This document shows, piece by piece, positions 1 to 64,000 of a stretch of 64,000 bases of DNA; position 1 is the first letter of the stretch; the number at the start of each line of letters is the position of its first letter. Origin of the DNA: Kofleriaceae bacterium (GTDB lineage: Bacteria; Myxococcota_A; Polyangia; Haliangiales; Haliangiaceae); NCBI GenBank assembly GCA_965215005.1, contig CBDCCZ010000054.1:1-64000 (forward strand), in the 5' to 3' direction. Under the pieces are notes generated by a model. It saw only the letters and a list, made by a program, of their open reading frames with translations. It made no database searches and was not told the DNA's origin. A program made the position numbers and the translations under genes.

Positions 1-1
1 A

Positions 2-82
2 CGCCTGTCACCACGCACTGCCGGCGTCTTGCGTCGCATCGAAGCGGGCGGCGAGGACGAGTCGCCGCCCGCAGACCGCTGA
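2..82 (+). CDS. Possible 3' end of an upstream gene (RLSPRTAGVLRRIEAGGEDESPPADR*)
   Basis: Open frame from the window edge to TGA at 80-82; no recognisable motif. Confidence 0.3.
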   Translation, partial: RLSPRTAGVLRRIEAGGEDESPPADR

Positions 83-129
83 GGCCCGAATGCCTCTGCC
101 CGCGGCGGGTCACCCGCGACAGGCCGCGT

Positions 130-135
130 TATACT
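130..135 (+). promoter_or_regulatory. -10 element TATACT just upstream of the M48 ATG (probable leaderless transcript)
   Basis: TATACT at 130-135, ATG at 142, no Shine-Dalgarno between them. Confidence 0.5.
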
Positions 136-141
136 CGCGAC

Positions 142-1038
142 ATGACTGGGGTCGACTTCGATTTCGCCCGCTACATCGCACATCGGCGTGGGCAGGTGGA
201 GCAGCGCGCCCGTGACGGCGCCGCCTACTCCTATAGCGGCGAGCGCAAGGTCCGCCGCGCCCTCGCCAGCGCCCGGCCGGTCACCATGGCGCTCGAAGCC
301 ACCACGCGCCTGTGGAAGAACGTCGCCAAGAGCGAGCTGCTCGGCACCTCCACGCAGGTTTCCTCGAGCCAACATTCCCGGCTGCACGCCGCATCGCGAC
401 GCGCCTTCGAGGCGATGCGGCTCGATCCAGAACCAGTTTATGTGGCCTCCGCAGGTTCCCGTGTGAAAGCGCAGGCGCTCGGCACCAACGATGATGCCTA
501 TATCGTCGTGCGTGCCGACCTCCTCGAGTTGCTTACCGACGATGAGCTCGTTGCGGTCGTCGGTCACGAGCTCGCGCACATTCAGAACAACCACGTGGTC
601 TACGCGACCTCGCTCTACTATCTCCAGCACGCGGCGATGAACTTCGTGCGCTGGATGGTGCAGCCAGCCATCATGACGCTGCAGGCGTGGTCTCGGCGCG
701 CCGAGATTACCTGCGATCGCGCCGCGCTCTTGTGCACGCGCGATTTGCGCACCGCGTTGTCAGCTATCGTCAAGGTCGAGCTCAGCCTCGAGGCCGGCGA
801 CACGTTCGACATCGACGCGTACATCACCGAGCTTCCCGACGGCAAGCGGGGCGTCGGGCGCGTGGCCGAGCTGTTTCGCAGCCACCCCTATCTGCCCAAG
901 CGTGTGCAGGCGTTACGGGTATTTGCTGAGTCGAGCTTCTATCGCAAGTACACCGGTGCCACGACCAAAGCCGGAGCCGAGTCGCTATCGGCCGAAGACG
1001 TCGACAATCAGGTCGCCGAGATCATGAGCGTGTTTTGA
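142..1038 (+). CDS. M48-family (Ste24/HtpX/Oma1-like) zinc metallopeptidase
   Basis: ELVAVVGHELAH (HExxH), third-ligand region SRRAEITCDR, C-terminal FRSHP..KRV. Confidence 0.9.
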   Translation: MTGVDFDFARYIAHRRGQVEQRARDGAAYSYSGERKVRRALASARPVTMALEATTRLWKNVAKSELLGTSTQVSSSQHSRLHAASRRAFEAMRLDPEPVYVASAGSRVKAQALGTNDDAYIVVRADLLELLTDDELVAVVGHELAHIQNNHVVYATSLYYLQHAAMNFVRWMVQPAIMTLQAWSRRAEITCDRAALLCTRDLRTALSAIVKVELSLEAGDTFDIDAYITELPDGKRGVGRVAELFRSHPYLPKRVQALRVFAESSFYRKYTGATTKAGAESLSAEDVDNQVAEIMSVF

Positions 1039-2831
1039 TGACGACACTTCTGGAAAAACATCAGCACTCCAAGCGGGCCATCATCGAGCAGCTCAGCCAA
1101 CTCGCGGCAGTGGCCGAGTCGATCGGCATGCGCACGCTGGCGCGCGACATCACCAGCCAACGCATCCCCAAACTCGAGAACGAGCGCTTCCACCTGGTGA
1201 TCCTCGGCGAGTTCAATCACGGCAAGTCGACCTTCGTGAACGCGCTGCTCGGCGCCGATGTTCTGCCCACCGGAATCACGCCGACGACCGCAGCGATCAA
1301 TCACGTCGTCTACTCAGAGGAGATCTACGCTCGCGCCCATACCAGCGAAGGCGAGGTCCTCGACGTCACGCCAGAGGAGCTGCAGAACTGGGTCACCGTC
1401 TCCGGTGATCGCACCCAGGAAGTGTCGTTCGTAGAGGTTGGCTATCCGTCGCCGCTGTTGCGCGAGAACATCGTCCTCGTCGACACCCCAGGGGTCAACG
1501 ACCTCAACGAAGCGCGCGCCGATATCACCTACGGCTATGTCCCTCGAGCGGACGCGGTGATCTTTCTGCTCGATGCCGGCCAGGCGCTCAAAGACTCCGA
1601 GCGCGAGTTCCTCTCGAGTCATGTGTTGCAGGGGTCCAAAGATCGACTCATCTTCGTGCTCGGCAAAGTCGACATCTTGAGCGAGGCCGAGCGCGGCGCA
1701 GTCATCGACTACGTCAAGAAAGGCCTCGGCAAGCTGATCGAGGCGCCGGCGCTGTATCCGGTTTCGGCGCGCAAAGACCTCGAGGGCCAGCGCGAGCAAT
1801 CGGGCATGACCGAGCTCCTGGCCTACCTCGAACGCTTTTTGAACACCGATCGCTCGCAGATCTTGCTCGACAATGCCGCCGGCGATGCGGCGCGAACCGC
1901 CGCCTATCTCGAGCAGAATCTCGGCGTTCGCATTCATGCCTACGATCTCGACGTGGTCGAGCTCGAGCAGCGCATCTTGCACGTCCGCAAGCAGCTCGAT
2001 GCCTCCAAGCGCACCCTCGATGACTTGCACGTCCGCATCGGTGCCGATTGCGAAGCGATCAAGTCGCAGGTGCGTTTGGACCTGGAGGGCTTCGCGAGGG
2101 CGTTCATCGACGCATTGCCCGGCGAGATCGATTCGGTGGACGCGAGCGAGGTCAAGCGCTACTTGCCCGGCTTCATCGAAGACAAGTTTCGCGAGTGGGC
2201 GGAGCTCGAGGGCGCCAAAGTGGCTGCGCAGCTCGAGAACCTCGCGCAGGACGTCATCGCCGTTACCAACGAGAACGTCTCGCAAGTATCCGCCGCTCTG
2301 GCTGAAAGCCTTGGCCCCGCCGATACCCGCGTCGACATCGATGTCGATAGCTTCAAGTACGACGTCGGCATCTACGCGGTGGGCGCGCTCGGGACCACGG
2401 TGTTTCTGTTCGTCAACACCCTCGCTGGAGGACTGCTCACACTGGCTGCCCCCATCTTGGCGATCGTCCTCAAAAGCAAAGTCGCCGGCGATATTCGCGA
2501 GCAGGCCAAAGAGAAGGTCCCAGGCGCCATCGTTCGCGCCAGAGATGCGATGCGGCCGCACTTTGACAAAGTGATCGATGCGTTCACGGCACGGCTGTCG
2601 CAGTTCGTCACCTCCGCGGGCGTCACGCTGTACAAAGGCATCTCCGAGGTCCTCGACCAAACCCTGGCCGATCGTCGCGAACGTGCCGGCGAGATCGATC
2701 AGCTGCGCACTCAAGCGCGGGCGCAGAAGCAGGCCGTCGAGAAGGCGCGCCAGGCCCTGCAAGAGCTGCGTAGCCAGGTGTGGAACCCCTCCGCCAACGC
2801 CAACGCCAACGCCAACACCGATCGCTCGTGA
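1038..2831 (+). CDS. Bacterial dynamin-like GTPase (DLP) with hydrophobic paddle
   Basis: GEFNHGKS, PTT, DTPG, GKVD; helical stalk; hydrophobic segment VGIYAVGALGTTVFLFVNTLAGGLLTLAAPILAIVL; TGATG overlap with the M48 stop. Confidence 0.9.
   Translation: MTTLLEKHQHSKRAIIEQLSQLAAVAESIGMRTLARDITSQRIPKLENERFHLVILGEFNHGKSTFVNALLGADVLPTGITPTTAAINHVVYSEEIYARAHTSEGEVLDVTPEELQNWVTVSGDRTQEVSFVEVGYPSPLLRENIVLVDTPGVNDLNEARADITYGYVPRADAVIFLLDAGQALKDSEREFLSSHVLQGSKDRLIFVLGKVDILSEAERGAVIDYVKKGLGKLIEAPALYPVSARKDLEGQREQSGMTELLAYLERFLNTDRSQILLDNAAGDAARTAAYLEQNLGVRIHAYDLDVVELEQRILHVRKQLDASKRTLDDLHVRIGADCEAIKSQVRLDLEGFARAFIDALPGEIDSVDASEVKRYLPGFIEDKFREWAELEGAKVAAQLENLAQDVIAVTNENVSQVSAALAESLGPADTRVDIDVDSFKYDVGIYAVGALGTTVFLFVNTLAGGLLTLAAPILAIVLKSKVAGDIREQAKEKVPGAIVRARDAMRPHFDKVIDAFTARLSQFVTSAGVTLYKGISEVLDQTLADRRERAGEIDQLRTQARAQKQAVEKARQALQELRSQVWNPSANANANANTDRS
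2793..2816 (+). repeat. (GCCAAC)4 in-frame microsatellite encoding ANANANAN
   Basis: Read directly near the 3' end of the first DLP gene. Confidence 0.9.
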
Positions 2832-2855
2832 GCGCGAGCTCGAAAAGGAGCTGAC

Positions 2856-5822
2856 GTGACGCTGTGGTCGCGGATCGAGCGCCGGCTAAATGATCTGGCC
2901 GATCGCGTCGATGACATCCTGCCGGATGAGTTCCGCGAACAGATTCAAAGCGCGCGACGTCTCATCGAACAGAGCAAACCGCGCGAAGCGGTCGAGATGC
3001 TGCAGGCGCTGCTCATGGTTCGCCCCGACCATGTCACAGCGCTCTTGCTCGTGGGCGCAGCGCAGCTCGAGCTCGCGCAGTTCCAAGCCGCGGGCGAGTC
3101 GTTCGATCGCGTGCTCGCGGTGCGACCTGAGTTTCCCGAAGCGCTGGTTGGACGCGGGCAGGCTCACTTGGGCAGCGGCGAGCTCGAGCTGGCGATTGGC
3201 GCGTTTGGTCAAGCGGTGCGTTCCGCCGGCGGCGATCGCTCGGTCTTGGCCGAAGCCTATCGGGGGCTTGGCATCGCCTATCGCCGCCGCGGTGAGCTAG
3301 ACAAAGCAATTCGCGAGCTGCGCAAAGCCGTCGCCGAAGCATCCGAGGATCCACTGGCACGTGCTGCGCTGGGCGAGGCGCTGCTCGCTGACGATCAAGT
3401 GTCATCCGAAGAAGCGCGGCGGCAGTTGCAGGAGGCGGCGCGGGTCACCGAGCCCCCCGCGCTAGCACTGCTCGCGCTTGGTCGCCTGGCATTGATCGAT
3501 GCCGACCACGCCGCGGCGCGGACTCGCTTCACGGATGCGTTGGCGCGCGCGGCAACGCAGGAGGAACGGTTTACAGCGCTCGAAGGGCTGGGTGATGCTG
3601 AGCTGGCGGCCGGCGACACCGCGGCGGCTCACCAGCAGTACTTGAAAGCGCTCGAGCTCGAGCCGAAGCGTTCCTCGCTGCACGCTCGGCTCGGGGCTCT
3701 GCACCGCCGCGTGCGCAATCACGACGCGGCCTTGGAAAGCTACGAGCGCGCGTTGGAGCAGCACCGCGACAGTGCGACCTTGCGCGACGCGCTGGAGACC
3801 GCGCTCGAGGCCGACCGACTGCAAGTAGCGGTGCGGCTCGCCAATGAGTTGCTTGCGGTAGATCCCAACGACACCCGGGCGCTCGTTGCGCGCGGCATCG
3901 CGCTAGCTAGGTCGTCGGACACCGAGGCAGCCCGCGCTACGTTTGCTGCGGTGCTCGCGCGCGGCAGCGACTTGCACGCTCATCTTGCGCTGGCACGTCT
4001 AGAGCTCGACGCCACGCCCAACCGAAGCGGCGGAATCAGCGCCGCGGCTGCTGCGCTCGCAGCGCTGCGCGAGGAGCCCACCAATCCGCTCGGCCGCGAG
4101 CTGCTAGCGGAAGCGCGGGCGCGCGAGCTCGACCTCGATACCCGTGAGCGCTGCGACAGTCGCGACGACAGCGACATGTACCAGGTTGCTGTCGATTTGC
4201 AGCGCGTGGCGCTCGCGCGTAGCGAGCTCTCAGATCTGGTTTCAGACGCTGCACAGGCGGCTTCCGACTTCGACCAGCCCCTGCTCGTAACGGTCATGGG
4301 CGAGTTCTCGAGCGGCAAGTCGAGCTTTGTGAATGCGTTTCTCGGTCATGAGATCGCAGCTACAGGGATTACGCCGACGACTGCCACGATCAACGTCGTC
4401 AAGTATGGCCGCGAGCGCGGCGGCCGCATCATTGGCCACGACGGCTCGGTGCGTACGCTCGACGTCGAAGAGCTTTACGAGGCATTGCATGCACTCGAGC
4501 CTGAGGCGGTCCGGGCGATTGAGCGGGTCGAGATCTTGTTTCCGTTGCCGCTCCTCGAGCGGGTCAACATCGTCGACACGCCAGGCCTCAACTCGATCGT
4601 ACCCGAGCACGAAGAGGTTGCGCGTGGGTTCATCAGCCGCGCCGACGCGGTGATCTGGGTGTTCACTGCCGGCCAAGGAGGCAAAGCCAGTGAGCGCGCC
4701 GCGCTGGAGAGCATTCGCGGCGAAGGCAAGCGCGTGCTCGGCGTGCTCAACAAGCGCGATCAGCTAAGCGCTGCTGACGCCGACGCCGTCATCGGCCATA
4801 TCGCCGCCGAACTCGGCGATATCGTCGAGCTCGTGGTGCCATTCTCCGCGCGCGAGGCGCTAGCTTATAAACGGCTGCCCGGCGCTACTACGACCGAAGA
4901 CCAGCGCCGCAATGTCTCCGCCGTGCACGCCGATGACAACGCAGCAGACGGCAACTGGCTCGCGCTCGCTAGCGCGCTCGAAGAGCGGTTCTTTGCCCAC
5001 GCTCGCGAGCTCAAACGCAACGCGTGCAGCCGGCGCCTCAGCGTACTGCTCGAGCGCGCACGCGGACGCGTCCGCGCCGAGGAGCACGTCGCGCAGCAAG
5101 CCGCGGCGAGCTTGCGCGACGCCGCGACCACACTCGAAGAGACCCGACTCGGATTCGTCGATGCGACCGTGGCGCGCGAGCGTGCACGGCTTAGCGAACA
5201 GGTGGCGAGTCTCTACCGTCGCGCCGCACGGGAAGTGCTCGAGTTGGTGCGGCCACGCCGGCTGCCGTTTGGCTCGCACAGCGCCACCCCCGCGGATCGC
5301 GACTATCTGATCTCGCTGCTCGATAGTGGCTACGAAGCCGCGCTAGCCGCCAGCCGGCGCGCGGTATTAGCCGAGCTCGGAAGCTACGCCACCGCCGCCG
5401 GCCAGAGCGGCGCCGCCGCGGCCGATATCATCGGCAATGAGGCGGTTGGCGACATTGCGCGCACCGGGCTGGATGCGGTGCGCTTGGTCGAGGCTCGCGT
5501 CTACGAGCGCTGCCGCGCGTATCTACAAGGATACCTGCGAGGTGGGTACGTCGATTCATTGTTCCGCCGCGATCTCCCCAAGCTCGAGCTCACCGAAGAC
5601 GCCGTCTATCACGCTCTGTATCGCGATGCGCCCGATCTCGACCAAGAGATCACGCTGCGCCTCGCCACCGCAGGCACCGAGGCACTCGATAGCTTGGCGC
5701 AACGCCTCGAGCACTGGGCCGGCGTTGCCGAGGTCCTCGCCTACGACCTCGAGGTCGGCATTGGTCGCGCCCTCGATAGCCTCGATGCTCGCCGGCGCGC
5801 GCTAGAGAGCTCGCAAAGCTGA
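2856..5822 (+). CDS. TPR-repeat / dynamin-like GTPase fusion protein
   Basis: About 430 aa of TPR-like helices, then GEFSSGKS, PTT, DTPG, NKRD; SD AAAAGGAG before the GTG. Confidence 0.88.
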   Translation: MTLWSRIERRLNDLADRVDDILPDEFREQIQSARRLIEQSKPREAVEMLQALLMVRPDHVTALLLVGAAQLELAQFQAAGESFDRVLAVRPEFPEALVGRGQAHLGSGELELAIGAFGQAVRSAGGDRSVLAEAYRGLGIAYRRRGELDKAIRELRKAVAEASEDPLARAALGEALLADDQVSSEEARRQLQEAARVTEPPALALLALGRLALIDADHAAARTRFTDALARAATQEERFTALEGLGDAELAAGDTAAAHQQYLKALELEPKRSSLHARLGALHRRVRNHDAALESYERALEQHRDSATLRDALETALEADRLQVAVRLANELLAVDPNDTRALVARGIALARSSDTEAARATFAAVLARGSDLHAHLALARLELDATPNRSGGISAAAAALAALREEPTNPLGRELLAEARARELDLDTRERCDSRDDSDMYQVAVDLQRVALARSELSDLVSDAAQAASDFDQPLLVTVMGEFSSGKSSFVNAFLGHEIAATGITPTTATINVVKYGRERGGRIIGHDGSVRTLDVEELYEALHALEPEAVRAIERVEILFPLPLLERVNIVDTPGLNSIVPEHEEVARGFISRADAVIWVFTAGQGGKASERAALESIRGEGKRVLGVLNKRDQLSAADADAVIGHIAAELGDIVELVVPFSAREALAYKRLPGATTTEDQRRNVSAVHADDNAADGNWLALASALEERFFAHARELKRNACSRRLSVLLERARGRVRAEEHVAQQAAASLRDAATTLEETRLGFVDATVARERARLSEQVASLYRRAAREVLELVRPRRLPFGSHSATPADRDYLISLLDSGYEAALAASRRAVLAELGSYATAAGQSGAAAADIIGNEAVGDIARTGLDAVRLVEARVYERCRAYLQGYLRGGYVDSLFRRDLPKLELTEDAVYHALYRDAPDLDQEITLRLATAGTEALDSLAQRLEHWAGVAEVLAYDLEVGIGRALDSLDARRRALESSQS

Positions 5823-5909
5823 CCGCTTTGCAGTCGATCAGCCTGAATTGATCACTCCAGTCATGCTCGGCTCGACGAGCGTCGGACACTGCTCGTAAAG
5901 TAGCGCCAC

Positions 5910-6626
5910 GTGAAGCTCACCCTCGGCATCGACGAAGCAGGGCGCGGCCCCGTCATCGGCCCCATGGTCATGGCGGCGGTGTGCCTCGACACGCACGCCG
6001 CCCGAGCGCTCACCCGCGCCGGTCTGCGCGACTCCAAGGGCTACGGTGCCGGAGACAAGGCCCGCCGCGCTCGTGCGGCGCTTGCGGAGCGGGTCGAGCG
6101 GGTGGCTCGCCATGTCGAGGTTCGCGTGGTCGACGTGCTGGAGATCGACCGCCGCGTCGTGCGCGGCGAGCTCAACGTGCTCGAGCGCGAGGTCGCGTCG
6201 GACTTCATAGCGCGCGCGCCGGTGTGTCACCGCATCGTCGCCGACGGCAGAACGCTGTTCCGCAAGCTCACGGCACAGCACCCGCACTTGGAAGCCCACG
6301 ACCACGGCGAATCGCGCCACGCCGCCGTCGCTGCTGCGTCGGTCGTCGCCAAGCACCTGCGAGACAGTCTGTTCTTCGGCATCTCTCAGCGCTATGAGCC
6401 CACGTTTGGCGCGATCACCGGCGGAGGTTACGTCAACGCCGCCACCCGACGTTTCTTACGCGCCTATGCACAGCGCCACGGAACCCTTCCGCCCGAGGCG
6501 CGCCGTTCGTGGCCGCACAACTATCTGCACGATATTCTCGGCGACAGCTTTGATCCCTTTGCCGACACCCCTGCCCTGCACGCCCCGCAGCTCGGACTCT
6601 TCACCGACGCCTCGGCCCCCCGCTAG
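5910..6626 (+). CDS. rnhB: Ribonuclease HII (archaeal-like sequence)
   Basis: GIDEAGRGPVIGPMV, RDSK, VAAASVVAK..RD. Confidence 0.92.
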   Translation: MKLTLGIDEAGRGPVIGPMVMAAVCLDTHAARALTRAGLRDSKGYGAGDKARRARAALAERVERVARHVEVRVVDVLEIDRRVVRGELNVLEREVASDFIARAPVCHRIVADGRTLFRKLTAQHPHLEAHDHGESRHAAVAAASVVAKHLRDSLFFGISQRYEPTFGAITGGGYVNAATRRFLRAYAQRHGTLPPEARRSWPHNYLHDILGDSFDPFADTPALHAPQLGLFTDASAPR

Positions 6627-6689
6627 CGTCGTTCCTCTCGCTCGTACCACTCCGCCGCAAGGCTCCTGCCGCGACGCATTTCGCAGCAG

Positions 6690-7295
6690 TCACGGCGCTG
6701 CCTTGGCCATCTCTTTGTACTCATCGAGCTCGAGGCGAAGCTTCTCCAAGGCGTAGCGCATCCGGCTCTTGACGGTGTTCTCGGGCACGCCAACCACCGC
6801 CGCGATGTCCTTGAACGGCATCTCGAGAAACTCGCGCATCAAGAACACCTCGCGTTGCTCATCCGAGAGCGTTGCGATTGCCTGCTGTAGTCGCTCATGA
6901 AGCTGCCGATTGCCGACCTGCCGATCCGAGGCCATCTCATCGCCGGCGATCACGTCCATCAGCGAGCCGCTTTCGTCACCGGCGCGCAGCGGCGCGTCGA
7001 GCGACTGGTGACGCCGATGCTTTTTACGCCGCGACTGATCGACGCAGAGGTTGCGAGCAATCGTGTAGAGCCAGGTGGTGAACTTGGCCTTCTTCTGATA
7101 GCCCGCCGCTCCTTTGATGACCCGCAGAAACGTCTCTTGCAGCAGATCCTCAGCGACCTCGCGCGACCCGACGAAGCGATAGATGAAGTTGAAGATCGGC
7201 TTGCGGTGGCGCGCAAGCAGCACCTCGAACGCCGCGACCTCGCCCTTTTGATAGCGAAACATCAGGGCTTCGTCGGCGTCTTCGCGAACCGTCAT
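6690..7295 (-). CDS. ECF-type RNA polymerase sigma factor
   Basis: AEDLLQETFLRV, FTTWLYTIARN, region-4 HTH GVPENTVKSRMRYA. Confidence 0.92.
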   Translation of the reverse strand: MTVREDADEALMFRYQKGEVAAFEVLLARHRKPIFNFIYRFVGSREVAEDLLQETFLRVIKGAAGYQKKAKFTTWLYTIARNLCVDQSRRKKHRRHQSLDAPLRAGDESGSLMDVIAGDEMASDRQVGNRQLHERLQQAIATLSDEQREVFLMREFLEMPFKDIAAVVGVPENTVKSRMRYALEKLRLELDEYKEMAKAAP

Positions 7296-7404
7296 ATCCT
7301 TTCGCCCAGCCTCGCCAGCACCCTGCGCAGCCAGCGCTTCACGACGTAGAACGCGACATTACCGCAACGACGAGAGCACAGCAAACGCGGCTCGTGATTC
7401 CGCG

Positions 7405-8253
7405 CTACCTGCGTTGGCAGTGCGGGCAATGGAACGTTGCACGCCCCTGTTGCACGGTGCGTCGAATGCTCCCTGAGCATCCTCGGCGCATGCAGCGGTC
7501 GCCAGCGCGGTCGTACACCCAGAGGTAGTGGCCGTGCTCGCCGCTGCGACCATCGGCGCTTACGAAGTCGCGCAAGCTAGTGCCGCCGTGGTCGAGCGCG
7601 CGGAGTAGCACCGCCACCACCGCCTCCGCAAGACGCTCCGCTCGCGGCCTGCTCAGCAAGTGGCTCGCGAGAGTTGGGCGGATTTGCGCCTGCCAAAGCG
7701 CTTCGGAAGCGTAGATGTTGCCAATCCCGGCAACCACGCGCTGATCCAGGAGGAGCTGTTTGATGCTCCTGCGCGTCCGCAACGCGTGCTCGTGAAGGTA
7801 GCCACCGGTGAGCTCTCCCGACAATGGCTCGATGCCCAGATGCATAAGCGCTGGATGGTCTCGCTCGGATCCGCGACGCACGACGTCCGCCTGGCCAAAG
7901 CGCCGCGGATCGGAGAACCGCAGATCGAGGGCTTGGCCAGCGCGCAGCAACGAAAATCGCAGGTGGGTATGGTTTGCCATCGCGGAGTCACTGGGCAGCA
8001 GCCGCAACCGCCCACTCATTCCAAGGTGAATCAGCGCCGACTCCGAGCGATCGATAAAGTCGATCAGCAGATATTTGCCGAGCCGACGAACTCCCTCGAT
8101 CGTGCTTCCAACCGCCGCCTGCCGCAGAGCAGTTACATCGAGCGGCCGACCGAGACGGAGCGGCAGTCCACTCGTCCAAAGTTCGGTCACGCCCCAGCCA
8201 ATGGCAGGCGCCAGCGCGCGCCGCACGGTCTCGACCTCGGGCAACTCAGGCAT
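7405..8253 (-). CDS. mutM: Formamidopyrimidine-DNA glycosylase
   Basis: N-terminal MPELPEVE (start placed at 8253), HLGMSG, GIGNIYASE, C-terminal Zn finger. Confidence 0.97.
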   Translation of the reverse strand: MPELPEVETVRRALAPAIGWGVTELWTSGLPLRLGRPLDVTALRQAAVGSTIEGVRRLGKYLLIDFIDRSESALIHLGMSGRLRLLPSDSAMANHTHLRFSLLRAGQALDLRFSDPRRFGQADVVRRGSERDHPALMHLGIEPLSGELTGGYLHEHALRTRRSIKQLLLDQRVVAGIGNIYASEALWQAQIRPTLASHLLSRPRAERLAEAVVAVLLRALDHGGTSLRDFVSADGRSGEHGHYLWVYDRAGDRCMRRGCSGSIRRTVQQGRATFHCPHCQRR

Positions 8254-9112
8254 TCGAAACGGGGAGCGCGTGCGCCAGACGCGCAAAGTCGGCAATGGTG
8301 AGCGTCTCGCCGCGGCGTTGGCCATCGATCTCGGTCACAGTGAGCGCCGCGTCGACAGCGGGAACTGGGAACACCGCGCGCAGCGCATTGCGCAGGGTTT
8401 TGCGTCGCTGCCCGAAGGCGGCATGAACCACGTTGGCGTAGTGGGTTTCGTCGGCGATAGGTACGCGCGGCTCTCCTCCAGGAAGTGGATCGAGGCGCAG
8501 CACCGTCGATTCGACTTTGGGGGGCGGCTCGAACGCGCCCCGACCAACCCGCAACACCACCCGCGCGTCGACATACGTGGAGATGAGGACGCCGAGCGCG
8601 CCATAGGCTTTGGTGCCAGGCGCGGCCACAATGCGATCTGCCATCTCGCGCTGCAGCATCACCACCGCCCGGCGCACGTGTCGTCGCGACGCCACCACCC
8701 GAAACAAGATCTGCGAAGCGATGTTGTACGGCAGATTGCCGCACACCGTAATTGGCTCGCACGCCCACTTCGACACCGCGTCGAGGTCGTAGAGAAGAGC
8801 ATTGGCTTCTTCGATCACGATGTTGTCGAAGTGGCCGAGCTCAGCGCGCAGCACCGCGACCATGTCGCGATCACGCTCAACCGCCAGCACTTTGCCCTCC
8901 GGCACTCGCTCCGCCAGGCGGGCAGTGAGGGTGCCGAGGCCGGCACCAATCTCCACGATCCAATCGGTATCGGCCGCGACCGTGGCGTCGACGATGGCGC
9001 GAAACGCTCGCTCACCCACCAGGAAGTTCTGTCCGAAGGATTTTTTGGCCGCTAGCCCGTGGCGTCGAAGCAGGGTTCGGGCATCAGAAAACGGTGGTTT
9101 CAAGTAGGCCAT
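8246..9112 (-). CDS. rsmA: 16S rRNA m6(2)A dimethyltransferase KsgA
   Basis: KKSFGQNFL, EIGAGLG, GNLPYNI, QRRKTLRN. Confidence 0.97.
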   Translation of the reverse strand: MAYLKPPFSDARTLLRRHGLAAKKSFGQNFLVGERAFRAIVDATVAADTDWIVEIGAGLGTLTARLAERVPEGKVLAVERDRDMVAVLRAELGHFDNIVIEEANALLYDLDAVSKWACEPITVCGNLPYNIASQILFRVVASRRHVRRAVVMLQREMADRIVAAPGTKAYGALGVLISTYVDARVVLRVGRGAFEPPPKVESTVLRLDPLPGGEPRVPIADETHYANVVHAAFGQRRKTLRNALRAVFPVPAVDAALTVTEIDGQRRGETLTIADFARLAHALPVSNA

Positions 9113-10119
9113 CCCGACGGCAGCGGCAACGACGAGGCGGCATTGAGCTCGAGGCCATCGGAACGACCTGCCGCCAGCGCGTGATATCCCGCGGCGGCGA
9201 TCATCGCAGCGTTGTCGGTGCAGCGCTTCGGCGGCGGCACGTAGACGGAAAACCCATCGGCATCGCCAGCCTCACGCATCGCGCGGCGCAGCTGCGAGTT
9301 GGCCGCTACGCCGCCGCAGACCTGCACGTGAGCAATACCTTCAGAACGCACCGCCTCACGAGTCTTGCGGACCAACACCTCGACCACGCACGCCTGAAAA
9401 CTGGCGCAAAAATCATTGAGAGCGGTGCCAGAAGGCACCCCTTGCGCGCGCACGTGGTTGAGCGCCGCGGTCTTTACGCCGCTGAATGAGAAGTCTAGGC
9501 CCGAGGCCTTGCCAGTCATCAGTCGAGGAAAGGCGACCGCGCTCGCATCGCCATCGGCGGCTAGACGGTCAATCACAACCCCGCCGGGATACCCCAAGCC
9601 GCAGAGCTTGGCGACCTTGTCAAACGCCTCGCCCGCCGCATCGTCTCGGGTGGCGCCGAGCTCCTCCATCCGGGCTGGAGCATCGACGCGAAGGATCGAC
9701 GAATGTCCCCCGGACACCACCAGAGCGAGATGGGGAAACGGTGGCGGGTTCGGCTCGAGATACACCGCGGAGAGATGCCCATGGAGATGATGAACGCCGA
9801 TTAGCGGAATCTGCCGGGCATACGCGATCGCCTTGGCCGTCTGCAGTGCAACCAGCAGCGCCCCGACCAAGCCAGGCCCACGAGTCACTGCAATGCCGTC
9901 GATATCCGCGAGCGTGAGCTGGGCGTGGTCGAGCGCAGCTCGCAGCACCGGCACTACGTGCGCAACATGAGCGCGCGAGGCGAGCTCCGGCACCACCCCG
10001 CCATACGGTGCATGCACCTCGTGTTGCGAGGCGACCAGGTCCGAAAGCACGCGGCAACCGTCTTCGACGACAGCGGCGGCGGTCTCATCGCACGAGCTCT
10101 CTAGCCCTAGAATGCGCAT
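9100..10119 (-). CDS. tsaD: tRNA t6A threonylcarbamoyltransferase TsaD
   Basis: MRILGLESSCDET, GGVVPELASRAH, VSGGH, DDAAGEAFDK, TDNAAMIA. Confidence 0.97.
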   Translation of the reverse strand: MRILGLESSCDETAAAVVEDGCRVLSDLVASQHEVHAPYGGVVPELASRAHVAHVVPVLRAALDHAQLTLADIDGIAVTRGPGLVGALLVALQTAKAIAYARQIPLIGVHHLHGHLSAVYLEPNPPPFPHLALVVSGGHSSILRVDAPARMEELGATRDDAAGEAFDKVAKLCGLGYPGGVVIDRLAADGDASAVAFPRLMTGKASGLDFSFSGVKTAALNHVRAQGVPSGTALNDFCASFQACVVEVLVRKTREAVRSEGIAHVQVCGGVAANSQLRRAMREAGDADGFSVYVPPPKRCTDNAAMIAAAGYHALAAGRSDGLELNAASSLPLPSGWPT

Positions 10120-10229
10120 GAAGCGGCGAACATAGCAGTTTTCGCGCGACTGACAGCACCGCGCCACGCTGTCCCGCGCCCGTGGAATTCATCGCAACAC
10201 CGGTAGCGGCTCGAGCTACATCCTGAACC

Positions 10230-12893
10230 TCAGTCAACCCCGAGCAAGCGGCGGATTTGCTCTGCACGAACTCCCCGCGGGCGCAGCGCGAGGTAGCGGC
10301 GATACGCTGATTCCGCGGCGCCCTGCTCTTCCCGCTCCCAGTGCAGTCCGCCTTTGGTAAGCCACGCGTCCGCATCGCGCGGATTTTCGCTCACAGCAGT
10401 CGTCGCCGCGGCCAGCGCCTCGTCGACATTCCCTAGCTCCCAAAGGATTTCGGCGCGGAGCCCGAGCGCCCGAGCGCTGCGACCCGCGGCCAGCGATGCG
10501 TCGATTTCTTCCAGCGCCCGATCATAATCGCCCCGATCGACCGCGACCCGCGCTCGCCGGTACCGCTCTTGTCCCGATGGCTGGATCGTTGCGACCGGCG
10601 CGGCCGACGGTGTTGAAGAAGACTCTGCCGCCGCCGCGGGGGACGGCGTTGGCGCACCGCTCGAACCCGTGAGCGCACTGCGGTCGGCCGCCGCAGCATC
10701 GAACACGAGCGCCTTCGAATCCGCGCGTTGGGCGGGCTCGATGCCGGCCGGTGCGACCGCGTCATGGCCGGTGGATGCCGTTTGCACCGGCTCCGAGGAG
10801 CCTGTTAGCGCTTCCCCGCCGGAGGCCTCGCTCCCGTCACTACCAAGCTGCGCCGCCGCGCGCACCATCACAATCGCGGCCAACAGGGCTGCTGCCCCTG
10901 CAGCGACCAGCGCTGACCGGCGCCATCGCTGGGGCCGCGCGATCTCATCGAAGGTCAGCGCGTCTAGCTCCACCGCTACCCGCGACTGCGTTCGCTCATG
11001 CTCCTGCTGCCGTTGAGAGACCGCTTGCCCATGCTCATCGTCGAGCTCCTCCGGGAGCACCGGGATGATCTCGCTCGTCGGTGTATCTCCGTCCCACGAG
11101 TCGTCCTCCGAGTCATCGAGGTCGTCGACCACCACCTTGCGCATCCCAGCATGCGACCGGCCCCGAAGGGGAGCAATCGTGACCAGCTCGCGCGCCGTAG
11201 ACGCTCGAGGTTCCTCGCGGCGCAGCGACACCTCTCCCGATACCGACGCCATGTCGGCTCCTGCGGAGGAGATCATCCGCGCCGGCCGATGCTCCTCGAG
11301 CACTACGCCGTCGTCGGTCTCAGGGATCGGCAACGGTGTCGCATCGCCTGCGTACTCATCGTCGAAATCGATCGTAATGGCGATACCCGGATTCGATTCG
11401 CACCGGTCTTCCTGGACCGGCGACTCCGCCTCGTCCTCGACCTCAGCGCTACTTGCCTCAGCATCCGTGGCGTTCGTTGCGGAGAAGATTCCGCCGCCAC
11501 CCTCTGTTGCGCTACTGCGCGGATCTCTAGTTCCTTCTGCCTCCAAGGCAACGTCCGCGGTCGCGCCCTCCTCGCGGGCCTCAGCCGCCGGCTCCTCGGA
11601 ACGCGGGTCTTGCTCCCTTCGCGCATCGCCGGTAGCCGCCCGGCTGAGACGCTCCTCCACGTCGGTGATTCTTGGGAGCCGCAGTCGTCGAAGCATCACC
11701 CGGCCAACAGCTGGAACGGGATCAGCGCGATCCTTCGCTTCCCCCATGGATGGGGAGTCCGGCGCCACCGCTACGTCCGTGGCGGCGGGCGATGAACCGC
11801 CGTCCGCCGCCATGGATGCCGACGGCGGACTTTCGGCGCCAGATGCCTGCACCTCCACGAGTGGAGGCTGTGTCGATGCGGAGTCGAGAGGCGAGATTTT
11901 AGACTCGCCATCGCTCTGCGGGGAGTTGGATAGCTCCGCATCATGCCCTTGCTCCGGCACCAGGAGCCCCGAGGCGAAGAGCTCGGCAATGGCCGTCAAG
12001 CTCTCCAACTCACCGCAACGGCCATCATCGACCACCTCAGCAATAGTGCGCCGGCCGTCGAACAACTTGATTAGCCCATTCAGCTCATCCCGCAGCTCGG
12101 GAAGCTGCTCCGCCAGTTTCGTTGGCTCCACAACGAATCGCGCCGCGAGCGGCGGCAACTGGGCGAGCAACCGGAGTCGCTCATCAAGCCGCCGCATGCC
12201 CTCCATCAGCAGTCCTTGCGAGGAAGCAGCGATCACGTCGTTGCGACGAACTTGCCGAAACACCAGCTCAAACTCGCCTTGCGACCAGGTCAGTAGGCGA
12301 TAGAAGCCTTCCTCTCCCTGGAGATGCCCGAGCTCGCTGTCAATGACCTTGCCACCGCGGAAGAACACGGTCGCGCGGCTACCCGACTCCGAGGTTACCA
12401 ACAGCAACCCAGATTTCCGGCTCAGCTCGATCGTTTGGATGAGATCGGGAACGCCGAGGTCTTCCAGACTGCCGGCAAAGCGCGTTCGAGCATCGGGTGC
12501 TTTCGCGATGCGCGCCCGCTGCCGCTTACGCAACAACATCCGCACCCGCGTGAGGATCTCCTTGATGTAGATGGGCTTGGTGAGATAGTCCTCGACCCCC
12601 AGCTCCAGTCCACGAATCTTCTGCTCGATGGCGGCGTGCGCGGTTAAGAAGATGAATGGGATGTCGCAAGCGTTGGCATCACGTTTGAGTGCATCGCAGA
12701 ATGCGAAACCGTCCATCTTGGGCATCTCGACATCAGAGATGACGAGGTCTGGCAGCCGTGCCTGCACGTGCGCAAGAGCCTCGTGGCCGTCCCGCGCCAC
12801 GCGCACCTCGAAGCCAGCCTTGCGCAGCGACACCTGGAGAACCTGCAGGCTCCGTTCATCGGCATCGACGAGCAGTAAGCTGTGGGTTTCCAA
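10230..12893 (-). CDS. Response regulator: REC + DUF4388/PatA_N-like domain + acidic linker + TM helix + C-terminal TPR
   Basis: REC motifs PDLVISDVEMPKMDG and YLTKP; FAGSLEDLGVPDLIQTI..RKSG; TM ALVAAGAAALLAAIVMV; TPR-like C-terminus. Confidence 0.8.
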   Translation of the reverse strand: METHSLLLVDADERSLQVLQVSLRKAGFEVRVARDGHEALAHVQARLPDLVISDVEMPKMDGFAFCDALKRDANACDIPFIFLTAHAAIEQKIRGLELGVEDYLTKPIYIKEILTRVRMLLRKRQRARIAKAPDARTRFAGSLEDLGVPDLIQTIELSRKSGLLLVTSESGSRATVFFRGGKVIDSELGHLQGEEGFYRLLTWSQGEFELVFRQVRRNDVIAASSQGLLMEGMRRLDERLRLLAQLPPLAARFVVEPTKLAEQLPELRDELNGLIKLFDGRRTIAEVVDDGRCGELESLTAIAELFASGLLVPEQGHDAELSNSPQSDGESKISPLDSASTQPPLVEVQASGAESPPSASMAADGGSSPAATDVAVAPDSPSMGEAKDRADPVPAVGRVMLRRLRLPRITDVEERLSRAATGDARREQDPRSEEPAAEAREEGATADVALEAEGTRDPRSSATEGGGGIFSATNATDAEASSAEVEDEAESPVQEDRCESNPGIAITIDFDDEYAGDATPLPIPETDDGVVLEEHRPARMISSAGADMASVSGEVSLRREEPRASTARELVTIAPLRGRSHAGMRKVVVDDLDDSEDDSWDGDTPTSEIIPVLPEELDDEHGQAVSQRQQEHERTQSRVAVELDALTFDEIARPQRWRRSALVAAGAAALLAAIVMVRAAAQLGSDGSEASGGEALTGSSEPVQTASTGHDAVAPAGIEPAQRADSKALVFDAAAADRSALTGSSGAPTPSPAAAAESSSTPSAAPVATIQPSGQERYRRARVAVDRGDYDRALEEIDASLAAGRSARALGLRAEILWELGNVDEALAAATTAVSENPRDADAWLTKGGLHWEREEQGAAESAYRRYLALRPRGVRAEQIRRLLGVD

Positions 12894-13475
12894 GTCTACG
12901 GTTGCCTTTGCCGTCGATCCGCTGTCACGACGTCACTTCCGCGCGGTCCCGCTCAAGCTCCCCCGCAGCGCCTCGCGACCAGTCGAGCAGAGAAATTCTA
13001 CACGTAAACCGGCCCACGCAGCCACGGGTCGCGGCGTCCGCGTCTTCTCCTGCGTCGGAGCTGTAGGGCGGGTGAGGTTCCCTGGCTACCGCGAGCCGTA
13101 ACGACGCAGATGTGCGCTGCAGCGTAGCCCGTCTCACCATCTGCTTGAGAACCACTCCAACCCAGCGCACCTGCGTGCGCCCAGCCCGACACTGCAGCAA
13201 CCCCGGTTGATGATGCGACTGGCTGTCCGCAGCGGTTCAGGCCCCGGACGGTTCCGGCACTCCTAGCGGGCCGTTCTAGGTGGCGAGCGTTCTGCACGAC
13301 CAGGAACGGACGCCATCACCCGGCCTCGGGTCTTGGTATCGTTGATCGGGCCGCAGGTTGACCCATAGCCTCGACGGTAGCGGCATGCCTGCGCCTGAGA
13401 CCATCGCCAGGCTCTCGTCGAGGAGTGACTATTTTTCGACGTTGCGCGCCCTCGTGCGCGAGTTCACGGCGGCCA

Positions 13476-13606
13476 CGCACAAGCCATTCACAGCCTTCGC
13501 ATCGCGGATAAGCTGCTTCCAGTGTGCCAGGCTCTGTTCGGCCCGCGAATCCGCGCACAATTCGTTCGGTCCTTCGCATCGGCAAGTGAGCTGCTTCCGA
13601 TGTAGC
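13476..13606. repeat. Degenerate ~77-bp tandem duplication (core CCTTCGCATCG...AGCTGCTTCC)
   Basis: Cores at 13494-13520 and 13571-13598. Confidence 0.7.
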
Positions 13607-13630
13607 GGGCGTTCCTGCTAGGAGGTAGTA

Positions 13631-14257
13631 GTGCCCTCGCTAAAGCAAGACCTGCGCGCAGCGGTCGGATCACTGGAGATACAGCTCACGCCGGAGATGT
13701 ATGACGCCCTACTCGCTTACCTGGAGCTTCTGCAGACCTGGAATGCGCGCATTAACCTCACGGCCACTCGCGAAGCATCCGAGCTGCTGCATCTTCATCT
13801 CGTCGATTCTCTGATATTGGCCACGCATCTGCCGGCTGGGACGGGGGACGTTATTGACGTGGGATCGGGCGGCGGATTCCCTGCGATTCCCACCGCCATT
13901 CTGCGATCCGACCTGCGCGTTGTAGCGATCGAGCCCGTCCACAAGAAGCACGCGTTTCTGTCCACCGCTCGACGCGAGCTGGGACTAGCTAATTTTAAGG
14001 CTATGCCAATACGCGAGTCCGCTGTCGCGGATAGCTCTTACGACCTCGCCACGTCCCGCGCAACCTTCGATATCGCGACGTGGTTTCGGATTGGCCAGCG
14101 GCTGGTGAAACCGGCCGGCTGCGTCTTTGCCATGGAGGGCATTCCCGAGCTCTCTTTACCCGAGGGTGTCGTTCGGCAGCCCTACCAGCTTCCCGGTGCT
14201 CCGACACGCAGTCGCGCGATCCTTCGCTGGCCCGCGGGCCCCGGTGAGGCGCAATAG
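13631..14257 (+). CDS. rsmG: 16S rRNA m7G527 methyltransferase GidB
   Basis: WNARINLT, HLVDSL, DVGSGGGFP, SRA; SD GGAGG. Confidence 0.93.
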   Translation: MPSLKQDLRAAVGSLEIQLTPEMYDALLAYLELLQTWNARINLTATREASELLHLHLVDSLILATHLPAGTGDVIDVGSGGGFPAIPTAILRSDLRVVAIEPVHKKHAFLSTARRELGLANFKAMPIRESAVADSSYDLATSRATFDIATWFRIGQRLVKPAGCVFAMEGIPELSLPEGVVRQPYQLPGAPTRSRAILRWPAGPGEAQ

Positions 14258-14388
14258 GCTGGTCTCCAGCGACGCGCCCCGTGCTTGTCACGGGTGGAAG
14301 TGCTACGCAGACGCTATATCCGGGGCGAGACCACGCGTATGCAGAGCTCCATCGCGAGGCTCTTCCTGTGCGCTTGCGTTCACCACGA

Positions 14389-14404
14389 CGTTCCACGTGG
14401 AACG
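14389..14404. promoter_or_regulatory. parS: parS centromere site CGTTCCACGTGGAACG
   Basis: Perfect 16-bp palindrome matching the chromosomal parS consensus, intergenic, near oriC. Confidence 0.9.
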
Positions 14405-14657
14405 GTAATGATGGCCGAGCTCTCCCAGACCTCAGGATCCTCAGCATTCGCGCCAACGACGCGTTCAACTCCCGCCGAGAGACGCCGGAGCACCTGGGGG
14501 CACCTTCGACTCCGTTGCGTTGGGGTGACGTGGGGCCCGCAACAGCCGAAAACCCATTCGTCCGGCCGCGACCTCAGGGTAAGCTCGCGGTTCCGTGTCA
14601 CTGCCCGAGTAGAATCTTCGGCCGGCACGGCTCGACCAGACGTCGGGCCCGGCCCAC

Positions 14658-14673
14658 CGTTCCACGTGGAACG
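14658..14673. promoter_or_regulatory. parS: parS centromere site CGTTCCACGTGGAACG (followed by a half site CGTGGAAC)
   Basis: Identical palindrome 269 bp from the first. Confidence 0.9.
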
Positions 14674-14713
14674 TCAGCGTGGAACCCAGAGCCAGCGGGT
14701 CACGTTCAGCGAT

Positions 14714-16057
14714 CTAGAGTAGCTCACTGAGCGCCGACGCCACCGACGTCACCAGGAGCTCAAGCTCTTGGCGAGTGATCGAAAGCGGGGGCATCAGCAC
14801 CACGACATCACCGAGCGGCCGCAAGATGACACCGTGGCGGCGAACCGCGTCACAGACACGCGCGCCGACGGCTTCCCGAGCTTCGAACGGCCGCCGAGCC
14901 GCCGGATCTGCCATGAGCTCTATCCCCACCATCAATCCGCACTGGCGGATGTCCGCCACTGCGGGATGCGCGGCCACGTGCTCTCTAAGCAGTACACCCA
15001 TGTCCGGAACGAGCGTCGACTCAACCCGGTTGAGAACGTCTTCGGTTTCGAACAGCCGCAGCGAAGCCACGCCTGCCGCACATGCTAGCGGATTCCCAGT
15101 ATAGGTATGACCGTGAAAGAAGGCTCGACTGTCGCTGCGGTGACCGAGGAACGCTGAGTAGACCTCCTCGGTCGTCAAGGTCGCGGCTAGCGGCAGGTAC
15201 CCGCCGCTGATCCCCTTGGCCAGACACATGAAGTCCGGCGCGACGTCTTCGTGCTCACAAGCGAACATGCGCCCGGTGCGGCCGAAGCCAGTCGCCACCT
15301 CGTCGGCAATCAGCAGCACCTCGTGTGCCCGACACAACTCACGAACACCCCGCAGAAATCCCCGTGGGTGAACGATCATTCCCCCCGCCCCCTGCACACA
15401 CGGCTCTACGATGACCGCGGCGAGCTCCTCGCCACGATGTTCGAGCAGCTCCTGCAGAGCGGCCAGCGAAGCGGCAGAAACCTCCGCAGGACTCCGCTCT
15501 GGGTGGTGAAACGGATGCGGAGTGGGCACGACGAACGAGTCCACCAACAGCGGCGCAAAGATACGGTGGAAGATTTCGATGCCGCCGACCGCCACCGCAC
15601 CGAGCGTGTCTCCGTGATACGCCTCGCTCAGGTGCACGAAGCGCCGCTTGTTGGGCTTGCCGCGCAGCTGCCAGTATTGGAACGCCTGCTTAAGCGCGAT
15701 TTCCACCGCCGTTGAGCCTGAGTCCGAGTAGAACACTTTACTCAATGGCTCGGGGCTGAGCTCAACAAGGCGTTCCGCTAGCTCGATGGACGGCACGTTG
15801 GCTAGTCCGAGCAACGTGCTGTGCGCAACCCGACCCAGTTGAGCCTCAATGGCCGCGTTGAGCTCCGCGCGATTGTGCCCGTGAACGTTGGTCCACAGCG
15901 ACGAAACCCCGTCGAGATAGCGGCGGCCGGCGACATCGACGAGATAGTTGCCTTCACCACGTTCGATAACGAGGGGCTCTCCCGCGCACCATTCCTGCAT
16001 CTGCGTAAAGGGATGCCAGACGTAACGCTTATCGCGGTCCACCAGGTCGCGGTCCAT
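14714..16057 (-). CDS. bioA: Adenosylmethionine-8-amino-7-oxononanoate aminotransferase
   Basis: [53 protein letters not shown]. Confidence 0.95.
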
Positions 16058-17264
16058 CGGCCCCTTCTAACATGCCTCTGCGCCGCAGGCGCTCCAGCAC
16101 CTCTAGAGCAAGGTCGAGCTGCTCGGGGGTGTGGCTCGACATCAAGGCAAACCGCAAGCGCGCGGTTCCCTCGGGCACGGTTGGTGGCCGTATTCCCTGA
16201 GCGAATACTCCGGCGGCAAGAAGCTCCTCACAGCAGGCCATGACGCGTCTGTCATCACCGACGACGACTGGAAATATGGGCGTCTTGCCGGCCCCTGGGA
16301 CCAGCAACCCGATACCCGACAAACCTGCGGCGAATCGCGCCTGCAGCACTACCAGCTGAGCTCGCCGCTGCGCCCCCTCGAGCGAACCAGCGATTGCCAG
16401 CGCTGCGCGCGAAGCGGCGACAATCGCAGGTGGCAACGCGGTCGTGAAGATCAGGCTCCGCGCCCGATTCAACAAAACCTCCGCGAGCTCCTCGCTGCCT
16501 GCCACGTACGCCCCGAATGAACCCAGTGCCTTACCGAGTGTTCCGACGTGAACCGCCGGCTGGACACCAACTTGTGCAGACAGACCTCGACCTGCTCCAA
16601 GCACTCCAGTTGCGTGCGCCTCGTCAATCACGAGCCACGCCTCGTTTGCTTCAGCAACCCCCGCCAACTCTGCGAGAGGAGCGCAGTCGCCGTCCATCGA
16701 AAATACCGAGTCCGTGACCAGCAGCCGCCGCCTCGCGTGCTTATGTCGCTCCAATGCCGCCGCCGCGACGCCAACATCGGCGTGCGGGTATATCTCAACC
16801 TTGGCGCGCGACAAGCGGACGCCGTCGATGATGGACGCATGGTTGAGCGAATCAGAAACGACCACGTCATCGGGACCCACCAACGCGGTTAGAACGCCTA
16901 CGTTGGCGTTGTACCCGGAGTTGAAGAGCCGCGTAGCCCCCGCTTCGTGCCAAGCCGCTAGCTCCGCTTCGAGCGCTTCGTGCTCGTTCTCGTTGCCGAC
17001 CACGAGCCGCGAGGCGCCAGCGCCTACGCCTGCTCGTGACAGCGCCTGCGCCGCCGCGGCCACCACAGTCGGATGCGCAGCAAGGTCGAGGTAATTGTTA
17101 GAAGAGAAATTGATTACCTGAGCGCCGCCCAAGGTGATGACTGGGCCCTGCGCTCCCGTAATCCGCCGCAGGCCGCGGCGGCGGCCAACCCGCTCGAGCT
17201 CACGCAGTTCCTTCCGAAGCTGCTCCCGCACCCCGCCAGACTCTAAGGACTCGGGCTTCACCAT
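16029..17264 (-). CDS. bioF: 8-amino-7-oxononanoate synthase
   Basis: [43 protein letters not shown]. Confidence 0.95.
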
Positions 17265-17371
17265 GCAATTCCTTCTACCCTTGCCTGCCCCATCCAGAAG
17301 ATTGCAAGAATGTCCCCGCTCTCGCAGTGCTGGCCAACTCGGGCAGAGTCAGCCGCCACCTGAGGACAGTG

Positions 17372-18691
17372 CTACTTGCCGATGCAAAACCGAGCGAAAA
17401 GCGCATCGAGCACCTCTTCGCCAACCTGCTCGCCCAGCACCGCAGCAAGAGCTTCTGTCGCCGTTCGCACATCCAACGCGATCATCTCCGTTGGCATGGC
17501 GGCGTCCACTCCCGCCGCCGCCTCAAGCAGCGCGTCCCGGCTGGCGACTAGCTGCGCTCGCTGTCGCTCGCTCGTGACCACCTCTCCAGCGTCGCCTTGT
17601 GCGCACCCATCTGAGGCCATTTCAAGGACGGCCGCCTTGAGCTCCGCGAGCCCGGCGCCGGTGTGCGACGAGGTCACCAAACACGCTGGACGCCCGGTCA
17701 ACAGATCACCTTTGCTCGCCACATGCAACTCGCCGGGCGCTGGCCGCTCCGGAACCGCCAGCGGCGCTGCGCCGTCGTGCAGGACCACGCGAACGTCAGC
17801 TCGCCGGGCCCGCGCGCGTCCCAGCTCGATACCCCGCGCTTCTACCTCCGAGCTGGCCTCACGCAGACCCGCCGTGTCGATGAGCGTCACCGGCACGCCG
17901 TCCCACACCACCGCGGCATCCACGAAGTCGCGGGTAGTACCCGGCTCCTCAGCGACCAACGCTCGCTCCTCCTCCAGTAAAGCGTTGAGAAGACTGGACT
18001 TTCCCGCATTGGCCGGCCCGGTGAGGGCAACCTGGAGCCCGTCGCGAAGCAGCCTGCCAACCCCGTAAGTCGCCGCCAACGCTCCGACCTTCTCCGCCAA
18101 AGCCGCCGCCCGCGCGCCCACCTCTCGCGCAGCCAAATAGGCGTTATCCTCCTCGGGGAAGTCGATGCACGCTTCAACCTCCGCGAGCAACTCGGTCGCG
18201 CACTCACGAAGCTGTCGAACCCGTTGGCCCAGCCGGCCCTCGAGTTGCCCTTGCGCCACCCGCCAGGCGCGTTCGCTACCCGCGCGGATCACCTCCAACA
18301 ACGCCTCCGCCCGCGGCAGATCGAGCTTGCCGTTTTGTAACGCTCGACGAGTGAACTCTCCCGGCTCTGCCAAGCGGGCACCGCGCTCCAGCACGCATCG
18401 AAGTAACACGCGCATGTTCACGCGCCCGCCGTGCCCGTGGAGCTCCGCCACGTCCTCTCCGGTGAAAGACCGCGGGGCGCGCATCACCACGATGAGCACC
18501 TCGTCAACGCGGATGCCCTCGCGATCCCGAACCACACCGCGACGCAGTTGCCTGTCCACCAACGTCGACGCCTCGCAGCCCACTAGCTCTGACGCGATGT
18601 CGACCGCGCGGACGCCGCTGAGGCGCACGATCCCCACCCCACCTTCGCCCGGGGGCGTCGCCATCGCCGCTATCGTTTCCGGTTCAGTCAA
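17372..18691 (-). CDS. mnmE: tRNA modification GTPase MnmE/TrmE
   Basis: [39 protein letters not shown]-terminal FCIGK. Confidence 0.97.
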
Positions 18692-18760
18692 GTTGCGCTC
18701 CCCTCTGTGCCATCGTGCTGTCTACCGCGCACTTCCGGAAAACGCGCCTCAGCCACTGGA

Positions 18761-18970
18761 AATGCCTTCGCGGCCATTGCGACCACCGTAGCTCGGTCAG
18801 CTCTGGTTATCGCCTGGGCCCGCCCCTGCCTATCGCGCATGCGCCGCCGCAAGACACTCTTTGAGAAGATTGCCTTTGCGGCCAATGCCACCACCGCAGC
18901 CCAGTCCGCCCGCGAGCTGCGCCGGACCCACCATTGCCTATCGCGCATTGGCGCCGGCGCAAGGCGCTCA
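18761..18970. repeat. Degenerate 108-bp tandem duplication between jag and mnmE
   Basis: TGCCTTYGCGGCCA at 18763/18871 and TGCCTATCGCGCAT at 18827/18935. Confidence 0.75.
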
Positions 18971-19181
18971 TTCCCAGGTCTCAAGACCCCGGTGACGGGT
19001 CTCTGTCGGCCGACCTGTCTTCGCGCAGAACCCCGCGCACAGCGGACGCGGGCTCGGCGAGCCGAGACGCCGCTACACGCTGTCGCCAATCCTATAGATC
19101 GGAGGGTAGAGAGCGGCTCCCCGACGCCTGCAGTGTAGGCGCCCGCGCCGCGCCAACTCCCACACCGTCCGCGGCCACACC

Positions 19182-19703
19182 TCAGTCGGCTGCAGCTCCC
19201 GCCGCGTCACCCTGTTCCGGGACCACCAGAATATGGCGTTCATCCCCTTCGCCCTCACTGCGGGTGGAGACACCTTCCATCTCTGCAAGGGCCATATGAA
19301 CAACCCGGCGATCGTGAGCGCTCATGGGATTGAGCTCGACGATCTCTCCCGTCTTGCGAGCCTTCTCTGCCGAGCGCGCTGCGAGCGCCTGCAGCCGCTC
19401 CACGTGACGTTCACGGTAGCCGTCGGCATCGACGATGATGGCCTTGCCTCGACCGGGCCCGCGCTCGCGGAACGAAATCTTGCTCACCAGGTGCTGCAGC
19501 GCGTCGATCACTTGCCCTTTGCGTCCGGTCAAAAGCTCGACGTCGTCGCAATCGATATCCAAAACGATCCTGTCCTCTTCCTCCCGGACCTCAACATCGG
19601 CATCTAACTCCATGCGCTCGAGGATCCCCTCGAGAAACTCGCGAGCCTGCTCGACCACGTCATCCGCACCTAAATCGTGCTCGTTCACGGTAGCTCCGTT
19701 CAT
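19182..19703 (-). CDS. jag: Jag/KhpB (EloR) RNA-binding protein, KH + R3H, no Jag_N domain
   Basis: [31 protein letters not shown]; downstream of yidC. Confidence 0.92.
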
Positions 19704-19712
19704 CGTTGCGCT

Positions 19713-21515
19713 TCAGCGCTTCTTCTTCCCGCTGCGTTTGGCCTTGGAGGGTCGCTTGCGGGATGGGGTTCGTGTCACCGGCGCCTCGTGCGGGCGCTCG
19801 CTTGCTTCTACCTCAGGGTTGCCAACCACTGCGGTTGGCGATGCATCTACCGGAGCCGAACGCTTGGGTTGCGGCTCGCCGGTGCGATTCATCCACAAAT
19901 GATGAACAGCACTAAGCAACGTGTTGGTGAAGATGTACAGCACAAGCCCCGCCGGAAATACGAATGAGAACATGCCGAACACCAGCGGCAGCCCATACGT
20001 CATCACCTTCTGCTGGGTTGAGTCCGCTGTCGCAGGCGACAGCTTCGCCTGCGCGAACATCATCGCCATGACCGCAATCGGCAGAACGTAGTACGGGTCC
20101 GTGGCGGTCAGGTCATCGATCCAACCCGGAATGAACGGCGCCCGATACAGCTCCGCGGCATTTGCGAGCATGCGATATAGCGCGAACCAGATCGGCATCT
20201 GCAGGACCATCGGCAAGCATCCCGCGACTGGGTTGACGCCGTGCTCCTTATACATGCTCATGATCTCGACCTGCTGCCGCTGCCGGTCGTCCTTGTACTT
20301 CTTCTGGATGACTTCGATCTGCGGACGAAGTCGCGCCATCGACTTCATCGAGCGCATCGACTTGGTTGCCCAGTACAGCGTGGCCAGCTTGACGCAAACG
20401 GTGAGCAAGATGATGGCGATGCCGTAGTTGCCTACGAAGCTGTAGAACCACTGCAACAACCACAAAAGTGGCCGGCCGATGACCCCGAGCCACTCACCTA
20501 GGTCCACCGCTGCTTCGAAGTCGGTACCGCGGGCGGTATCGATCACCTCGAGCATCTCGAAATACTTCGGACCGTAAAAGCTCAAGAACGTTTTGGTCGT
20601 CGACTCGCCCGGCGCCAGCGCAGTGACCGGCAGAGTCACGTCCACTTGCATCTGTCCAGGTCGCCCTTGCACGGCCGACCCCGCGCAGGTAGCGGAACCA
20701 GCGTCATCTTGAAGCGCCGTCGCTGCGAGAAAGTACGTATGGTCGAAACCGCCCCACCGCAGCTTGCCCACGGCCGACAACGGCCCGTCTTCGCCAAACT
20801 CTTCCTGGCTCCGGGTCTCAAGCTCATCGTCGAGCGCGCACGCCGCTTTCCACTCGACCCCCGGCTGCCCCCAACCCCCGCCGGTGTCGACACTGGGGTC
20901 TTGATAGGCGTACAGAGAGATGACCAGCCCCTGCTCGATCTTTTGCGAGCTGAGATTCTCGATCTCCACCGACATCTCGATCAGGAAGTGCTCAGGCTCG
21001 AACTCGAACTTCTTGGTCACACGCAGGGCCTCCGAGGCCCAAACGAAGGTCACCGAGCGCTCGTCACGCGACGCAACCTGCCACTCCGAATACTCCGGCA
21101 ATGCCACGGTGGAGGTCGGAGTGAAGGAGATCGCCAAAGGCCGTAGCGATTCGGCGTCCTCAGCGCCTACGAGTTGGATCGGACCGTCGCGGTTCGCGTC
21201 ACGATACTTATCGCCGAGCAGCTCCCAACGGCTCAGCGAAGCGCCGTAGCTCGACAACTCGGCGCCAAAGCGCTCGAACGTAAAGCTGAGCTGCTGCTCC
21301 TGGCCTCTTGCAACGGTGGGTGAAGGCTCGGCCATCTCCGGCGGCTCGGCCGCATCCTTGGCGGCGAGCTCGGCAGAAGACGAGGCATCCGGAGCAACTT
21401 CTGCCGACGAGTCTTTCGGCGCGGGTGGAGTCGGCGGAAACAGATAGCCCCACACCAGCATGATGCCGAAGGCCGCCGCCACAGCTAGTAGGATCCGTTT
21501 GCCCTGGTCTTCCAT
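19713..21515 (-). CDS. yidC: Membrane protein insertase YidC
   Basis: N-terminal TM, periplasmic domain, [26 protein letters not shown]. Confidence 0.96.
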
Positions 21516-21524
21516 TCGATGTTC

Positions 21525-21794
21525 CTACTCTCGACGGTGAACGCATGCTCCGGTGTCGAAGTCATGCGGGTGCACTGCGTCGCTGCATACCGGGTCGAAG
21601 CCACCACGACAAAACGGCTGACAGCGAAGCAATCGCCAGCCCGCCTTGAGAACGCCACGAACGCTTCCATGACAACGCACCGCGGTAATGGCGTACTCCG
21701 AGCATGTTGGCAAGAAGCGACAGCGTGGTCCCAGGAGCGGTGAGATCCATCGCTGATAGCCCCGGATGACTCCGATGAGTAGACGGGCGATCAC
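21525..21794 (-). CDS. yidD: Membrane protein insertion efficiency factor YidD
   Basis: [31 protein letters not shown]. Confidence 0.95.
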
Positions 21795-22180
21795 GGAGAC
21801 CGAGCTCCTTGCGACCGAATTCCAGCGACCAAGCGCGCGAGATCCTCGGACACTTGGTCGAAAGGCCCGAGCCCTGCTGCGCTGCGCTTGGCGATGATTA
21901 CGGTATCGACCCCAGGTGGCACCGGTTGCTGCTGGCGCATGTATTCACGCACCAGCCGCTTGATCCGATTGCGGACGACCGCGTTACCCACCTTCTTGCT
22001 CACCGTGATGCCAACTCGCCCCACTGCTTCGCAATCATCTACGCGGCGCGCCGGCGCGGTGCGCTGAGGCATCACCACGGCGATGAAATGACGACTGTGG
22101 AACTTCTTGCCCCGAGACTGAACGGCGAGAAATTCGCGACGCTTTCGCAGCCGCATCTCCTTGCGGAAGTGATGCGGCAC
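21791..22180 (-). CDS. rnpA: Ribonuclease P protein component
   Basis: [29 protein letters not shown]. Confidence 0.96.
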
Positions 22181-22193
22181 GCTGCCCTGGCCG

Positions 22194-22343
22194 CTACTTC
22201 TTTGCGACGGTTACCGTGAGGCGCTTGCGGCCTTTGGCCCGGCGACGGCGCAGAACATCACGCCCTCCGCGGGTCTTGGTGCGGGCGCGGAATCCATGGG
22301 TTCGTTTACGACTCTTGTTATGTGGCTGGTACGTACGTTTCAC
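22194..22343 (-). CDS. rpmH: 50S ribosomal protein L34 (49 aa; absent from the supplied ORF track)
   Basis: GTG start; [49 protein letters not shown]. Confidence 0.97.
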
Positions 22344-22917
22344 GGCAAAGCTCCAGGGCTACTGCGGGACGCCGATCGATAGCCGACCGGATTTTTCGTG
22401 TCAAGGCGCGAGCGCACTTGCCCGACGCGAGCGGAGTCTACCTCAGCACACAGCGTCGCGCCTACGCTGCGATAACGTCTGCACGGCTCGCCAACACAAC
22501 CGCGCCGGAGAGGCCCCGCGGAGTACCCATTGCCGGCTGGCAGGCATAGCGATCGCGTTCGCTGCTTGGAGGCACAAGGACCGAGGCTCTGGCGTTCGTG
22601 TCACTCCCGTAGCGGGTTCATCTCGGGACCGTGTGGCGGGAGCGGTGTGAGATCGAAGGGTTCCGAATTCGCAGGCTTTTTGACCTTGATGATCCCTTCC
22701 GGCGTTTGCTAGAGAGTCTCCCTCCCAACGCTTCAGCAAAATAACTGGCGGCGCGGGAGTCAAGTTCGTGCAGGGGCCATTGCCGCGTACACCGGACGTC
22801 ATCCGACGCGCGATCAGAGCGAGGTGCGCTGTGTCGCTGGTGATCTCAGGACTGCGTGTTTGCTGAATCCACATCGTCTATCGCGCTAACCCTCTGAAAG
22901 CTTTGCCCATATCGAAC

Positions 22918-22949
22918 TTCTCCACACCTGTGGACAGGGCTGTGGATAG
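22918..22949. promoter_or_regulatory. Cluster of three DnaA-box-like sites upstream of dnaA
   Basis: TTCTCCACA 22918-22926; TGTGGACAG 22929-22937; TGTGGATAG 22941-22949. Confidence 0.75.
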
Positions 22950-23018
22950 CTATTTCCGTCCGTTCAACGACACTCCCCCTATTCCCTCGGCATTGCCGCT
23001 ATCCGGAGGTAACGACAG

Positions 23019-24389
23019 GTGACGGCTCTTTGGAGCAATGCGCTCCGCCGGCTCTCGACGAAGATTGCGGCGCAAAATTACGAAATGTGGCTGCGGCCCA
23101 TCGAGTGCAGCCGCATCGACGGCGATACGGTGGTCCTGCGCGCGCCAAACCCTTACGTCCGTCTATGGTTCGAATCCAACTATCTCGACGTCGTACTCGA
23201 CGAGATGCGCTGCGAATCTGACGCTAGGTATCAGGTCCAGTTCGAAACCGACAGCGAAGCGCTCGATCCTCCTCCCGCACCGGCAATCGCAGAAGCAGTG
23301 GTGGATACCTCGAGTGCTGCTGCCAGCACGAGCGTGGTCACCCCGGCCCCGGCGCCCGACGCCGGCGATGCCAATCTCAACCCGAAGTACACCTTCGACA
23401 CCTTCGTTTCGGGTCCGTCGAATCAGCTCGCTTACGCCGCCGCGCAAGCCTCCGCGAGCTCGTTCCCGCCGAAATACAATCCGGTATTCATCTGCGGCGG
23501 CGTCGGTCTCGGTAAGACCCACCTGCTGCACGCAATCGGCCACAACTTTCGCAGCAGTCGTCCACAAGCTCGCATCGTCTACCTATCGGGCGAGCGCTTC
23601 ATGAATGAGTACATCCACGCGATTCGCACCAACCAGATGCATGCGTTCCGCACCAAATATCGCGAAGGTTGTGACGTCTTGTTGGTCGACGATGTGCAGT
23701 TTCTCGCCGGCAAGGACGGTACCCAGGACGAGTTCTTCCACACGTTCAACGCGCTGCACGACAACCACCGGCAGATCGTCCTCACCGCCGACCGCAAGCC
23801 ATACGAAATTTCCGACATCGCAGACCGGCTACGCACCCGCTTTGCATGGGGTCTGCTTGCCGATATCGAGCCGCCCGAGCTCGAGGTTCGCGTGGCTATC
23901 TTGCGCAAGAAAGCCGCAGCAGAAGCCATTTTCTTGCCCGATGACGTCGCGCTCTATATCGCTTCTGCCATCAAGTCGAACGTTCGAGAGCTCGAAGGCG
24001 CTCTCATTCGCCTTGCCGCCTACGCTTCGCTCTCGCAACGCGACATAACGCTGCCGTTTGCGCAGGAGACGCTCGAGGGCTCGATCACGCGGCCGCGCGA
24101 GCACATCACCTGCGAGACGGTAATCAAGGCCGTGGCCAACTACTACGGGCTCAAGGTCGCCGACATCAAGAGCGCCCGCCGTCACAAGTCAGTTGCCGGT
24201 CCACGGGCCATCGCGATGTACCTGGCGCGCACGCACACCAGCGATAGCTATCCCGACCTCGGCCGCGGCTTTGGCGGCAAGCACCACACTACGGTGATCT
24301 CGGCCGTCGATAAGATCACCAAGCGGCTCAAGACCGACCCAGGGCTGCGCGGCGAGCTCCACGCCATCGAAGGCGTCCTGCTCCGCTGA
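23019..24389 (+). CDS. dnaA: Chromosomal replication initiator DnaA
   Basis: LNPKYTFDTFV, GGVGLGKTHL, TQDEFFHTFN, SNVRELEGAL, domain IV GGKHHTTVI. Confidence 0.98.
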   Translation: MTALWSNALRRLSTKIAAQNYEMWLRPIECSRIDGDTVVLRAPNPYVRLWFESNYLDVVLDEMRCESDARYQVQFETDSEALDPPPAPAIAEAVVDTSSAAASTSVVTPAPAPDAGDANLNPKYTFDTFVSGPSNQLAYAAAQASASSFPPKYNPVFICGGVGLGKTHLLHAIGHNFRSSRPQARIVYLSGERFMNEYIHAIRTNQMHAFRTKYREGCDVLLVDDVQFLAGKDGTQDEFFHTFNALHDNHRQIVLTADRKPYEISDIADRLRTRFAWGLLADIEPPELEVRVAILRKKAAAEAIFLPDDVALYIASAIKSNVRELEGALIRLAAYASLSQRDITLPFAQETLEGSITRPREHITCETVIKAVANYYGLKVADIKSARRHKSVAGPRAIAMYLARTHTSDSYPDLGRGFGGKHHTTVISAVDKITKRLKTDPGLRGELHAIEGVLLR

Positions 24390-24646
24390 GCCGCGGCCAA
24401 CGGCTGCACATTGACACGCGGAATCTGCCTCGCGTCAAAGGTGCAGCCCGAGGTGCAAGCCTTCTTCGCGCCTACACAAGGCGCCACCTTCGCGCGTTTC
24501 ACAGCGTTTGCTTCGCGCCGACTCAACGCGCCGTCTTCGCGCCATTTGTCCCCCTTTTCGCGGCTCTCAAAAGCGAGGCTCGCGTCTCGTTCGCGCGCCT
24601 TGCCTTGAGGATTCCGCCTTCCAGGCTTCTTCGCGCCTGATTCGCG

Positions 24647-24762
24647 CTCACAGCGACTTCTTCGCGCGCCCTCACAGCGACTTCTTCGCGCGCCCTCACA
24701 GCGACTTCTTCGCGCGCCCTCACAGCGACTTCTTCGCGCGCCCTCACAGCGACTTCTTCGCG
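24647..24762. repeat. Perfect 24-bp tandem repeat CTCACAGCGACTTCTTCGCGCGCC, ~4.8 copies
   Basis: Units start at 24647, 24671, 24695, 24719, 24743. Confidence 0.95.
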
Positions 24763-25028
24763 GTGCACTCGCTCCATGCATGCCGTGGAGCTCGTCTCTG
24801 GCGGCCGTTGCAGCCGCCGTGAGGGCTGCAACGAGTCGGGCGGCGGTCGCCTGGGTGTACCCGACCACGCGACTTGGCCCTGTGTATGACTCTGTGCGCC
24901 ACCCTGTGATCGCGGGGTCGAATAACCTCCGGACAACCGTTGTCGCTGCAGTAGTCCTCCGCCACCAACACCCTCCGCCGATGCCCCACGCGCACCCTGC
25001 GTCGATTCAACACGCTGAAAACTAGACG

Positions 25029-25110
25029 GTTTCCACACTTACCCACATCATCACAGGGCCTACTAATACTGATCCCTCTTATATTTCTTATAAAGAGCTA
25101 TAAGAGAGGG
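25029..25110. other. oriC: oriC unwinding region: DnaA boxes, GC spacer, DnaA-trios, AT-rich DUE
   Basis: GTTTCCACA 25029-25037, TTACCCACA 25039-25047, ..TCACA-GGGCC-TAC TAA TAC TGA, then an AT-rich tract just before dnaN. Confidence 0.85.
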
Positions 25111-25150
25111 TCCCCAATCGCAACCGAACGTGCGATGAGGAAGAAGAACG

Positions 25151-26251
25151 ATGGAGTTCCGCATCCACAAAGCCGAGTTCTTGAAGGGCCTGCGCGTCGC
25201 CCAGAGCATCGCTGATCGCAAGAGCACGATGCCCATGCTCGCAAACGTGCTCTTGCGAACCAACGGCGCCGACACCTTGCTCGTCGCGGCGACAGATCTC
25301 AACGTCTCCATCTCAGCCGAGCTGAAGAGCGAAAATCGCGGCGAGGCCGGTGGTCTCACCGTCGTGGCCAAAGCGCTGCATGACATCGTCGCCAACATGC
25401 CCAGCGAAGAAGTTACCCTTCGCCGCGCCGACAACAACTGGGCCGAGATCAGCGGCGGGAAGGTGAACTACCGCATCGTCGGGATGCCCGACCGCGACTT
25501 TCCCAAGGTGCCTGACCATCGCGAAGTCGAGTTCTCTGAGGTCGAGTCGGCAGTGTTGCGCGAGATGATCGATCGCACCCTGTTCTCCGTCAGCAGCGAC
25601 GAGACGCGCTTTCATCTCAACGGCGCCTATTTCGAATCAGACGGCACCCGTACCCGCATGGTCTCTACCGATGGCCACCGGTTGTCGAAGATCGAGCACG
25701 ACATGCCCGGTGCGCCCCGCCTCACCGCGGGCGTCATCATTCCCAAGAAAGGCGTGGTCGAGGTCAAGCGCATCCTCGATGGCGCGCAACGTTGTCGCCT
25801 CGCCATCAAGACCCCGTACGCGTTCATCAGCGCCGACGACATGACCCTGGCGGTCAAGCTCATCGAGTCGCAGTTTCCGCCCTACCAGGCGGTCATTCCC
25901 AAAGGTCACACCCGCAGTGTGATCATCGACCGGCCGCTCCTGATCGACGCGCTCAAGCGCGCGCAGCTCATGTCGTCGGAAACGCGTGGGGTCAAGTTCA
26001 GCATCGCGCCCGACTCACTCGTCATCGCCAGTGACAATCCCGATGTCGGTGAGGTTCGCGAAGAGCTCGATGCGCAGTACAGCGGCGAGCCGCTCGCGAT
26101 CGGCTTCAATCCCAAGTACGTCCTCGAGCTCTTGTCTCACATGAGCTCGGACCAGGTGACCCTCGAGCTAAACGGCGAGCTCGATCCGGGGGTCTTCCGG
26201 CCGTTCACCGGCTATGACTACCTGGGCGTCGTCATGCCGATGCGCATCTAG
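25151..26251 (+). CDS. dnaN: DNA polymerase III beta sliding clamp
   Basis: MPMLANVL, ATDL, STDGHRL, GFNPKY, C-terminal VMPMRI. Confidence 0.98.
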   Translation: MEFRIHKAEFLKGLRVAQSIADRKSTMPMLANVLLRTNGADTLLVAATDLNVSISAELKSENRGEAGGLTVVAKALHDIVANMPSEEVTLRRADNNWAEISGGKVNYRIVGMPDRDFPKVPDHREVEFSEVESAVLREMIDRTLFSVSSDETRFHLNGAYFESDGTRTRMVSTDGHRLSKIEHDMPGAPRLTAGVIIPKKGVVEVKRILDGAQRCRLAIKTPYAFISADDMTLAVKLIESQFPPYQAVIPKGHTRSVIIDRPLLIDALKRAQLMSSETRGVKFSIAPDSLVIASDNPDVGEVREELDAQYSGEPLAIGFNPKYVLELLSHMSSDQVTLELNGELDPGVFRPFTGYDYLGVVMPMRI

Positions 26252-26271
26252 CGGCGCAGAGGCAGCATCGT

Positions 26272-27393
26272 CTGGTCATCCGCAGCGTAAAGCTTCGGAG
26301 CGTTCGCAACCTCGAGCCATTGTTGCTCGAGCCCGGTCCGCGCTTCAACGTCTTCTACGGCGACAACGGCCAAGGCAAGACCAACCTTCTCGAGACGCTG
26401 TATGTCGTCGGCACGTTGCGCTCGTTCCGTACCCAACGCCTCGCCGAGCTCATCGCCTTCGACGCCGAAGCCGCCTACATCGGAGCGCGGGTTGCTCGGC
26501 GGGGCCTCGAGCGTCACTACGAGCTCACCCAGTCGCCGCGCTCGCGCAAGGTGCGCCTCGATGGCAAGGCGGTGCGCCCCATCTCGCAGTATTTCGGCGA
26601 CTTCAACGTCGTGCTGTTCGCGCCGGAGGACCTGCTGGTGCCTCGTGGCAGCCCCAGTGAGCGGCGTCGCTTCCTCGACCGGGCGGTGTTTCATCGCTCG
26701 CCGGGCTACCTGGGCGCCGTGCAGGCTTACGAGAAAGTCATCAAAAATCGCAACGCCCTCCTGCGAGAGCTCAGCAGCGGCGCGCGCTCTCGATCAGACG
26801 CGCTGCTCGACGTATACGACCAGCAACTGGCTGAGCTTGGCGCTCGGCTCATGCGGGCTCGTCGCGATTTTCTCGCTGCGCTGGCGCCGCGATTTCGCGC
26901 TGCGTTCGAAGCGATCACGCAAACCGGTCTCGAGGTCGATATCCAGTACGCACCCTCTGTCGGGATATCCGATGCCGAGGACTCTGACCTCGCCACCGTG
27001 ATACTTGCGGCGCTTGCCGCATCGCGGGGCCGCGATCGTGCACGCGGAGTGACGAGCGTCGGTCCGCATCGCGACGACCTGGCGTTCTTATTTCGCGGAC
27101 ATCCCGCCGCGGCGTTCGCATCGCAGGGCCAGCTTCGCGCTCTCGTGCTCGCTTGGAAGACCGCCGAGATGGATCTCCTCGCGCAGACCTATGGGGATGA
27201 CCCGGTGTTGCTTCTCGACGATGTATCCTCGGAGCTCGACCCCCAGCGCAACGAGTATTTGTTTCAGTTTTTGCGCAGCCGGGGCGGCCAATGCTTCATC
27301 ACGACCACGCACCCGCGACACGTGCTGCTCAGCGAGGATCGGGTCGACTATGAGGTCCATGCTGGACGCGTAACCCGCCAAAAACCTATATGA
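26272..27393 (+). CDS. recF: DNA replication/repair protein RecF (start probably CTG at 26272; ORF track gives TTG 26320)
   Basis: VRNL, GDNGQGKTNLLE, GSPSERRRFLD, GPHRDD, SQGQ, LLLDDVSSELD. Confidence 0.95.
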   Translation: MVIRSVKLRSVRNLEPLLLEPGPRFNVFYGDNGQGKTNLLETLYVVGTLRSFRTQRLAELIAFDAEAAYIGARVARRGLERHYELTQSPRSRKVRLDGKAVRPISQYFGDFNVVLFAPEDLLVPRGSPSERRRFLDRAVFHRSPGYLGAVQAYEKVIKNRNALLRELSSGARSRSDALLDVYDQQLAELGARLMRARRDFLAALAPRFRAAFEAITQTGLEVDIQYAPSVGISDAEDSDLATVILAALAASRGRDRARGVTSVGPHRDDLAFLFRGHPAAAFASQGQLRALVLAWKTAEMDLLAQTYGDDPVLLLDDVSSELDPQRNEYLFQFLRSRGGQCFITTTHPRHVLLSEDRVDYEVHAGRVTRQKPI

Positions 27394-27443
27394 TTTCCTT
27401 TCCGTACGGTGGTGAATGTGGTAGCTATCGGAGGCTCGATTAG

Positions 27444-29927
<2,484 letters not shown>

Positions 29928-30182
29928 AGCGGGTGCACCCGGCGCGCCGCGGCGCACTTCCCTCGGATCGTACGTTCAGGAGCGGCCAGCAAGTAGCCCA
30001 CTGCGCGTCGGAAAAGCATGGCCGCTGCGGCGGCTGCGGAAATCAACTATGCACCGTGACGGCAATGCTCGCGGGTTGCGTCTGGTGATGGAAGTCGATG
30101 GGTGCGTGTGTGAAGCGCGAGGCGGTGGGGGTGCTGCTAGTTCCCGCCGGGGAACCTCTGGCTAATGATGGAGGGCTGCCGT

Positions 30183-30225
30183 AGCCCCCGTAGCGCGGCC
30201 TCTAATGCACACGATCGCGGGGGCT
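30183..30225. terminator. GC-rich hairpin between convergent gyrB and cdnL
   Basis: AGCCCCCG (30183-30190) pairs with CGGGGGCT (30218-30225); no U tract. Confidence 0.3.
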
Positions 30226-30273
30226 GGGGCGGGGTGCGTCGCCAGCGGGAATGGTTGGCGGGCGACGCGCTGG

Positions 30274-30774
30274 CTAGGCGGCGCGGGAGGCGAAGAACCC
30301 GTCGATTTCGGCCTCAATGTCGCTTTCGCTGCAGTTCTTGGCGAGGGCGATCTCTTTCACCAACAGGCTGCGCGCGGTGTCGAGCATGCGACGTTCCCCA
30401 AAGGAGAGGTCTTTGGTCTCTCGCAGCGTGCACAGGTCTCGTACCACTTCTGCGATCTCGAAGACGCTGCCGGTCTTGATCTTGTCCATGTACTCGCGGT
30501 GCCGGCGATTCCAAGTCTGGGTGTCGGGATTGACGTCCTTGCTGCGTAAGAGCGAGTAGACCTCCTGGCACTGCGTTGCGGAGATGATCTCGCGAAGCCC
30601 CACGGTGTCAGCGTTGCTCGTCGGCACCATGATCTTCATGCCGGTATCCAGAATCTTCAGCACGTAAACCGAGGTCGCCATGCCGCCAATCTCGCGGTGC
30701 TCTAGGGCGAGCACCTCGGCGACACCGTGCACTGGGTAAACCGCCTTGTCACCAACCGCAAAGGTTGCTTGCAT
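30274..30774 (-). CDS. cdnL: CarD/CdnL family RNAP-binding transcription factor
   Basis: FAVGDKAVYPVHGV, WNRRHREY, LSFGERRML; no AT-hook tail. Confidence 0.92.
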   Translation of the reverse strand: MQATFAVGDKAVYPVHGVAEVLALEHREIGGMATSVYVLKILDTGMKIMVPTSNADTVGLREIISATQCQEVYSLLRSKDVNPDTQTWNRRHREYMDKIKTGSVFEIAEVVRDLCTLRETKDLSFGERRMLDTARSLLVKEIALAKNCSESDIEAEIDGFFASRAA

Positions 30775-30802
30775 TCAAGGTCCTTTGGCCAAAGGAGTCA
30801 GG

Positions 30803-30835
30803 GGTATCCTGAGTAACTCCAACTTTCAGGATACC
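30803..30835. promoter_or_regulatory. 10-bp perfect inverted repeat GGTATCCTGA-N13-TCAGGATACC over the putative cdnL -10
   Basis: Read directly; the minus strand has TG-G-TATCCT (extended -10-like). Confidence 0.5.
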
Positions 30836-30999
30836 ACATCGTCGCTACGAGAGCGGATGAAGCTGATGAAGACGAGGAGAATCAGCAGGTTAGCGCGCTG
30901 TTCAACAGCGCCCGGCGGACCGCGCGGCAAGGGAGCAGTCGGCAGCTACACGTCAGCGGCTGCTCCGGTATAGCCGCCAGGAGCCGCTAGAAGCCGTGC

Positions 31000-32502
31000 T
31001 CACGTGGTCAGGTACTCGACGATGGTCGAGACGGCAAAGCCAGTGCCCCCTTTGGGATACGCCGGGCGAGCGGTCGACGTTGCCGCCGGGCCAGCGAGGT
31101 CCACGTGCACCCACGGCGTGTCCTTAGCGAACGTCTTGAGGAACAGGCCCGCCGTAATGGCTCCGCCGTAGCGCTCCCCCGTGTTGCGACAGTCGGCGAT
31201 GGAGCTCTTGAGTTGCTCCTGCAGCCGTGGATTTAGCGGCAGCCGCCACATGTCCTCGCCCGCGGCTTTCGCTGCACCCAACCATGCTGCGACCAGCTCT
31301 TCGTGGTCCGACATGACGCCCGCGGTGTAGGGCCCGAGTGCGACCATGCAGGCGCCCGTGAGCGTGGCAAAGTCGAACATCTCATCGGGCTCGATCTTGC
31401 TGCGCACGTAGGTGATCGCATCCCCCAACGTGAGGCGACCTTCGGCGTCGGTGTTGTTGATCTCGACCGTCGTGCCGTCCATGGACTGGAGCACGTCGCC
31501 TAGCTTATAGGCGCGTCCCGATACCAGATTTTCGCAGCATGCCGCCACCGCGTGAACCTCGTGCTCGCACCCGATGCTGGCGATGGCGTCCATGGCGCTG
31601 ATAACCGCGGCGGAGCCGGCCATGTCGATCTTCATGTCGAGCATCGAAGCCGACGGTTTGAGCGAGTAGCCGCCAGAGTCGAACGTGATGCCCTTGCCAA
31701 TGAGGGCAATGCGCTTCTTTGGCTTGCCCTTGGGTTTGTAGCTGAGATGAACCAGCTGCGGCTCGCGATCGGAGCCGCGCCCGACCGCGAGGAACATGCC
31801 CATCCCGAGCGCTTCGCACTCTTTGGCGCTCAGCACGTTGACCTCGAGCGAGGCGTGCTTGGCCGCGAGCGAGCGCGCCTCCTGTGCGAGTTGCGCTGGA
31901 GTCATGAACTCCGCCGGCTCATTGACGAAGTCACGGGCCAGGCACACCGCCCGCGCGATGGCTTCGCCGCGCGTGAGAGCGGCGGCCATTCCATTGTCCG
32001 CGCCGCCCTTGCCGCCTTCAGCGTCGGTGCAAACCGCGATGGATTGCAAGGTCGAAGGAATCTTGGCGTCTTCGCCGGTGAGGTACTTGGCGAACTTATA
32101 GGTGCCCATCAACGCACCCTCGGCAGCCAGCTGAGCGGAACGAACTCTATCGCTTGCCTCGAGCGATGGCAGAACCAGCACGAGCTCGTTGGCTCCCGCT
32201 TGCGCGGCTGCGGCGCCTGCCTGTGCGGCCAGCTCCCGAATGGTGCTGTGCTCAAAGGAAGACCGCTCGCCGGCGCCGAGCAAGAGCAAGCGCCCGGCGG
32301 CGAGCGACTCGCTCATGAACGTCAAGCTTTGGCCCGCCTTACCGGTGAAGCGCTCGGCCTTCGCGGCCGCAGCAAGGCGGCCACCGACGGCTTTATCGAG
32401 AGCACCGAAGAGCGGCGTTGCTGATAGGTCCGCGTAGGTGCACACGGCGAGAAGGTCGGTCTTGGTCTCGAGCGGGTGCTCGCTAAGGTGACGAAATTTC
32501 AT
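31000..32502 (-). CDS. pepA: Leucyl aminopeptidase (M17)
   Basis: GKGITFDSGG, MKIDMAG, NTDAEGRL, ATLTGA. Confidence 0.96.
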   Translation of the reverse strand: MKFRHLSEHPLETKTDLLAVCTYADLSATPLFGALDKAVGGRLAAAAKAERFTGKAGQSLTFMSESLAAGRLLLLGAGERSSFEHSTIRELAAQAGAAAAQAGANELVLVLPSLEASDRVRSAQLAAEGALMGTYKFAKYLTGEDAKIPSTLQSIAVCTDAEGGKGGADNGMAAALTRGEAIARAVCLARDFVNEPAEFMTPAQLAQEARSLAAKHASLEVNVLSAKECEALGMGMFLAVGRGSDREPQLVHLSYKPKGKPKKRIALIGKGITFDSGGYSLKPSASMLDMKIDMAGSAAVISAMDAIASIGCEHEVHAVAACCENLVSGRAYKLGDVLQSMDGTTVEINNTDAEGRLTLGDAITYVRSKIEPDEMFDFATLTGACMVALGPYTAGVMSDHEELVAAWLGAAKAAGEDMWRLPLNPRLQEQLKSSIADCRNTGERYGGAITAGLFLKTFAKDTPWVHVDLAGPAATSTARPAYPKGGTGFAVSTIVEYLTT

Positions 32503-32663
32503 ATCTGAGCCCTGAAAGTCCCTGAAATGTTGCATGGTTATACGGAACGTCAGCGGCCTTGTAAAGAACCTGCCTCAGCCCGCTGCGGCGTTGACACCGA
32601 CGCGACGGCGCGACTACGTTTAGCCCGAAAGCGCCTGCTACAGGCTTACCCAGGGGATTGACG

Positions 32664-32807
32664 ATGGCCAAGCGCAGCAAGTCTATCGAAGCCGTCAAAC
32701 CGCTCGTCAAACGGGCTCCCATCGCCAAGCGCGGCAAGAAGAAAGCCGGGAAGGCACCGTCACCCCCCGCAGCACTTCCCGAGCCCATCGCCACGTTCCA
32801 GCTGTAG
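32664..32807 (+). CDS. Small basic protein, 47 aa (not in ORF track)
   Basis: MAKRSKSIEAVKPLVKRAPIAKRGKKKAGKAPSPPAALPEPIATFQL*; SD AGGGGA; TTGACA-N18-TACGTT upstream. Confidence 0.6.
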   Translation: MAKRSKSIEAVKPLVKRAPIAKRGKKKAGKAPSPPAALPEPIATFQL

Positions 32808-33001
32808 CGTCTGCTGCGGCGCCGCGCGGAAGGCAATCGATTCGAATCTGGGCTCCGGCCGGATGACAAGGCGCGAAGAACGCGCGTAGCAGGCCTGCCC
32901 GACCGACGAGCAGCGTCGCCAGGGTAAATGGCGGCGTTTGGAACGAGACACGTGCGCGCGACGCTTCGTCTCGCGGACCGCGACGGGTCGCCGTTCGGAC
33001 G

Positions 33002-33727
33002 TTAGTCAGCCGAAGGCTCGCCCGCTGCGTCGAGAAGGATGCGCTCGAGGCGGAGCGCGTCGGGGTATTTGGTGGCGTGGGCGAAGACGATCCAGGCGCG
33101 CTCATAGCCGGCCGCTAGCTCGACAAGCTCCGCGAGCGCATAGTCGTCAAAGCGGCGTGCGCCCAGGCCGAGCCCTTTCACTCGAAAATACGCAGCTTCG
33201 GTGGGCAGATTGGCCCATAGCGCTGCGCCGGGGCCAAGCGGATCATTGGTGAGAGGGTCGCAAGCCAGGCATACGCCGAGCGTGCCCGCAAACCCCGCGG
33301 CAGCTTCCGGCTCCCACAACCCCGCAGGCTCCCAGACCATCGTGCGGTCGCCGAGCTGCGCCGGCGCCAGGTCACGGAAAAACGCTGTCATGCGCTCACG
33401 ATTGCCGGTGGACGGGGTGAACGAGGCGGGGGTTTGGAACACGAGGGCCTCGGCGTCGAGTCGAGACGCTGCGTCCGCCAGCGCGGCGAGTGCGGACGTC
33501 GTGGTCTCGGTGGCCGCAAACCCGGCGGCGCCGATTGCCGGCGGCGCCACCAGCGCGAAGCGATGCGCCGGCGAGGCTTCCTGCCGCCAGCTATCGAGGA
33601 CCGACGGGCGCGGCGGCGTGCCGGTGAGAGCATCGCATTCCCAAAAACGCAGCTTTTCGAACACGCGCTGACGTCGGAGCCCCGGCGCCAGTCCCGCGAT
33701 TCCGGCGCGGATGGGATGATCAGCCAC
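33002..33727 (-). CDS. DUF72-like protein
   Basis: LVFQTPASFTP, VWEP, DP, YFRVKG pattern typical of DUF72. Confidence 0.7.
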   Translation of the reverse strand: MADHPIRAGIAGLAPGLRRQRVFEKLRFWECDALTGTPPRPSVLDSWRQEASPAHRFALVAPPAIGAAGFAATETTTSALAALADAASRLDAEALVFQTPASFTPSTGNRERMTAFFRDLAPAQLGDRTMVWEPAGLWEPEAAAGFAGTLGVCLACDPLTNDPLGPGAALWANLPTEAAYFRVKGLGLGARRFDDYALAELVELAAGYERAWIVFAHATKYPDALRLERILLDAAGEPSAD

Positions 33728-33765
33728 GGATTGACTCCCTTTGGGGCGCTGCGTAGAGTGCGCCT

Positions 33766-33999
33766 GTGTCGCCGGCCGATTTCGAGCGCAATCTGGCGCG
33801 CCTGGCCGAGCTCGCTGCCGCGTTGCGGCGGCGGCTCGATGAACGGGAGCGAGGGTTGCGACGGTTGGGGACGGTCATCGACGAGCTCTGCGAGTTGGGC
33901 GCCGACCGCGTCCACGTCCAGGAGTCGCGGCCGGCCGAAAGCGGCGGCAACCCTACGCTCGACATCCGAGCGACGCAAGTGGAGGCCTCGAGCAAATGA
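33766..33999 (+). CDS. Small hypothetical coiled-coil protein
   Basis: 77 aa, heptad-like; stop overlaps the fsa start (ATGA). Confidence 0.45.
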
Positions 34000-34640
34000 A
34001 GTTCTTCATCGACACAGCCGACATCGGCGAAATCAAAGAAGCGGCGGCGATGGGGATCATCGACGGCGTCACCACCAACCCCAGCCTCGTGGCCAAGACC
34101 GGACGCAAGTTCCGCGACGTGCTGCTCGAGATCTGCGACATCGTCAAAGGGCCCGTTTCGGCGGAGGTGGTGACCCTCTCGTGCGACGAGATGATGAAGG
34201 AAGCGCGCGAGCTGGCGGCACTGCGACCCAACATCGTGGTCAAGATTCCGCTGATTCCTGAGGGTCTCAAGGCGGTGAAGCTGTGTGCCGAGGAAGGCAT
34301 TCGCACCAACGTCACCCTTTGTTTCTCGGCCACCCAGGCGCTGCTCGCCGCCAAGGCCGGGGCGTCTTACATCTCGCCATTCGTTGGGCGCGTCGACGAC
34401 ATCGGCGGCGAGGGCATGGAAACCGTTGCCGACATCGTGCAGATCTATCGCAACTACGGGTTTGAGACCGAGGTGCTCGTGGCCTCGGTGCGGCATCCGG
34501 TGCATGTTTTGGAGTCGGCCCGAATGGGTGCGCACGTGGCGACGTGTCCGCTCAAGGTCCTGCTGCAGCTCACGCAGCATCCGCTTACCGACGCTGGTCT
34601 CGAGCGCTTTCTGGACGACTGGAAGAATGTGCCGCAGTAG
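33996..34640 (+). CDS. fsa: Transaldolase / fructose-6-phosphate aldolase (TalC/Fsa type)
   Basis: [35 protein letters not shown]. Confidence 0.95.
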
Positions 34641-34742
34641 CGCTATCGGCGCGACTTGAATGGCAAGTCGGCGCGCGACCTGCTGCCCGCGTTGCGGTTT
34701 GCGCGGCGCGTGGCAGTAGCGTCCGTTCGGCTCGTCGCGTAC

Positions 34743-35381
34743 TCATCGATATGGCGAGGGTCCATCGGCGCGGCGAAAGCCTTCGAAGCCGAGGCGAATT
34801 AGCTGCTGAACGAGCTCGGCGGGGCTGGGAAATTGGCTCGGGTCATCGGCCACTGCCAGCAGAACGCGCTCGACCATGCCGATGTGCGCGTACGCGGTGA
34901 GCATCGGATCGACCTCGCGGACAATCCCTAGCTCGATCGCGACCTCGATGTTGCGCGCTTCAACCGCGGCGAGATCGCGGTAAAAGCCGCGCATCAGTGC
35001 GCTGAGCTGCGGGTCGGGGCCCATCGACTCGCGATACGCGAGCCGCGCGAGCTCGCGGTTGGCTACGACGACCTCCATCAGCTCGAAGGCCGCCGTCTCG
35101 GCGCGGCGGAAAAATTCCACGTGGCTCTGGGCGCCCTCGGCGACGGAGCCACCCACCTTCTGGATGAGCTGCAAGAAGCCGCGGATTACCTCGTGATAGA
35201 TCTCGCGCTTCTCGCTGAAGTAGAGATAGAAGGTGCCCTTGGCGACGCCCGCTCCACGGGTGATGTCATCGACGGTGGTGGCGTGATAGCCCTTGGCGCT
35301 AAACAGCTCGCGGGCGGCGTCTAGCAGGTTTTGGCGGCGCTTGCTCGCGCTAACGGACTGCGTTGGCTTGGCCTTCGCCAT
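34743..35381 (-). CDS. TetR/AcrR family regulator
   Basis: KGYHATTVDDITRGAGVAKGTFYLYF. Confidence 0.93.
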   Translation of the reverse strand: MAKAKPTQSVSASKRRQNLLDAARELFSAKGYHATTVDDITRGAGVAKGTFYLYFSEKREIYHEVIRGFLQLIQKVGGSVAEGAQSHVEFFRRAETAAFELMEVVVANRELARLAYRESMGPDPQLSALMRGFYRDLAAVEARNIEVAIELGIVREVDPMLTAYAHIGMVERVLLAVADDPSQFPSPAELVQQLIRLGFEGFRRADGPSPYR

Positions 35382-35573
35382 CGCCGATCATCTTTGCGCC
35401 GCCGGCGCAGCGGGTCAAGCGGCACTCTCGCACCGCTGTGTTACCGTTTGCGCCATGCTCGAGGCTAGAGCTTCGTGGTGGGCGAGCGGCGATCGCCGGG
35501 GAGTGCGCCGTAGCTCGCGCGTGATACCTGGCGACGCAGACTCTCGATCATCGGCGCCGCAGGAATCGCCGCC

Positions 35574-36038
35574 ATGACCACGCGAACGGCGTTTTCGGTG
35601 GCCGTCTACGCGCGCCGTGGCGGTCTCGGCGGGCCGGTGTTGGTCATCGCGCACCGTCGATTGGCGACCTGGCTGCCCGTGGGTGGGGAGATGGAAGTAG
35701 GGGAGACGCCGCGGCAGGCTGCGGAGCGCGAGCTGTTCGAGGAGACCGGGCTGACGGGCAGCTTTCCGCCGCTGCAAGGCGCGCTCGACGGGGTGCCTGC
35801 GGGCTTGCTCGGCTACGAAGAACATCTTGCGGGCGCCAAGGGGCTGCACCTGAACTTCGTCTTCGTCGCCGACGTCGCCGCCACCGCCGAGGTGCGGCCA
35901 AACCACGAGTTCACGGCCTTCCGCTGGGTCGAGCGAGTCGCGCTCTCGCAGCTCGACTCGCCACTGAACGTGCGCCAGTTCGGCTATCTGGCTCTCGATG
36001 CACGGCCGGCGGTGGTCACGGCCGCGCAATCGCGCTAG
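35574..36038 (+). CDS. NUDIX hydrolase
   Basis: Nudix box GGEMEVGETPRQAAERELFEETG. Confidence 0.93.
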   Translation: MTTRTAFSVAVYARRGGLGGPVLVIAHRRLATWLPVGGEMEVGETPRQAAERELFEETGLTGSFPPLQGALDGVPAGLLGYEEHLAGAKGLHLNFVFVADVAATAEVRPNHEFTAFRWVERVALSQLDSPLNVRQFGYLALDARPAVVTAAQSR

Positions 36039-36073
36039 AAGGGCGCTGCCGGCTCCAGGCGCGGCAGGAAACC

Positions 36074-36748
36074 ATGGGTGCTCGGCCCCGCATACGCCAA
36101 CACGTCAACCCGCTTGCCACTCGCTTCGCCGAGATGGATGTCACCCCGCCGCGGCTGCCGCGGGGGGGCAGCGTCGAGCTCGAGATAGGCTGTGCCGATG
36201 CGCAGTTCTTGTTCGAGCGCGCGGCGGTCAAGTCAGGTTGTTACATAGGCCTCGAGATCCGCGAAGAGCTCGTGCACGCGGTCAACCAGCAGGCGCGCGC
36301 GGCGGCGCTGCCTATCGAGGCGATCTTTTGCCACGCCAATCTTCACCTGGAGCGGTTGTTTGCGCCTGGCCGGGTCGACCGCGTGTTTCTCAACTTTCCC
36401 GACCCATGCTTCAAGAAGCGTCACCGCAAGCGGCGAATGATCGATGACGGGCTGGGGCGGGCGATTCACCGGGTGCTCGCGCCGGAGGGAGAGCTGTTCT
36501 TTCAAAGCGACGTTTGGGAGGTCGCTCTCGCGGTGATGGACGTGTTCGAGCGGCTCGATTCACTCTTTGCGAATCAAGCCGGACCGTGGTCGTTCTGGAA
36601 GCACGGCAATCCCTACGGCGCCAAGTCGTGGCGCGAACGGTACGTGGAAGGGCAGTCGCTGCCGGTGTGGCGGCTGTTGTATCGCCCGCGCCCGGGGGCC
36701 GTCACTCCGCGGCCAGCTCCATCGCCGAAGGCTCCGGCGCCAGGCTGA
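36074..36748 (+). CDS. trmB: tRNA (guanine-N7)-methyltransferase
   Basis: [34 protein letters not shown]. Confidence 0.92.
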
Positions 36749-38753
36749 GCTCGATTTCCTCGAGCTCTCGAGCGCGGTCGCGAAGTTGGGCGGCGCGCTC
36801 GAACGCGAGATCTTTGGCGGCCTCGCGCATCTCACGGCGCAAACGGTCGATGTTGGCGCGCAGCTCGCGCTGGCTGTGGATGTCGATCTTGTGGATGGTC
36901 TCGGCCGCGCGACTCACGTCGGCGTAGTCGCCCTCGGCGGCCTCGCGAGGTAGCTCGAAGATGGCGCGGGACGCCGAGCGTGGCGTGATGCCGTGCTCGG
37001 CGTTGTAGCTCTTTTGCACTTCCCGCCGCCGCTCGGTTTCATCGATGGCCGCGCGCATCGAGGCGGTGATACGCGCGGCGTAGAGGATGACGCGCCCGTG
37101 CAGGTTGCGTGCAGCGCGACCGATGGTCTGGATGAGCGAGCGCGTCGAGCGCAGAAAGCCTTCCTTGTCGGCGTCGAGAATTGCCACCAGCGACACCTCG
37201 GGGATGTCGAGCCCCTCGCGCAGCAGGTTGATTCCGACGAGCACGTCGAACGCGCCACGGCGTAAGTCGCGGATGAGCTCGATGCGCTCGAGCGTGTCTA
37301 CCTCCGAGTGCAGGTACTTCACCTTGACGCCTAGGTCCGTGTAGTACTCGGTCAGATCCTCGGCCATGCGTTTGGTGAGCGTGGTGACCAGAACCCGCTC
37401 TTTACGCTCCACTCGCAGGCGAATCTCGTGCAGCAGATCATCCACCTGCTCGCCCACCGGCCGCACCTCGAGCTCGGGATCGAGCAGCCCTGTGGGCCGG
37501 ATGATTTGCTCTACCACCACGCCTTGGGCCTTCTGCAGCTCGAACTCAGCCGGGGTGGCGCTCACGTGCACGCATTGGTGGACCCGCTGCTCCCATTCAT
37601 CGAAACGCAGCGGCCGATTATCCAGCGCGCTGGGCAACCGGAACCCGAAGTCGACCAACGTCTCTTTGCGCGAGCGGTCGCCGCGATACATGGCGCCGAT
37701 CTGCGGGATGGTCTGGTGAGATTCGTCGACGAAGCAGAGGAAATCGTCGGGAAAATAGTCGATGAGGGTAGGGGGCGGCTCGCCGGGCGCCCGGCCGGTG
37801 ATGTGTCGCGAGTAGTTCTCGATGCCGGTGCAAAAGCCCATCTGCTCGAGACACTCTAGGTCATACATCGTGCGTTGCTCGAGCCGCTGGCGCTCGAGTA
37901 GCCGCTGCTCTTGCCCGAGCTGCGTGAGTCGCTCGCGCAACTCGACGCGGATCGATTCGACGGCGCGGCGCAGCTGGTCAGCCGGCGTAGCGAAGTGAGA
38001 AGCCGGAAAGATGGCGGTCGACTCGATGGCGCGCTTGACCTTGCCGCGGAGCGGGTCGATTTCCGAGATGCTCTCGATGTCGTCGCCAAACCACTCGATG
38101 CGCACCGCGGTGTCGAGCTCGTAGGCCGGAAACACCTCAACGGTATCCCCGCGCACGCGAAAGGTGCCGCGGTGAAAGTCGTAGTCGTTGCGCTCGTACT
38201 GGAGCTCGACCAAGCGCCGCAGGATGCTGTCGCGCGAGACCTCGGCGCCGACCTCCACGGGGCAGGTCATGGAGGCGTAGACTTCTTGCGCGCCGATACC
38301 ATAGATGCAGGAAACCGAGGCCACGATGATGACGTCGCGTCGCGATAGCAGCGCGTAGGTAGCAGCGTGGCGCATGCGATCGATCTCATCGTTGATGAGC
38401 GAGTCTTTCTCGATAAAGGTATCGGTCGTTGGGACGTATGCTTCGGGTTGGTAATAGTCGTAGTAGCTAACGAAGTAGTGAACGGCGTTGTCGGGGAACA
38501 GGTCGCGAAACTCGCCGTAGAGCTGCGCCGCCAAGGTCTTGTTGGGCGCCATGATCAGCGCCGGTCGGCCGGTGCGCTCGATGACGTTGGCGACGGTGAA
38601 GGTCTTGCCCGAGCCGGTGATGCCCAGGAGCACTTGGTGGGGGTCGGAGCGCGCCAGACCTGCTACGAGCTCATCGATCGCCCGCGGCTGATCGCCGGTG
38701 GGCTCGAAGGGCGACACCAAGCGAAACGGGCTTTGATTGACGCGGGCAGCCAT
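36702..38753 (-). CDS. uvrB: Excinuclease ABC subunit B
   Basis: [40 protein letters not shown]-terminal UVR domain. Confidence 0.98.
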
Positions 38754-38805
38754 GGCAGCGGGCAAGGGTAGCAGCAAACTCGTAGATGGATACGATAGAG
38801 CCGCG

Positions 38806-39459
38806 ATGCGGAGAACTTCAGTAGACCCACGGCTGCAGCTCCTGCGCGGCTTCTACGCGATCGTCGATCGGTATGACGAGGCCTTGGTACATGCGCTGTT
38901 GGCGCACGCATCCGTCGTGCAGCTTCGGCTAAAGCCGCCAGTGCCTGTTTCCACCCGCGAGCTGCTGGCTACGGCGCGCTGGCTGCGAGCCGCGAGCCGG
39001 CAGCAGCGAGCGCTGCTTGTCATCAATGACCGGCTCGACATCGCACTGGCAGTGGAAGCGGACGCGGTGCATCTCGGCCAGACGGATCTGCCCGCGGAGG
39101 TGGCGCGGCGGGTGGCAGCGAGCGCTGGTCGACCCGACCTACTCATTGGGGTATCGACGCACAATCGCGCGCAGGTGCGCCAGGCGGTGGCTGATGGTGC
39201 CGACTACCTCGGCTACGGTCCGGTATTCGTCACGGCGACCAAAGCCAACCCCGACCCGGTGCAGGGAGTCGAGGCGCTGGCCGCGGCCGTTGCGGCGGCC
39301 GGCGCTACGCCCGTGGTCGCCATCGGTGGGGTCACAGCGGAAACGGTGGCGGCCGTACGCGACGCCGGCGCTGCGGCGGCATGCTGCGTTGCGGCGGTCA
39401 ACGGTGCAGCAGATCCCGCACTGGCGGCGCAGCAGTTTCGCGCTGCGTGGGCGGGCTAA
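38806..39459 (+). CDS. thiE: Thiamine-phosphate synthase (start uncertain)
   Basis: [38 protein letters not shown]. Confidence 0.93.
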
Positions 39460-39636
39460 CGGCGGCTACAAGGCAAGCTCAGGTTTCGAGTTGGCGATGT
39501 AACCTTGACGGCGCTGGCCGCGTCGATCGAGGCACGCGCTTTGCGCTACGTTCGTCAACGCTTGCGGCTGAATAGCGGACGGCACGAAGCCGTCTGAGCA
39601 ACGGCCGCTCTGGCCCACATACAAGCTCGAGGAACC

Positions 39637-39939
39637 ATGGCCAAGTATATTCTTTCTACGTTTGCAACGATTGCCGTCGCCGTCATCGGATTTGCTTCGC
39701 TACCTGCCGCCGAAGCCGCCGATGCTTGCCAGCACAAAAGCTTCAAGTCCGAGCTCATCAAAGAAGCGTGTGCCAGTGGCGGCCAGAAGGCTGCCAAGAA
39801 GGCGATGAAGGACTTCGTCAAAGACGCCAAGAAAAAGCAGGACGGGCTCGACTGCGAGAGCTGTCACAGCAGTCTCTCGCCAAAGTACGAGCTCAAGAGC
39901 GACGCGTTCGAACGCTTCAAGAAGCTCGGCGGCAAGTAA
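39637..39939 (+). CDS. Small exported monoheme c-type cytochrome
   Basis: Signal peptide (AEA), CESCH heme motif, Lys-rich; SD GAGG. Confidence 0.8.
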   Translation: MAKYILSTFATIAVAVIGFASLPAAEAADACQHKSFKSELIKEACASGGQKAAKKAMKDFVKDAKKKQDGLDCESCHSSLSPKYELKSDAFERFKKLGGK

Positions 39940-39953
39940 CGCCGAGTCGCCGG

Positions 39954-40023
39954 CCGGGATGAGATGGCCCGTTGTGGACGCCGTTTCATCCCGGCTGGCA
40001 AAGCTAGGTGGGATGAAACGGCG
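39954..40023. terminator. Inverted-repeat element between convergent genes (14-bp perfect stem)
   Basis: CGCCGTTTCATCCC 39979-39992 / GGGATGAAACGGCG 40010-40023; third copy at 39954-39968. Confidence 0.6.
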
Positions 40024-40026
40024 GGG

Positions 40027-40287
40027 TCAGCTGCGCGAGGCTGCTTCGAAGCGGGTGGTCTTCACACGCTTTCGAATCGTGCCGACCAGCATCAGTAGCC
40101 ACAGAGCGCCGAGGACCAGGCCGATGCCGATCCAGCCGGGCTCGCGCTGTTGCCAGCCGCGGATCACCAGCGCGTAGGCCATGGCGGCGGTGAGGACCAG
40201 CGCGCTGAGAATCACCGTTACCAATGGTAGGAACATCGCGACGGCGGCGAGCTTCTTACCCGCGCTCGGAGGCGTCGAAGCTCGCAT
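40027..40287 (-). CDS. Small two-TM membrane protein
   Basis: Two hydrophobic helices, basic tail, SD GGAG. Confidence 0.6.
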   Translation of the reverse strand: MRASTPPSAGKKLAAVAMFLPLVTVILSALVLTAAMAYALVIRGWQQREPGWIGIGLVLGALWLLMLVGTIRKRVKTTRFEAASRS

Positions 40288-40440
40288 TTCAAGGCTCTCC
40301 GCCGGCATGTGCCGGCTGCGTGGAAGCGCTGCGTCGCAAGGCACTGCAGCTATGAGCGGAGGAACTTGACGCGGGCACCGCGCGCTGCCCGCTCGTCTCA
40401 ACGCAGTGCATCAGCGAGTCCAACATCGGCACGTCCAGGC

Positions 40441-41268
40441 TCAGCTTTCACACTTTTTGCTGTTGCTACTGTCGCCCCGCAGCTCTCGGTCTTTGGCTTT
40501 GGCTTTGTTGCTGAAGCTCGAGCGCGGATACTTCTGCCGCAGCAGGCCGAAGTAGGCGCGCGCCTCGGTGCAGTGTTTGAGTGCTTGCGCGGCCTCGCCG
40601 GCGCGAAATAGCGCGTCGTCGGCAAGCGAGCTCTTTTCCCACTTGGTCCAGACTCGTTGAAACTCTGTGATCGCTGGATCGTGCTGGCGCTCGCGCAGAT
40701 ACGACTCGGCAAGCATGTACTGCGCGTTATCAGCGCGCTCGTAGCCGGGATACCTGACGACCACCCGCTTGAGCAGCTCTCGGGCGGCTTCGAAGTTGCC
40801 AGCTTCGAACGCCGCTTTGCCCTTTTCGAACGCTTCGCCCGCGGTCTCGGTGATGGGCGAGCCGTTCTTCTCGAGCGCCGCTATTCGGGCTGCCAGCGCG
40901 CTGAGCTGTTCTTGCAACAGCTGCTGCTCGGACTTCATCGCGGCGACCTCGGTCTGCACCTCATCGGTGTAGCGTTTGGCAGCCGTTAGCAGCCCGCGCA
41001 TGGAGCGCATCTCCGCGGATAAGCCCTCGACGTCGGCCCCTAGGTCGGCGCTGTTGCGCTTGAGCACCCCGGTGGCCTCATCGATCACTTCCTGAAGCCG
41101 TTTGACCTTGGTCTCGACGGTCTCTTCTTTGGTAGAGACCCGTTGCTGCAGCTGATTGACGTCTTTTTGCAGGGCCTCGCCCTCGCTCTTTGTGGTCACC
41201 CAGAAGCAGCCGCCGAGCGTGGTGCTGGCGACCAGAAGCAGACTGCAAACGATGAGCTTCATGGTCAT
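40441..41268 (-). CDS. cpoB: CpoB/YbgF-like coiled-coil + TPR lipoprotein
   Basis: Lipobox LGGC, coiled coil, ADNAQYMLAESY / ADDALFRAG TPRs; ATGA-coupled to the pal-like gene. Confidence 0.8.
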   Translation of the reverse strand: MTMKLIVCSLLLVASTTLGGCFWVTTKSEGEALQKDVNQLQQRVSTKEETVETKVKRLQEVIDEATGVLKRNSADLGADVEGLSAEMRSMRGLLTAAKRYTDEVQTEVAAMKSEQQLLQEQLSALAARIAALEKNGSPITETAGEAFEKGKAAFEAGNFEAARELLKRVVVRYPGYERADNAQYMLAESYLRERQHDPAITEFQRVWTKWEKSSLADDALFRAGEAAQALKHCTEARAYFGLLRQKYPRSSFSNKAKAKDRELRGDSSNSKKCES

Positions 41269-41957
41269 TTCCACTTGAATTCGACCCGTCTATCGCGGTC
41301 TTCGCCGGCGCCGGCGGGCACGGTCTCGCCTTTGGGAACTACGTGAAAGCGGGCCGGGTCGACGCCGAGGCGGGCCAGATAGTCCGCCACCGTCTGCGCG
41401 CGCCGTTCTGAAAGCGCGATGTTGTATTCCTCGGTGCCGCTGGCATCGGTGTGGCCCTCGATGAAAACGCCGCGCGCGGGCGGCGCCTTCTGAATGCACT
41501 GCGCGGTGCCGCTTAGAGTCTCGCGAGCTTCCGGCCGAACCGACGCGTCGTCGAAGTCGAAGTAAACGGTGGTGAGCGCGCAGTCGAGGTTGGGATCGGT
41601 CTCGTTCATCCACGGGCGCTGACACTTGTTTTCGACGCAGTCTTCATCGTCCTCGCAGTCCTCGTTGCGGTCGCAGTAGCCCGGTTGACTGCGCGGATCG
41701 ACCTCGGAGACCGCATCGGGATCGGCGACACACGCGCCCAACTTGCAGACCTGCCCGCTGGCGCAGTGGTCGTCTTGGCCGCACTGCTGGCAGCGCTTGT
41801 TCACGCAGTGCTCGCCCTCACGGCAGTCCTTGTCCTTGCCGCACGTGGGATATTTCAGCTTCTTGTCGCCGCAACCGCCGGCCAGCGCCGCGAGCAGCCC
41901 TGCCACGAGAAGTACGACGCAGGTCCAATGGCGATCCCGCTCGAAGATGATGCGCAT
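41265..41957 (-). CDS. pal: Pal/OmpA-family peptidoglycan-binding lipoprotein with Cys-rich N-terminal repeats
   Basis: AGGC lipobox; VYFDFD, IEGHTD..GTEEYNIALSERRA, DRRVEF. Confidence 0.85.
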   Translation of the reverse strand: MRIIFERDRHWTCVVLLVAGLLAALAGGCGDKKLKYPTCGKDKDCREGEHCVNKRCQQCGQDDHCASGQVCKLGACVADPDAVSEVDPRSQPGYCDRNEDCEDDEDCVENKCQRPWMNETDPNLDCALTTVYFDFDDASVRPEARETLSGTAQCIQKAPPARGVFIEGHTDASGTEEYNIALSERRAQTVADYLARLGVDPARFHVVPKGETVPAGAGEDRDRRVEFKWK

Positions 41958-42063
41958 ACTGCCGCGAACGGTATGCGCGGTCGCGCCACGAGTCAATGTC
42001 TGAGGTGGGCGTCGCGGCGGGTGGAAGCATCCTCGCGGGTCGGCTGTTATGGTCGTATCGTTC

Positions 42064-43425
<1,362 letters not shown>

Positions 43426-43431
43426 AGCTGC

Positions 43432-45150
43432 TCAGAAGATGCATGCGGCAACGTCGCCCGCAGAGGTGCAAACGCCACCCAGTGGACACTGCGGCGCCGG
43501 GCCGTCGGGCTCGCACAGCGCGTGGCAAAGCGGCTCGCCGGAGCCGATGAAGCACGCCAGCCCGTCGCGGCATCCGGCCTCGCCGGGGCCACCGCAGTGG
43601 GCGCCTCGGCGTCCATCGGTGGGGACGTCGGCGACGTAGAGCAGGCGGCCGCGAACCGCCGCAGCGTCGTTATCGGGAAACGCTTGGCTGCCGTCGGTAA
43701 AGACCACCAAGAACGCCTCGCCAACGGCAGCGGCGGCTGGATCGAACTGGTCGCCTTGTCGCGTGGTGTTGGCCAAAACCGGTTGGCCGATCGGTAAGCC
43801 GGTGGGGTTGAGCGGTTGCGCCCAGACGCCGCAGCCGGAGCCATCGCCACCGGTGCCGCAGCCGTGCCATGCGGCTAAGATGACGCCGGTGGCGGCGCGG
43901 GCCAAGGTCGGAGTCGATACCTCGTCCGGGGTGGCCGCGGTGAGCACGATGTCGCTGCCGAGACGACCGCCCGTGGCTGGGTTGATCCTGCGAACGACGT
44001 GGGCACCATTCTCCAGCAGCGGCTCGCTCGACGTCCGAACGTTCCACGTGAGCCACACCTGCCCATCGACCCACAGCGCCTGCGGTGGCGAGATGCTGGC
44101 GCCCGCGTAGGTCGACAAGGCGACCGGCTGCGCCGTGCGAAAAACGCCCTGCTCATCCATGAATAGGCCATAAATGTTGCCGTCGTCGCGCCACACCGCG
44201 GCCAGCTCCAGGCCATTGCCCGACGTGGCGACCGCAGGATTATCGACTCCCAAGGTCGTGGCGAGCTCGAAGTCTTCGGGTGTGCCGGTGACGGGGTTCT
44301 GCACGGGTTGGCCATCCGGGCCGATGAATCGGGCGCGCAGCGTTCGCGCTCCGTCGCGGAGCTCTCGCCACGCGACGACGAAACGTCCATCCGAGAGCGC
44401 GGCGACCGCGGGATCGAAGGCGATGCGACCATCTTGCTGCGGCGCGACCACGGTGTCGGCGGCACCAATCAAGGCACCGCTGTCCGATACCAAAGCGCCG
44501 CGAATCTCGGTGAGGGTCTCCCAGACGACGAACCACGCGTTGCCGCCGCGGGCGACAGCGACGACCAAGCTCTGTTCATTGGAGCGGTTTACGATCAACT
44601 CATCGGTCGTCATGGTGACCTGGTTGACGCGCGGCGTTCCGTCGGGCCCGATGAGGCGAGCAAAGACGTCACAGCGGCTGGCGATGGCGCAGTCGCTGAG
44701 CCACACGACCAGCGCTTCGCCTTGCGAGCCGGCGGCGACCTGCCGGGCCGCCCGTCCGGGGCGCGTGGCGAGCCATTGGCTACCGGCGATGCTGGTATTG
44801 ATCACGAAATCGCTGGGCTCGAGAACGGCGGTGACGTCGACGCGCTCATCGGTGAGCTCGACGCTCGCGCTGCCCACGGCGCTCTCGAGGTCGGCGCCGG
44901 TGAGCGCGCGCAGCGCGATGTCGAGCTGGCCCGTAGGAGCTTCGGGGGTGATCGTGAAGGTGAGTGGGAAGCTCTTGCCGTCGAGCGCGAAGGTGCGTCC
45001 CACACTCTTGGCGCCACTGGTCAACGTGACCGCCAGACGACTCGCTTCGCGCACGCCCGGCCGCGCCTCCACGGTCACGTGCACCACGCTCTCTTCGGCA
45101 CACGCCGTCGCCAGAAATCCAGCGAGCACGACCAAGGCTCGAGGCACCAT
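43432..45150 (-). CDS. Lipoprotein, probable beta-propeller-like repeats and Cys-rich C-terminus
   Basis: MVPRALVVLAGFLATAC lipobox; repeated PAVA..GxFxVxW motifs. Confidence 0.7.
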   Translation of the reverse strand: MVPRALVVLAGFLATACAEESVVHVTVEARPGVREASRLAVTLTSGAKSVGRTFALDGKSFPLTFTITPEAPTGQLDIALRALTGADLESAVGSASVELTDERVDVTAVLEPSDFVINTSIAGSQWLATRPGRAARQVAAGSQGEALVVWLSDCAIASRCDVFARLIGPDGTPRVNQVTMTTDELIVNRSNEQSLVVAVARGGNAWFVVWETLTEIRGALVSDSGALIGAADTVVAPQQDGRIAFDPAVAALSDGRFVVAWRELRDGARTLRARFIGPDGQPVQNPVTGTPEDFELATTLGVDNPAVATSGNGLELAAVWRDDGNIYGLFMDEQGVFRTAQPVALSTYAGASISPPQALWVDGQVWLTWNVRTSSEPLLENGAHVVRRINPATGGRLGSDIVLTAATPDEVSTPTLARAATGVILAAWHGCGTGGDGSGCGVWAQPLNPTGLPIGQPVLANTTRQGDQFDPAAAAVGEAFLVVFTDGSQAFPDNDAAAVRGRLLYVADVPTDGRRGAHCGGPGEAGCRDGLACFIGSGEPLCHALCEPDGPAPQCPLGGVCTSAGDVAACIF

Positions 45151-45154
45151 AGAC

Positions 45155-45796
45155 TTAGAAAGGTACGTTACCGAGGTCGGAGGAGGGAGGGTCTGATTGC
45201 GTTTCCCATACGACCACGGCACCGGTGCCCACGGCCACCGCGGCGATGCCGGTCCAAAACCACCACTGCCGATAAATTGGCTTAGAGGAGCTGCGGGCGG
45301 TGGCGGCAGGCGGCGCTGGAGGATCGGCCGTGGGCACGGCGGTGGCGCTATTGGCCTCGGCGAGCTCGGCTTCGAGCTTGCGGATGAGCGCGAGCACCGC
45401 ATCGCGATTGGCTGCCTCCGGGCGCAGCTTGAGATACTTGCGGAAGCTGAACATCGCCGACCGATAATTTCCCAAGTTGCGATAGCACTGGCCGATGTTG
45501 AAGAGGAACTCCGGCAGCGGTTGCGCCTCGAACGCGGCTTCGTAGGCGGCCAACGCATCGCCAAATCGCCCCAGGGCGAAGAGCTTCTCGCCGCGGAAAA
45601 AGTGCTTCTTGGCAACCTCTGCGGCAGCTTCGGGCTCGTCCTGCGCGTTCGCGATGGGCGCGCTGCCAAGCACCAACGTGCATGCCAGCACCGCGAGCAG
45701 CGTTGTCACGAGCGGTGCTCGAAAGCGCGCGGGACCGAGGGCAGGACGCAAGAAGCTATGCATAGGCGACGGCACGACATGCGAGTGCGGCGGCAT
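45155..45796 (-). CDS. Exported TPR protein with C-terminal hydrophobic segment
   Basis: Signal peptide, AKKHFFRG..LFNIGQCY TPRs, YRQWWFWTGIAAVAVG. Confidence 0.8.
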   Translation of the reverse strand: MPPHSHVVPSPMHSFLRPALGPARFRAPLVTTLLAVLACTLVLGSAPIANAQDEPEAAAEVAKKHFFRGEKLFALGRFGDALAAYEAAFEAQPLPEFLFNIGQCYRNLGNYRSAMFSFRKYLKLRPEAANRDAVLALIRKLEAELAEANSATAVPTADPPAPPAATARSSSKPIYRQWWFWTGIAAVAVGTGAVVVWETQSDPPSSDLGNVPF

Positions 45797-45868
45797 GAGG
45801 AGAAGACGGGACGCCGCGACTGCCTCGCTGCAGACACGCGAGTGTGACCGTGGAAGTACCGCGAGTGG

Positions 45869-48061
45869 TCATGGATTGCCAAACGGATTGAGCGTGTCAC
45901 TCACGTCGATGTTGCGGCGCTCACGCTTGCGCGGCGGTTGCCGCGTGCGCCGCTTTTCCGGCCGCGGCGTGGCTTTTTCGGCCGGCTCAGCGGCGGGGGT
46001 GGGCTCGGCTGGGGGCTCGACAGTCGGCTCGACCGCCGTGCTGGGCGGCTCCTCCGCGATGGTGGGTGGCTGCGGCGCTGCGCTGCGCGTTGCGGCGAGC
46101 TCGATCTCGACCACGTTGGGCAGCGCGGTCAGGTCGAGCGTAACTAGATGATCGCGATAGCCTTCTTCCCGGAGAACGAAATGCCGCACGCCATCGGCTC
46201 CGGTGGCTGGCAGCTCGACGGTGACATCGCAGGGGGTTCGGCAGGTGGGGGTGCTGCTGCCGATGGGATAGACCGCGGCGCGCGGCGCCGACCGGAGCCG
46301 GACGGTGGCGGTCGGCCGCGACTGCGTATCGACGGTGACGTGGGGCTTGGCGATCGGTGTGACCACCGGGGGAATCGGCGCGGGGGCGGGACGCGCGATT
46401 GGCGTGGGCTCGGGCGCAACCGCGGGGGCCGGTGTTGGCCGTAGCCACAAGGCGGCGCCGACGAGGCCCACGACCACGAGCGCGCCAGCAGCCAGCCAGA
46501 GCCTGCCGCCGCTGGCGCGCCGGTCGCTCCACGTTGGCAAATCGCCCATGGCCATGGCGGTGACGTGGGAAGGCTCGGTCGGGCGCGGCATGCGCCCGCC
46601 GGATTCCGCCAATGCTCGGTAGGGAGCGGTGGGCGGCAGATGCTCGGCCCCGGACGGCTCTTGGTACTCGTGCGACTCCGACAGCAGCGCGTCTATCGAG
46701 GGCCCTGAGTAGCTCTCGCCCGAGCGGCTTTGCTCCCAGCCGAGCGCATTGCCAACGCGCTCGTCCCAGCCAAGCGCGCTGGCATCCGTGGGCGCCGGGG
46801 TCGCTGCGGCCATGGCCGTGTTGGTGAGCGGTGGCAAGCTCAGAGGCGCCATGGTGGCACCCGAAGGCGCCGGCGCCGGCAGCGGCGCGCCATACCGAGA
46901 TTCGTTATCGAAGGCGCTGAGTCTGTCGACGAGATCAACGCGCAATGCCGTGGCACTGGGGTAGCGGTCATCGGCGCGCTTGGCGATGCACCGCAAGATG
47001 ATCCGCTCAATGGCGGGATCGAGCGCGGCGCCGCCGGGGGTTTCGCGCGGCGCCGGCGGGTGCTCATTGAGATGCTTGCGGACGTATTCGCCAAAGGATT
47101 TGGCGCGAAACATGGGCTGGCCGCAGAACAGCTCGTACATGATGGCGCCGAGCGAGTAGATATCGGCGCGGGTGTCGACGGTGAGCCCGCCCGCTTGCTC
47201 GGGCGACATATACGCCGGCGTGCCGATGACCGAGCCGGCTGCGGTCTCGAGGCCGAGCTCCTCGTCTTCGCGGTGGAGCAGCTTGGCAACGCCAAAGTCC
47301 AGTAGCTTGACCAGGTCGCCACCATCGCCGGTGCGCACCAGGATCACGTTGTCTGGCTTGAGGTCGCGGTGAATGATGCCGTCGGCGTGCGCCGCTGCCA
47401 GGGCGTCGCAGATCTGGATCAACACTGCCAAAGCTCGCGGTTGCGCGAGCTCACCGCGGCGGATGGCGTTGCCCAGATTCTCGCCGGCGAGCAGCTCCAT
47501 GATGATGAACACGGTGCCGTCGTCGAGCTCGACGAAGTCGGTGACGTCGACGATGTTGCGGTGCCGGATGCGGTTGACGGCGCGCGCCTCTTGAAAGAAT
47601 CGCGCGACCGAATCGCGGCGCTCCGCGTACTCGTCGCGGAGCAGCTTGAGAGCGACCTCGCGCCCGAGACGAACGTGCTCGGCGAGGTAGACGCAGCCCA
47701 TGCCGCCGCGGCCGAGGACGGCGAGCAGTCGATAGGAGCCAAGAACCTGGCCGATGCGGTCCTCGGGGCGGTCGCGGGCGGGCGGCGGACGTCGGGCCCC
47801 GCGGGGGCTGGCGACGTCGGTCTCGCCTTCTCGTGGGCGGCCGCTGCTGGAGCTCGCCCAGCGGCTCGGCCTCTCGGCGCCGCCGGCGACGGATTCGGTC
47901 GGATCCACGAGCTCGCCAGGTGCTCCGGCGGCATCCGCTTCACCTACACCCGACCTGTCGTCACCGCCGTGGATATGACACCGTTGCCACATCGATACAC
48001 CCCAGGGGGGTAATCTTACGTTGCCTCTGTACGGTTGGGCAACGGCTGGATTTGCAGCCAC
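45869..48061 (-). CDS. Transmembrane Hanks-type Ser/Thr protein kinase (true start probably downstream, e.g. GTG 47908)
   Basis: LGRGGMG, VALK, HRDLKPDN, DFG, GTPAYMSPEQ; TM; PEGA-like TPC segment. Confidence 0.93.
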   Translation of the reverse strand: MAANPAVAQPYRGNVRLPPWGVSMWQRCHIHGGDDRSGVGEADAAGAPGELVDPTESVAGGAERPSRWASSSSGRPREGETDVASPRGARRPPPARDRPEDRIGQVLGSYRLLAVLGRGGMGCVYLAEHVRLGREVALKLLRDEYAERRDSVARFFQEARAVNRIRHRNIVDVTDFVELDDGTVFIIMELLAGENLGNAIRRGELAQPRALAVLIQICDALAAAHADGIIHRDLKPDNVILVRTGDGGDLVKLLDFGVAKLLHREDEELGLETAAGSVIGTPAYMSPEQAGGLTVDTRADIYSLGAIMYELFCGQPMFRAKSFGEYVRKHLNEHPPAPRETPGGAALDPAIERIILRCIAKRADDRYPSATALRVDLVDRLSAFDNESRYGAPLPAPAPSGATMAPLSLPPLTNTAMAAATPAPTDASALGWDERVGNALGWEQSRSGESYSGPSIDALLSESHEYQEPSGAEHLPPTAPYRALAESGGRMPRPTEPSHVTAMAMGDLPTWSDRRASGGRLWLAAGALVVVGLVGAALWLRPTPAPAVAPEPTPIARPAPAPIPPVVTPIAKPHVTVDTQSRPTATVRLRSAPRAAVYPIGSSTPTCRTPCDVTVELPATGADGVRHFVLREEGYRDHLVTLDLTALPNVVEIELAATRSAAPQPPTIAEEPPSTAVEPTVEPPAEPTPAAEPAEKATPRPEKRRTRQPPRKRERRNIDVSDTLNPFGNP

Positions 48062-48075
48062 CCCAAGAATCCCCG

Positions 48076-48651
48076 TCAGGCGTCGGTAAGAGCGCGAATC
48101 GCCTCACTTAGAGCCAGCCGTACTTGTGCCTCCGATTCACTGGTCAGACGGCTGCGCAGCGCTGGCAGGGCGGCGGGCGTGCCGCAAATTGCCAGGGCCC
48201 GCGCGGCGCTCGCCCGTATGTCGCGACTGGGATGGTCTAGGAGCGGGCGCAGGGGCTCGACCCCGCGCGGGCCAGCAACCACCGCCAGCGACTCGACTGC
48301 GGCGCGTAGATAGAGGACCTCGACACCGAATGCGTCGGTGCGTCCGCGGGCTTGAACGGCCTCGATGAGCGCGCGCTCGACCTCCGGGGTGGGGTAGAGC
48401 CGCAGCGCGCGGTACGCTCGGATACGCAGCCCGGGGTCGTCGTGCTCTGCCACGCCGCTGGCGATCGCCCGCAGCGATGCGGCCGGCTGGTCGAGTTGGT
48501 CGTCGAGCTGAGCGCGGCTGGGAACGAAGTCGAAGCCGCCGAGCACGTCACGAAGCGCGACGTCGCCGGTGGCCGTGACCGCGGCAGATACCGTGGCCGC
48601 GCTCGCGGCGGTCGCTATCAGCGCGAGCACCGTTTTGTACAGGGGCTTCAT
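48076..48651 (-). CDS. Exported HEAT-repeat protein
   Basis: Signal peptide; LLDHPSRDIRASAARAL-type repeats. Confidence 0.75.
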   Translation of the reverse strand: MKPLYKTVLALIATAASAATVSAAVTATGDVALRDVLGGFDFVPSRAQLDDQLDQPAASLRAIASGVAEHDDPGLRIRAYRALRLYPTPEVERALIEAVQARGRTDAFGVEVLYLRAAVESLAVVAGPRGVEPLRPLLDHPSRDIRASAARALAICGTPAALPALRSRLTSESEAQVRLALSEAIRALTDA

Positions 48652-50141
48652 CAGGGCGCCCCCAGCCCCGGGTACAGGCGCAGCACCTGCGCCTGGCCAG
48701 GGCTCAGCTCGGTCCCGCCGAATTCGCTGAAGTACATGAGATTGTTAGCGTCTTCGCCGCTGTCGGTGATGGGATCGACGGCACCGTCGGGCTCGCGGTT
48801 GCGAAACAGGCCCATGTGCCGCGCCAGCTCGTGCGCGGTGAGCCTGGCGAGCTCGGTCCAGCTGCGATAGCACAGCGTGTCAGTGGCGATGGCAATGCCA
48901 GAGGCGCGGGTCCCGCTGCGCCCCGGTGGACCGGGCGTGCCGCCGGCCAAGGCTTGGATCCCGGCTGGAGCGATGGAGCGGACGAAGAAGACGTGAATGC
49001 CGGTGTCGCTTCCGGACAGGGCGAGCAGCCGGGGCAGGTCGTCGGCCTCGAGCCCGTCGAGGTCGGGGCGGTTTTCGAGGTCGCTGTAGCGAAGCTCCCC
49101 AAGGCCGATGTCGGCCCGAGCGAAGATGTCGGCGAGCGCGCCGAGGTACTCCTCTTGGAACGCACGCGAGCGTTGCGCGAGATCGGCATCGAGCTCGCCG
49201 CCAAGCGCCTCGCGGCACGGGTGCTCCTCGAGATTGAGGAAGTGGAAGTGCAGATCGAGCGTGGCACCGTCGCCGAGCTTGTACACCACCGACACGTTTG
49301 GAACCTCGGTGCCGAGCTCTCCTCCTTCGAGCAGCGAAGACACCTCGACCCGATAGACTCCCGTCTCCAGCGCGACCCGGGGTGCGTTGGGAATGAGCAA
49401 CGTCGAGATGCCGGCTGCGGGCGCATAGCGAAGGACGTTTTCGTAGTAGCCGGCGAGGGTTCGCGGCGTCTGGTACAGAAGCTCGCCGGAGGGTGAGACG
49501 ATCTCCGTGGCGCCGACGCTTTGCTCGCCATCATTGACGGTGGCGATGAGCGCCAGCGAACGGGCATTGCTCGGGACCGGCACCCGCAGCGTGGTGCGTG
49601 GGCTATAGACGCCGAGCTCCGTCTCGATGATGCCGTCATCCTGCAGGCATCCCAGGAACAACGGCGCGCGATCTTCTAGTGAGAGGCGCGGGATCGACAC
49701 GCAGGCGGTTGCGCCTGGACAGTCAGCGTCGTCAGCGCACAGCTGCACGCAGCGACCGAGCGAGCACAGTCCTGACCGGCAATCGGTATCGGTTTGGCAT
49801 TCGCTGCCGGTGGTGGCGCCGGCGGCGGTGGCTTGGCAGGAACCGACGCGGCTCTCATCGTCGAGCTCGAGCTGACACGTCTGCCCGGCGCCGCAGTCGA
49901 GCTCGCGACGACAGTCATCGCCGATAGCGGAGCTCACCGCGGCGCACTCGCCCTGGCTGGTGCACTCGAAGCCGTCGCCGCAGTCGACGAAGGTTTGGCA
50001 GCGCGGGGTGCAGGTCGCAGCCAAGCACTGCAGCTGGGGCTGACAATCGCCGGCCTCTCCGCACGGCGCACCAACGCCGGCCTCTCCGCTGGTGCAGCCG
50101 CCCAACGCCAAGACTGCAACGACGGCATAGCGCGCTGTCAT
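48651..50141 (-). CDS. Cys-rich lipoprotein with C-terminal metzincin-like domain (atypical Zn motif)
   Basis: LGGC lipobox, C..DC repeats, HELARHMGLFR, Met-turn NLMY. Confidence 0.7.
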   Translation of the reverse strand: MTARYAVVAVLALGGCTSGEAGVGAPCGEAGDCQPQLQCLAATCTPRCQTFVDCGDGFECTSQGECAAVSSAIGDDCRRELDCGAGQTCQLELDDESRVGSCQATAAGATTGSECQTDTDCRSGLCSLGRCVQLCADDADCPGATACVSIPRLSLEDRAPLFLGCLQDDGIIETELGVYSPRTTLRVPVPSNARSLALIATVNDGEQSVGATEIVSPSGELLYQTPRTLAGYYENVLRYAPAAGISTLLIPNAPRVALETGVYRVEVSSLLEGGELGTEVPNVSVVYKLGDGATLDLHFHFLNLEEHPCREALGGELDADLAQRSRAFQEEYLGALADIFARADIGLGELRYSDLENRPDLDGLEADDLPRLLALSGSDTGIHVFFVRSIAPAGIQALAGGTPGPPGRSGTRASGIAIATDTLCYRSWTELARLTAHELARHMGLFRNREPDGAVDPITDSGEDANNLMYFSEFGGTELSPGQAQVLRLYPGLGAP

Positions 50142-50206
50142 TGGTCGTGGGCTGAGCAACGGCCTCGGCTCTCGCGTTGGGGGATGAGCACACACACCAG
50201 CGGGAG

Positions 50207-50218
50207 GAGTATATACTC
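50207..50218. promoter_or_regulatory. Palindrome GAGTATATACTC giving a TATACT -10 on both strands
   Basis: Lies between two divergent genes. Confidence 0.55.
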
Positions 50219-50246
50219 GCCGCCCACGGCGACGGGGAGTCGATTG

Positions 50247-50960
50247 ATGCTGCTCAGAATCACCTGGTTTGGCTCGCGGCTCGCGCTCGTTGGCGCAGCT
50301 TGGTTACTCATGCTCGGCGCTGCGGGGGTGGCGGTGGCGCAGGAGGCCCCGGAAGGGCCGACGCATGGCGCGTCTGAAGAGTTTGGCATCGGTCTGCGGC
50401 TGCGCAACGTACGGCTCCCGCAGGCGTTGCTCGAGCTATTCGTCGAGCGAGCCGCGGCGGGAATCAGTCAAGTCGGCATCGGTGTGGAAGGTATCCGCCG
50501 CACCGGCAACCTCGAGCTATCGGTGGGGCTCGAGTGGGACAGCTTGAGCGCCGAAGACGGGGTGTGGATCGAGAAGGGGGAGCAGATTCCGCGAGACGAG
50601 CCTGATTTCGTCCGTTTCGATGGGTTTGGCTGGATCACCCTCGACGCGATGGCGGCGTGGCATCGGCCGCTCAGCGAGCGGGTCTCGCTTCGCTACGGTG
50701 CGGGTCTCGGTCTCGGCATTCTGCTCGGCGAGGTGCTACGCACGGATTACGCATGTACCGGTCCTGAAATCGACAGCTGCAGAACGCGACCGGGCGGCAA
50801 GGTGGATGCTCCCGAGGAAGACATTCCGCCGGTGTTTCCGGTCATCAACTTGGTGGTGGGGGTGCAGGTCAAGGCGACTGAGCGCATCACCATCAATCTC
50901 GAGGGCGGGCTGCGGACGGTGCCGTTCATCGGCATCTCGGGTGGCTACTTCTTTGAATGA
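50247..50960 (+). CDS. Exported, probable outer-membrane beta-barrel protein
   Basis: Signal peptide, amphipathic strands, aromatic C-terminus GGYFFE; SD GGGGAG. Confidence 0.65.
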   Translation: MLLRITWFGSRLALVGAAWLLMLGAAGVAVAQEAPEGPTHGASEEFGIGLRLRNVRLPQALLELFVERAAAGISQVGIGVEGIRRTGNLELSVGLEWDSLSAEDGVWIEKGEQIPRDEPDFVRFDGFGWITLDAMAAWHRPLSERVSLRYGAGLGLGILLGEVLRTDYACTGPEIDSCRTRPGGKVDAPEEDIPPVFPVINLVVGVQVKATERITINLEGGLRTVPFIGISGGYFFE

Positions 50961-50979
50961 GCGGCTACTCGTAGCAGCA

Positions 50980-52875
50980 TCAGCGGCGCCGGCGAAGGTC
51001 GCCAACGCGGAGCGTTAGCTTGACTTGGTCGAAATGTTCCGCGAGCGGAATGGAGTACTTGCGGGACGCGCCAGTAAGCTCTTTCCACTGCCCAGGCGAG
51101 ATGGTTTGGTGGGCTTGCAGGTGCGCGATGAGCTTGCCTTCCAAGGCGGCAAGAGCCGCGCTGTCGACGTAGAGATCGAACTTGATCTTCACCAACGTGC
51201 CGGCCGCGAGCAGCTCGGCGAGTGCATCGTTTACCGCGGCTGCGGTGGCTCCTAGCTGCGCCGGTAGCTCGGCAGGACGCCGCGGCGTTAGCTGCCAATG
51301 GGAAAACTCACGCGCGATTTGAAGCGCCAACGGTGAGAGCGCGGAGGTGGCCGCTTGCGGCACTCGCACCACCTCGGCCTCCAGCTCCATGCCGTGCACC
51401 TCGACCAAACGCTGCACGAGATGCTGGTACCCAGCGGGTGCCAAGGCTTGCGGCAGCCGCGCGCGAAGCGCTGGTTTGGTCAAGGCGCCATCGGCGCGCA
51501 GGGCATCGAGCAGCACTGCTTCGAGCTCACTGGCGACGTCGCGGTGCAGCAATGGACCGCCGTTCGGATGAATGAGCACGCCGCCCATGATGAGCTGCTC
51601 GAGCGCCGCGGCGAGGGCCTTTGTGCCGTGGCCGAGCCGCTGTTGCAGTGCTTCGACAGTGAGCCCGCGGGCGCCAGCGTGGCGTACTTCGAGAGCGACG
51701 CGCGTCTCGCTCGGGGCTCGAGCAAGCGCCCGCAGCTCGGTGATGGCGACGGCGCCGCGGCTCTTGGGTGCCAACGCGCGCACGATGCTGCCGCCGCCCA
51801 TGGTGGTGCCGTGATGCTCCGCCGCGATGAAGCCGCGGGCGAGGAAGTGATCGCCGGGCAGCGCGAAGATGGGCTCCTTCTGGTCCAAGCGGAGCTGCAC
51901 GAGCGCTTCGTCGCCGGGGTCGAGCCGATCGCGATCGACCAGTACCAGCGACGCCAAGCGTTGCGCGCCCGCGTGGTGCAAGAGGATCTTGCTGCGCGTG
52001 CGCAGCGGGGCAGCAGCCGATGGCAGATGCCGGTAGCATGCATCGAGGATGTGCGAGGCGGCTACGGCGTCGCGATGGCTGAGCATGGTGCCGCGCGCGA
52101 GGTCGCGGAGGCTCCCGCCGCTGAGGTTGAGGGCGGCGCGCAGGCCGGCGTGTGCTCGCTCGACGGCTTGCCCGTGGACCTCGATGCCCCGGACTTTGGC
52201 GACGCGACCACCGGCGATCACCTCGTCACCAACGGCAACGGTGCCACCGAGGACGGTGCCCGTTACCACGGTGCCGAAGCCGCGAACGGTAAACACGCGG
52301 TCGATGGGCAAGCGAAATGGGCCGCTGGAATCGCGTGGCGCAGTGATCTCTGCCAGCCCTGCTAGATGCGCTCGCAGCGCATCGAGGCCGTGGCCGGTGT
52401 GTGCGCTTACCGCGGTGATGGAGGCGTCGGCGAGGAAGCTTCCTGTCAGCGCCGCACGCAGCGCCGCGGCTCGCGCAGCCAGCTGCTCGGCATCGACGCG
52501 GTCGCACTTGCTGAGCGCGACCAACCCGCGCCGTACGCCGAGCAGCGCGCAGACGTCGAGGTGCTCGCGGGTCTGCGGCATCACGCCCTCGTCGGCGGCG
52601 ACTACGAGACACACGATATCGATACCGCTGGCGCCAGCGACCATGCTCTTGAGGAAGCGTTCGTGTCCCGGAACGTCGATCACCGCGATGCGGTGGGCGC
52701 CGAGCTGCAACGGGGCGAAACCGAGCTCGATGGTGATGCCGCGCGCCTTCTCGGCCGGGAGCCTATCGGTGTCGACACCGGTGAGCGCGGCGACGAGCGC
52801 GGTCTTGCCGTGATCGATATGACCGGCGGTGCCGAGCACGATCGGGTGCGGGCGCGCAGAATTGCCGGAAGCCAT
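50980..52875 (-). CDS. selB: Selenocysteine-specific elongation factor SelB
   Basis: GTAGHIDHGKT, RGITIELGF, DVPGHE, IDRVF..GFGTVVTG, C-terminal SRKYSIPLAE winged helix. Confidence 0.96.
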   Translation of the reverse strand: MASGNSARPHPIVLGTAGHIDHGKTALVAALTGVDTDRLPAEKARGITIELGFAPLQLGAHRIAVIDVPGHERFLKSMVAGASGIDIVCLVVAADEGVMPQTREHLDVCALLGVRRGLVALSKCDRVDAEQLAARAAALRAALTGSFLADASITAVSAHTGHGLDALRAHLAGLAEITAPRDSSGPFRLPIDRVFTVRGFGTVVTGTVLGGTVAVGDEVIAGGRVAKVRGIEVHGQAVERAHAGLRAALNLSGGSLRDLARGTMLSHRDAVAASHILDACYRHLPSAAAPLRTRSKILLHHAGAQRLASLVLVDRDRLDPGDEALVQLRLDQKEPIFALPGDHFLARGFIAAEHHGTTMGGGSIVRALAPKSRGAVAITELRALARAPSETRVALEVRHAGARGLTVEALQQRLGHGTKALAAALEQLIMGGVLIHPNGGPLLHRDVASELEAVLLDALRADGALTKPALRARLPQALAPAGYQHLVQRLVEVHGMELEAEVVRVPQAATSALSPLALQIAREFSHWQLTPRRPAELPAQLGATAAAVNDALAELLAAGTLVKIKFDLYVDSAALAALEGKLIAHLQAHQTISPGQWKELTGASRKYSIPLAEHFDQVKLTLRVGDLRRRR

Positions 52876-52912
52876 GGCGGCACGCTACCCCGTTCGGGCA
52901 GAGCGTGCTTCG

Positions 52913-54646
52913 CTAGAAGGAAACCGCGGCGTCGAGCTCGAGGCGGTTGCTGCGGCGGATGAGCTTGGCGTCGAGCGAGGCGAGCGAGGCGAGCAGCTTA
53001 TACAAAAATGCGTGGTCGCCGTGGGCACCGAGCTGCTCAGCGAGCATCTCCAGGTCGACGTGCAGGCTGGCCAACGCGTTCACTGGACGCGGTCGCCGGC
53101 CGAGCCATCGGCGCAAAGCGCCCACGCCAGTGGCAGCGCCCACAGAGTGGCGTTGCGGGAGCTGAAAAGCGAGTACCGGCGTTGTGCCCCAGAGTCGCGT
53201 CTCTCGCCCGTCGAGTCGCTCGATGCGGCTGGCGCCAAACAGCTGCGCGAAGAGACGCTGGAGGTCGGCAGCGGCCGCGTCCGCCAGCGACAGCTCGCCC
53301 GCAGCAATCAGGGCGGAGGCGGTGGACGCGAGCTGCCAGACCGCAAAGCTGGCGGGTCCCAGGCCATCAACTAACCGAGCGCTGGTGTTGTTGATGCTTG
53401 CGATGTCGTCGAGCATCTTGCCGGCGAGCTCGAGCCAGCCAAAGCCGTAGGTGAGCACCGCGGCCGTCGCTCCGCAGGCCGCGATGGCGCGCCTCAGGCC
53501 GCGGATGGGCGGGCCGAGGATCGCTGGGCGCTGGAGTGAGCGCAGCGCACCGGGCCGCTGTAGATGCACGGCTCCGGTCACCGCCGCTGCTGCGCGGCCT
53601 CGCTGCCGCTGGACCCGCTTCCGCGTCTTATCACTCGAAGCGTGCTTGGCCAGCGGCTCGCGACTCACGCCGTGGGCGGTGAGCTGCGGCGTGCGATGAT
53701 GGGCCGTCGCCAAGACCCGCGCAATCGCCTCATCGCGAAGCCCCCACGACAGCCGCAGCGCGAGGCCCTTTGGCTGCGGGCTGATCACCAGCGCGGCGTT
53801 CTCGAGCGCTATCGTCTCGCTCCAGCGCGCGAACCCTTTGCAGCGCGGCGGCAGCGCGCGGCGCATTCCGTAAGCCAGAAAATTGGCCTGTTCGACAGCG
53901 CTGCCATCGCGCCACACCGCCTCCGCCGCGCTCCAGAGGAAGATGGCAGGCCCTTCGGGAAGGGCCGCTGTGGCACGCGTGAGGGTATCGTTCTTCGCGA
54001 CCCGATCGAGCGCTTGCCAAAGCGCGCTGCGGTGCCTCCAGGTCCACGCGCCGCCCGCGAGGTGGGCGAGGGCGTCCACCCGCAGCGCCGCCGCGTCGCG
54101 GCGCACCACCACCAGCTGTTGGCGCCACACCGCGACGAATACGACGCCGCGGCGCCGCAACCCGGAGAGGATTTGAACGCCGGCGCCGCTCGGCGCTGCC
54201 ATCAACGTCTGCAGAGCCGTCTCGGCGCCGGCGTCGATGAAGACCGCTTCGGGTAGCGAGCGTCCGAGGGCTCGCAGCGTGGTCAGGATCCGGCCGGCGT
54301 CGCTGATCGGCAACTGCGCGCGGCTGTGCCAAAGCGGCAAGGCGCGGCCGGCCCGTGGCACCGCTCGAGCGAGCGATATCCAAACCGGCTGGTCAGCTGA
54401 AAATCCAGCCTCGGTCCAGCCTGCTGTGGTGGTGAGGTCGCTGCCGGCGAGGCCGCGGCTGGTGAGGGCTATGAGGACCGAGAGCGCCTCGAGCGCTTGG
54501 CTTCGGCTGCGCAGTAGGCTCCATACTTGGAGCAGCGTGCTCGGCTCCAGTCGGGCCACTAGCAGCGCATCGCCATCGACCGCGGGCTCGGAGCCTTGCG
54601 CCGCGGCGTTGGCGCTGCTCAGGAGCACCGCCGACAGCAGGATCAT
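52913..54646 (-). CDS. Hypothetical exported protein (start uncertain)
   Basis: Long ORF co-oriented with neighbours; signal-like MILLSAVLLSSANAAA. Confidence 0.55.
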   Translation of the reverse strand: MILLSAVLLSSANAAAQGSEPAVDGDALLVARLEPSTLLQVWSLLRSRSQALEALSVLIALTSRGLAGSDLTTTAGWTEAGFSADQPVWISLARAVPRAGRALPLWHSRAQLPISDAGRILTTLRALGRSLPEAVFIDAGAETALQTLMAAPSGAGVQILSGLRRRGVVFVAVWRQQLVVVRRDAAALRVDALAHLAGGAWTWRHRSALWQALDRVAKNDTLTRATAALPEGPAIFLWSAAEAVWRDGSAVEQANFLAYGMRRALPPRCKGFARWSETIALENAALVISPQPKGLALRLSWGLRDEAIARVLATAHHRTPQLTAHGVSREPLAKHASSDKTRKRVQRQRGRAAAAVTGAVHLQRPGALRSLQRPAILGPPIRGLRRAIAACGATAAVLTYGFGWLELAGKMLDDIASINNTSARLVDGLGPASFAVWQLASTASALIAAGELSLADAAAADLQRLFAQLFGASRIERLDGRETRLWGTTPVLAFQLPQRHSVGAATGVGALRRWLGRRPRPVNALASLHVDLEMLAEQLGAHGDHAFLYKLLASLASLDAKLIRRSNRLELDAAVSF

Positions 54647-54779
54647 GGCGACGGTCGTGCGGCATCGCTGGTGGCCTACGAGCCCTCGTTGCTGGCGCGC
54701 AACCCGCCGCTCGCGTGGGCTCGGCGTCGGTAGCGCGAGCCGGCAATCAAACCAACGCTCGCGTCGCGGCCCCGGTGGC

Positions 54780-57700
54780 TTAGCGAGCTTGCAGCACGCG
54801 CATGCGCTTGCGGACATCCTCGAGTTTGCTCGCATCGGTGCCCGTGGCGAGGTACTCGCGCCACGCGCTGATTGCCGCGCCGCGCTGACCGAGGGAATAC
54901 TGCAGGTGTCCGAGGTCGTAGAGGGCATCGGCGCGCCAGGGATGGGAGTGTTTGGCGCGTCGAGTTGCTTCGCTCAGAGCGCGAGCGGCACGCGCTGCGT
55001 CATCGACGGCCACGTGCGACATTCCGAGGTGGTAGTACACCTCGGCGAGATCATTGCCGCTTCCGCGAGTGGCGCGCTCGAAGTGCTCAACGGCGCGGGC
55101 GTGCTGCTCGCGGGCCGCGTACGCGCGGCCGAGATCAAACTGAATCTGGCTGCTCGTTGGCGCTAGCGCTGCAGCTTGCGAGAGCACTTCGATGGCGCGG
55201 TCATTCTCGTTGCGCAAGAGGTGGATTCGCCCGCGTCCGAGAAGCGGGCTGAGGTAGTTGGGAGCCGCTTCGCTGGCCGCAGCATAGGCCTTGAGCGCCT
55301 GTTCCCATTGCTTGAGGGCCTCGCTCGCGCGCCCTAACCCGTCGAGGTACTGCGGGTTGGGGTCGAGCTCAGTCGCGGCGCGATATTCTCGTTCGGCGGC
55401 TTCGTAGTCGCCGCTGGCCTGCAGCCCTTCGCCGCGCAAGAAGTGGCCGGCGGGATCGCTAGGCTGCTCATCGAGGATGCTCTGGCCGAGCTCTTGCGCG
55501 CGCACAGTTTCGCCGATGCGCGCAAAGAATCGCCCGGCTCGCGCTCGCGCGTTGATCGATGGATTCTTGCTCGCGAGTAGGCTGTCGTACTGCGCTCGTG
55601 CCTCGGCGTCGCGCTTGCGCTCTTCGAAGATCAGCGCGAGCTGCAGACCGATGTCCTCGCGCGGCAGCTCGCTTTTCCACGCGCGCTCTAAGGTTTGGAT
55701 GGCTGCGTCCACGCGACCTTGCGCATAGAGAGCCATGCCGAGCTGCAGCTGCGCCTCGGTGTCGCTCGGCCGCTGCGCCAACGCATTCTCGAACCACTTC
55801 TGCGCTAGCGCCGGTTTGCCGGCACCGAGGTAGGAAACCCCGAGGGTCACCGCCAGCGCGGGGTTGCCATCGGCTCTGAGCTCGAGCGGCGCGAGAAGCT
55901 CGGCGGCTTCTTTGCTGCGGCCGCTGCCGACCAAAACATTGGCTAGTGCAACGGTGGGCTGAACGTTACTGGGAGGAGCCAATGAGCGCGCTTGCTCATA
56001 CGCGGTGATTGCGGTCTCGAGCTCGCCGCGCTCCGCGAGCACGGCCCCTCGCACCATGTGCGCTCGCGCCAGGTCTGCTGGATTGGCAATCGGTGGGGTG
56101 CGCGCCAGTAGCGCCTCCGCCCGCGCCGAGGCGTCATCGAAGTCGCGCTCTTCAATCGCGGTCTCGGCGCGGGTTAGGTTGGCGTCGAGGTGCTCGGAAT
56201 CGAGCTTGAGGACTTGGTCGAGCAGCTCGCGGGCGTAGACCGGGCGATTGTCGCGCAGCGCTGCGTGAGCTCGGCCGACGCGCGCCTCGATGTTGGATGG
56301 ATCGAGCTCCATCGCCTTCTCAAACCGGGTCTTGGCAACTTCGACGCGACCGGCGCGCAACGCTTCGTCGGCCGCCAAGGTCCATGCTCGGGCCACGGCT
56401 GGCGGATTGGCGTTTCCGATGTCCTTGCGCTGCAAGATCGCCATGTAGGCATTCTCACGGGCACCTAGGGGCCCGGGCTCGGCGGCTTGGGCAGCGCCAA
56501 TGAGCGCACCGAGGTGGTCGTCATCGACGGCGAGAATGGCGTGAAACAACTGCCGGGCCTCATCGGCCTCGCCGAGAGCGAGCTTGGCGGTTGCTAGCCC
56601 GTACATCGCGGGAAGCTTGCGCGCGGGCACGGCCTCCATGGCGCGCGCAAACGCCTCGGCGGCGGCAGCATCATCGTGCGCGGCCGCCAGCGCCCAGCCG
56701 CGATACAGCGCCGTGTCGCCATCCTTCTCGAGCTTGGCGAGTCGCGCGGCGGCGTCGGCCGGATTGCGCTGCGCGATCATCTGCAGCGCCAGCGCCTTCT
56801 CGATGTCGGCACCATGCGCGTTGGTCGCGTTGATGGTGCGCATGATGGCTTCGGCCTTGGGCCCGAGCTCGCTGGCGCTGCCGCCATCGAGGGTGGCGGC
56901 GTAATAGGCCTGCGCCGCCAAACCGAGCGCTTCGGAGTTGCCGGGCTCGAGCTCGAGTGCGGCTTCAGCGGCAGCGGCGGCGCGTTGCCAATGGGCGCTG
57001 CTGCCCGACCGTAGCTGCTCCCGCGCGGTGCGCAGGTGGAGCTGCAGCGCTTCGGCGCGCTCGGCTCGAGCTTGCCAGCGTTGCAAGAGGTAGACGCCAC
57101 CCGCACCGGCAAGCACCAGCAGGAGTGCGGCGCCGGCGATGATTTGGCGCGCGCGGGTACGCGGCGGCCGCGCGACGTTGGCGGATTCCGCAGCGACCGC
57201 GGCAACGCGTGAGCTCACCGCCGCACGCGGCTTGACCTCATCGGCGAGGTCGAGGTCGCCCATGGATTGCTGGTTTCGCGCTACGGCAACCGGCGCTCGA
57301 TCGGCACGTGCAGCTGGATGTTGACCGGTCGCGGCTTTGTGGAAGCTGACCACGCCGCCCGTCGTGGCCTTGGCCGGCTGCGGTGGTAGCTCGAGCTCGG
57401 CAAAGCCAGGGTCGTCGGCGGATGCCGCGGATCGCGACGTGGGCGGCCCAAAGTCGAGCGGCTCGCCGAGATCGAACGCGTCATCGCCGGCGGTCGCACC
57501 GAGCTCGAACGGCTGCGGGCCGCCGCTGCGGGTATCCATGGCGACATCAAAGGAACCCGATGGCCCCCCCATGGTCGGTGGAGCGAGCTCGAAGTCATCG
57601 AGGTCGAGGCTTCGGGACCGGTCTCGGCTGCTGGACTCGGAAGTGTCGAGTGCGCTCGACTCGCGCGCGCTATTCGCAGCAGGCTGAGTTTCTGGCCCGG

Positions 57701-59147
57701 GAGAGCTGCCGGCGAAGAATCCGCCCACTGCGGGCTCTGCAGCGCCCGCAGCGTTGGCCAAGAAACCCACGTCCTCGAGCTGAAAAGAGCCACTTGGCTC
57801 GCCTGCTTGAGCTGCAGCGAGATCGTCGAAGAAGCCCGGTGGCGATGGAAGCTCGAGCCCCTCGTCCGGTTGCGAAGCCCGCTTCGGCGCCGGAAGTCGC
57901 GGATCTTGATTGGAGAAGGGCGCCTTGGGTGTCGGTAGGTCGATGGAACCGGCGGAGTGCGGTGAATCGACGGGCGCGTTCTTAGGAGTGGGGAGATTGG
58001 CGAAAGGGTCGGAAGGGCCTTTAGGAGTGGGGAGATTGGCGAAAGGGTCGGAAGGGCCTTTGGGAGTGGGGAGATTGGCGAAAGGGTCGGAAGGGCCTTT
58101 AGGAGTGGGGAGATTGGCGAAAGGGTCGGAAGGGCCTTTAGGAGTGGGGAGATTGGCGAAAGGGTCGGAAGGGCCCTTGGGAGTGGGGAGATTGGCGAAA
58201 GGGTCGGAGGGGCCCTTAGGGGCGGGCAAGTCGTCGAGGTCGGCGAAGAAGTCGCTACCGTGTTTGGGCGCTGGCAAGTCAGCAAAGAAGTCGCTGCCCT
58301 GCGAATTCTCGGGGGCGAGCAAGTCCGATGGCTCGCGTGCGGCTGTAGGCCAGTCGCCGTTGGTCGAAGGACGCGTCGGGGCCAGCATGTCGTCGTCGCC
58401 CGCCTGAAAGCTCGGATCCAAGAGGGCATCCCCGCGAGCATGGGATGCCTCGCTACCACGTCCGCTCGATGCAGTTTGCGTCGCCGAGGCGCGCTGCCGC
58501 GACGCCGAGCCACGCTTGGGAGCGGGAAGGTCGGCGAGGTCGTCGAGGTCGAGCGGCGCTTTGGTAGCGCCAAATTGTGTCTTGGGAGCCGGGAGATCGG
58601 CGAGGTCATCGAGGTCGAGCGCGGCGCGAGTGGAGCCGGACGGAGACTTGGGAGCGGGAAGGTCGGCGAAGTCGTCGAGGTCGAGCGGCGCTTTGGTAGC
58701 GCCAAGCTGTGCCTTGGGAGCGGGAAGATCGGCGAGGTCATTGAGGTCGAGCGGAGCGCGCGCGGCGCCTAATGAATTCTTGGGAGCTGGCAAGTCGGCG
58801 AAGGGATCGCCGGCGAGATCGATGACATCGCCGGTGTCACCGCCGCGGCTGGGCGCTTCGACGAGGCCAGATTCCCAGCCCATGGCCGGCGCAGATGGCA
58901 TCGGATTGGCTGCAACGCCATTGCTCATCACGCCACGCGAGCTGCCATGGGGCAAGGTCTGCCGACTCGCCGGGGCTGCGCGCTGTGGCGGTTGCGAGCC
59001 TCGCGCGGCAAAACCGGAGGCGTCCGCGTCGTTGCCTCCGCGAACAGAAATCGACGCGCCGCACCTCGAGCACTCGATGACTCCCCCGCGTTGGTCATCG
59101 CTCAGCTCGTGGACGGCGCCGCACTTACCGCAGGTCGCCTTGACCAT
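54780..59147 (-). CDS. Large Zn-ribbon / Pro-Asp repeat linker / TM / multi-TPR protein
   Basis: CGKC..CSRC, LP[AT]PK repeats, TM IIAGAALLLVLAGAGGVYLL, ~750 aa of TPRs. Confidence 0.85.
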   Translation of the reverse strand: MVKATCGKCGAVHELSDDQRGGVIECSRCGASISVRGGNDADASGFAARGSQPPQRAAPASRQTLPHGSSRGVMSNGVAANPMPSAPAMGWESGLVEAPSRGGDTGDVIDLAGDPFADLPAPKNSLGAARAPLDLNDLADLPAPKAQLGATKAPLDLDDFADLPAPKSPSGSTRAALDLDDLADLPAPKTQFGATKAPLDLDDLADLPAPKRGSASRQRASATQTASSGRGSEASHARGDALLDPSFQAGDDDMLAPTRPSTNGDWPTAAREPSDLLAPENSQGSDFFADLPAPKHGSDFFADLDDLPAPKGPSDPFANLPTPKGPSDPFANLPTPKGPSDPFANLPTPKGPSDPFANLPTPKGPSDPFANLPTPKGPSDPFANLPTPKNAPVDSPHSAGSIDLPTPKAPFSNQDPRLPAPKRASQPDEGLELPSPPGFFDDLAAAQAGEPSGSFQLEDVGFLANAAGAAEPAVGGFFAGSSPGPETQPAANSARESSALDTSESSSRDRSRSLDLDDFELAPPTMGGPSGSFDVAMDTRSGGPQPFELGATAGDDAFDLGEPLDFGPPTSRSAASADDPGFAELELPPQPAKATTGGVVSFHKAATGQHPAARADRAPVAVARNQQSMGDLDLADEVKPRAAVSSRVAAVAAESANVARPPRTRARQIIAGAALLLVLAGAGGVYLLQRWQARAERAEALQLHLRTAREQLRSGSSAHWQRAAAAAEAALELEPGNSEALGLAAQAYYAATLDGGSASELGPKAEAIMRTINATNAHGADIEKALALQMIAQRNPADAAARLAKLEKDGDTALYRGWALAAAHDDAAAAEAFARAMEAVPARKLPAMYGLATAKLALGEADEARQLFHAILAVDDDHLGALIGAAQAAEPGPLGARENAYMAILQRKDIGNANPPAVARAWTLAADEALRAGRVEVAKTRFEKAMELDPSNIEARVGRAHAALRDNRPVYARELLDQVLKLDSEHLDANLTRAETAIEERDFDDASARAEALLARTPPIANPADLARAHMVRGAVLAERGELETAITAYEQARSLAPPSNVQPTVALANVLVGSGRSKEAAELLAPLELRADGNPALAVTLGVSYLGAGKPALAQKWFENALAQRPSDTEAQLQLGMALYAQGRVDAAIQTLERAWKSELPREDIGLQLALIFEERKRDAEARAQYDSLLASKNPSINARARAGRFFARIGETVRAQELGQSILDEQPSDPAGHFLRGEGLQASGDYEAAEREYRAATELDPNPQYLDGLGRASEALKQWEQALKAYAAASEAAPNYLSPLLGRGRIHLLRNENDRAIEVLSQAAALAPTSSQIQFDLGRAYAAREQHARAVEHFERATRGSGNDLAEVYYHLGMSHVAVDDAARAARALSEATRRAKHSHPWRADALYDLGHLQYSLGQRGAAISAWREYLATGTDASKLEDVRKRMRVLQAR
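57982..58215. repeat. 39-bp tandem repeat x6 (KGPSDPFANLPTP)
   Basis: Unit TTRGGAGTGGGGAGATTGGCGAAAGGGTCGGARGGGCCY. Confidence 0.95.
58515..58801. repeat. 66-bp degenerate tandem repeat, ~4.3 copies (..LDLDDLADLPAPK)
   Basis: CTTGGGAGC at 58515, 58581, 58647, 58713, 58779. Confidence 0.9.
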
Positions 59148-59367
59148 CGAACCGAGCATATCACGCAGCAAGTGCCGCAGAGCGCCCGCTTCGAGCCAGT
59201 CTTGCCCTGCGACAGGGACTGCCGCCGTGGTCTGCGGTGCGACATGTTGTGAGCACGAGCCACTCGCATCGCACGAGGTGGTCGCAAAAGATGCAAGCCG
59301 CAGAGCTCGCCAAACCACGGGAGCAACGCGCCGTGGCGGGTGACCGGCAATCGACGATCTGAAGCGA

Positions 59368-59982
59368 CTAAAACGGGTCGGCCGGAAGCTCTGCGGTGCT
59401 CTCACGCGAAGGACCGCGTGTGGGTGCCGCACCGGCGCGTCGCATCGCTTTCACGACCTGCCGGTGGATTCGCCGATCAATCTCGGGGAGTACCACCAAG
59501 AGAGTCGCGGCGCGCTCGGGACTCAGCACCTTACGCACCGCTGCAAAGCGCTCCTCTTCGAGCTTCCACAGCCGCGCACGCATCGCCACGGCTCGATCGA
59601 TGAGCGCATTGAGCTCGGCGGTCCGTCCCGCTTCCAACGAGAGGCGCATCTGTCGATGAATGGCAGCATTCTCTTGCACCAGCGCTTCGAAGCGCTCGTC
59701 GTAGCGGCCGAGCACCGGGAACAGCTTGGCGGCCCCGGCTTCATCGAGATCGAGCGCCTCAGTGAGCTTCCACGCCCGCATGGCGCGAATCCGCTCGCGG
59801 ACTTTCTCGCGCTTGCGCTCGCTCGCCTCAGGACGCTTGCGATGGTTTGTTTTGTCGCGTTTTGACGCTGGCTCCACGGTCGCGCCCGACGGGTCGGCGT
59901 GTGCCGCCGACATTTCCGCAGCGGAAGCGACGGTGAGCGCGATAGCCATCGCGGCCAAACGGAGCAGTTTCGGTAGTCGCAT
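59368..59982 (-). CDS. Periplasmic helical protein, Spy/CpxP-like
   Basis: Signal peptide, LTEALDLD, VRKVLSPER motif; SD GAGGAG. Confidence 0.7.
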   Translation of the reverse strand: MRLPKLLRLAAMAIALTVASAAEMSAAHADPSGATVEPASKRDKTNHRKRPEASERKREKVRERIRAMRAWKLTEALDLDEAGAAKLFPVLGRYDERFEALVQENAAIHRQMRLSLEAGRTAELNALIDRAVAMRARLWKLEEERFAAVRKVLSPERAATLLVVLPEIDRRIHRQVVKAMRRAGAAPTRGPSRESTAELPADPF

Positions 59983-59993
59983 CGGGATTCTCC

Positions 59994-60749
59994 TCAAGCA
60001 CCGAGCTCGACGAGCAGAGCGTCGAGCTCGGAATCGCTGAGCTCGTCGAGCACCGCCACGTAATCGGGCTCAGGCAGTAGCGCCACGCTGGCGTCGCTGG
60101 CGTACGGCATTTCATCGTCTTGGGGCCACGCTTCTTCGAGCGGCTGACTCTCCTCTAGAAGCGCGCTTGCCCAAGCCTCGCCGTCGTCATCGGGAGCCAT
60201 CTCATCACCGAGCGCGGCGAGCACAGCATCAAGCTCGGCAGCGCGCAGCCCTTCGACGGTAATCGCCTCGAGCGGCATCGGCTCGAGCGTTGGCCCAGCG
60301 GTCGGCGAGGTTGCAACGGAATCGGGGGCCAGACCCCGGCGCCCTGTTGCCTCGGGCCACGCGGCCCAAAGCAACGCCGCCCCGGCGCCCGCTCCGAGTA
60401 GCGCGATGGGGACCAGCCGGCGCAGCCAATCGCCGCCACCGAGCTCACCGTCACCCGGTGCTCGCGCGCTGGCCAATGGAGTGGTGGAGAGCAGTCGGCG
60501 CAGCCAACCACGGCGCGCATCTTGGGCATCGCACGCGCGGGCAATGCCCTCAGCGATGCGCCCCCACGGCGGCTCCTCGAGCGGTCGCGGCTGGCTTGCG
60601 CGCACTGCATTGATCACCGCACGCATTGCTTCGACCTCGGCGTTTGCCTCGGGATGGGCCGCGAGATAGGCGCGAACCTCGCCATCCTCGGCGCCGTCCG
60701 CAAACGCTGCCAAACGCTCAGCCGGTGGCGCATCATCTCGTTGCGTCAC
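59994..60749 (-). CDS. Putative transmembrane anti-sigma factor
   Basis: GTGA-coupled to the ECF gene; degenerate ZAS-like N-terminus, one TM, acidic C-terminus. Confidence 0.7.
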   Translation of the reverse strand: MTQRDDAPPAERLAAFADGAEDGEVRAYLAAHPEANAEVEAMRAVINAVRASQPRPLEEPPWGRIAEGIARACDAQDARRGWLRRLLSTTPLASARAPGDGELGGGDWLRRLVPIALLGAGAGAALLWAAWPEATGRRGLAPDSVATSPTAGPTLEPMPLEAITVEGLRAAELDAVLAALGDEMAPDDDGEAWASALLEESQPLEEAWPQDDEMPYASDASVALLPEPDYVAVLDELSDSELDALLVELGA

Positions 60750-61363
60750 GAAGATACCTCCGAGGTGCCTGCGAGCCGCAGCTTGAGCTTCTTGACCGCG
60801 TGGTGAAAATTGACCTTGGCGGCGTTCTCGCTGCAGTCGCACAGCTCGGCTACCTCGCGAAAACTCAGCTCATCATAGATGCGCAGCTCGAGCACCATGC
60901 GCTGCTTGGGCGGCAGCTCGTCGATGGCTTGGCGGAGGCGAGCGGCATCTTCGTCGGCGATGACGCGCGAGGCACCAACGGCGGTGGTAATCAGCGCATC
61001 CTCGGCCAATTCCGTCGGCTGCTCGCGCTTGTGGTCGCGCAAGTGGTTGAGCGCGAGGTTGATCGCAATGCGAAACAGCCAAGTTCGAAACGCGGCGTCG
61101 CCGCGGAACCGGGCCACGGAGCGATAGGCGCGCACGAAGGCGCGCTGGGTGACGTCGGCGGCATCTGCGTCGTTCTTGACGTACCGCAGCGCCAAGTAGA
61201 ACACCTGCTTCTGATAGCGTCGCACGAGCTCATCGAAGGCGGTCCGCTCGCCCGCCTGGCAGGCGCGAACCAGCGCGGCGTCGTCGGTGCTGGCATCTCG
61301 GGCGGGAGGGTCGGCGCGCTTCATCGTGAGGGCTGCCAATCGCGCGGTGAAGGAGGTGCTCAC
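60746..61363 (-). CDS. ECF-type RNA polymerase sigma factor
   Basis: AFDELVRRY, FRTWLFRIAIN, LSFREVAE. Confidence 0.92.
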   Translation of the reverse strand: MSTSFTARLAALTMKRADPPARDASTDDAALVRACQAGERTAFDELVRRYQKQVFYLALRYVKNDADAADVTQRAFVRAYRSVARFRGDAAFRTWLFRIAINLALNHLRDHKREQPTELAEDALITTAVGASRVIADEDAARLRQAIDELPPKQRMVLELRIYDELSFREVAELCDCSENAAKVNFHHAVKKLKLRLAGTSEVSS

Positions 61364-61454
61364 CGCCCTTCGACCCCGCGCTTGCGAGCCAGGTTAAGCG
61401 CAGGTACCCTGCGCGGCCAACTGCGCCGAATCGTTGGCGCGACCGGGGTGCACG

Positions 61455-62714
61455 ATGCTCGATATAAATCGCATGAATGAGGTAGACCGCCGCGGCGGCG
61501 ATGTAGGTGCCCTGGTCGCAGAGCTCACGGCGGCGTCATCGGAGCGCAAACAGCTCCAGAGCACGCTGGATGAGCTGCGTGCCCAGCGCAACGCGGCCAA
61601 CCAGAAGATGGCCAAAGCCAACAAGCAGTCGGCAGAGTTTGCGGCGGCGCGCGATGAGCTGCGCGAGCTATCGCACCGCATCAAATCCGGCGAGACCGAG
61701 CTGGCGGTGCTCGAGGCGCGAGTTCGGCAGCTATGGATGGTCATCCCCAACGCGCCGCACGCCTCGGTGCCGCCGGGGGCGGGTGCGGAGGACAACGTCG
61801 TTCTGCACGTGTGGGGCGAGAAGCCGCAGTATGACTTCGCGCCAAAGGCCCACTGGGATCTCGGCGAGGCACTGGGGATCCTCGACTTCGAAGCCGCCGG
61901 CAAGATCAGCGGCGCGCGGTTTTGCGTGCTGCGCGGCCATGGAGCCAGGCTCACCCGCGCGCTCCTATCCTTCATGCTCGACCTGCACGGCCGAGCCGGA
62001 TACGAGGAAGTTTGGCCGCCGGCGATGGTGCGTCGGCACGCCATGGAAGGCACCGGGCAGCTGCCCAAGTTCGAGAGCGATGCGTTCAAGACCCAGGGCG
62101 AGCAAGAGTATTTCCTCTCGCCCACCGCCGAGGTTCAGGTGACCAACCTGCATCGCGAGTCGATCCTCGAGCCGGGGACGCTGCCGCTCCGCTACTGTGC
62201 GTATTCCCCGTGTTTTCGAGCGGAGGCTGGCTCGTACGGCAAAGACACCCGCGGGCTGATTAGGCAACATCAGTTCGACAAGGTCGAGCTCGTCGAGCTG
62301 GTCGAGCCGGAGCGAAGCTATGAGGCTCTGGAAGCGCTGCGGGCGCAGGCGGAAACCGTGTTGCAGGAGCTGGGGCTGCACTATCGCGTGATGACGTTGA
62401 GCACGGGCGACCTCAGCTTTGCCGCCGCCAAGACCTACGACTTAGAGGTGTGGTTGCCGGGCCAGGATGCGTTCCGGGAGATTTCCTCCATCTCCAACTT
62501 CGAAGCCTTTCAAGCGCGGCGCGCGCAGATTCGCTACCGCGCCGACGCCGGTGGTAAGCCGCGGCTGGTCCACACCCTCAACGGATCTGGGGTGGCCATC
62601 GGTCGGGCCATTGTCGCGATTCTGGAGCAGTATCAGCATGCCGACGGCAGCGTAACGGTGCCGGCGGCGCTGCGATTTTATATGGGCGGAGTCGAGCGAA
62701 TCGCGGCAAGGTGA
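61455..62714 (+). CDS. serS: Seryl-tRNA synthetase
   Basis: [45 protein letters not shown]. Confidence 0.98.
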
Positions 62715-62787
62715 GCGGGGACCGCAGGAAGGCAGCAAGGCTTCCGGTGAACGAATCGGGGTCATGACGTTTTTGGCCGCACGAGTC

Positions 62788-62815
62788 TTTACAAGCAAGG
62801 CAGCACCCCTATACT
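62788..62815 (+). promoter_or_regulatory. Sigma70-type promoter of the tRNA operon
   Basis: TTTACA-N16-TATACT followed by a GC-rich discriminator. Confidence 0.7.
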
Positions 62816-62835
62816 TGCGCCTCTCCGGGGCTCCC

Positions 62836-62920
<85 letters not shown>

Positions 62921-62982
62921 CACTGTCACTTTGAAAATTGAATAGCTGCAAGAACGATTGGTGTCATGAAGCCGGCGAGTTT

Positions 62983-63075
<93 letters not shown>

Positions 63076-63136
63076 CTCAACTGTATGGAATCGTTAGAGT
63101 CGCAGCGGCATTGTTCGTTGCGGCTCATTCATCGCG

Positions 63137-63214
<78 letters not shown>

Positions 63215-63224
63215 CAGGGCCCGC

Positions 63225-63686
63225 ATGGCAGAAACGGAAGCTGACCATCATTACATGGGCGTCGCGCTCGAAGCGGCGCGCACGGCGTACTACGCGGGCG
63301 ATGTCCCGGTGGGCGCAGTGGTGGTACTCGACGAGCGCATTGTTGGTTGGGGTTATAACCGCCGGCAAGTGCTCGGGGATCCCACTGCTCACGCGGAGGT
63401 CGAGGCGTTGCGAAGCGCCAGCCGTGCCGTTGGCAACTGGCGCATCGAAGGCACCCTGTACGTCACCCAAGAACCGTGTCCTATGTGTGCTGGCGCGCTG
63501 GTGAACGCGCGGATCGCGCGGCTGGTCTACGGCTGCGCGAATCCAAAGGCGGGCGCGGTTGAGACGCTTTACCAAATTGTCAGTGACCCGCGGCTCAATC
63601 ACCGGATGCCTGTCACCGGTGGTGTGCGAGGCGAAGAATGCGCCACCTTGATGCGAAGGTTTTTTGCCAAGCTGCGGCGGCGATGA
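63225..63686 (+). CDS. tadA: tRNA adenosine(34) deaminase
   Basis: VPVGAV, DPTAHAE, EPCPMCAGA, FF..LR. Confidence 0.96.
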   Translation: MAETEADHHYMGVALEAARTAYYAGDVPVGAVVVLDERIVGWGYNRRQVLGDPTAHAEVEALRSASRAVGNWRIEGTLYVTQEPCPMCAGALVNARIARLVYGCANPKAGAVETLYQIVSDPRLNHRMPVTGGVRGEECATLMRRFFAKLRRR

Positions 63687-63918
63687 TCTTGGGAGTTATG
63701 CGCAAAGCGCCTGGCGTAACGCGCAATCTCCAGCAAAGGGATTTCGCAGCGTTGTCGCAGTGAGCAACAGCGCGAGCGCAGTCTCCATCATGAAGGGTGT
63801 CGCGTGGATAGTTTGCAGGCTGCGCGCAGAGAGTTCCGCGCCAATAGCGCGACAAGATTCACCCGACCACGACCCCCTCTTTATAGGGCTATTTCGCGGT
63901 CGATCGGGCGTCCGTTCA

Positions 63919-64000
<82 letters not shown>

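What the first reader, a model, noticed from the sequence alone, without database searches (positions are those of the whole stretch)
142..5822. M48 peptidase + two dynamin-like GTPases: candidate protease-controlled membrane-remodelling system (OMA1-OPA1-like logic)
Seen: an M48 HExxH peptidase whose stop overlaps the start of a paddle-bearing dynamin-like protein (TGATG at 1036-1040), followed 24 bp later by a TPR-dynamin fusion with a strong SD. Established: bacterial DLPs often act in pairs in membrane fusion, repair or phage resistance, and mitochondrial OMA1, an M48 peptidase, cleaves the dynamin OPA1. Inference: the peptidase processes or activates the DLP pair, with the TPRs as sensor or adaptor. 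I am not aware of this three-gene module having been characterised.
Basis: partly seen in the sequence, partly recalled or inferred. Interest (0 to 1): 0.82.

Follow-up and report, generated by a model that had tools for sequence, protein, structure and literature searches.

The report
Zinc-protease partner of bacterial dynamins
A soil myxobacterium encodes a zinc protease with no membrane anchor directly in front of two dynamin-like membrane-remodelling GTPases, and the protease-dynamin pairing recurs across several bacterial phyla, though relatives that lost the protease active site show that cutting is not the pair's obligatory switch.

Summary
Window 142-5822 carries three co-directional genes: an M48 peptidase (HELAH intact), a BDLP-class dynamin with a hydrophobic paddle whose ATG overlaps the M48 stop, and a TPR-dynamin fusion 24 bp further on behind an AAGGAG site.

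The conserved core is M48 plus DLP1.
- The two genes are adjacent in 32 of 32 relatives that have DLP1, and neither was found in the other 8.
- In a phylum sample, all 23 genomes with DLP1 also have the M48.
- A dynamin follows on the same strand in 74 of 80 loci from Myxococcota, Chloroflexota, Cyanobacteria and Bacillota.
- Two proteins 52% identical to each other carry both parts in one chain.
- A complex prediction gave weak support.

The OMA1-OPA1 reading is only partly supported.
- The M48 has no membrane segment.
- DLP1 is BDLP/mitofusin-like and has no N-terminal anchor to clip.
- HExxH is lost in 8 of 20 close relatives, through at least five different substitutions, yet those genes stay under purifying selection beside an intact DLP1.

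Best reading: the M48 is a bound partner that DLP1 brings to the membrane. It is probably active here, but its conserved role does not depend on catalysis.

I found no paper describing the pairing. This scan noted it before on other genomes.

The parts
2..82 (+). 3' end of a gene of the LPG_synthase_TM (PF03706) family, cut off by the contig start
   Evidence: Frame 2 reads RLSPRTAGVLRRIEAGGEDESPPADR*, which resembles the C-terminal tails of the PF03706 gene lying directly upstream of the M48 in relatives. This gene is linked only within the window's clade: it was found in 18 of 100 loci.
142..1038 (+). M48-family zinc peptidase, 298 aa, soluble with no signal peptide or transmembrane segment. 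HELAH at nt 565-579 and E188 at nt 703-705 are intact.
   Evidence: Pfam PF01435 scores 86.1 bits against a cutoff of 20.3. It is not HtpX: the best NCBIfam equivalog scores 46.6 bits against a cutoff of 341. The KD19 maximum is 1.12. The model has pLDDT 91.6, and its best PDB neighbours are ZMPSTE24, 3c37 and the HtpX domain, all at weak E of about 0.03.
1036..1040 (+). TGATG overlap between the M48 stop and the DLP1 start (translational coupling)
   Evidence: Read directly. Overlaps of the same kind occur in 35 of 77 related loci, using heuristic start-codon choices.
1038..2831 (+). DLP1, a BDLP-class dynamin-like GTPase of 597 aa. P-loop GEFNHGKS at nt 1206-1229; hydrophobic paddle at about aa 445-485 (nt 2370-2492).
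   Evidence: Dynamin_N scores 8.4e-31. The best solved relative by sequence is Nostoc BDLP 2j68 at 1.5e-20. The model matches 2j69 at 1.8e-23, followed by IniA and the C. jejuni DLP1/2 pair. The paddle is called from KD19 1.91. GTPase motif columns are invariant in 33 orthologues.
2845..2850 (+). AAGGAG ribosome-binding site, 5 nt before the GTG of DLP2
   Evidence: Sequence printed.
2856..5822 (+). TPR-DLP2 fusion, 988 aa. TPR array at about aa 30-420 (nt 2943-4115); GTPase at aa 478-633 (nt 4287-4754). No hydrophobic segment.
   Evidence: Pfam TPR families and Dynamin_N at 1e-25. The KD19 maximum is 1.48. G1 GEFSSGKS, DTPG and NKRD are present. The same fusion is listed in Haliangium/Kofleriaceae-named proteins, for example Haliangium ochraceum P0320.
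5910..6626 (+). RNase HII gene, co-directional and following DLP2. This is lineage-specific synteny and probably not part of the system.
   Evidence: PF01351 at 9.4e-24. It follows DLP2 in 21 of 100 loci, all from the clade that carries TPR-DLP2.

Best explanation
The core of the locus is an ancient two-gene module. A cytoplasmic M48-fold protein without a membrane anchor is made together with a paddle-bearing BDLP-class dynamin (DLP1) and most likely binds it. DLP1 then brings the M48 to the membrane.

Shown:
- the gene pair is conserved, co-occurs and is sometimes fused;
- the M48 has no membrane segment of its own;
- DLP1 has a BDLP-like fold with a paddle.

Inferred:
- The two proteins form a stoichiometric complex.
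- Outside the window's order the HE[CT]GH site is strictly kept, so in most lineages the partner is an active protease working at the site that the dynamin marks. Its substrate is unknown: it could be membrane proteins or the dynamins themselves.
- The window's clade added a soluble TPR-dynamin (DLP2). Within that clade the catalytic residues were lost repeatedly without loss of the gene. The conserved role there is therefore binding or regulation of DLP1, and proteolysis is dispensable.
- In this genome H142, E143, H146 and E188 are all intact, so the protein is probably still an active peptidase.
For: 1. Adjacency and co-occurrence.
- An M48 orthologue lies directly upstream of DLP1, on the same strand, in 32 of 32 relatives that have DLP1. 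Neither gene was found in the other 8 of the 40 relatives.
- In a sample of 121 genomes of the phylum, 24 have the M48 and 23 have DLP1, and all 23 with DLP1 also have the M48. The two genes are adjacent in 20 of 22 relatives; in the other 2 they sit on separate contigs.

2. Linkage across phyla.
- In 74 of 80 loci found with M48 patterns, a dynamin follows on the same strand. These loci come from Myxococcota, Bradymonadales, Chloroflexota, Cyanobacteria, Symbiobacteriaceae and Clostridia.
- Of the 6 without a dynamin, 5 end less than 500 bp after the M48. One is a true exception.

3. Independence from the flanks.
- The flanking genes differ between clades, so the pairing is not just lineage synteny.
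- In one relative 5.9 kb are inserted between DLP1 and DLP2. In none of the 20 fetched relatives is M48 more than 76 bp from DLP1.

4. Coupling. Stop and start overlap in 35 of 77 loci, and the gap is at most 30 nt in 17 more.

5. Fusion. P0144 (906 aa) and P0299 (891 aa) carry M48 and DLP1 in one chain with the same junction. They are 52% identical over 897 columns, so the fusion is inherited and is not a sequencing error.

6. Complex prediction for DLP1 plus M48: weak support.
- Score 0.51 against a best control of 0.00.
- The mark was reached by 116 of 157 solved complexes and 2 of 215 mismatched pairs. At 0.60 or under, it was reached by only 18 of those 157 solved complexes and by both mismatches that passed.
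- The runs agree in at least 38% of their contacts, and the partner's pLDDT is at least 73.

7. Membrane anchoring. The M48 has no hydrophobic segment (KD19 maximum 1.12), while DLP1 has one at 445-485 (1.91).

8. A role that does not need catalysis.
- HExxH is lost in 8 of 20 relatives: NELGH twice, HQLGH twice, RTLGY twice, WACAE and HALGH. The alignment there is unambiguous.
- It is also missing in 31 of 119 close homologues and 61 of 135 representatives at 50% identity.
- dN/dS of the dead pairs is 0.06, 0.18 and 0.31. For their neighbouring DLP1 genes it is 0.04, 0.13 and 0.27, and for live M48 pairs it is 0.02, 0.30 and 0.41.
- The DLP1 GTPase motifs are invariant in all 33 aligned orthologues, including those from genomes with a dead M48.

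9. Catalysis is ancestral. The site is intact as HE[CT]GH plus E188 in 20 of 20 genomes of the unbiased phylum sample outside the window's order.
Against: - No experiment and no expression data bear on the locus.
- The complex score is only 'weak support', and no interface was returned.
- Relatives are not independent, so the adjacency counts within the class overstate the evidence. The surrounding 20 kb is also syntenic there.
- The 80 cross-phylum loci were found with patterns that include the HExxH stretch. They say nothing about how often the site is intact.
- One member of the M48 subfamily (L041, Clostridia) has no dynamin within 7 kb.
- In Clostridia and Symbiobacteriaceae an unknown protein of 547-579 aa lies between the M48 and the dynamins.
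- The strict conservation of HE[CT]GH outside the window's order fits a proteolytic core function as well as it fits mine. The OMA1-like reading therefore remains open for those lineages.
- The start codons used for the gap counts are heuristic.
Confidence: 0.55

Rival explanations
1. OMA1-OPA1-like control. The M48 cleaves DLP1 or DLP2 at a defined site and thereby switches the dynamin pair on or off.
For: The genetic evidence is the same as for the best explanation: linkage, coupling and fusion. The active site is intact in this genome. It is also intact in 20 of 20 genomes of the phylum sample. Weak support for contact between M48 and DLP1: score 0.51 against a best control of 0.00, with the calibration counts given under the best explanation.
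Against: - HExxH is lost in 8 of 20 close relatives whose DLP1 and DLP2 are retained and whose M48 gene is under purifying selection.
- DLP1 has no N-terminal membrane anchor whose removal could release a soluble form. Its only hydrophobic stretch is the internal paddle.
- DLP1 is of the BDLP/IniA/mitofusin class.
- The M48 is soluble, not membrane-embedded.
- No cleavage site can be read from the sequences.
Confidence: 0.18
2. Anti-phage defence system of the LeoA/LeoBC type (PADLOC's dynamin models; called Eleos in this scan's earlier notes), with the M48 as an added effector or sensor.
For: DLP1 matches PADLOC LeoA PDLC03839 at 1.4e-23 over nearly the full model (positions 14-554 of 559). 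DLP2 matches LeoBC at 3.9e-15. The module is patchy within the phylum (24 of 121 genomes) yet present in distant phyla, which could reflect horizontal transfer.
Against: - The M48 matches no PADLOC model.
- The locus lies among housekeeping genes: his genes, folK, RNase HII, fpg, ksgA and tsaD. That synteny is stable over an order and beyond, there is a single copy per genome, and the fetched flanks show no mobile-element genes.
- M48 and DLP1 identities fall in step from close to distant relatives, as expected for vertical descent.
- The LeoA matches are what any BDLP-class protein would give. In the fold search LeoA 4aur ranks only 12th.
Confidence: 0.12
3. No physical partnership. The M48 is a general stress or quality-control peptidase that is merely co-transcribed with the dynamins in one envelope-stress regulon.
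For: M48 enzymes such as HtpX act in membrane-protein quality control, and bacterial dynamins act in membrane repair (both recalled from the literature, not tested here). The complex score is only weak.
Against: - Co-occurrence is perfect in two samples.
- An inherited fusion into one chain exists.
- Stop-start overlaps are frequent.
- Catalytically dead copies are retained under purifying selection.
- A soluble M48 without an anchor would have no access to membrane substrates on its own.
Confidence: 0.08

Closest known systems
Nostoc punctiforme BDLP (PDB 2j68/2j69) and the Campylobacter jejuni DLP1/DLP2 pair (5owv/5oxf); also mycobacterial IniA (6j72)
   Same: DLP1 is of this class. 2j68 is the best solved relative by sequence (1.5e-20). 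By fold the best is 2j69 at 1.8e-23, followed by IniA and 5oxf/5owv. It has the GTPase, a long helical neck and trunk, and a hydrophobic paddle. Two different dynamins are encoded in tandem, as in the published pairs.
   Different: The papers I searched describe no M48 partner for these proteins. In Jilly et al. 2018 (PMC5827413; I read passages only) 'peptidase' and 'protease' occur 0 times. DLP2 here carries an N-terminal TPR array of about 400 aa. I did not test whether the Nostoc BDLP operon itself has an M48 gene upstream.
Mitochondrial OMA1-OPA1 (M48 peptidase cleaving a dynamin-family GTPase)
   Same: A pairing of an M48-family peptidase with a dynamin-superfamily membrane GTPase. The OMA1-OPA1 facts come from PMC2806285 (search listing and abstract only) and from recall.
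   Different: - The M48 here is soluble with no transmembrane segment.
- DLP1 is BDLP/mitofusin-like with an internal paddle and no N-terminal anchor.
- Catalysis is dispensable in 8 of 20 relatives.
- I did not test homology to OMA1 beyond shared Pfam family membership, because no OMA1 sequence was available to me.
LeoA/LeoBC dynamin defence system (PADLOC models; ETEC LeoABC; PDB 4aur)
   Same: Two adjacent dynamin-like GTPases that match the LeoA and LeoBC models.
   Different: That system has no M48 component. The context here is housekeeping and vertically inherited. LeoA ranks only 12th among the fold matches.
HtpX, Ste24/ZMPSTE24 and BepA (characterised M48 peptidases)
   Same: The Pfam M48 core, HExxH plus a downstream Glu, and the nearest structures ZMPSTE24 4aw6 and the HtpX domain 3cqb.
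   Different: - No transmembrane helices and no signal peptide.
- An N-terminal helical extension of about 75 aa lies outside the Pfam model, which covers residues 77-259.
- The protein fails every HtpX equivalog cutoff (46.6 bits against 341).
- The subfamily includes many members with a dead active site.

Membership tests
Peptidase family M48 (PF01435) | Profile match above the curated threshold | tested here: met
   86.1 bits against a gathering score of 20.3, over residues 77-259.
Peptidase family M48 (PF01435) | HExxH zinc site plus a downstream Glu ligand | tested here: met
   HELAH at 142-146 and E188 in AEITCDR. The assignment of E188 as the third ligand rests on alignment and recall, not on a structure.
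Peptidase family M48 (PF01435) | M48 fold | tested here: inconclusive
   The model has pLDDT 91.6. Its best PDB matches are M48 members (4aw6, 3c37, 3cqb) and BlaR1, but only at E of about 0.03 and TM of about 0.37. A profile built from the subfamily alignment finds the HtpX domain 3cqb at 2.1e-8.
HtpX (NCBIfam equivalogs) | Score above the equivalog cutoff | tested here: not met
   The best is NF002669 at 46.6 bits against a cutoff of 341.
HtpX (NCBIfam equivalogs) | Integral-membrane topology (recalled as typical of HtpX) | tested here: not met
   No 19-residue window reaches 1.6 on the Kyte-Doolittle scale; the maximum is 1.12.
Dynamin family / bacterial dynamin-like proteins | Dynamin_N GTPase domain with G1, G3 and G4 motifs | tested here: met
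   DLP1 scores 107.7 bits and DLP2 91.1 bits against a cutoff of 27. GEFNHGKS/DTPG/KVD and GEFSSGKS/DTPG/NKRD are present.
Dynamin family / bacterial dynamin-like proteins | BDLP architecture: helical neck and trunk with a membrane paddle | tested here: met
   For DLP1, the model matches 2j69 over 677 columns at E 1.8e-23 and there is a hydrophobic hairpin at 445-485. The Pfam helical-domain model PF21808 is just below its threshold (26.0 against 28.3). DLP2 has no paddle by hydropathy, and its fold was not modelled.
OMA1-OPA1 type protease-controlled dynamin | Membrane-embedded M48 protease | tested here: not met
   No transmembrane segment.
OMA1-OPA1 type protease-controlled dynamin | Dynamin with an N-terminal membrane anchor and a cleavage site that releases a short form | tested here: not met
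   The only hydrophobic stretch in DLP1 is internal (445-485), and DLP2 has none. No cleavage site could be identified.
OMA1-OPA1 type protease-controlled dynamin | Proteolysis required for the system | tested here: not met
   Not met for the clade as a whole: HExxH is lost in 8 of 20 relatives while the genes are retained under purifying selection. It cannot be tested for this genome's own, intact copy with these tools.
LeoA/LeoBC dynamin defence system (PADLOC) | Adjacent LeoA-like and LeoBC-like genes | tested here: inconclusive
   HMM matches at 1.4e-23 (LeoA) and 3.9e-15 (LeoBC). The library gives no curated cutoffs, and such matches are expected for any BDLP-class pair.
LeoA/LeoBC dynamin defence system (PADLOC) | Protection against phage | not testable with these tools
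   This needs an infection assay. The housekeeping context argues against a defence island.

The most novel reading that the evidence does not exclude
The M48-dynamin pair is an ancient two-protein membrane machine found across phyla. The dynamin delivers a bound protease to damaged or remodelling membrane, making it a prokaryotic counterpart, and conceivably a forerunner, of the protease-dynamin logic of mitochondria. In the window's clade a TPR-dynamin has taken over control, and the protease is repeatedly turning into a pseudo-enzyme that acts as a regulatory subunit.
Probability: 0.2. Interest if true: 0.85.

Novelty: new variant of a known kind. Interest (0 to 1): 0.62.

Why it matters
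Bacterial dynamin-like proteins have solved structures, but how they are regulated and what partners they have remains poorly understood. A dedicated partner that is conserved across phyla and sometimes fused to the dynamin gives a concrete two-protein system to reconstitute.

Natural active-site losses occur next to intact dynamins. This offers a ready-made experiment that separates the partner's binding role from its proteolytic role.

The pairing also allows a bacterial test of whether protease-dynamin coupling, known from mitochondrial OMA1-OPA1, is a general design. Cultured carriers appear among the hits: Haliangium ochraceum, Labilithrix luteola DSM 27648 and a Polyangium strain.

Tried and rejected
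- Expression: no RNA holder listed for window 1-6700. I did not lay any reads, so co-transcription remains untested.
- Promoter and terminator scan of 1-7400: 0 promoter-like sites (0.9 expected) and 3 terminator-like sites (4.5 expected). None fell at a gene boundary, so the scan was uninformative.
- One search failed because my coordinates contained stop codons. I corrected them.
- the 31-sequence alignment A1 had no stretch conserved enough for a pattern scan. I used the 10-sequence alignment A2 instead. This biased the 80 loci towards intact HExxH, so I did not use them for active-site frequencies.
- P0176 (378 aa, M48 plus Dynamin_N) looked like a third fusion, but it contains low-complexity frameshift-like sequence. 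I rejected it as an artefact.
- L101 shows a 1430-aa open frame across M48 and DLP1, but its DLP1 match is split between frames. I rejected it as an assembly error.
- LPG_synthase_TM upstream and RNase HII downstream were considered as system members. I rejected them as core parts because they are linked only in the window's clade (18 and 21 of 100 loci).
- Synechocystis cyanoglobule proteome (PMC12223511, passages read): it lists an M48 (sll1280) and an FZO-like dynamin (sll0804). By their locus names these are not neighbouring genes, and they were not shown to belong to this subfamily. This is a lead only.
- Foldseek search of the M48 model against the PDB gave no match at E of 0.001 or better.
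- I tested whether cyanobacterial locus L040 holds the Nostoc BDLP orthologue. Its third dynamin region matches 2j68 at only 1e-34, so the result is inconclusive.
I resent it with the field added and nothing else changed.

Full report
**The observation**

The window is the first 64 kb of contig C54 of a 6.2-Mb assembly in 62 contigs, 92.8% complete. Names that sources give to close homologues place it among Haliangium/Kofleriaceae-like Myxococcota.

Three co-directional ORFs occupy 142-5822.
- M48 gene (142-1038): 298 aa. Pfam Peptidase_M48 scores 86.1 bits against a cutoff of 20.3. HELAH lies at residues 142-146 and E188 lies in AEITCDR.
- DLP1 (1038-2831): its ATG overlaps the M48 stop as TGATG at 1036-1040. 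It encodes 597 aa, and Dynamin_N scores 8.4e-31.
- DLP2 (2856-5822): after a 24-bp gap holding AAGGAG at 2845-2850, a GTG opens a 988-aa protein. It has TPR repeats over about residues 30-420 and Dynamin_N at 478-633.

**What the parts are**

The M48 protein has no hydrophobic segment (KD19 maximum 1.12). It fails all HtpX equivalog cutoffs, the best scoring 46.6 bits against 341. It matches no PADLOC model.

Its AlphaFold model is confident (pLDDT 91.6). It resembles solved M48 structures only weakly: ZMPSTE24, 3c37 and the HtpX domain all match at E of about 0.03. A profile of the subfamily finds the HtpX domain at 2.1e-8. It is therefore a divergent, soluble, cytoplasmic M48 with an N-terminal helical extension of about 75 residues.

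DLP1 has a single hydrophobic hairpin at about 445-485. Its closest solved relative by sequence is Nostoc BDLP, followed by the C. jejuni pair, IniA and the mitofusins. Its model (pLDDT 81) matches 2j69 at 1.8e-23. It belongs to the BDLP/mitofusin class and has a paddle.

DLP2 has intact G motifs but no hydrophobic segment. Its GTPase domain is 41% identical to that of DLP1.

**Is the peptidase really tied to the dynamins?**

Among 40 relatives, 32 have a DLP1 orthologue. In all 32 an M48 orthologue lies directly upstream on the same strand. The other 8 have neither gene, and one of them has only a weak M48 paralogue.

The surrounding 20 kb is also syntenic in this class. It reads his genes, a helicase, folK, an FAA hydrolase, an FHA protein and an LPG_synthase_TM gene. 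Then come M48, DLP1, DLP2 and RNase HII, followed by an ECF sigma factor, fpg, ksgA and tsaD on the other strand. Within-class adjacency alone is therefore weak evidence.

Four further lines go beyond synteny.

1. Co-occurrence in a wider sample.
   - In an evenly drawn sample of 121 genomes of the phylum, the M48 subfamily is found in 24 and DLP1 in 23.
   - All 23 genomes with DLP1 also have the M48.
   - The two genes are adjacent in 20 of 22 relatives. The other 2 have them on separate contigs.

2. Linkage across phyla.
   - A pattern scan of one genome per species returned 80 loci. They come from Myxococcota, Bradymonadales, Chloroflexota, Cyanobacteria, Symbiobacteriaceae and several Clostridia.
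   - In 74 of the 80 a dynamin follows on the same strand.
   - Of the 6 without one, 5 end within 500 bp of the M48, and 1 (L041) is a true exception.
   - The flanks differ between clades.

3. Coupling. Stop and start overlap in 35 of 77 loci, and the gap is 30 nt or less in 17 more, using heuristic start choices.

4. Fusion.
   - Two proteins from different sources, P0144 (906 aa) and P0299 (891 aa), carry M48 and DLP1 in one chain with the same junction.
   - They are 52% identical over 897 columns, so the fusion is inherited.

A complex prediction for DLP1 and M48 gave weak support.
- The score was 0.51 against a best control of 0.00.
- The mark was reached by 116 of 157 solved complexes and 2 of 215 mismatched pairs. 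At 0.60 or under, it was reached by only 18 of those 157 solved complexes and by both mismatches that passed.
- The runs agree in at least 38% of their contacts, and the partner's pLDDT is at least 73.

**The core and the elaboration**

Outside the window's order, the Myxococcota loci hold only M48 and DLP1. In 18 of 18 fetched loci no second dynamin follows downstream.

The TPR-DLP2 gene, the upstream LPG_synthase_TM gene and the downstream RNase HII gene travel with the window's clade and a few other loci. The first 82 bases of the window are the tail of that LPG_synthase_TM gene, cut by the contig start.

In one relative (G022), 5.9 kb of opposite-strand genes for Big_2-domain proteins separate DLP2 from DLP1. 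In contrast, M48 and DLP1 are never more than 76 bp apart in the 20 relatives fetched.

Chloroflexota and Cyanobacteria have M48 followed by two or three dynamins. Clostridia and Symbiobacteriaceae have an unknown protein of 547-579 aa between the M48 and two dynamins.

**The active site**

In the 20 relatives I fetched, chosen without regard to the motif, HExxH is intact in 12 and lost in 8.
- NELGH in two genomes of one genus.
- HQLGH in two genomes of another genus.
- RTLGY in two genomes of a third genus.
- WACAE and HALGH in one genome each.

The alignment around the motif is unambiguous. Five different replacements in five genera imply repeated loss.

Wider samples agree. 31 of 119 close homologues and 61 of 135 representatives at 50% identity lack HExxH.

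The dead genes are not decaying.
- dN/dS within the three dead pairs is 0.06, 0.18 and 0.31.
- For the adjacent DLP1 genes it is 0.04, 0.13 and 0.27.
- For three live M48 pairs it is 0.02, 0.30 and 0.41.

The DLP1 GTPase motif columns are invariant in all 33 aligned orthologues. Outside the window's order the site is strictly kept: HE[CT]GH plus E188 in 20 of 20 genomes.

Catalysis is therefore ancestral and normally conserved. In the clade that gained TPR-DLP2 it has become dispensable, while the protein itself has not.

**Most likely mechanism**

I take the M48 protein to be a bound partner of DLP1 that relies on the DLP1 paddle to reach the membrane.
- Where the site is intact, as in this genome, it probably cleaves something at the membrane patch that the dynamin engages. 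The substrate is unknown.
- The conserved function that does not need catalysis is binding or regulation of DLP1.

The linkage, the lack of an anchor and the dispensability of catalysis are shown. The physical complex and any substrate are inferred.

**Comparison with what is known**

The dynamins belong to the BDLP class. The tandem arrangement matches the published pairs (Nostoc, C. jejuni).

The OMA1-OPA1 analogy fails three of its defining features here.
- The protease is not membrane-embedded.
- The dynamin has no N-terminal anchor to clip.
- Proteolysis is not indispensable.

It remains a possible description of the lineages with an intact site.

The LeoA/LeoBC defence reading rests only on generic HMM matches. 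The housekeeping, vertically inherited context argues against it.

**Novelty**

Six full-text searches found no paper on an M48 partner of bacterial dynamins. These searches combined terms for bacterial dynamin or dynamin-like protein with terms such as M48, metalloprotease, peptidase, HtpX, pseudopeptidase, operon, tandem and BDLP.
- In the survey of cyanobacterial dynamin neighbourhoods (PMC5827413, passages read) 'peptidase' and 'protease' occur 0 times. I did not read its supplementary sheet.
- The review of metallopeptidase pseudoenzymes (PMC11266112, search listing only) shows 0 occurrences of M48.

This scan has noted the same pairing before on other genomes, namely e1-7612676, e1-2698332 and e1-2076109. 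My analysis reached the same points independently and adds two. Active-site loss is repeated and subject to purifying selection. In my samples it is concentrated in the clade with TPR-DLP2.

I rate the finding a new variant of a known kind. It is well supported as a gene association and untested as a mechanism.

Noticed in passing
window 6690-7295 (-), 7405-8325 (-), 8246-9112 (-), 9100-10167 (-): Downstream on the opposite strand lie an ECF sigma factor, Fpg DNA glycosylase, KsgA/RsmA methyltransferase and TsaD. This housekeeping block is syntenic in relatives.
   Followed up: partly
window 10230-12893 (-): An 887-aa protein combining a response-regulator receiver, DUF4388 and C-terminal TPRs. 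It was not studied further.
   Followed up: no
L030:7852-9495 and L022:7928-9667: In Enterocloster and Symbiobacteriaceae loci a protein of 547-579 aa with no Pfam match lies between the M48 and two dynamin genes. A small ORF of 192-234 aa lies between the two dynamins. These may be additional system components in Bacillota.
   Followed up: partly
L015:6725-12645 (relative G022): About 5.9 kb of opposite-strand genes, including two Big_2-domain proteins, are inserted between DLP1 and TPR-DLP2. M48 and DLP1 are left together.
   Followed up: partly
L041:6548-7819: A Clostridia member of the M48 subfamily (423 aa, with an N-terminal extension) has no dynamin within 7 kb. Galactose-metabolism genes lie downstream and a kinase-domain protein lies upstream.
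   Followed up: partly
protein P0323 (1192 aa): A TPR-DLP2 homologue whose precomputed Pfam list also includes RNase HII. It suggests a read-through or a fused gene call across the DLP2-rnhB junction in one metagenome contig.
   Followed up: no
L040:2400-4499: In a filamentous cyanobacterium, one open frame after the M48 and a first dynamin holds two dynamin-like regions. The second matches Nostoc BDLP 2j68 at 1e-34.
   Followed up: partly
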